From: FCB group bacterium
GTDB lineage: Bacteria; Hydrogenedentota; Hydrogenedentia; Hydrogenedentales; SLHB01
NCBI GenBank assembly: GCA_034004565.1
Contig: JAVEWL010000099.1
Coordinates: 1-11,706 of the forward strand
Reading direction: 5' to 3'
DNA: 11,706 bases
In this document: one piece after another, positions 1 through 11,706 of the stretch
Position numbering within the stretch: position 1 is the first letter of the stretch
Layout: each line of letters starts with the position of its first letter
Notes under the pieces: generated by a model
What the model was told of the DNA's origin: nothing
Databases searched by the model: none
What the model saw: only the letters and a program-made list of their open reading frames with translations
Position numbers and translations under genes: made by a program

Positions 1-43
1 CGTGGTTGCAGTTCTTTGAGTCTTTGTGGCTTTGTGGTGATCT
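1..43 (+). repeat. Truncated copy (tail end) of the repeat family that forms the 5316..5925 palindrome. It has the same orientation as the right arm there (5859..5925) and continues leftward off the window.
   Basis: Bases 1-10 'cgtggttgca' are identical to 5859-5868. Bases 30-43 'tttgtggtgatctt' are identical to 5908-5921. The intervening 20-mer matches the right-arm 18/20-mer unit at about 16/20, and one 18-nt unit is missing relative to the right arm. The copy abuts the cobA-hemD stop codon (44-46). Confidence 0.6.
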
Positions 44-1558
44 TTATCTTCCGGGCCAGTTTGTGATGGCTTCGACTAGGGAGGGGATGTCGTGGGTGGG
101 GGGTTCGATGGCGATGGGGATGCCGAGGTCTTCGGCGGTTTTTCGGGTGATGGGGCCGATGGCGGCGAAGGCGGTGGTTTGGGCGAGGGTGTGGAGGCGG
201 TCGGGGCCTACCATCTCGCAGAAGTTCTGGACCGTTGACGAGCTGGTGAAGGTGATGAGCTCGGGGTTGTATTTTACGAGGGCATCGGCGAGTTCGTTGG
301 AGGACTCGGGGCGCATGGTGCGGTAGGCGACGAGTTCTTTCACTTCGGCGCCGCGTTTGCGCAGCTCGACGGGGAGGAAGCTTCGGGCGATGTCGGCGCG
401 TGGGAGCAGGAAGCGTTTGCCTTCGAGGGGGCCTTCGGCTTTGACGAGGGCATCCAGGAGATCTTCGGCGACGTATTTCTCTGGGATGAGGTCGACACGC
501 AGGAAACGTTTGCGGATGGCCTCGGCGGTGGCGGTGCCGATGGCGCAGAGTTTCACGCCGGCAAGGTCGCGGCCGTCCTGGCCTAGGGCTTCCATGCGGT
601 CGAAGAGCATGTCGGCGCCGTTGACGCTGGTGACGATGACCCAGTCGTAGTCGCCGACATAGCCGAAGGGCTCGGGTTCGTCGGGCGGGGCGATCTGGAT
701 CGTGGGGAATTCGAAGATGTCGGCGCCGAGCGCGGCGAGGCGCTTGACGAGATCGCTGGCCTGGGCCTTGGCGCGCGTGACGACGATGCGGCGTCCGAAC
801 AGCGGGCGGCTTTCGAACCAGCTTATTTGATCGTGGAGGGAAACGACGTCGCCGACGACGGTAATGGACGGCGGCTGGACTTTTTCGGCCTCGCAGCGTT
901 CGACGATGTTGGCAAGGGTTCCGACGACGGTGCGCTGCTTGGGGTAGGTGCCCCATTCGATGACGGCCACGGGGGTTTCGGGCGCGCGGCCGAGTTCGAT
1001 GAGGCGGGCCGCGACGCGGGCGAGGCCTTTGACGGCCATATAAAGGACGAGGGTGCCGTTTGTGACGGTGCGCAGGGGATCGGGGATGCCCTGGGGACTG
1101 TCGGGGTCGCCGTGGGCGGTGATGAAGGCCACGCCGGCGGAGACGTTGCGGTGGGTGACGGGTATGCCCGCGTAGGCCGGTACGGCGATGCCGGCCGTGA
1201 CGCCGGGGACGACTTCGAAGGGGATGCCGTGCTGCGCGAGGAGGAGTGCCTCTTCCCCACCCCGGCCGAATACGAAGGGGTCGCCGCCTTTGAGCCGCAC
1301 GACGCGCGAGTAACGGCCGGACATCTCGACGAGGAGGCGGTTGATCTCTTCCTGGAGGAGCGTGTGGCGGTCGGTGGTCTTGCCGACGAACACCTTCTCC
1401 GCGTGCGGCGGACAGAATTCGAGGAGCGCCTCGTTCGCGAGGTAGTCGTAGATGACGACGTCGGCGTGTTCGAGGCACTCGCGTCCGCGCAGGGTCAACA
1501 GTCCCGGGTCACCGGGGCCCGCGCCGACGAGATAGACTTTTCCCTGGACGCGACTCAT
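44..1558 (-). CDS. cobA-hemD: Bifunctional uroporphyrinogen-III C-methyltransferase / uroporphyrinogen-III synthase (CobA/SUMT N-terminal domain fused to HemD C-terminal domain), 504 aa.
   Basis: The N-terminus has the SUMT hallmarks VYLVGAGPGDPGLLTLRG...ADVVIYD...RLKGGDPFVFGRGGEE. The C-terminal half matches the HemD fold (GRRIVVTRAKAQASDLVKRLAALGADIFEFPTIQI...). The start is chosen at MSRVQ (ATG 1556-1558) because it forms an ATGA overlap with the hemC stop. The 19 codons upstream in the ORF track overlap hemC and are unlikely to be translated. Confidence 0.85.
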   Translation of the reverse strand: MSRVQGKVYLVGAGPGDPGLLTLRGRECLEHADVVIYDYLANEALLEFCPPHAEKVFVGKTTDRHTLLQEEINRLLVEMSGRYSRVVRLKGGDPFVFGRGGEEALLLAQHGIPFEVVPGVTAGIAVPAYAGIPVTHRNVSAGVAFITAHGDPDSPQGIPDPLRTVTNGTLVLYMAVKGLARVAARLIELGRAPETPVAVIEWGTYPKQRTVVGTLANIVERCEAEKVQPPSITVVGDVVSLHDQISWFESRPLFGRRIVVTRAKAQASDLVKRLAALGADIFEFPTIQIAPPDEPEPFGYVGDYDWVIVTSVNGADMLFDRMEALGQDGRDLAGVKLCAIGTATAEAIRKRFLRVDLIPEKYVAEDLLDALVKAEGPLEGKRFLLPRADIARSFLPVELRKRGAEVKELVAYRTMRPESSNELADALVKYNPELITFTSSSTVQNFCEMVGPDRLHTLAQTTAFAAIGPITRKTAEDLGIPIAIEPPTHDIPSLVEAITNWPGR

Positions 1559-2475
1559 CGGATGGCCGCGATGATTTCGGCCGCTCCCTGCCGCAGGAGC
1601 TCGTCGGCGGCCCATTGGCCCAGGTCTTCCGGTTTCGCGGCGGGGGCCTCGATCTGTGTTTTGAGGAGCTTCATGCCGTCGAGGCTGGCGACGATGGCGG
1701 TGAGCACCATCATGTCGCCGTTCACGCGACCGAGCGCGCCGACGGGGACCTGGCAGCCGCCTTCGAGGACGGCGAGCAATGTGCGTTCGGCGCGGGTCTC
1801 GAGATCGGCGTTGTGGTCCGAGAGGCGCTGAAGCAGAGCCTTCAATTCATCGTCGTCCTCGCGGATCTCGATGCCGAGCGCGCCCTGGCCGACGGCGGAG
1901 ACCATGACCTCCGGTTCGATGACCTGGCGGATGACGTCGGCGTGGCCGAGGCGGTGGAGGCCCGCGCTGGCCATGATACCGGCGTTGGGCGAATCTTCTC
2001 TGATCTTGCGCACGCGCGTGTCGACATTGCCGCGCAGGTCGATAATGTTGAGATCGGGGCGCACGGCGCGGAGTTGCGCGGCGCGGCGCAGGCTCGATGT
2101 GCCTACGGTCGTGTCCGGCGGAAGCGCTTCGAGCGAATCCCATTTGAAGCATACCAGCGCGTCTCGCGGATCCTCGCGCGGCGGGACGGCGCCGAGGGCG
2201 AGGCCGTCGGGGAGCGTCGTGGGGAGATCCTTGAGGCTGTGAACCGCGAGGTCGGCGCGTTTTTCGAGCATGGCCACCTCGAGTTCCTTGGTGAAGAGGC
2301 CCTTGCCGCCGATGCGGGCGAGGGGCGCGTCGAGGATGCGGTCGCCCTTGGTCGAGACGATCTCGATGTCGACGGTGAGGCCGGGCTCGAGGGCGCGCAG
2401 GCGATCCGCGACCCAGTTGGACTGGGTGAGGGCGAGTTGACTGCCGCGCGATACGATGACGATACGGTTTCTCAT
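1555..2475 (-). CDS. hemC: Porphobilinogen deaminase (hydroxymethylbilane synthase), 306 aa.
   Basis: Strong HemC-like sequence throughout (MRNRIVIVSRGSQLALTQSNWV..., GGKGLFTKELE, dipyrromethane-cofactor Cys region LEGGCQVPVGALG). The start ATG 2473-2475 overlaps the hemA stop (ATGA) and the stop 1555-1557 overlaps the cobA-hemD start (ATGA). The long N-terminal extension in the 654-aa ORF is a GC-rich open frame overlapping hemA and is not coding. Confidence 0.9.
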   Translation of the reverse strand: MRNRIVIVSRGSQLALTQSNWVADRLRALEPGLTVDIEIVSTKGDRILDAPLARIGGKGLFTKELEVAMLEKRADLAVHSLKDLPTTLPDGLALGAVPPREDPRDALVCFKWDSLEALPPDTTVGTSSLRRAAQLRAVRPDLNIIDLRGNVDTRVRKIREDSPNAGIMASAGLHRLGHADVIRQVIEPEVMVSAVGQGALGIEIREDDDELKALLQRLSDHNADLETRAERTLLAVLEGGCQVPVGALGRVNGDMMVLTAIVASLDGMKLLKTQIEAPAAKPEDLGQWAADELLRQGAAEIIAAIR

Positions 2476-3746
2476 GGGGTTTCTTTCAGTCCGAATAAAC
2501 GTTTCACCAAGTGTAACACCGTGTGCGGGTCGTGGTGACCCATTTCGCGCTTGAGCTGGCTCATGGGGCGCTGGAGGATCGTGTTCACGATGCGCTTGGA
2601 CATGTACTCGATTTCTTCGCGTTGCTTGTCGGTAAGGTCCGGCATTGAGGAGAGCGTCTTCGCGAGTTCGCGTTCGCGGATGGTGTTGAGCTCCTGCGAC
2701 ATCTCGACGATGGTCGGTTCCGCTACGAGCGTGTGTACCCAATGCATGAACTGGGCCACACCCTCGTCGACGATCTCGATGCAGCGGTCGATTTCCTGGC
2801 GGCGCGCTTCCTTGTTCTGCTCGGCGACCTGCTGGAGGTCGTCCACGTCGTAGACGTAGACGTTGTCGAGATCGTTGACCGCGGGATCGACGTTGCGCGG
2901 GACGGCGATGTCGATAACGAACATCGGCTGCTGGGCGCGCTGTTTCAGGGCGTGGTGGAAGTGATCCGGGCGCAGGATGTAGCCGGGCGCGCCGGTGGAC
3001 GCAACGACGATATCGGCTCGGTGCAGGTGGTCTTCCATGACGTCGAGCGCGATGGCTTCGCCGCCGTGCATATCGGCCAGTTCCTGTGCCTTCTCGACGC
3101 TGCGGTTGACCATGAGCAGGTTTCCGGCACCCTTCGAGACGAGGGTTTTCAGGGTAAGCTCGCCCATCTTCCCGGAGCCGACGATCATGACCGTCTTGCC
3201 TTCGAGGTTCATGAAAATGGAGACGGCGAGGTCGACGGCCACGGAGCCGATGGAGACTTTGCCTTCGCTGATGGCGGTGTGCGTGCGCACGCTCTTCGAG
3301 ACCGAAAAAGCCTTCTGGAAGAGGGCGCTGATGATCTTGTCGGTGCTCTGTTCGGCCTGGGCGAGGAGGTAGGCGTCGTGGACCTGGCCGAGGACCTGGT
3401 TCTCCCCCACCACCATGCTGTCGAGACTGCACGCGACGCGGAACAGGTGGCCGACCGCCTCGTCTTCGGTGTATTCGTAGAGGTGATCGCGGAACTCGGT
3501 CTCCGGTATGCCGTGCCATTCGGAGAGGAACTTGCGCAGTTCGGCACAGAGCTCCAGGGGTTCGGTGGCGTAGCTCGCGTACAACTCGACGCGGTTGCAG
3601 GTGGACAGGATCACCGCCCCCACGCCGTCGAGCTGCTTGCGAAGGCGTTGCAGCGCATTCCGCGCCGCCTCGGGCGGGAAATGCAACCGCTCGCGAAGTT
3701 CGACGGGCCCGGTACGGTGATTCAGGCCTACAACGACGACACTCAT
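2472..3746 (-). CDS. hemA: Glutamyl-tRNA reductase, 424 aa.
   Basis: Typical HemA N-terminus MSVVVVGLNHRTGPVELRERL with the catalytic Cys region ILSTCNRVELY. It also has an NADPH-binding Rossmann motif (MIVGSGKMGELTLKTL) and a C-terminal dimerisation region. The start ATG 3744-3746 overlaps the upstream stop (ATGA). Confidence 0.9.
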   Translation of the reverse strand: MSVVVVGLNHRTGPVELRERLHFPPEAARNALQRLRKQLDGVGAVILSTCNRVELYASYATEPLELCAELRKFLSEWHGIPETEFRDHLYEYTEDEAVGHLFRVACSLDSMVVGENQVLGQVHDAYLLAQAEQSTDKIISALFQKAFSVSKSVRTHTAISEGKVSIGSVAVDLAVSIFMNLEGKTVMIVGSGKMGELTLKTLVSKGAGNLLMVNRSVEKAQELADMHGGEAIALDVMEDHLHRADIVVASTGAPGYILRPDHFHHALKQRAQQPMFVIDIAVPRNVDPAVNDLDNVYVYDVDDLQQVAEQNKEARRQEIDRCIEIVDEGVAQFMHWVHTLVAEPTIVEMSQELNTIRERELAKTLSSMPDLTDKQREEIEYMSKRIVNTILQRPMSQLKREMGHHDPHTVLHLVKRLFGLKETP

Positions 3747-4591
3747 TCGCCCATGCCCCAGAAATTGTAGTTGTTCAGTTGGCTCAGGCCGAGGATCAGG
3801 TGGGCGACGAGAAGCACGCCGAACCCGATGAAGACGAAATAGGCGAGCTTGGGTCCGCGCAGGCGGCCCAGGCGGCGTCCGTGGAACGCGGCGGAATAGA
3901 ACGTGGCCATGAGAAGGGCCATGATGATTTTCGGGGCCATCCACCAATTCGGGCCGAGCAGTTCGCTTTCGACATAGGCCCAGATGAAACCGAGGATGAG
4001 TGTGATGGCGAAGAGGGGATAGCCGATCTTGATCAGGCGGAACAGGATGCGGTCGAGTTGCTCGAGCGACGGTAGTTTCTGGAAGAGGCCCAGGGTCTGG
4101 CGGTGCTTGAGGCGATTGGCCTGGAAGACATAGGCCACGCTGGTGACGCTGGCGACGAAGAACAGGGCGTAGGCGAGAAAGGCGAGGCCTACGTGGACCG
4201 TGAGGAACAGGCCCTGGAGTTCGCGGGGCTCGTCGCGCAGGTAAATGTGCGCCACGGTGGCGTTGAGCAACGCGATGAGGGCCACCGGGGGAAGGTAGAA
4301 GCTCAGCAGCGAACCCATGCGCTCCTGTTTCGCCACGATGACCATGACGATGGTGCTCAGCAGCACGAAAAGATTCAGGGAATCGGTGACGTTCGTGAGG
4401 GGAAGGCGTTCCCATGCGGTGATGCGCAGGGCGAAGGTGACGAGGATGAGCACGGCGCCGGCCAGGGCGATCCCGTACGCGGCTTTGAGGAGGCGATCCT
4501 CCTGCCGACGCAGGTAGGCCGCAGCCACGATCGCCGCGACGGCGTAGAAGGCCACGCCGGCGTAGAACGTGAAATAAATGGCGCCCATCAT
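3743..4591 (-). CDS. HemX-like / CcsA-family (cytochrome c assembly protein family) polytopic membrane protein, 282 aa.
   Basis: About 8 hydrophobic helices and a Trp-rich segment (LLGPNWWMAPKII). It sits between sirC and hemA as an in-operon membrane protein, like hemX of Firmicutes hemAXCDBL. The start is chosen at MMGAIYF (ATG 4589-4591) to give an ATGA overlap with the sirC stop. The 58 upstream codons in the ORF track overlap sirC. The family call rests on composition and context, not on a search. Confidence 0.6.
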   Translation of the reverse strand: MMGAIYFTFYAGVAFYAVAAIVAAAYLRRQEDRLLKAAYGIALAGAVLILVTFALRITAWERLPLTNVTDSLNLFVLLSTIVMVIVAKQERMGSLLSFYLPPVALIALLNATVAHIYLRDEPRELQGLFLTVHVGLAFLAYALFFVASVTSVAYVFQANRLKHRQTLGLFQKLPSLEQLDRILFRLIKIGYPLFAITLILGFIWAYVESELLGPNWWMAPKIIMALLMATFYSAAFHGRRLGRLRGPKLAYFVFIGFGVLLVAHLILGLSQLNNYNFWGMGE

Positions 4592-5229
4592 GATCGTTCG
4601 TCCCCCGTGGCCAGTCCCGCCACTCGTTCGGATACCCAGGCTTCGCGTTCGGCGGGCGTAGCGCGTTTGAAGCGCTCGTAACCCTCGCGAGACGCGAATT
4701 CGGCGGCTATCCGTTCCCGCACGGCACGGTCCGTCGCGCGCTCCCGCACGCGCTCCCGCACCCATCCTAGAAAACCCACGTAATCGGCATAATCTTCCGG
4801 GAAAAGATCTTCGAGATCACGGCGAAGGCGTTTGGCCAGGGCCGGGGCCTCGCCTGCAGTCGATATGGCGATGGCGAGGGGGCCTCGGTCCAGGACCGAC
4901 GGTACGTGGAAGTCGCACAGGTCGGGCGCATCGACCACGTTGCAGAGGATGCCGTTCGCGCGGCAGGCTTCGGCCACGGCGCGATTGACGGCGGGGTCGT
5001 CGGTGGCCGCGACGGCGAGGAAGGCGCCGGCCATGTCGTTGGGCTCGAAGGGACGGTGACGGAGGACGGTGTTCTGCAGCGCTTCGAATTCGGGGAGGAA
5101 TTTCGGGCTTACGACGGTCAGGCGCGCGCCGGCGGAAAGCATGGGAAGTGCCTTGCCGAGGGCGATTTTTCCGCCGCCGACTATGAGGCAGGGTCTGCCT
5201 TCGAGTTTTATGAAGATGGGATATGTCAT
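4588..5229 (-). CDS. sirC: Precorrin-2 dehydrogenase / sirohydrochlorin ferrochelatase (siroheme synthase N-terminal-domain protein, SirC/Met8-like), 213 aa.
   Basis: N-terminal NAD-binding motif IFIKLEGRPCLIVGGGKIALGKALPMLSAGARLTVVSP is typical of the CysG N-domain / SirC family. The start is MTYPIF (ATG 5227-5229). The first 17 codons of the track ORF run into the intergenic region. Confidence 0.8.
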   Translation of the reverse strand: MTYPIFIKLEGRPCLIVGGGKIALGKALPMLSAGARLTVVSPKFLPEFEALQNTVLRHRPFEPNDMAGAFLAVAATDDPAVNRAVAEACRANGILCNVVDAPDLCDFHVPSVLDRGPLAIAISTAGEAPALAKRLRRDLEDLFPEDYADYVGFLGWVRERVRERATDRAVRERIAAEFASREGYERFKRATPAEREAWVSERVAGLATGDERS

Positions 5230-5268
5230 TTGGGCCCGGCGCCTATGCCTTTCCTTAACAGTGGAAAC

Positions 5269-5298
5269 AGCATACCGCATGGTTGGGATTGAAGCGAA
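5269..5298 (-). promoter_or_regulatory. Candidate sigma70-like promoter for the hem operon (minus-strand -35 TTCGCT, 18-nt spacer, -10 TATGCT).
   Basis: The plus-strand revcomp of 'agcgaa' (5293-5298) and 'agcata' (5269-5274) gives these hexamers. They lie in the 86-nt gap between the sirC start and the edge of the palindromic repeat. This is weak sequence-only evidence and no clear SD precedes the sirC ATG. Confidence 0.2.
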
Positions 5299-5334
5299 AT
5301 GGGCGGAGCCGGGGAGTAAAGATCACCACAAAGG

Positions 5335-5370
5335 CACGAAGACACAAAGAACCACGAAGACACAAAGAAC
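5335..5370. repeat. Perfect 18-nt tandem repeat x2 (cacgaagacacaaagaac) inside the left arm. The right arm carries one clean unit (5887-5904) plus a degenerate one, and the copy at 1-43 has one unit.
   Basis: Read directly from the sequence. The copy number varies between arms and copies, as in a minisatellite. Confidence 0.8.
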
Positions 5371-5586
5371 AGCAAGAGAAAGGCAACCACGAATGGGACG
5401 AATGGAACGAATCTGAGCCGGGGTAGCCCGAACGCGGAGGACTGTCCCCAACGGAAAACGGGGACTGTTCCACTTTTGGCAAGCGTCCAACTTCCTGCGA
5501 AGCCCACGGCTTGCCTTGGCCCAAACAGTCAAACGGTCCCGCTGACCAAAAGTGGAAACTGTCCCTGCTTTCCGGGAAGGGAATGG

Positions 5587-5613
5587 GTCTTATGAGTCTT
5601 ATAGGTCTTATGG
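5587..5613. repeat. 9-nt tandem repeat x3 (gtcttatga / gtcttatag / gtcttatgg) at the symmetry centre of the palindrome.
   Basis: Read directly. The local AT content is much higher than the ~65% GC surroundings. Confidence 0.75.
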
Positions 5614-5931
5614 GCACCTATTCCCGTTTTGGTCTATAGGGTTCATTTCGTTCATGGGGTCCATTGGTTTTGGCGGAAAGCGGGGACAGTTTCCACTTTT
5701 GATCGGTGGGGCTGATTGGCTGTATGGGCGGTTGCTGGGCTGTGGGCTTCGCAGGCAGTTGGACGCTTGCCAAAAGTGGAACAGTCCCCGTTTTCCGTTG
5801 GGGGCAGTTCTCCGCGTTTGGGCTACCCCCGCTCAGATTCGTTCCATTCGTCCCATTCGTGGTTGCATTTCCCGCTTTTCTTCGTGGTTCTTTGTGTCTT
5901 CGTGCCTTTGTGGTGATCTTCTGAATGAAAA

Positions 5932-5964
5932 CACCCCCAAGTCATGAAGCCGACTTGGGGGTGC
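5932..5964 (-). terminator. Rho-independent terminator of the NfeD-flotillin operon.
   Basis: A perfect 12-bp stem (5932-5943 cacccccaagtc / 5953-5964 gacttgggggtg) encloses a 9-nt loop. On the minus strand it is followed by TTTTCATT (revcomp of 5924-5931). It lies 18 nt downstream of the flotillin stop (5982-5984) and directly abuts the palindrome's right end. Confidence 0.6.
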
Positions 5965-5981
5965 CACAAGAGTCGTTTGGG

Positions 5982-7661
5982 TTAGGCTTGGGCGGTGGGG
6001 GTGATGGGGTCCGCCTTGGGTGTTTCGGGGACGGGGGTCAGGGTGCCGTTCTCGGTGAATTTCACGAGGGTTTCGGGGAGTTCGATGCCGCCGATGTCTT
6101 TCATGACCTGGAGCATGGGCGGCAGGGTGCGGGCGAAACCTTGCAGGAAGTTTGAGGTGACGCTGGTGCCGTTGTTGGCGCCGTTTTCCCAGACGATGAC
6201 CTTATCGAACTTGATGTTCGAGATGGCTTTCGCGGCGGTTTCGGCGAGGTTGTCGAGGTGCTCGAGCATGAGTAGCTTGAAGGCCTGGTCGGAGCCGCCG
6301 GCGGCTTTGATAATGGCGTGGAGGCCTTCGCCCTTCTTGGCGAGGATTTCGTATTGGCCTCGGGCCTCGGCTTCGAGCTTGGCGAAGATGGCGGACGCCT
6401 CGCCCTGAGCTTCGATGCGGCGGCGTTCGGCGTCGGCTTCGGCCTCGACGATGGTGCGGGCCTTGTCGGCCTTGGCGGGGGCTTCGACCTCGGCACGGCG
6501 CTCGGCTTCGACCTTCTCGGCCTCGGCCAATGCGGCACGGGCCAGTGCGTGGTTCTGGGCTTCGAGCACAGCGGCCTCGGCTTCGCGCTTGCGCGTCTCG
6601 CCCAACTGGTAGGCCTCGGCCTGCTTGACCTGGAGGGCGGCGGTGGAGGCGGCGACGCGCGCCTTGGCCTCGTTCTCGCCTTCGACGGCCAAGGCGTTGG
6701 CGCTGGACTGGCGCACGTTGAGTTGCGCGTTGGCGTCGGCGACGTGGGCCTGGGATTCGTTTTCGCCGGCGACGGCCTTGGCGTTGGCCTCGGCGATGGC
6801 GATACGCATCTTGCGCTCTTCTTCTTTGACTTGCGCGTCGCGGGCGTAGACGGCGGCCTGCTCGGCGACCTTCTGTTCGCGGTCGAGTTCGGCGATGCGG
6901 ACGGCCTGATCACGCTCGGCCTCGCGCATGCCGATTTCGCGCATCTTGCTGGCGCTGGCGACTTGCACGACCTTTTCGCGGTCGGCTTCGGCCACGCGGA
7001 CCTCGCCGAGCTTGACCTGCTCGGCCACGTCGCCGCGGGCCTGCTGGATGGCCTGCGAGGCGGCCTTTTGTCCGATAGCCTCGATGTAGCCTGAGGCGTC
7101 GGTGATATCGGTGATGTTCACGTTGATCAGCACGAGGCCGATCTTGCGCAACTCGGGTTCGACCGAGTTCTGGATGTTGGCGAGGAAGCTTTCGCGGTCG
7201 CGGTTGATGTCTTCGATGTGCATCATCGCGATGACCTGCCGGAGCTGCCCGAAGATGATGTCTTCGGCCTGCTTCTTGATCATGTGCGTGTCGAGGCCGA
7301 GCAAACGGATAGCGGCATTTTGCATGACTTCCGGCTCGGTGCCGATCGCGACGGTAAAGACGCTGGGCACGTTCACGCGGATGTTCTCGCTCGACAGCGC
7401 GTCCTTGAGCGGCACTTCGATCTGGATCGGTTCGAGGCTGAGGTAGGCGTAGTCCTGGATCAGCGGGATGACGAAGGAGGCGCCGCCGTGGATCGTGGTA
7501 CAGGATTTGCCGCCGCCCACTTTGCCGTAGACCACGAGGACCCGGTTGCTCGGGCAGCGCTTGTAGCGCTTGGCGAGGAGCAACACGAATCCGGTGAATA
7601 GCACCAGTACGATAACGGCAAGCATTACCGCGAATGGGTTGGCCATGATGCTGTTAGGCAT
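5982..7661 (-). CDS. floT: Flotillin-family protein (SPFH/band-7 domain, FloT/YuaG-like), 559 aa.
   Basis: An N-terminal TM helix (FAVMLAVIVLVLFTGFVLLLA) is followed by an SPFH domain and a long Ala/Glu-rich coiled-coil (EA repeat region). The C-terminal tail is as in long flotillins. A strong SD AGGGAGGAG lies ~10 nt upstream of ATG 7659-7661 and the gene is paired with an upstream NfeD. The symbol is by analogy to B. subtilis floT, not an orthology claim. Confidence 0.88.
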   Translation of the reverse strand: MPNSIMANPFAVMLAVIVLVLFTGFVLLLAKRYKRCPSNRVLVVYGKVGGGKSCTTIHGGASFVIPLIQDYAYLSLEPIQIEVPLKDALSSENIRVNVPSVFTVAIGTEPEVMQNAAIRLLGLDTHMIKKQAEDIIFGQLRQVIAMMHIEDINRDRESFLANIQNSVEPELRKIGLVLINVNITDITDASGYIEAIGQKAASQAIQQARGDVAEQVKLGEVRVAEADREKVVQVASASKMREIGMREAERDQAVRIAELDREQKVAEQAAVYARDAQVKEEERKMRIAIAEANAKAVAGENESQAHVADANAQLNVRQSSANALAVEGENEAKARVAASTAALQVKQAEAYQLGETRKREAEAAVLEAQNHALARAALAEAEKVEAERRAEVEAPAKADKARTIVEAEADAERRRIEAQGEASAIFAKLEAEARGQYEILAKKGEGLHAIIKAAGGSDQAFKLLMLEHLDNLAETAAKAISNIKFDKVIVWENGANNGTSVTSNFLQGFARTLPPMLQVMKDIGGIELPETLVKFTENGTLTPVPETPKADPITPTAQA

Positions 7662-8250
7662 GAATCGGGGTCTCCTCCCTTACGCACTCCACTTCCACCG
7701 TGTTGGGGCCTACGATGCCCACAACAACCACGGGCACGCCCGTGGGTATGCTTTCCTTCGAGGTGGTGACGGCCTGGCATTCGACGGTACGGCTTTGCAG
7801 GTTGAGAAAAACCTTGCCTGCGCCCGCGTGGCCGGCGGGTACGGTGAGGTAGACCGTGCCCTGGTGTCCGACGGCGCGCTCGATGTGGACCGTGCCGTCG
7901 TCGCGCAGGCCCATCATGAATCGCATGACCCAGGCGACGGCGAAGAGGGCCACCGCTCCCGCGGCCAAGGCCATCAAGATGGTGGTGGCGTCGGACACGC
8001 CGGCGGTTTTCGCGGACAGGCCCGTGAGGCCGAAGATGGCCAGCGCGGCCGTGACGGTGCGGAAACTGAGTACGCTGAAGAAGTGAGAGCCTTCGCCGTG
8101 GTCGACGTGATCCGTGTCGACGTGGACGTCGCCTCCGAGGTCGTGGACCTCGCCGTCGAAGTCGTGGCCCATTCCGGTGAGGGTCATCACGAATTGCACG
8201 AGCACGATGACTGACCCCACGATGGCGCACACCATGAAGATCGCGGTCAT
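7654..8250 (-). CDS. NfeD-family membrane protein (short YuaF-like form), ~198 aa, partner of flotillin.
   Basis: Three TM helices precede a C-terminal OB-fold-like beta region (GTVYLTVPAGHAGAGKVFLNLQSRTVECQAVTT...VVVVGIVGPNTVEVECV). It overlaps the flotillin start by 8 nt. The start is chosen at MTAIF (ATG 8248-8250), which has GGGGAG 9 nt upstream. ATG 8257-8259 is an alternative start. The 227-aa track ORF has an unlikely N-terminal extension. Confidence 0.8.
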   Translation of the reverse strand: MTAIFMVCAIVGSVIVLVQFVMTLTGMGHDFDGEVHDLGGDVHVDTDHVDHGEGSHFFSVLSFRTVTAALAIFGLTGLSAKTAGVSDATTILMALAAGAVALFAVAWVMRFMMGLRDDGTVHIERAVGHQGTVYLTVPAGHAGAGKVFLNLQSRTVECQAVTTSKESIPTGVPVVVVGIVGPNTVEVECVREETPIHA

Positions 8251-8505
8251 AGATGCCATCTCCCCTGTCTGCCGTCGCAGAAACCGGACGCCGCAAACGC
8301 TGCACGCCTTGGGTCCTGGCGAACACGCAGCCAACACGAGTATCAGTGTAAACCATTTGCGGGGAAATTGGCAGTCGGTTGGGTCAACGCTCCGGGCGGT
8401 TTCGAGCGCGGAACAGAAGGAACCGTTTTGCGGCTCCGAGTATAGTAGGCAACGTCCGGCACAGACGCAGAATACGCAAAGGTTTGTTTTTTGGGGGGAT
8501 TCTCG
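8251..8505. promoter_or_regulatory. Divergent intergenic/promoter region between the NfeD-flotillin operon (-) and the ICMT-DUF218 gene (+).
   Basis: A 255-bp non-coding gap lies between two divergently oriented starts. No specific -35/-10 elements could be assigned with confidence. Confidence 0.3.
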
Positions 8506-9666
8506 ATGGCGGTGCTGCTATTTCGCGTGGTGCCGGGGTTGTTCTTTCTGTTGTACCTGATCCTGCTGGCGGTTCAGGGGGCGCGCTGGTCCGTTTGTGC
8601 TCGTATTCTAACTTGCTCGGGGTGGCGCGATCGCGTGGCGTGCGGACTGTTTGCGCTGGGGCACGTTCCGGCGGCGTTGTACTTCAGCGGCCGGACGCTG
8701 GATCCGTTCTATGTGCACGTTCCGGTGGTGCTGCGCATGGGCGGACTCGCGCTGTACATGCTGGGGATGGTGCTGCTGCTCTGGGCGTACGTGACGCTCG
8801 GCAGGAACTGGTCGCCGCTGCTTGAAATCCGGAAGGGACATACCCTCACCACGTTCGGGCCGTACCGCTACGTGCGGCATCCGATGTACATCGCGCTTGG
8901 GGGGATTGGACTCGGCATGCTGGTTTTGTCCGCGAATGCGCTGGTGGGGCCTGCCTTCCTTATTACGTACGTTTTCCGGGTCTTTCGTGTCGGCGCCGAA
9001 GAGGACATGCTCCGGGATCATTTCGGCGGTGACTTTCAGGCGTACGTGGGACGGACGGACCGTTTCGTTCCGCGCGTTGTGAGCAGGATCGCCGGGAGAC
9101 GCTGGGCCCGCGCAACAGCGGCAATGGTATTGGCGGCCCTGCTCCTGGGTTGTGGAGCGATTGTACGAGCGGGTCTTTCGGACGAGATTCAGAAGGCGGA
9201 TGTGGCGGTCGTGCTGGGGTGTCGTGTGTATACCAATGGCGAGCCCGGCCACTCGTTGAAATCCCGGCTCAACGCGACCGTTCGCCTGTACCGCCAGGGA
9301 TGGTTTCCGGAGATTGTCGTGAGCGGTGGAATGGGCCGCAACAATCAGGATGAAGCGACCATCATGCGGCGCTACCTTGTCGCGCACGGCGTCCCGGCCG
9401 AGCGCATTCACACCGACAGCGAGGGCGTGAACACGCGCGCCACGGCCTTGCACGCGGCCGAGTTCCTGCGGCGGCGCGGCCTGAAGAGCGCCATGGTCAT
9501 CACGCAGTTCTACCACGTGCCGCGTGCGCAGATGGCCTTGCGCGAGGCGGGCGTCAAGACCGTGTATGGCGCGCACGCACGGTATTTCTCGTGGCACGAT
9601 GCCTATGCGGTTCCGCGCGAGTTGGCGGCGATTCTGTGGTACCGCCTGCGCGAGGCCGTGGCGTAG
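8506..9666 (+). CDS. Fusion membrane protein with an N-terminal isoprenylcysteine carboxyl methyltransferase (ICMT)/phospholipid-methyltransferase-like domain and a C-terminal DUF218 (YdcF/SanA/ElyC-like) domain, ~386 aa.
   Basis: The ICMT-family signature is ...LTTFGPYRYVRHPMYIALGG...EEDMLRDHFGGDFQAYVGRTDRFVP. An extra TM helix precedes a DUF218 signature (AVVLGCRV...LKSRLNATVRLYRQGWFPEIVVSGGMG...DEATIMRRYLVAHGVPAERIHTDSEGVNTRATA...MVITQFYHVPRAQMAL). The start is taken at ATG 8506 (MAVLLF), preceded by a GGGGGG run. The track's 8491 start is a TTG and would add 5 aa. Confidence 0.8.
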   Translation: MAVLLFRVVPGLFFLLYLILLAVQGARWSVCARILTCSGWRDRVACGLFALGHVPAALYFSGRTLDPFYVHVPVVLRMGGLALYMLGMVLLLWAYVTLGRNWSPLLEIRKGHTLTTFGPYRYVRHPMYIALGGIGLGMLVLSANALVGPAFLITYVFRVFRVGAEEDMLRDHFGGDFQAYVGRTDRFVPRVVSRIAGRRWARATAAMVLAALLLGCGAIVRAGLSDEIQKADVAVVLGCRVYTNGEPGHSLKSRLNATVRLYRQGWFPEIVVSGGMGRNNQDEATIMRRYLVAHGVPAERIHTDSEGVNTRATALHAAEFLRRRGLKSAMVITQFYHVPRAQMALREAGVKTVYGAHARYFSWHDAYAVPRELAAILWYRLREAVA

Positions 9667-9779
9667 TGAGATGCGGGTTCAAGCGCAGAGGCACTTTTTT
9701 GCGGGCGGCAGGTTTCGTGAAATGCAGGGACTGCACGGACGAAAGAGTTGGCATGGCGCTTTGGGCTCCCCTCACCTTG

Positions 9780-9801
9780 CCCCTCTCCCCAGGGAGAGGG
9801 G
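9780..9801. other. Stable GC-rich hairpin (9-bp stem cccctctcc / ggagagggg, loop ccag) in the convergent intergenic region. A related imperfect hairpin lies at ~9853-9890.
   Basis: Read directly. No U-tract follows on either strand, so this is not a canonical intrinsic terminator. It may be a REP-like element or an mRNA 3'-end stabiliser. Confidence 0.3.
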
Positions 9802-9903
9802 ACAAGACTCCAGCAGGTTGTAGCGAGAGGGTACACGCGTAGTCAGGTGACCTTCTCCCCCAACAGGCTTTCTTGCCTTTGGGAGAGGGTATTTGTAGAG
9901 GGC

Positions 9904-11703
9904 CTATTGTTTTGTTGGGTGAAGTTCCCGGACGTTTACCCTGTTGGGGTCGGGCAGGGGATCGTTGCCGAGGGGGATCACGGGACGGGCGTCGGGCGCC
10001 TGCTGGATGTGGTACCGCTGCTTGCCGTCCGGTCCCACGGCACCTGTGGCGTAGACGGGGGTGACGTAGGGGCTTTTTGCGATGTTCTTGTCCTGCACTT
10101 GTATGCGAAGGTCGTTGGTCTTCATTCCCTTCGGAACGACGATGATGCCTTCGGCGTAAATGGGGCTGGACATGGCGGCCACCTTCACGCTGCCATAGGG
10201 CGAGCCGGGTTCGGCGGGTTCGACGACGCGCATGCGATAGACGGAATAGGCTTCGGGCTTTTGCGGCACTTTTGCGACGACGCTTTCCTCGTCGATGCGC
10301 CTGGAGAAGATGGGGAGTCCGTTGTAGAGGATCTCGAGCTTCTTTCCTTTGGCGTTGCTTACGCCGGCGATCAGATCGACGGCCACGCCGATGGGCACGG
10401 CGCCGCCCATTCCGACGTCGACGGTTCCGTCGCGCATGGCGTCGGCGTCGAAGGCGACCTGTGGCCCGTCCAGCCCGGATGACACGAAGGTGCGGCCCTG
10501 GCGGAGTCCATCGATGACGCCTTTGACCGACTTTTCGTCCGCGAGGATGTAGGTGACGGGTTGCGCCATGGGAACCTTTGGCGAGCCGGTCATGCTGCCG
10601 GCAATGGGCGCTTCCTTGCGGCCTTGCACGAGTTCGTAGTCCCAGAAGAGGGCGGCCTGGCCGTTTGCGGACAGATTTCTGGTGGCCACCGCGGCCGCGA
10701 TGGAGTGGATGAGATCGTTCTTTCTGGTCTTGGCTTTCAAGTCTCCGGGAAGCGTTTCCAGCGAGGCGGGGGGGACGCGGTTCCATTCGCGGCACCACAC
10801 CTGGGTGGCGTTGGCATAGGGCACGTAGAGCTTCCAGCCGGTTTCCGGAAAGCAGGGGTGGGCGATGGCGAAGATGCCGCCCTGGGCCTGTGTCAGGCGC
10901 GCCACGGCTTGCGCGTGTGTGTGTGTGCTGGCGGAATCGGGAAAGGTCTGAGGGCCGTAAATCAAGGCGTACCCGCGCTTGGGATCGCCCCAGGCCAATG
11001 CGGGAATCAGCACCACCGATTTCGAGGTGAACTCGGGATCGGCTGCCGCCTCGAGGGTATTGGGATCGGCGATGGCGAGGAAGTCCAGGTTCAGGGCTTC
11101 GGCGCGCCGGACGAGTTCGCCCACACTTTCGGTGCCTTGCCCATACTTCGATTGGGCATGGAGTTCGCCGCGCAGCCATTGTTTCTTCTTGTTCAGCGGT
11201 TGCGAGGGAAAGGTCATTTTCTCCCGGCCGGGAATGCTGGCCGGATCTTCGGGGTTGGTGCCCGCCTCGATCTCGGCGCGATCGATTGCCATGTCGAAGT
11301 CGCGGTCGAAGTCTCGCAGCATTCGTTTGCCCGCGGCGCCTTCCACTACGGAATACGTAATGGGCACGGTCTTTCCCGCGGCAATGTTGATGTCCATCGC
11401 GGTTACCATCAACGGGATTCCGTCTTCGATGGCGTAGACATATGCGCGGTGCGCGCCCGCGGGAAGGGCGCCCTGGCCCGTGCCCTTGGATACGGGAATG
11501 GTAGCCACTCTTTTATTCCCGTCGTAAACCTCGACACGGCCGTCCAAGGCGGTGTTGGCAATATTGGTGAGTGCGACCGACAGGGATCCGGTGTTATTGC
11601 CGGCGGGGCCGTTCTGAGCGGCCACCCGTGTGCACGGCACAACGAAGATTATGCAATGCAGAACTGTAAGTGTTCTTCTCACCTTGGATTGCCCCTTTCC
11701 CAT
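9904..11703 (-). CDS. Secreted PHP-domain (CehA/McbA-family-like) metal-dependent phosphoesterase/hydrolase, 599 aa. The start codon lies at the window edge.
   Basis: A signal-peptide-like N-terminus (RRTLTVLHCIIFVVPCTRVAAQ) precedes an acidic DRDFDMAIDRAE (Ca-binding-like) motif. A PHP-like motif block follows (WLRGELHAQSKYGQGTESVGELVRRAEALNLDFLAIADPNT ... IFAIAHPCFPETGW). ATG 11701-11703 leaves only 3 nt of upstream context, so the true start cannot be verified. Confidence 0.6.
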   Translation of the reverse strand: MGKGQSKVRRTLTVLHCIIFVVPCTRVAAQNGPAGNNTGSLSVALTNIANTALDGRVEVYDGNKRVATIPVSKGTGQGALPAGAHRAYVYAIEDGIPLMVTAMDINIAAGKTVPITYSVVEGAAGKRMLRDFDRDFDMAIDRAEIEAGTNPEDPASIPGREKMTFPSQPLNKKKQWLRGELHAQSKYGQGTESVGELVRRAEALNLDFLAIADPNTLEAAADPEFTSKSVVLIPALAWGDPKRGYALIYGPQTFPDSASTHTHAQAVARLTQAQGGIFAIAHPCFPETGWKLYVPYANATQVWCREWNRVPPASLETLPGDLKAKTRKNDLIHSIAAAVATRNLSANGQAALFWDYELVQGRKEAPIAGSMTGSPKVPMAQPVTYILADEKSVKGVIDGLRQGRTFVSSGLDGPQVAFDADAMRDGTVDVGMGGAVPIGVAVDLIAGVSNAKGKKLEILYNGLPIFSRRIDEESVVAKVPQKPEAYSVYRMRVVEPAEPGSPYGSVKVAAMSSPIYAEGIIVVPKGMKTNDLRIQVQDKNIAKSPYVTPVYATGAVGPDGKQRYHIQQAPDARPVIPLGNDPLPDPNRVNVRELHPTKQ

Positions 11704-11706
11704 GCT

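Follow-up and report, generated by a model that had tools for sequence, protein, structure and literature searches.

The contig analysed here, 11,706 nt from an FCB group bacterium (the window, by which we mean this whole stretch), opens inside a short repeat, carries haem genes on its minus strand and has, upstream of sirC, an imperfect 609-nt palindrome (5317-5925) whose outer arms belong to the same repeat family. This raises the question of what the copy at 1-46 is and whether it has anything to do with the haem genes. The first-pass annotation proposed that the copies could mediate deletion or inversion of the whole tetrapyrrole cluster, or else that the repeat has a preference for the ends of genes and for intergenic boundaries. 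The explanation that we prefer, with a probability of about 65%, is that 1-46 forms the terminal arm of an intergenic DNA palindrome of the REP/MITE kind, selfish or neutral and with slipping units, and that the contig broke at this repeat. The features on which the argument turns are given in Table 1.

Table 1. Coordinates of the repeat copies and neighbouring features in the window
Position	Strand	Feature	Evidence
1..46	+	One half of a family hairpin, truncated at the contig end	R1 match and alignments to both arms
14..37	+	Three tandem 8-nt units (CTTTGTGG consensus) forming the arm	Tandem Repeats Finder: period 8, 3.0 copies, 87% matches
44..46	-	TAA stop of cobA-hemD within the A-rich outer repeat end (GGA AGA TAA, then AGATCACCAC)	Sequence
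44..1558	-	cobA-hemD fusion (uroporphyrinogen-III C-methyltransferase/synthase), last haem gene on the contig	PF00590 and PF02602
4588..5229	-	sirC	Gene annotation
5317..5376		Left outer arm of the palindrome, tail family, with two 18-nt units	Repeat finder; R1, 23 bits as a cut stretch
5377..5871		Palindrome interior: other nested palindromic modules, outside the tail family	Repeat finder, sequence, folding
5872..5925		Right outer arm of the palindrome, orientation as 1-46	Alignment; R1, 32.3 bits as a cut stretch
5932..5963	-	Terminator-like hairpin of the Band_7/SPFH gene, stem followed by TTTTCATTC on the minus strand, 6 nt from the right arm	Sequence
5982..7661		SPFH/Band_7 gene	Gene annotation

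The repeat copy at the contig end

The window is a complete MAG contig, so it is the end of the assembly that truncates the 1-46 copy. The contig opens with CGTGGTTGCAGTTCTTTGAGTCTTTGTGGCTTTGTGGTGATCTTTA. Positions 1-10 (CGTGGTTGCA) are identical to 5859-5868 and positions 30-43 to 5906-5919, so the 10/10 and 14/14 identities reported at first are real. Between them a diverged 20-mer had been described. Because 11-46 matches the reverse-complemented left arm (5317-5352) at 33 of 36 positions (92%; repeat finder and gapped alignment) and 11-44 the right arm at 31 of 34 with one gap of about 24-30 nt (gapped alignment), this segment is a copy of the tail-adjacent unit, and 1-46 a copy without one 18-nt unit and a short spacer. 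The copy differs from both palindrome arms by three substitutions and a deletion of about 30 nt, and the longest uninterrupted identity between copies is 15 nt in direct and 17 nt in inverted orientation (alignment). The left arm has two copies of the 18-nt unit (5335-5370), the right arm and 1-46 about one each, which bears out the minisatellite-like length variation first proposed.

The 21-mer common to the three tails (TYGTGSCTTTGTGGTGATCTT) occurs three times in the window (24-44 on the plus strand, 5319-5339 on the minus strand and 5900-5920 on the plus strand), and none of 200 dinucleotide-preserving shuffles gave a match. On the plus strand 1-46 is a 3' arm; on the minus strand it is a 5' arm lying directly after cobA-hemD. 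The copy had been said to end one base before the cobA-hemD stop codon. The match up to position 43 stands, but the similarity does not stop there: it reaches 44 against the right arm and 46 against the left, so the stop codon is inside the repeat and not one base past it. The last codons and the TAA of cobA-hemD (the complement of 44-46) are part of the A-rich outer end, and the family repeat thus provides the stop codon of the gene. The predicted protein ends in W-PGR*, two to three residues shorter past the conserved Trp than its counterparts in three relatives (L001, L081 and L082).

The palindrome at 5317-5925 folds into a single hairpin (-439 kcal/mol as RNA, z -31.5; z -34.6 as DNA). 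Its arms pair at 5319-5360/5879-5920 (42 nt, 100% complementary), 5378-5510/5739-5871 (95%) and 5519-5574/5674-5729 (84%), with at least 40 perfect pairs at the tails. It is built in layers: from the outside inwards, 55-60 nt of the tail family on each side, ACGAATGGR 9-mers, four alternating CCAAAAGTGGAA..GTCCCCG units and central GGGTCTTAT 9-mers. Only the outer layer is common to the palindrome and 1-46. No ORF overlapping the palindrome or the tail matched a Pfam family. The mismatches between the palindrome arms are strand-biased (24 G:T against 4 A:C on the plus strand), which the background GC skew of +0.13 accounts for only partly. The terminator-like hairpin beside the right arm partially matches the terminator part of RybB; a terminator consensus scan of the window did not list this hairpin and did not flag the tails.

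The haem gene cluster and its spacers in relatives

The minus-strand genes of the window are sirC, a ccsA-like gene, hemA, hemC and the cobA-hemD fusion. The CobA-HemD protein (504 aa) is 100% identical to the database entry MDX9972702.1, and its next-closest relatives are from Candidatus Hydrogenedentes MAGs. The cluster on the contig is incomplete. In relatives cobA-hemD is followed by hemB (L001, L003 and L082) and then, in L001 and L003, by hemL, so the tail at 1-46 lies within the haem cluster and not at its edge. Beyond the contig end the cluster probably goes on with hemB, and synteny would place the 1-46 copy in the spacer between cobA-hemD and hemB. Direct and inverted copies do occur around the haem genes of the window, as first noted, but the copy taken for the outer end of the operon is internal to the cluster.

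The closest relative with DNA (L001, 87% amino-acid identity) has a 226-nt palindrome at this site (11520-11745, 95% complementary), directly past the cobA-hemD stop codon and followed by hemB. Its gene order is gyrA, metallophosphoesterase, a small gene, Band_7, PPK2, sirC, ccsA, hemA, hemC, cobA-hemD, hemB, a PF05635 gene and hemL. A palindrome of ACGAAT-type 7-mers stands just upstream of sirC, the position of the 609-nt palindrome in the window, and large palindromes occupy several of the longer spacers, including one at 14694-15024 whose ends, AAAAGCTTCACCAC / GTGGTGAAGCTTTT, are the family terminus. Two sister contigs of L001 (L002 and L004) end inside the same palindrome after cobA-hemD, showing that assemblers break there.

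Other relatives differ at these sites. In L083 (82%) tandem repeats of about 100 nt follow the cobA-hemD stop codon; L081 (76%) has a plain spacer of 92 nt and L082 (71%) a plain spacer of 186 nt followed by hemB. The gene after cobA-hemD in L081 has no Pfam record and is probably hemB. Neither L081 nor L082 has a hairpin after cobA-hemD or a palindrome upstream of sirC, and the order and orientation of sirC-ccsA-hemA-hemC-cobA/hemD are the same in L001, which has the repeats, and in L081 and L082, which do not. Because the repeats are present in L001 and absent from L081 and L082 while gene order is constant, the repeats at both sites are lineage-specific additions to a conserved cluster rather than a part of its conserved regulation.

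The CACRAAG hairpin family

A covariance model, R1, was built from an alignment of 21 compact hairpins (68-110 nt), all from outside the window, namely from metagenomes and phage contigs. Their ends, TCACCAC and GTGGT, are invariant and the R:Y positions covary (AU/GC/GU). Run on the whole window, R1 gave a single match, at 1-50, which covers half of the model and is truncated where the sequence ends (32.4 bits, E 8.5e-8). The model is not wholly independent of the window, since 6 of the 21 hairpins in the alignment were retrieved with its 21-mer; a left-arm pattern supplied the remaining 15. In keeping with this match, 1-46 has the TCACCAC/GTGGTGA end followed by CACRAAGR / YCTTYGTG octamers. 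The match, the two alignments and the shuffle test together identify a member of a repeat family and not a chance 40-nt match.

In 570 kb of retrieved loci R1 found 74 distinct hairpins, and about 17 loci carry two to four copies within 14 kb or less. Members have (A-rich)TCACCAC...GTGGTGA(T-rich) ends, also written TTCACCAC...GTGGTGAA, stems of 8-nt CACRAAGR / YCTTYGTG units in variable number, variable interiors and spans of 60-600 nt. Left flanks are A-rich and right flanks T-rich (CAAAAG...CTTTTG), T-rich right flanks being common. Interiors differ between copies on single contigs (L023, L076). Solo arms without a partner also occur (L014:4664-4684, which alone fills a 36-nt spacer between two genes, L079:5446-5518 and L069 at about 1418). 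Reading frames through the repeats are false ORFs with HEGTK- or FVPFV-like peptides.

Among 185,579 species-representative genomes the 21-mer retrieved 11 loci. Seven of these have the CTTYGTG unit style outside the 21-mer pattern and end at GTGGTGATCTT; they are from Terriglobia, Bryobacteraceae, Pirellulales, Sumerlaeota, Anaerolineaceae and other MAGs. A JGI metagenome scan returned 18 loci, nearly all of them hairpins with a left arm, (T)TCACCACRAAGRCACRAAG, that was absent from the search pattern, and a scan of IMG/VR viral contigs with the left-arm pattern returned 47, some of them clearly phage. Hosts of the family thus include Acidobacteriota, Planctomycetota, Chloroflexota, Sumerlaeota and Hydrogenedentes-like MAGs, in addition to phage contigs; GenBank phages and PLSDB plasmids gave no family match. 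Identical 21-mers occur across phyla which, with the copies on phage contigs, suggests horizontal spread.

Many of the hairpins have an ORF end within 0-30 nt on either side, and copies inside operons lie 4-30 nt before the next ORF start. This agrees with the preference for gene ends and intergenic boundaries that was the other suggestion of the first-pass annotation. On one phage contig (L079) a hairpin follows a head-morphogenesis gene, and on another (L069) arms flank protease and HK97-type capsid genes. Arm pairs may also be long-range, 1-2.4 kb apart, enclosing phage portal/head genes in L079 and the protease/capsid genes in L069, and ORFs read through solo arms. These enclosing pairs were considered as an autonomous form of the element; they enclose phage genes and no transposase. 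The copies in tightly packed phage operons (L076, L079 and L069) could point to a selected function.

A search of Rfam 15 with the window and ten family loci gave no match at gathering or E-value thresholds and only sub-threshold matches to miRNA-like hairpins and terminators. Literature searched by characteristic 12-16-mers gave no match, and the keyword route led only to a paper on REP sequences and TIRYTs. The family appears to be uncatalogued and its host range unusually broad.

Nature of the element and competing explanations

Among known repeats the closest in behaviour are the repetitive extragenic palindromes (REP sequences) of Enterobacteria and Pseudomonas and their mosaic clusters (BIMEs), which are likewise abundant intergenic palindromes, often just past stop codons and in many copies per genome, which form mosaics of palindromic modules comparable to the layered 609-nt palindrome, and which are regarded as selfish sequences that affect mRNA stability and termination only incidentally. 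REP sequences tagged GTAG or CGTC are imperfect palindromes of 20-40 bp with the tag at one end (Di Nocera et al. 2013, PMC3733652). In contrast, the arms here are 30-60 nt or longer in hairpins of 60-600 nt with TCACCAC/GTGGTGA ends and tandem-octamer stems, neither tag is present at the ends of 1-46 or 5317-5925, and the family spans several phyla and phage contigs. Interior units of the window palindrome contain GGGGACAG, which fits the GGGGWSAS motif of inverted repeats around RAYT-like transposase genes (PMC3733652).

Bacterial MITEs able to form hairpins include Correia/NEMIS in Neisseria, RUP and BOX in Streptococcus pneumoniae, ERIC/IRU and the Rickettsia palindromic elements. The CACRAAG element shares with MITEs terminal inverted repeats with conserved ends (42 nt, 100% complementary, in the window palindrome), an intergenic position that sometimes overlaps gene ends or supplies stop codons, presence/absence differences and contig breaks. 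Unlike MITEs, it has no conserved interior, copies on the same contig have already diverged, and 610 kb of DNA yielded no parent insertion sequence that shares its ends. Interiors that differ within a single contig (L023) are also unlike a classical MITE burst. The bases after GATCTT vary (TA, TT, CC, GC, AA) and show no consistent target-site duplication; the empty sites of L081 and L082 are too diverged to align. The 610 kb of flanking DNA gave no transposase, no target-site duplication and no autonomous or parent element ending in this way, and mobility is therefore argued only from presence and absence in relatives and from the 21-mers that are identical across phyla.

A third likeness is to the intervening sequences (IVSs) of rRNA genes. 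That of the Coxiella 23S rRNA has a long inverted-repeat stem with heptamer tandem repeats whose number varies between strains, and has been described as a selfish element of unknown mobility (PMC4990558). The CACRAAG hairpins also have a long inverted-repeat stem made of short tandem units in variable number. Some intervening sequences carry a gene of the PF05635 'four helix bundle / S23p' family. Among the loci retrieved here, PF05635 genes lie between operon genes in inverted arrays of 7-9-nt units at four of five loci (L001, L084, L086 and L088), the flanks at the fifth (L090) being partly inverted. These hairpins and the ORF-less CACRAAG hairpins are alike in building style, but their unit sequences differ and homology is not demonstrated. 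The window has no rRNA and no PF05635 gene, and there is none next to any of the 74 hairpins. PF05635 as a cargo of the family was considered and dropped: tblastn with the L001 protein placed none by any of the 74 hairpins, and a PF05635-profile scan of viral contigs returned one locus. The CACRAAG element thus behaves like REP/BIME sequences and hairpin MITEs yet lacks the tag and short length of the former and the conserved interior and parent insertion sequence of the latter, and what it has with IVSs is a resemblance and not membership. It is doubtful that ORF-less tandem-unit hairpins, both those of the CACRAAG family and the other palindromes of the window's lineage, and PF05635 hairpins form one IVS-like superfamily, an undescribed class of mobile hairpin that would insert between cistrons and into rRNA in at least five phyla and in phages, spread without a transposase and be excised by RNase III.

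The hairpins also resemble intrinsic bidirectional terminators in being stem-loops between an A-tract and a T-tract, past stop codons. Their stems are, however, far longer and of mixed composition rather than GC-rich, their primary sequence is conserved across phyla, and copies stand 4-30 nt before the next start in operons and apparently also between divergent genes. This leads to an alternative that we judge unlikely, namely that selection maintains the hairpins as RNA elements, whether as terminators or attenuators within operons, as RNase III sites or as 3'-end stabilisers, and that the 1-46 copy tunes cobA-hemD against the hemB cistron. Such a role is suggested by the position of the copy directly at a stop codon, by the many members that fill spacers between co-directional ORFs, by flanks like those of bidirectional terminators, by the several copies within compact phage structural operons, by a weak R1 match over the Band_7 terminator-like hairpin (5921-5974, E 0.008) and by the 87% relative, which has a hairpin at both sites. 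The 76% and 71% relatives have none at either site and keep the same haem gene order, which shows that the hairpin is not needed for the haem genes. Additionally, the sequence of a terminator is free to drift, so 21-mers identical across phyla would not be expected, and the family has no Rfam match. Gene context was tried as a guide to termination in two crude, noisy ORF-based classifications and dropped: one of them called contexts divergent in 15, convergent in 16 and tandem in 34 cases, which is approximately what random occupancy of spacers would give, and the depletion of divergent contexts expected of terminators was not seen.

The mismatches between hairpin arms bear on the same point. 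In a selected RNA structure G:U pairs should be tolerated and A:C pairs lost on the transcribed strand. In 72 family hairpins there were 105 G:T and 99 A:C arm mismatches, with no leaning to the sense strand of flanking genes (58 against 52), and mismatches were not polarised within hairpins (observed 86, null 92.7 +/- 8.4). That there is neither an excess of G:T nor strand polarisation argues that the symmetry of the palindromes belongs to the DNA and is maintained at that level. The 24:4 bias of the window palindrome itself runs counter to this; followed up as a sign of strand-specific RNA selection, it was not seen in short stems (9:9), in the L001 palindromes (11:11) or in the 72 hairpins (105:99). 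Mimicry of a Shine-Dalgarno or anti-Shine-Dalgarno sequence (GGTGATC against the 16S 3' end GAUCACC) was also considered and rejected: most members end in GTGGTGAA, which leaves only five complementary bases.

A less probable alternative is that 1-46 is a solo arm, a relic or half-site without a partner, and that the contig ends here for an unrelated reason such as low coverage. With any partner lying outside the contig, 1-46 could be such an arm. Solo arms do occur in complete contexts, as in L014, L079 and L069, and 1-46 is shorter than the palindrome arms. However, positions 1-10 repeat a segment internal to the tail (5859-5868), so the copy continues inwards where the contig stops. Contigs of a relative (L002 and L004) also end in a palindrome at this site, and the corresponding spacer of L001 contains a complete hairpin.

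It is highly improbable that the haem genes form a recombination module, flanked by direct and inverted copies, that can be deleted, inverted or moved as a unit. The geometry is real (1-46 is direct with respect to 5872-5925 and inverted with respect to 5317-5376, around 5.2 kb of haem genes) but gene order and orientation are constant: no inversion or deletion of the cluster was found among the relatives compared (L001, L081 and L082), repeat or not, and in them the comparison of related loci that the first-pass annotation called for gave no support to its rearrangement proposal. As described above, the cluster also runs past the tail. RecA-mediated recombination needs about 25 nt of identity for efficient homologous exchange, and the 15-17 nt shared by the copies are too short for this. 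In one pair of related soil contigs, L032 and L033, identity is 99% on the right-hand side of a family hairpin and there is no relation on the left, so that homology breaks exactly inside the hairpin, but this break may be a chimeric short-read join at the repeat. PPK2, which lies beside the palindrome in L001, is missing from the window; a repeat-mediated deletion of this gene was considered and rejected, since the window retains no remnant of the gene and, in L001, the side of PPK2 that faces away from the palindrome has no hairpin.

Finally, a chance low-complexity similarity, or an assembly artefact joining palindrome sequence to the end of cobA-hemD, can be put aside as the least probable explanation: the CTTTGTG units are of low complexity and the site is at the very end of a short-read MAG contig, but the shuffle test and the R1 E-value speak against chance, three substitutions and a deletion of about 30 nt against the arms show that this is not a duplicated k-mer path, the copy gives an in-frame stop codon and L001 has a hairpin at the same site.

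We therefore return to the terminal arm of an intergenic DNA palindrome. A selfish or neutral REP/MITE-like element would have colonised gene spacers, and its arms would grow and shrink by slippage of their short units; the three tails have one or two 18-nt units and the two sides of one gene in L001 have 5 and about 17 units. Most likely the assembler could not pass repeated palindromic sequence, which would place the contig end inside the 1-46 copy. The partner would then be a complementary arm (AAGATCACCAC...) lying between position 1 and hemB. In this position between co-directional genes the element would be co-transcribed, giving a long, near-perfect double-stranded RNA stem that would be a substrate for RNase III. 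Cutting by RNase III has been shown experimentally for the stems of rRNA intervening sequences (PMC4990558). A cut here would part the cobA-hemD message from that of hemB and leave a remnant of the stem at the upstream 3' end. Such processing would be incidental, not a regulator selected for the haem genes.

The haem 'bracket' is thus most likely an effect of assembly and repeats and not a mobile tetrapyrrole cassette, and the element is ordinary in kind, an intergenic palindromic repeat that most likely broke the assembly. CACRAAG repeats fragment metagenome assemblies, create false ORFs and alter gene ends, and a covariance model of the family would aid the finishing and annotation of MAGs. 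The model would also help to trace how palindromic repeats pass from one phylum to another, perhaps with phages as carriers.

Structure of the 609-nt palindrome and its neighbouring hairpin

The interior (window 5413-5830) of the 609-nt palindrome upstream of sirC (window 5317-5925) contains four copies, in alternating orientation, of the roughly 30-nt unit CCAAAAGTGGAA(A/C)..GTCCC(C/T)G. Within this unit, GGGGACAG fits the GGGGWSAS motif of the inverted repeats found around RAYT-like 'TIRYT' transposase genes in Acidobacteria and Rhodopirellula (Di Nocera et al., 2013, PMC3733652). In an unrelated MAG, a GGGGACAGTCCC hairpin adjoins a tail of the CACRAAG-stem hairpin family (L006:470-530, -).

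The mismatches between the palindrome arms show a strong strand bias (24 G:T versus 4 A:C on the + strand, which here is antisense to the flanking genes) and the biased positions lie mostly in 5511-5737. The whole window has a GC skew of +0.13 and an AT skew of -0.13, and this accounts for only part of the bias. No such excess of G:T over A:C was found in the family at large or in the palindromes of L001, a relative at 87% amino-acid identity.

Six nucleotides from the palindrome, the Band_7 gene has a terminator-like hairpin that reads CACCCCCAAGTC...GACTTGGGGGTG on the - strand, with T-rich sequence after it. This hairpin resembles the terminal stem of the family, CACCACAAAG...CTTTGTGGTG, and is matched by the family covariance model R1 (E 0.008).

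Gene content and other repeats

L001 carries a PPK2 gene between Band_7 and sirC (5319-6329) that is not present in the window (5230-5981), where tblastn found no PPK2 remnant. The window has an ICMT/DUF218 gene (8491-9666, +) that is extra with respect to L001; it lies on the opposite strand, between the small gene and the metallophosphoesterase gene. This clade also has a different repeat type, in which units of roughly 100 nt (AGCCCTGGAAGGGCGGCCAGAATACAGCCC... and GGGGTGACCCTGTGAATAGCCCCGGGTTGCGGC...) are arranged in tandem, and these occupy spacers, including one after cobA-hemD in L083, a relative at 82% identity.

PF05635 genes ('23S rRNA intervening sequence protein' or four helix bundle) are found between co-directional operon genes at five loci, where the pairs split are hemB-hemL, rmlA-rmlC and moxR-DUF58. 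In four of the five loci there are inverted arrays of 7-9-nt tandem units on both sides of the gene, and the numbers of units on the two sides are very unequal (5 versus about 17 in L001); the flanks in L090 are inverted only partly. Many PF05635 homologues are on contigs of less than 2 kb, as expected if the flanks break assemblies.

Coordinates of repeats, hairpins and PF05635 gene loci in the window and in fetched loci (unit lengths are approximate)
Feature	Location	Strand
30-nt interior unit, copy 1	window about 5450-5480	-
30-nt interior unit, copy 2	window about 5539-5575	+
30-nt interior unit, copy 3	window about 5674-5712	-
30-nt interior unit, copy 4	window about 5770-5815	+
Band_7 terminator-like hairpin	window 5921-5974	-
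100-nt tandem units	L083:1051-1383	
100-nt tandem units	L001:19340-19905	
PF05635 gene locus	L001:12796-13370	
PF05635 gene locus	L084:590-1130	
PF05635 gene locus	L086:630-1165	
PF05635 gene locus	L088:640-1180	
PF05635 gene locus	L090:540-1010	
AGGAG + ATG loop hairpin	L045:6563-6674	-
AGGAG + ATG loop hairpin	L067:2016-2124	
AGGAG + ATG loop hairpin	L037:7126-7225	-
AGGAG + ATG loop hairpin	L065:6062-6159	-

Family hairpins at a break in homology and in reading frames

Two soil-metagenome contigs, L032 (1900-2300, -) and L033 (1-260), share 99% identity on the right side of a family hairpin and have unrelated sequences on its left, with homology ending within the hairpin itself. The point where it ends is either the breakpoint of a rearrangement or a chimeric join made during assembly.

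Some compact family hairpins have a Shine-Dalgarno-like AGGAG and an ATG in the loop. From these, a short reading frame that encodes a hydrophobic peptide (such as MNKIIGFSLCLCVFVV) extends across the right arm. Other members of the family do not consistently keep this frame, and it has probably arisen by accident. On two phage contigs (L079:3989-6322 and L069:750-2180), long ORFs run through solo family arms to give peptides of the ...HEGTK... type, and such read-through may make two adjacent genes look fused. Annotation errors are likely to arise in this way in any sequence that carries the family.

Follow-up and report, generated by a model that had tools for sequence, protein, structure and literature searches.

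The 11,706-nt stretch of DNA analyzed here (the window) carries a palindrome of some 600 bp between the hem operon and the flotillin gene, and the question is what this structure is and how it came to stand there. An earlier note, made from the letters alone, had described a near-perfect nested palindrome of ~610 bp at 5316 to 5925 and had offered a MITE-like mobile element, a structured noncoding RNA (ncRNA), or a replication/partition or recombination site as explanations. The palindrome is real; its limits refine to 5317 to 5922 (606 bp), and its family falls within a well-known class, the intergenic palindromic repeats. We lean, with somewhat more confidence than doubt, toward reading it as an overgrown mosaic member of a family of hairpin repeats found behind genes, one that would have grown outward, kept its arms alike by copying one from the other, and probably now has a backstop effect on transcription.

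Anatomy of the palindrome and its surroundings

The element is a noncoding composite of two ~257-nt arms around an asymmetric, AT-richer center of ~100 nt. Its features and those of the flanking DNA are as follows, with the evidence for each in parentheses.

1-46, minus strand: third arm copy, truncated (36-nt pair, 92% complementary; alignment)
5230-5316, minus strand: 88-nt leader separating the palindrome from the first start codon of the hem operon at 5229 (BLAST against the closest relative)
5317-5922, no strand: whole composite palindrome (inverted-repeat pairs, arm alignment, fold z-scores of -32 to -36)
5317-5377, plus strand: left outer arm, tag (T)AAAGATCACCAC and then CACRAAGA octamers (sequence; inverted-repeat pair)
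5378-5412, plus strand: second layer, left, GCAACC plus the nonamer array (ACGAATGGN)x3 (Tandem Repeats Finder, 5389-5412)
5378-5510, plus strand: left mid arm, partner 5739-5871 (133-nt pair, 95% complementary)
5452-5478, minus strand: motif B copy 1, CAAAAGTGGAACAGTCCCCGTTTTCCG (exact pattern match)
5519-5574, plus strand: left inner arm, partner 5674-5729 (56-nt pair, 84%)
5547-5574, plus strand: motif B copy 2 (exact pattern match)
5575-5673, no strand: asymmetric center, G+T-rich on the plus strand (composition, 46 to 47% GC)
5674-5701, minus strand: motif B copy 3 (exact pattern match)
5674-5729, minus strand: right inner arm, partner 5519-5574 (56-nt pair, 84%)
5739-5871, minus strand: right mid arm, partner 5378-5510 (133-nt pair, 95% complementary)
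5771-5797, plus strand: motif B copy 4, identical to copy 1 (exact pattern match)
5837-5871, minus strand: second layer, right, same nonamer array as on the left (Tandem Repeats Finder, 5837-5860)
5872-5922, minus strand: right outer arm, same tag and octamer array as on the left (pair arm 5879-5920)
5926-5966, minus strand: flotillin intrinsic terminator, stem of at least 14 bp and then UUUUC, outside the palindrome (fold of -30.1 kcal/mol, z = -4.8)

Aligned end to end, 5317-5575 and the reverse complement of 5674-5922 match at 222 of 248 positions (89.5%), leaving 26 mismatches and 12 gap positions. Three inverted-repeat pairs make up this symmetry: an outer pair of 42 nt (5319-5360/5879-5920) that is 100% complementary, a mid pair of 133 nt at 95%, and an inner pair of 56 nt at 84%. 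The ~185-bp arms given in the earlier note are thus genuinely inverted but extend further inward, to ~5575 and ~5674, and its 31-bp inner repeat exists but measures 56 nt. Read from the outside in, the layers are the tag arms, the ACGAAT nonamer arrays, the mid arms, four B motifs, the inner arms, and a center free of symmetry. The left outer arm is 10 nt longer than the right one and contains an 18-nt unit repeated twice (Tandem Repeats Finder, 5335-5370); the right outer arm begins immediately beyond the U-run of the flotillin terminator and carries TCACCACAAAG at 5906-5916 on the minus strand. Motif B, 27 to 28 nt long, gives four exact pattern matches in the order - + - +, where none is expected by chance. 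Its second copy can pair either locally with copy 1 or across the center with copy 3, and the local hairpin is seen when a single arm is folded alone. The center holds two different T-rich nonamer arrays, among which Tandem Repeats Finder reports 3.6 copies of ATGGGTCTT at 5583-5614, as well as a small hairpin, and there is a terminator-like site at 5610-5627 on the plus strand. At 46 to 47% GC, it is AT-rich as claimed, compared with 60 to 74% in the flanking genes.

The palindrome had been said to encode no protein, and this holds: a search of 5.8 billion proteins returned no relative of the longest open reading frame (ORF; 131 amino acids, 5552-5947), and an ORF mirroring it in the other arm arises from the symmetry alone. 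An integron attC site was likewise rejected. The neighbors are housekeeping genes rather than integron cassettes, and candidate sites picked by eye (AAAGAAC/GTTCTTT) do not fit the core-site consensus RYYYAAC ... GTTRRRY.

The flotillin terminator is a separate hairpin on the minus strand close to the end of the flotillin ORF at 5982. It has the properties of an intrinsic terminator, whereas the palindrome, with a ~250-nt stem and a ~100-nt center, lacks the short stem, small loop, and U-tract of one; no U-run follows it at either end, and it is thus not a canonical terminator. On its other side lies the leader of the hem operon, whose start codon was placed from a 213-amino-acid orthologue and an exact match to an independent contig (L015); leader similarity to the closest relative is confined to 5230-5279, since the BLAST alignment of the two stops at 5279. 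Placement between a promoter and a terminator had also been proposed. The palindrome does lie between a terminator and the next operon, but a scan of 5000-6200 found no sigma-70-like promoter. The sequences that abut it, GGAGTA on the left and CTGAAT on the right, contain no direct repeat that could be a target-site duplication, and a Pfam scan of the window ORFs found no transposase, recombinase, or partition gene.

A family of tagged hairpins behind genes

A further copy of the family had been noticed at bases 1-43 of the window, and we confirmed it at 1-46. Bases 11-46 are 92% complementary to 5317-5352, and bases 1-10 (CGTGGTTGCA) also match the right arm at 5861-5870. Some octamer units of the main arms are deleted in this copy. 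The 11.7-kb window therefore contains two sites of a family whose signature is the outer-arm tag AAGATCACCAC followed by CACNAAGN octamers. The tag, as AAGATCACCACAAAGNCACNAAG(AC), occurs in six metagenome-assembled genomes (MAGs) that span four phyla (Terriglobia, Holophagaceae, Bryobacteraceae, Bacteroidota, Anaerolineales, and Aureliella), as well as in 52 metagenome loci; a shorter core of it is present in 15 viral-contig loci. By our own arithmetic, with 23 fixed bases and 596 Gb searched, ~0.02 matches to the tag are expected by chance. In other genomes, ~350 kb of sequence flanking the loci contains ~4 further arrays.

An inverted partner accompanies 60 of the 81 tag occurrences and forms hairpins of 55 to 363 nt. 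The small ones have a median of ~89 nt, and the 606-bp palindrome is by far the largest member seen. Their position follows a rule: in 32 of 38 cases (p = 2e-5), the tag end lies after the stop codon of a co-oriented ORF, at a median distance of ~14 nt, and seven tags overlap the stop codon itself. The gaps at tag ends are convergent in 10 cases, codirectional in 11, and divergent in 1. Both copies in the window obey this rule, with the tag of the third arm copy overlapping the TAA stop of cobA/hemD and the main element standing behind the flotillin terminator. The outer boundary, N followed by AAGATCACC, is sharp and reproducible at ~60 loci. Layering is also found elsewhere in the family. 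In three members (L080, L072, and L019), CACAGAG-type arms surround CACAAAG-type arms, which in turn surround a GC-rich hairpin, and in L029, L050, L059, L072, and L080, the enclosed GC-rich hairpin is directly followed by the U-rich arm; these enclosed hairpins stand as individual examples, as an automated count was made unreliable by arm alignments that swallowed the cores.

The inner part of the palindrome had no clear counterpart in the sequences scanned. The inner motif CAAAAGTGGAAN{2,3}GTCCCNGNTTTCCG had no match in metagenome or viral contigs, and BLAST of the inner 498 nt against the related loci returned only weak similarity (ACGAAT-type repeats in L005 and one hit with E = 0.16 in L061). 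Collections of plasmid and phage records contained no family match, and a viral scan with a 17-mer returned two chance matches in unrelated coding sequence. A literature search found no description of the octamer repeats; the octamer strings match PCR primers. Part of the tag, GATCACC, equals the 3' end of 16S rRNA. We treat this mimicry of the anti-Shine-Dalgarno sequence as a coincidence; the corresponding tag of the closest relative is AAGCTTCACCAC, so that TCACC alone is shared with the window.

This closest relative (L009/L010) shares the gene order of the window and is 80 to 83% identical to it in nucleotides. At the orthologous site it carries a PPK2 gene and a 106-nt hairpin of ACGAAT repeats (L009, 12530-12635), which aligns with the second layer of the palindrome, GCAAnnACGAAT..., over ~26 invariant columns that are mostly simple repeat. 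The 606-bp palindrome is not conserved syntenic sequence. The earlier note had held that an element unique to this locus and part of a conserved syntenic region would speak against its view; a third arm copy in the window and a different occupant in the relative show otherwise. Other palindromes of L009 end in AAAAGCTTCACCAC, a tag of the same kind with a genome-specific consensus, and L009 also carries inverted heptamer arrays. PPK2 is present or absent at this hairpin site between related strains. L065 and L066 share their arms but differ in their interiors and diverge to the right of the hairpin, a pattern that could mean loop insertion rather than outward growth, and L017 differs from L024/L057 by half a hairpin bounded by AAAGGA repeats.

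Growth of the palindrome and competing explanations

Family members are built from arms of short tandem units (CACNAAGN octamers) capped by AAGATCACCAC tags and enclosing a variable core. The present palindrome probably grew outward in place, in a proposed order of four steps: an old center, then the alternating cluster of four 27- to 28-nt motifs, then a hairpin of ACGAAT repeats, which is also present at this site in the nearest relative, and last the tag arms. Growth outward is suggested by the drop in complementarity toward the inside, from 100% in the outer pair through 95% and 84% to none at the center. The likeness of the arms was probably maintained by copying one from the other; template switching within a strand could have done this, or gene conversion at the hairpin. 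Slippage in the tandem arrays would have acted alongside, since the two arms and the third copy differ by insertions or deletions of whole units. We do not think that selection on individual base pairs keeps the arms alike: family-wide, the conserved CAC and AAG positions pair in 89 to 100% of cases and the variable positions in 47 to 66%, yet the outer arms of the palindrome pair perfectly, variable positions included, which favors copying over pair-by-pair selection. Because the copies within one genome carry a tag specific to that genome wherever they stand, sequence would also have to move or be homogenized between sites. Outward growth by template switching leaves unexplained the identity of a 23- to 25-nt tag across phyla, which suggests horizontal spread or a sequence-specific partner.

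The palindrome directly follows the flotillin terminator and leaves 88 nt before the hem operon, so that read-through RNA would form a duplex of ~250 bp. Its most likely effect would be that of a backstop that ends or blocks read-through RNA or causes it to be cut, insulating the hem operon. Alternatively, the palindrome may be tolerated selfish or neutral DNA.

A classical nonautonomous transposon of the MITE or REPIN kind, in which the 606 bp or an arm of ~257 nt is mobilized in trans, for example by an HUH/Y1 transposase recognizing the TCACCAC-tagged hairpin, and landed between the two transcription units, is a rival that we hold to be unlikely. It would account for the three arms within 11.7 kb that share both the tag and a nonrepetitive junction, TGCAACCACG, into the second layer, for the sharp boundary at ~60 loci, and for the lack of the element at the same site in the relative; a genome-specific tag consensus is also typical of REP/RAYT systems, the spread of the tag across phyla and viral contigs fits horizontal transfer, and the small hairpins (median, ~89 nt) are the size of REPINs (PMC3116915). 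The MITE-like element of the earlier note survives to this extent, as a member of a repeat family that is absent from the site of the relative. Target-site duplications are lacking at the palindrome and not evident in the two-ended members inspected (L023, L025, and L038), the window has no transposase, and a crude HUH...Y motif screen for a Y1 transposase among 192 flanking ORFs was negative. The inner part has no matches in the metagenome and viral scans, and the GTAG and CGTC tags of the two known REP superfamilies are absent from the ends (PMC3733652). The inward fall in complementarity, together with a second layer that seems to be present in the relative, fits growth in place better.

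A structured ncRNA, that is, a long plus-strand hairpin RNA antisense to both flanking operons that RNase III might cleave or that might regulate genes as an antisense RNA, appears improbable to us even though the sequence folds strongly. Relative to shuffled controls, the predicted folds reach -486 kcal/mol for the plus-strand RNA (z = -36), -439 kcal/mol for the minus-strand RNA (z = -32), and -284 kcal/mol for single-stranded DNA (z = -35). The plus strand is thus the more stable by ~47 kcal/mol, 11 transition mismatches between the arms are G-U compatible on this strand versus 3 on the other, G-U pairing on the plus strand extends even into the asymmetric center, and the terminator-like hairpin at 5610-5627 is on the same strand. 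The G-U excess and the better fold fit a plus-strand RNA or simply the regional bias, however, since the plus strand of this region is G+T-rich and the excess can be mutational. We did not accept the 11:3 asymmetry as proof of an RNA: it is mixed in the palindromes of the relative, transversion mismatches (12) are nearly as many as the G-U-compatible ones, and a family-wide version of the comparison is biased by the search pattern itself. The variable stem positions covary weakly across the family, the inner sequence is not conserved in the metagenome and viral scans or the related loci, and no promoter-like site was found in 5000-6200. An Rfam 15 scan of the window (E ≤ 1) returned a single match, to the plant microRNA MIR9486, scoring 32.5 bits where the threshold is 100; this match is spurious and reflects the long stem only. 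The 15 related loci had no match at gathering scores. The ncRNA suggested in the earlier note finds no backing in these searches. Still less probable is a site that acts as DNA, either an invertible center of ~100 nt or a cruciform for recombination, replication, or partition. Long inverted repeats flanking a short unique center can invert by homologous recombination, and the palindrome has this layout. In the relative, ~3 kb separate the locus from gyrA upstream of it; this gene belongs to a recF-dciA-gyrB-gyrA cluster, and such a gene set is often close to the replication origin in bacteria. Gene content varies at the hairpins, as seen with PPK2 and with L065/L066. The window, however, has no identified recombinase, partition, or replication-initiator gene, which also leaves the proposal of the earlier note unsupported, and no promoter was detected in the center; an invertible promoter switch was rejected on these two grounds. 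DnaA boxes were rejected as well, the 9-mers resembling them in motif B and the tag fitting the consensus at 6 to 7 of 9 positions by eye. The GC skew keeps its sign across the profiled part (4800-6400), and a family scattered at ordinary gene ends in many genomes does not suit a unique chromosomal site. We give almost no credence to an artifact, a fold-back chimera produced by amplification or by the assembler. Independent assemblies do break in such palindromes: a 1.8-kb Logan contig (L015) ends 30 nt into the tag, and L010 starts and ends at the centers of two L009 palindromes. Fold-back artifacts are exact copies of real neighboring sequence, though, whereas here the arms are imperfect, the center is asymmetric, and no neighboring gene is copied by the arms. 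The same Logan contig reproduces the left junction at 100%, and elements of this kind recur in many unrelated assemblies.

Relation to known intergenic repeats

Most of what is known about intergenic palindromic repeats comes from Proteobacteria, Firmicutes, and cyanobacteria. If confirmed, the family of the 606-bp palindrome would extend them to Acidobacteriota, Planctomycetota, Chloroflexota, Bacteroidota, a Hydrogenedentota-like lineage to which the present host appears to belong, and viral contigs, and ordinary vertical descent does not explain a tag of >20 nt common to those phyla. From the layered anatomy comes a testable model in which a short terminator-like hairpin grows into a 600-bp palindrome, and the closest relative, where something else occupies the site, can be compared directly. 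Contig breaks in independent assemblies and differences in PPK2 content suggest that such palindromes matter for MAG quality and synteny analysis.

REP sequences are palindromic units of 20 to 40 nt, one end of which bears the conserved tetranucleotide GTAG or CGTC (Di Nocera et al. 2013, PMC3733652), and REPINs are inverted REP doublets that form a hairpin with their spacer and are mobilized by RAYT transposases (Bertels and Rainey 2011, PMC3116915). The family resembles both in being extragenic, in forming hairpins from inverted units and a spacer, in having singlets beside doublets and a genome-specific consensus, in the size of its small members (55 to 180 nt), and in being frequent at gene 3' ends and rare in divergent gaps. 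Unlike REP and REPIN, it ends in (A)AGATCACCAC or AAGCTTCACCAC rather than GTAG or CGTC (the sole GTAG, near 5425, is internal and off the unit boundary), and its arms are 8- to 9-nt tandem arrays instead of a single palindromic unit. The same tag also recurs across phyla, no RAYT gene was seen in the window or the screened flanks, and the window element is multilayered, at 606 bp. REPs number tens to hundreds per genome; the 11.7-kb window has two sites of the present family. The statement in the earlier note that the palindrome fits neither a simple terminator nor a REP element was thus too strong; REP tags are indeed absent, but position and architecture are like those of REPs, REPINs, and BIMEs.

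Enterobacterial BIMEs and rhizobial RIMEs are mosaic intergenic elements. They combine palindromic units in alternating orientation with other short motifs, and transcription termination, protection of mRNA 3' ends, and protein binding have been proposed as their roles. The four B motifs in the order - + - +, the distinct octamer and nonamer layers, and the location between transcription units recall a BIME cluster; the likeness is one of description, apparently without sequence similarity, and BIMEs differ from the palindrome in lacking its tandem-octamer arms and near-perfect 250-nt two-fold symmetry. MITEs such as Correia/NEMIS, ERIC, RUP, and Nezha are noncoding, 100 to 600 bp long, and bounded by terminal inverted repeats. 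The palindrome shares with them a hairpin fold, several copies, and perfect 42-nt termini, and it may share their presence or absence between relatives, although the site lacking the 606-bp element in the relative holds other sequence (PPK2 and the hairpin). Unlike MITEs, it lacks a target-site duplication, no parent insertion sequence with matching ends is known, it is palindromic throughout rather than at its termini alone, and its layers appear to be of different ages.

The STRRs of cyanobacteria are intergenic, short, tandemly repeated heptamers. In PMC2670836, the term stands beside "hairpin" and "intergenic." The common ground is intergenic 7- to 9-nt tandem arrays, sometimes inverted into a hairpin, and the inverted heptamers of L009 are exactly of this style; units, unit length, and host phyla differ, and STRRs are not known to have a capping tag or a stop-codon rule. 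In Haemophilus and Neisseria, pairs of uptake sequences (USS/DUS) form terminator stems. Like these and other bidirectional terminators, family members sit right after stop codons, often in convergent gaps, with a conserved word in the stem and arms that are A-rich on the 5' side and U-rich on the 3' side. The palindrome departs from them in its 250-bp stem, its 100-nt loop, the lack of a U-tract behind it, and the separate canonical terminator that precedes it.

Set against all of these, the TCACCAC-tagged hairpins of CACNAAGN octamers might, as a tentative suggestion about which we remain more doubtful than convinced, constitute a distinct and undescribed class, present in at least four phyla and in viral contigs, with a sequence-specific partner of its own, be it a binding protein or an enzyme that mobilizes it, and an onion-like mode of growth around terminators. 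If so, the 606-bp palindrome would be the extreme end-state of layered growth, and elements of this class would drive gene gain and loss at operon boundaries as well as assembly breaks in MAGs from soil and sediment.

Anatomy and surroundings of the palindrome

A repeat search resolved three nested inverted-repeat pairs between the flotillin gene and the hem operon, bearing out the palindrome described there in the earlier note. The arms of this 606-bp element (5317-5922) are palindromic as claimed but not 185 nt long: when 5317-5575 is globally aligned to reverse-complemented 5674-5922 (222 of 248 aligned positions match, plus 12 gap positions), they measure ~257 nt. The ~100-nt centre (5575-5673) lacks two-fold symmetry, and its GC content is 46-47%, versus 60-74% in adjoining genes. 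Folding energies of the palindrome, as RNA of either strand or single-stranded DNA, lie 32-36 SD below shuffled controls.

Inverted-repeat pairs and layers (a-f, outside to inside) of the palindrome, window coordinates
5319-5360 / 5879-5920: outer inverted-repeat pair, 42 nt, 100% complementary
5378-5510 / 5739-5871: mid inverted-repeat pair, 133 nt, 95% complementary
5519-5574 / 5674-5729: inner inverted-repeat pair, 56 nt, 84% complementary
5317-5377 and 5872-5922: (a) tag and CACRAAGA octamers, perfectly complementary except for a whole-unit indel
5378-5412 and 5837-5871: (b) GCAACC and three ACGAATGGN nonamers
Mid arms: (c) GC-rich, 95% complementary
5452-5478 (-), 5547-5574 (+), 5674-5701 (-), 5771-5797 (+): (d) a 27-28-nt motif, CAAAAGTGGAA(N2-3)GTCCCNGNTTTCCG, present four times
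Inner arms: (e) 84% complementary
Centre: (f) two different T-rich nonamer arrays

Complementarity drops steadily inwards: it is 100% in the outermost layer, in which the indel extends the left arm by 10 nt, and disappears at the centre. The four 27-28-nt motifs alternate in orientation, as in a BIME cluster, and a local hairpin is therefore possible within each arm alone. The further copy that the note places at the start of the window was confirmed as well: bases 11-46 show 92% complementarity to 5317-5352, bases 1-10 correspond to 5861-5870 at the junction with the next layer, and some octamer units between these two parts are missing. This truncated third copy (1-46, -) starts on the TAA that terminates cobA-hemD.

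An assembly fold-back was rejected, as the arms, with 26 mismatches and additional indels, are imperfect copies around an asymmetric centre, and an independent Logan contig (L015) agrees, reproducing window 3554-5348 at 100% and ending 30 nt inside the terminal repeat. A search of 5.8 billion proteins found no relative of the element's longest ORF, and a coding reading of the mirror ORF on the opposite arm was dismissed as a by-product of symmetry. Plasmid and phage records held no match to the element. The only Rfam match in the window, to a plant microRNA model (32.5 bits versus a threshold of 100), was likewise rejected, since this sub-threshold score reflects merely a long stem.

Nearly all long ORFs of the window, including both flanking operons, are on the minus strand.

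Features around the palindrome, in transcription order except for the last
7661-5982 (-): SPFH/flotillin gene, first in transcription order
~5966-5926 (-): canonical terminator hairpin with U-run, -30 kcal/mol, z = -4.8
5922-5317: palindrome, between the flotillin terminator and the leader
Between palindrome and hem operon: leader, 88 nt
Hem operon (-): precorrin-2 dehydrogenase-like gene, CcsA/HemX-like gene, hemA, hemC, cobA-hemD
8491-9666 (+): the single plus-strand long ORF, with DUF218/ICMT domains

No sigma-70-like promoter was detected in window 5000-6200. Two minus-strand ORFs lack a Pfam match: one at 9554-11703 (541-599 aa), whose counterpart in the closest relative has only a weak Metallophos match, and one of 243 aa just upstream of flotillin (7625-8356), whose counterpart there is a gene call of 197 aa that overlaps the start of flotillin.

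The orthologous site in the closest relative

The best named relatives of the flotillin protein are from Candidatus Hydrogenedentes. The closest relative, L009 (contigs L010-L012 are identical), shares the gene order, with 80-83% nucleotide identity on both sides. Between its flotillin gene and hem operon lie a 256-aa polyphosphate kinase 2 (PPK2) gene and then a 106-nt hairpin of ACGAAT-type tandem units; thus, the 606-bp element is not conserved syntenic sequence. The PPK2 gene, at L009 11757-12527, is absent from the window at 5317-5981. The relative's hairpin aligns with the second layer of the window's element (GCAAnnACGAAT...ACGAAT...) with 26 invariant columns, suggesting that an ACGAAT-repeat hairpin was already present here in the common ancestor. 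Most intergenic gaps of the relative hold long palindromes of short tandem units.

Palindromes of the closest relative, L009 coordinates
21061-21387: after hemL, arms of 147 nt
17885-18110: after cobA-hemD, arms of 102 nt, where the window has its third copy
6973-7108: in the gap after gyrA, arms of 68 nt
12530-12635: after PPK2, arms of 43 nt
4199-4281: between gyrB and gyrA, arms of ~30 nt

Those after hemL and cobA-hemD end in AAAAGCTTCACCAC(A/C)A, a cap like the window's AAAGATCACCACAAAG, so the consensus tag, the conserved word capping the outer arms, is genome specific and common to the sites of a genome. Orthologous intergenic sites of the two genomes diverge more than their flanking genes. 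The window's tag contains GATCACC (5323-5329 and 5910-5916), identical to the 3'-terminal GAUCACC of 16S rRNA, so that the opposite arm bears a Shine-Dalgarno-like GGTGATC; the relative's tag, AAGCTTCACCAC, keeps only TCACC, and we treat the match as a probable coincidence.

Between hemB and hemL, the relative also carries a 127-aa 23S_rRNA_IVP-family gene (19232-19615), bracketed by inverted AGTTCAA/GGTTCAA heptamer arrays (19161-19199 and 19625-19738; ~5 units on one side and ~16 on the other), which looks like a small gene cassette with tandem-repeat arms. Contig L010 corresponds to L009 7026-18001, and both its ends fall near the centres of L009 palindromes (6973-7108 and 17885-18110). Independent assemblies (L015, L010) thus break inside palindromes, which probably fragment MAGs of these lineages.

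A wider family of tagged hairpins

Exact copies of the tag AAGATCACCACAAAGNCACNAAGAC were found six times in representative genomes (~0.02 expected by chance, by our arithmetic), in MAGs named as Terriglobia, Holophagaceae, Bryobacteraceae, Bacteroidota, Anaerolineales and Aureliella. A slightly shorter tag was found at 52 metagenome loci and the core TCACCACAAAGNCACNAAGNCAC at 15 viral-contig loci, several of them on one and the same contig. The tagged arm has an inverted partner in 60/81 occurrences, forming hairpins of 55-363 nt (median, ~89), all shorter than the 606-bp window element, the largest seen; the other tagged arms stand alone or are truncated where a contig ends. These hairpins have no counterpart in Rfam, and no paper in the literature searched contains the repeat strings.

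By crude ORF calls on loci that include near-duplicates, in 32/38 cases the tagged end lies just past the point where an ORF of the same orientation stops (P = 2e-5), at a median distance of ~14 nt, with seven tags overlapping the stop codon, and gene contexts are convergent (10), co-directional (11) or divergent (1). Both window copies follow this position rule. Some members (L029, L050, L059, L072, L077 and L080) enclose a GC-rich hairpin with the U-rich arm directly after it, and these resemble a bidirectional terminator with extended arms. Layered members also occur (L019, L072 and L080), with CACAGAG-type arms outside CACAAAG-type arms and a GC-rich core, built on the same plan as the window element. 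Pairing at the conserved CAC and AAG positions is seen in 89-100% of family hairpins, and at the variable positions in just 47-66%, indicating that the unit sequence of each arm, rather than strict base pairing, is mainly conserved.

Several contigs classed as viral (IMG/VR) carry two or more tagged hairpins: L072 with L077 and L076 with L081 are locus pairs cut from single contigs, and L080 and L071 hold two copies per locus. Those of L080 are ~2.4 kb apart, denser than in bacterial flanks, where a rough estimate is 90 kb per extra array. The family may be carried by phages or may prefer them as hosts. In L005, an Anaerolineales contig with a tagged hairpin, a second hairpin at 4990-5100 consists of CACGAAT-type units, the same type as in layer (b) of the window element; a single genome from beyond the Hydrogenedentota-like lineage can thus hold different unit types.

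L017 (1707-1760) differs from homologous L024 and L057 by 71 nt (loop and right arm) that lie between direct repeats of AAAGGA; where the left arm stands alone, its ...CACAAAGGAG end is the Shine-Dalgarno sequence of the downstream gene. L065 (1989-2160) and L066 share the left flank and left arm, the L065 loop has an extra ~110-nt nested hairpin, and sequences right of the hairpin are unrelated, suggesting that sequence was gained or lost within the loop and that a rearrangement had its breakpoint at the hairpin. In L055 (2230-2437), arms of different hairpins interleave as A-B-C-A'-B', pseudoknot-like, which simple nesting fails to explain.

Origin, function and known families

We interpret the element as a mosaic repeat akin to REP, BIME and MITE elements. 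From the identity gradient, the second layer common to the relative and the layered family members, it probably began as an older hairpin and grew outward at this site. One arm is probably copied from the other, which would keep the two alike and could proceed by gene conversion at the hairpin or by intrastrand template switching; copies differ by whole units, so the tandem arrays probably change by slippage. Growth in place explains neither tag sharing within a genome nor the same tag across phyla and viral contigs; these require mobility or a sequence-specific partner. Tag sharing is the main point that growth in place leaves unexplained, and for this reason we retain a MITE/REPIN-type mobile element as a rival reading, although we consider it unlikely.

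The position rule fits a terminator or 3'-end-protecting role and, equally, selection removing insertions from promoters. A separate canonical terminator ends the flotillin transcript, so the palindrome would act on read-through RNA only, which would fold into a ~250-bp duplex, a putative backstop or insulator for the hem operon. Its function is probably modest. Transition mismatches between the arms would leave 11 G-U pairs on the plus strand and 3 on the minus strand (transversions, 12), and plus-strand RNA, antisense to both flanking operons, folds 47 kcal/mol better than minus-strand RNA. Such an RNA could underlie the G-U excess, but the plus strand is G+T-rich across the region, so that mutational bias explains it equally well, and the relative's palindromes have no consistent G-U bias.

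Of the earlier interpretation, a non-coding, non-syntenic repeat family lying between transcription units is supported; a classical MITE, an RNA gene or a replication/partition site is not demonstrated. Lacking a GTAG or CGTC tag, the family falls outside the REP sequence definition (PMC3733652); it also lacks the target-site duplication of the MITE definition, and the large element does not fit that of a canonical terminator. The cross-phylum tag and layered growth, found neither in the literature searched nor in Rfam, are curious features of an otherwise familiar class of element: in how it works, the family resembles REP/REPIN and BIME elements and, in part, bidirectional terminators, and its tandem-unit arms recall cyanobacterial STRR arrays.

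Follow-up and report, generated by a model that had tools for sequence, protein, structure and literature searches.

The window, by which we mean the whole stretch of DNA analysed (11,706 bp, an entire contig), carries at 8506..9666 of the plus strand a gene that raises two questions: whether an ICMT-type methyltransferase and a DUF218 protein are really joined in a single polypeptide, and what such a protein could do beside an NfeD-flotillin operon. The open reading frame extends over 8491..9666(+). From the ATG at 8506 it runs for 386 codons without an internal stop and ends with a TAG at 9664-9666. The N-terminus MAVL(L/V/A)FR, common to 3/3 fusion homologs, speaks for this start, as does an upstream G-rich stretch, GGGGGGA, which begins ~12 nucleotides 5' of the ATG. 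The NCBI entry MDX9972709.1, annotated as 'ElyC/SanA/YdcF family protein' in the MAG of an FCB group bacterium, is identical in sequence, and the IMG name of the window protein carries both COG labels, Ste14 and SanA.

A fusion of two complete membrane proteins

A Pfam scan detected ICMT (PF04140) at residues 81-169 with 55.4 bits (gathering cut-off 24), PEMT (PF04191) at residues 78-174 with 42.5 bits (cut-off 25) and DUF218 (PF02698) at residues 232-362 with 95.2 bits (cut-off 27.6). All three scores lie above gathering, confirming the architecture of an ICMT-like domain plus DUF218 that a first-pass annotation of this DNA had proposed. The NCBIfam equivalog models were missed: NF040696 (protein-S-isoprenylcysteine O-methyltransferase) scored 108 bits vs a cut-off of 160, SanA 31.2 vs 363 and ElyC 23.8 vs 205. 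The window protein is thus a member of the ICMT family and not an isoprenylcysteine methyltransferase equivalog, and it is a member of the DUF218 (PF02698) family that is no SanA or ElyC equivalog, so that function can be transferred at the family level only.

HMMER, run exhaustively against 1.84 billion representatives, returned 37,346 matches. Among the best 150 of these, the closest stand-alone relatives are full-length proteins of ~200 amino acids that cover either residues 5-191 or residues ~197-383, each matching one half, in keeping with the premise that the two domains are normally separate proteins. Since the second group includes the TM helix that precedes DUF218, the gene joins two complete membrane proteins end to end. 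One of the best 150 spans both halves, and this sole full-length match is the representative of the three-fusion cluster; these 150 reach down to ~135 bits in total, and very divergent independent fusions may score lower. A word-indexed search of 5.8 billion clusters found both domains in three proteins only, at 100, 84 and 53% identity. Repeating it with a 25-sequence profile recovered the same three fusions, the 68 other matches being single-domain.

The fusion was absent from GTDB species-representative genomes, in which 26/26 related loci match the DUF218 half only, and from plasmid records, in which 126/126 match that half only and none covers >=80% of the query. A metagenome scan with the ICMT half gave two weak, irrelevant matches; it also missed the JGI contigs of P0003, the 53% homolog, and so says little. 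The pre-fusion state, stand-alone ICMT and DUF218 genes side by side, was seen within 10 kb in none of the 26 genome loci, nor at the closest stand-alone proteins (P0095, P0016, P0004 and P0285), where some contigs are too short; ~30 loci other than the fusions were covered in all. The fusion is genuine, restricted to one small lineage and, with three sequences, extremely rare. A literature search found no description of the architecture, which automated annotation already shows; the published ICMT sequence-similarity network excluded proteins >330 amino acids (PMC11069360), so the architecture would have been invisible there. The parts belong to two known families, and their combination is a new domain architecture and a lineage-specific curiosity.

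Such rarity is the one argument for the view that an assembly, frameshift or gene-calling artefact has joined two separate genes. The frame reads through in three independent assemblies at 100, 84 and 53% identity, taken from NCBI, from Logan (L004, 84%) and from JGI assemblies of four samples (53%), three of which were read (L001-L003). In all, five independent contigs from three data sources show the same uninterrupted frame, with the length and sequence of the junction conserved. Across the fusions there is a single one-residue indel, located in the ICMT half, and none at the junction. The gene has a GC content of 64% vs 63% for the window. We therefore give an artefact a negligible probability, and the single frame free of frameshifts described at first reading stands.

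The two halves and their predicted topology

Residues 1-192 (8506..9081, +) form an ICMT-type SAM-dependent membrane methyltransferase module with five TM helices. A profile of the three fusions matched 4A2N, the 194-residue structure of Ma-ICMT from Methanosarcina acetivorans, at E 2.4e-25, pairing fusion residues 10-192 with its residues 10-194. The alignment reaches the last residues, RFVPRVV in the window protein vs RLFPKVV in 4A2N, and this end-to-end match indicates that the N half is a complete ICMT-type protein and no fragment. Both the five-helix fold and the C-terminal cofactor subdomain are complete in the window protein. Ma-ICMT and RhlM resemble the fusion's N half in size (~190 residues), in their five TM helices, in aligning over the whole length and in carrying RHPxY and EE, and stand-alone ICMT homologs end at ...TGRLxPR, the same position at which the fusion's linker begins. 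Unlike them, the fusion has a further TM helix and a predicted periplasmic domain, and it stays below the equivalog threshold given above.

The RHPMY motif (R124-Y128; 8875..8889, +) contains the SAM-contacting His, by correspondence with RhlM, Ma-ICMT and Tc-ICMT. None of 10 stand-alone homologs departs from its R, H, P and Y, and the window protein and P0002 have all four. The EE motif (E165-E166; 8998..9003, +), which is likewise conserved in stand-alone homologs, lies in the ICMT C-terminal catalytic subdomain. In RhlM, a member of the bacterial ICMT family that acts as a rhamnolipid carboxyl methyltransferase, the motif His and a Glu contact SAM, as they do in Ma-ICMT and Tc-ICMT (PMC11069360). 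Neither the window protein nor P0002 has lost any residue of the GPYRxVRHPMY block or of the EE pair. The window protein keeps 30/37 ICMT family-conserved columns, and the range over the two proteins is 30-31/37. In a 136-sequence MAFFT alignment ICMT-only sequences were misplaced, and a balanced 25-sequence alignment corrected their placement. With all SAM-site motifs intact, the methyltransferase half of the window protein is probably still active.

The SanA-type DUF218 domain (residues 226-386; 9181..9663, +), which is predicted to be periplasmic, has a YdcF-like alpha/beta fold and keeps 32/34 of the columns conserved among stand-alone relatives. On the plus strand, T310 (9433-9435), H337 (9514-9516) and E372 (9619-9621) correspond to T125, H149 and E182, residues that are essential in E. 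coli SanA and constitute a putative Thr/His/Glu catalytic triad (PMC12176290). Similarly, L237, G238, R254 and R340 correspond to SanA L51, G52, R69 and R152, which are required and line a pocket that faces the membrane (bioRxiv 10.1101/2025.06.10.658892). All seven fusion residues are invariant in 3/3 fusions.

The fusion resembles E. coli SanA in having one predicted signal-anchor helix followed by DUF218 and in keeping every residue reported as essential. SanA itself is anchored in the inner membrane, periplasmic, and restrains the use of peptidoglycan precursors (PMC12176290; bioRxiv 10.1101/2025.06.10.658892). The fusion differs from it in sequence (~23% identity, with a score far under the equivalog cut-off), in the lack of SanA's C-terminal tail, in the entire methyltransferase carried before the anchor, and in origin: it comes from an FCB-group, possibly Hydrogenedentota-like, MAG, whereas SanA comes from Enterobacterales. 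Other DUF218 proteins of E. coli are ElyC, YgjQ and YdcF. Unlike the fusion, ElyC crosses the membrane with two TM helices and lacks an enzymatic domain at its N-terminus, and YdcF is cytoplasmic and soluble. The YdcF structure 3CA8 binds SAM.

The halves meet at residues 193-225 (9082..9180, +), where hydropathy, AlphaFold2 and alignments with stand-alone proteins place an Arg-rich linker, SRIAGRRWARA, followed by TM6 (about residues 200-222; 9103-9171, +). Hydrophobic segments were found at residues ~5-27, 42-62, 72-97, 127-160 (a hairpin) and 200-222, the last peak extending to ~226. The AlphaFold2 model has helices at 2-29, 40-61, 74-98, 121-142 and 147-173, then TM6 as a single 27-residue helix at 198-224 and then the alpha/beta domain; a run on the three-sequence alignment alone reached a pLDDT of 55 and was set aside. 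Hydropathy and model thus agree with the earlier description of four to five TM helices, a TM linker and DUF218. A profile search showed that stand-alone DUF218 proteins align from fusion position ~197 on, TM anchor included, so that the counterpart of TM6 is the N-terminal signal-anchor of stand-alone SanA-type proteins.

Lys and Arg residues number 4 in loop 26-44, 5 in loop 98-127 and 8 in loop 160-201, vs 1 in loop 62-72. The C-terminus of ICMT is cytoplasmic and its cofactor pocket must reach cytoplasmic SAM. The positive-inside rule and the need of the pocket for cytoplasmic SAM both place the C-terminus of the ICMT half in the cytoplasm, and a crossing by TM6 then brings DUF218 to the outside. 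SanA, ElyC and YgjQ are reported with DUF218 outside, and SanA directed to the periplasm is functional (PMC12176290). From hydropathy, charge bias and homology we therefore predict that the methyltransferase site faces the cytoplasm and that DUF218 resides in the periplasm, the location on which the earlier annotation had wanted a topology prediction. The putative active sites would then be separated by the inner membrane, one on each face. The N half (residues 1-192) would be a Ma-ICMT-type methyltransferase whose cofactor pocket and C-terminus face the cytoplasm and whose acceptor, an amphiphile, would come in from the inner leaflet. The C half (residues 193-386) would correspond to a SanA-type protein in full, made up of a basic stub in the cytoplasm, TM6 as signal-anchor and DUF218 at the periplasmic face. 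A fusion of this kind entails no topological conflict, as ICMT ends in the cytoplasm and SanA begins there.

The NfeD-flotillin neighbourhood

Divergent from the fusion gene lie a flotillin/SPFH gene (5982-7661, -; Band_7, 97.9 bits) and an NfeD/YqiJ-like gene (7654-8250, -; a weak YqiJ_N match), which overlap by 8 nucleotides. The pair at 5982-8250(-) is a typical overlapping example of NfeD-flotillin operons of the YqiJ/YqiK and NfeD2/FloT types. The NfeD-like gene starts at an ATG at 8250(-) that is conserved in five relatives, and the spacer that separates it from the fusion gene is accordingly 255 bp long (8251-8505), the length given by the first-pass annotation. From this shared region the annotation had gone on to propose a co-regulated membrane microdomain/envelope module. 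The reading that the fusion is a component of a flotillin/NfeD microdomain module, co-regulated from the 255 bp, draws on the divergent adjacency in the window and in L004, the contig of the 84% relative. These are the only two loci with this arrangement, and the NfeD of L004 is 92.5% identical, essentially the same lineage, which makes the second occurrence weak evidence.

Comparison with other relatives speaks against a module. The NfeD-flotillin pair is conserved in all relatives examined and its upstream neighbour varies. In five distinct relatives (L036, L039-41, L045-47, L048 and L049; NfeD 61-71% identical, 0.45-8 kb of upstream sequence) other genes or nothing stand beside NfeD, and the fusion gene is absent from that place. 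One of them is L036, a 90-kb contig with seven genes syntenic with the window: NfeD (71% identity), flotillin (90%), sirC (72%), ccsA-like (76%), hemA (60%), hemC (79%) and cobA-hemD (87%). Upstream of its NfeD lie a Metallophos-like gene, gyrA and gyrB, and the P0003 fusion occurs in the same metagenome on a different contig, where it adjoins DUF1559, TetR and oxidoreductase genes. The P0003 contigs break off at a repeat ~250 bp upstream of the gene. In L039-41, L045-47, L048 and L049, NfeD is 61-66% identical. In addition, neither flotillin nor NfeD was found within 10 kb of stand-alone DUF218 genes in any of the 26 loci.

A scan for sigma-70-type sites found no sigma-70-like promoter in the 255 bp, no Rfam family was detected in the window, spacer included, and the spacer sequence is conserved with L004 only and not with L036, L039 or L042. 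A clean insertion between conserved flanks was considered and rejected, as the 599-aa CehA/McbA-like protein of the window and the 596-aa Metallophos-like protein of L036 have no similarity. The fusion gene is no conserved member or neighbour of the NfeD-flotillin operon; its place there is most likely a recent local gene arrangement and no functional module, and we regard membership in a flotillin/NfeD module as very improbable. The flotillin connection would have been the more striking claim, and it does not hold.

Constraint on the halves and possible function

Purifying selection acts on both halves of the fusion. Between the window and L004, dN/dS is 0.31 for the ICMT half, 0.16 for the linker and TM6 and 0.08 for DUF218. 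Against P0003, the window protein is 46% identical in the ICMT half, 33% in the linker and 66% in DUF218. P0003 has REPLA in place of RHPMY and DE in place of EE. These substitutions remove one Glu, the Tyr of RHPxY and the His that contacts SAM; further conserved ICMT residues are gone as well, and 34/34 conserved DUF218 columns are kept. Judged from these sequences, strong constraint marks DUF218 as the core of the protein, and the methyltransferase half can decay. The latter is under weaker constraint and dispensable in at least one descendant lineage.

With modest confidence we favour the view that the gene encodes a complete inner-membrane fusion in which a SanA-like DUF218 core is combined with lipid methylation at the cytoplasmic leaflet, independently of any flotillin module. 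The analysis shows the identity and completeness of the domains, the rarity of the fusion, the pattern of selection and the variable flotillin neighbourhood; the topology is a prediction, and the substrates, like any functional coupling between the halves, are inferred. The DUF218 half would bind or enzymatically alter a lipid-linked envelope precursor of the inner membrane and, like SanA, restrain its flux. At the cytoplasmic leaflet, the ICMT half would have a membrane amphiphile as its methyl acceptor, comparable to the rhamnolipid of RhlM.

The first-pass annotation had seen in the single polypeptide a sign of coupled lipid-modifying chemistry. Spelled out, this would be a two-step enzyme with one lipid-linked molecule as the target of both halves. 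The ICMT half might, for instance, methylate a carboxylate or phosphate of a polyprenyl-linked or glycolipid intermediate at the cytoplasmic leaflet, which would be flipped and then recognised, hydrolysed or transferred by DUF218 at the periplasmic leaflet. Retention of the fusion down to 53% identity, with one one-residue indel and none at the junction, is consistent with such an enzyme, as are the purifying selection on both halves and the putative Thr/His/Glu triad of DUF218. Both families also handle membrane amphiphiles, RhlM acting on rhamnolipid and SanA having a membrane-facing pocket and a bearing on lipid II availability. Yet the two active sites are predicted on opposite membrane faces, cytoplasmic for the methyltransferase and periplasmic for DUF218, which leaves direct coupled chemistry unsupported. 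P0003, moreover, gave up its SAM-site residues while its DUF218 columns stayed complete, the two genes are adjacent in 0/26 genome loci and in none of the other contexts examined, and the fusion is confined to one small lineage. Coupled chemistry remains speculation, and we rate it as unlikely. The opposite possibility is that the ICMT half serves mainly as an enlarged membrane anchor or a regulatory pseudoenzyme and transfers no methyl group. An N-half dN/dS about four-fold above that of DUF218, the lower N-half identity to P0003, the degenerate ICMT motifs of P0003 and the occurrence of unrelated polytopic N-terminal domains on other DUF218 proteins (P0006, P0007 and P0079) are all compatible with this. 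The window protein and P0002, however, retain 30-31 of the 37 ICMT columns with the whole GPYRxVRHPMY block and EE, and a dN/dS of 0.31 still denotes purifying selection; we consider a mere anchor or pseudoenzyme about as unlikely as coupled chemistry.

Two observations bear on how the halves may relate. That homologs as distant as 53% identity are still fused may point to a closer coupling of the halves than we assume, and the degenerate motifs of P0003 could mean that the methyltransferase half is an anchor only. The N-terminal domains of P0006 and P0079 were also considered as cryptic ICMT domains and rejected, as hhalign gave a probability of <=2%. These other polytopic N-domains fit a general theme in which a variable membrane partner is joined to DUF218.

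The fusion offers a testable hint on the biochemical role of DUF218 proteins such as SanA and ElyC. Two studies from 2025-2026 go no further than to conclude that SanA probably acts on a molecule of the inner membrane, by binding or modifying it. Acceptors have been assigned to very few of the many bacterial ICMT-family paralogs, and the fusion hints at membrane-lipid pathways related to that of DUF218. As a Rosetta-stone argument this hint is weak: it comes from one small uncultured lineage and three sequences, with sites predicted on opposite faces and a decaying methyltransferase half in one of them. Taken at its widest, the argument would give SanA-type DUF218 proteins and some bacterial ICMT-type methyltransferases a common target, one isoprenoid-linked carrier of the envelope. 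Facing the cytoplasmic leaflet, the ICMT would methyl-cap a carboxylate or phosphate group, and the Thr/His/Glu site of DUF218 would read or remove the cap at the periplasmic leaflet. We think this a long shot; if true, the availability of carrier lipid or lipid II would be controlled by methylation in a way not known before.

A link to the SAM cycle was suggested by P0285, the closest stand-alone DUF218 protein with usable context, whose gene adjoins a SahR-like regulator, metK and ahcY; it was rejected, as the arrangement did not recur in other loci. For experimental work, the fusion provides a compact construct for complementation and lipidomics.

DUF218 domains in other gene and domain contexts

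Among the stand-alone DUF218 proteins, P0285 is the closest one with usable genomic context, sharing 50% identity with the C-terminal half of the fusion protein. Its locus (L043:4302-8588, and also contig L044) has SAM-related neighbours: the P0285 gene lies 107 bp downstream of a SahR-like gene encoding an ArsR-type HTH and a methyltransferase domain, and metK and ahcY are divergent from this SahR-like gene. This context was absent from the other loci that we searched. The P0285 locus is a second, independent pairing of the fusion's DUF218 subfamily with SAM-related genes.

SanA-like DUF218 domains are also found C-terminal to other N-terminal modules, in database proteins encoded outside the window. 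The module preceding DUF218 is an unannotated polytopic membrane domain in P0006 (348 aa), P0007 (338 aa) and P0079 (416 aa), a CitX domain in P0084 and HEAT repeats in P0014. We noticed that a short stretch of P0006, TLGRGWIPLS, is similar to the ICMT motif TLGRNWSPLL. Despite this likeness, hhalign gave a probability of only 2% for the N-terminal domain of P0006 as a relative of ICMT, and this candidate was rejected.

The NfeD-like and flotillin genes

The start codon of the flotillin gene overlaps the end of the NfeD/YqiJ-like gene by 8 nt (window 7654-7661), suggesting that the two genes are translationally coupled. The same overlap is present in the relative contigs L036, L039 and L045. 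The NfeD/YqiJ-like protein (gene at window 7654-8250, minus strand) yielded no Pfam match above threshold, YqiJ_N scoring 19.8 bits versus the required 23. Right behind its first TM helix the protein carries a His/Asp-rich segment, HDFDGEVHDLGGDVHVDTDHVDHGEGSH (window 8080-8172, minus strand), whose composition suggests putative metal binding.

Repeats in the intergenic regions

The 700-bp gap between sirC and the flotillin gene is occupied by a nested inverted repeat of ~600 nt (window 5317-5920), composed of outer arms of 42 nt that are 100% complementary (5319-5360/5879-5920), middle arms of 133 nt at 95% (5378-5510/5739-5871) and inner arms of 56 nt at 84% (5519-5574/5674-5729). Its outer 34-nt motif, GTTCTTTG.GTCTT.GTG.CTTTGTGGTGATCTT, is found again at the contig end (window 11-46). 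At the corresponding position the syntenic contig L036 carries a PPK2 gene (L036:10343-11113). Two readings are possible: either a MITE-like or hairpin element has taken the place of PPK2 here, or the inverted repeat is an artefact of assembly.

Within the 237-bp spacer 3' of the fusion gene is a GC-rich palindromic element, CTCTCCCCAGGGAGAGGG (window 9781-9800); chance alone would give ~0.01 such matches. The identical 18-mer (L002:1-18) forms the terminus of the contigs encoding the 53% homolog, ~250 bp upstream of that homolog's gene, in three independent assemblies. The palindrome is probably a dispersed REP-like repeat at which assemblies break.

The haem/sirohaem cluster and taxonomic placement

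The remainder of the contig (window 44-5280, minus strand) is a haem/sirohaem biosynthesis cluster comprising a cobA-hemD fusion, hemC, hemA, a ccsA/HemX-like cytochrome c assembly protein gene and sirC, in an order that is kept in L036. The "FCB group" label agrees with a placement in Hydrogenedentota, as the NfeD-like protein has its best named relative in a Hydrogenedentes MAG (52% identity), but many relatives are Planctomycetota MAGs.
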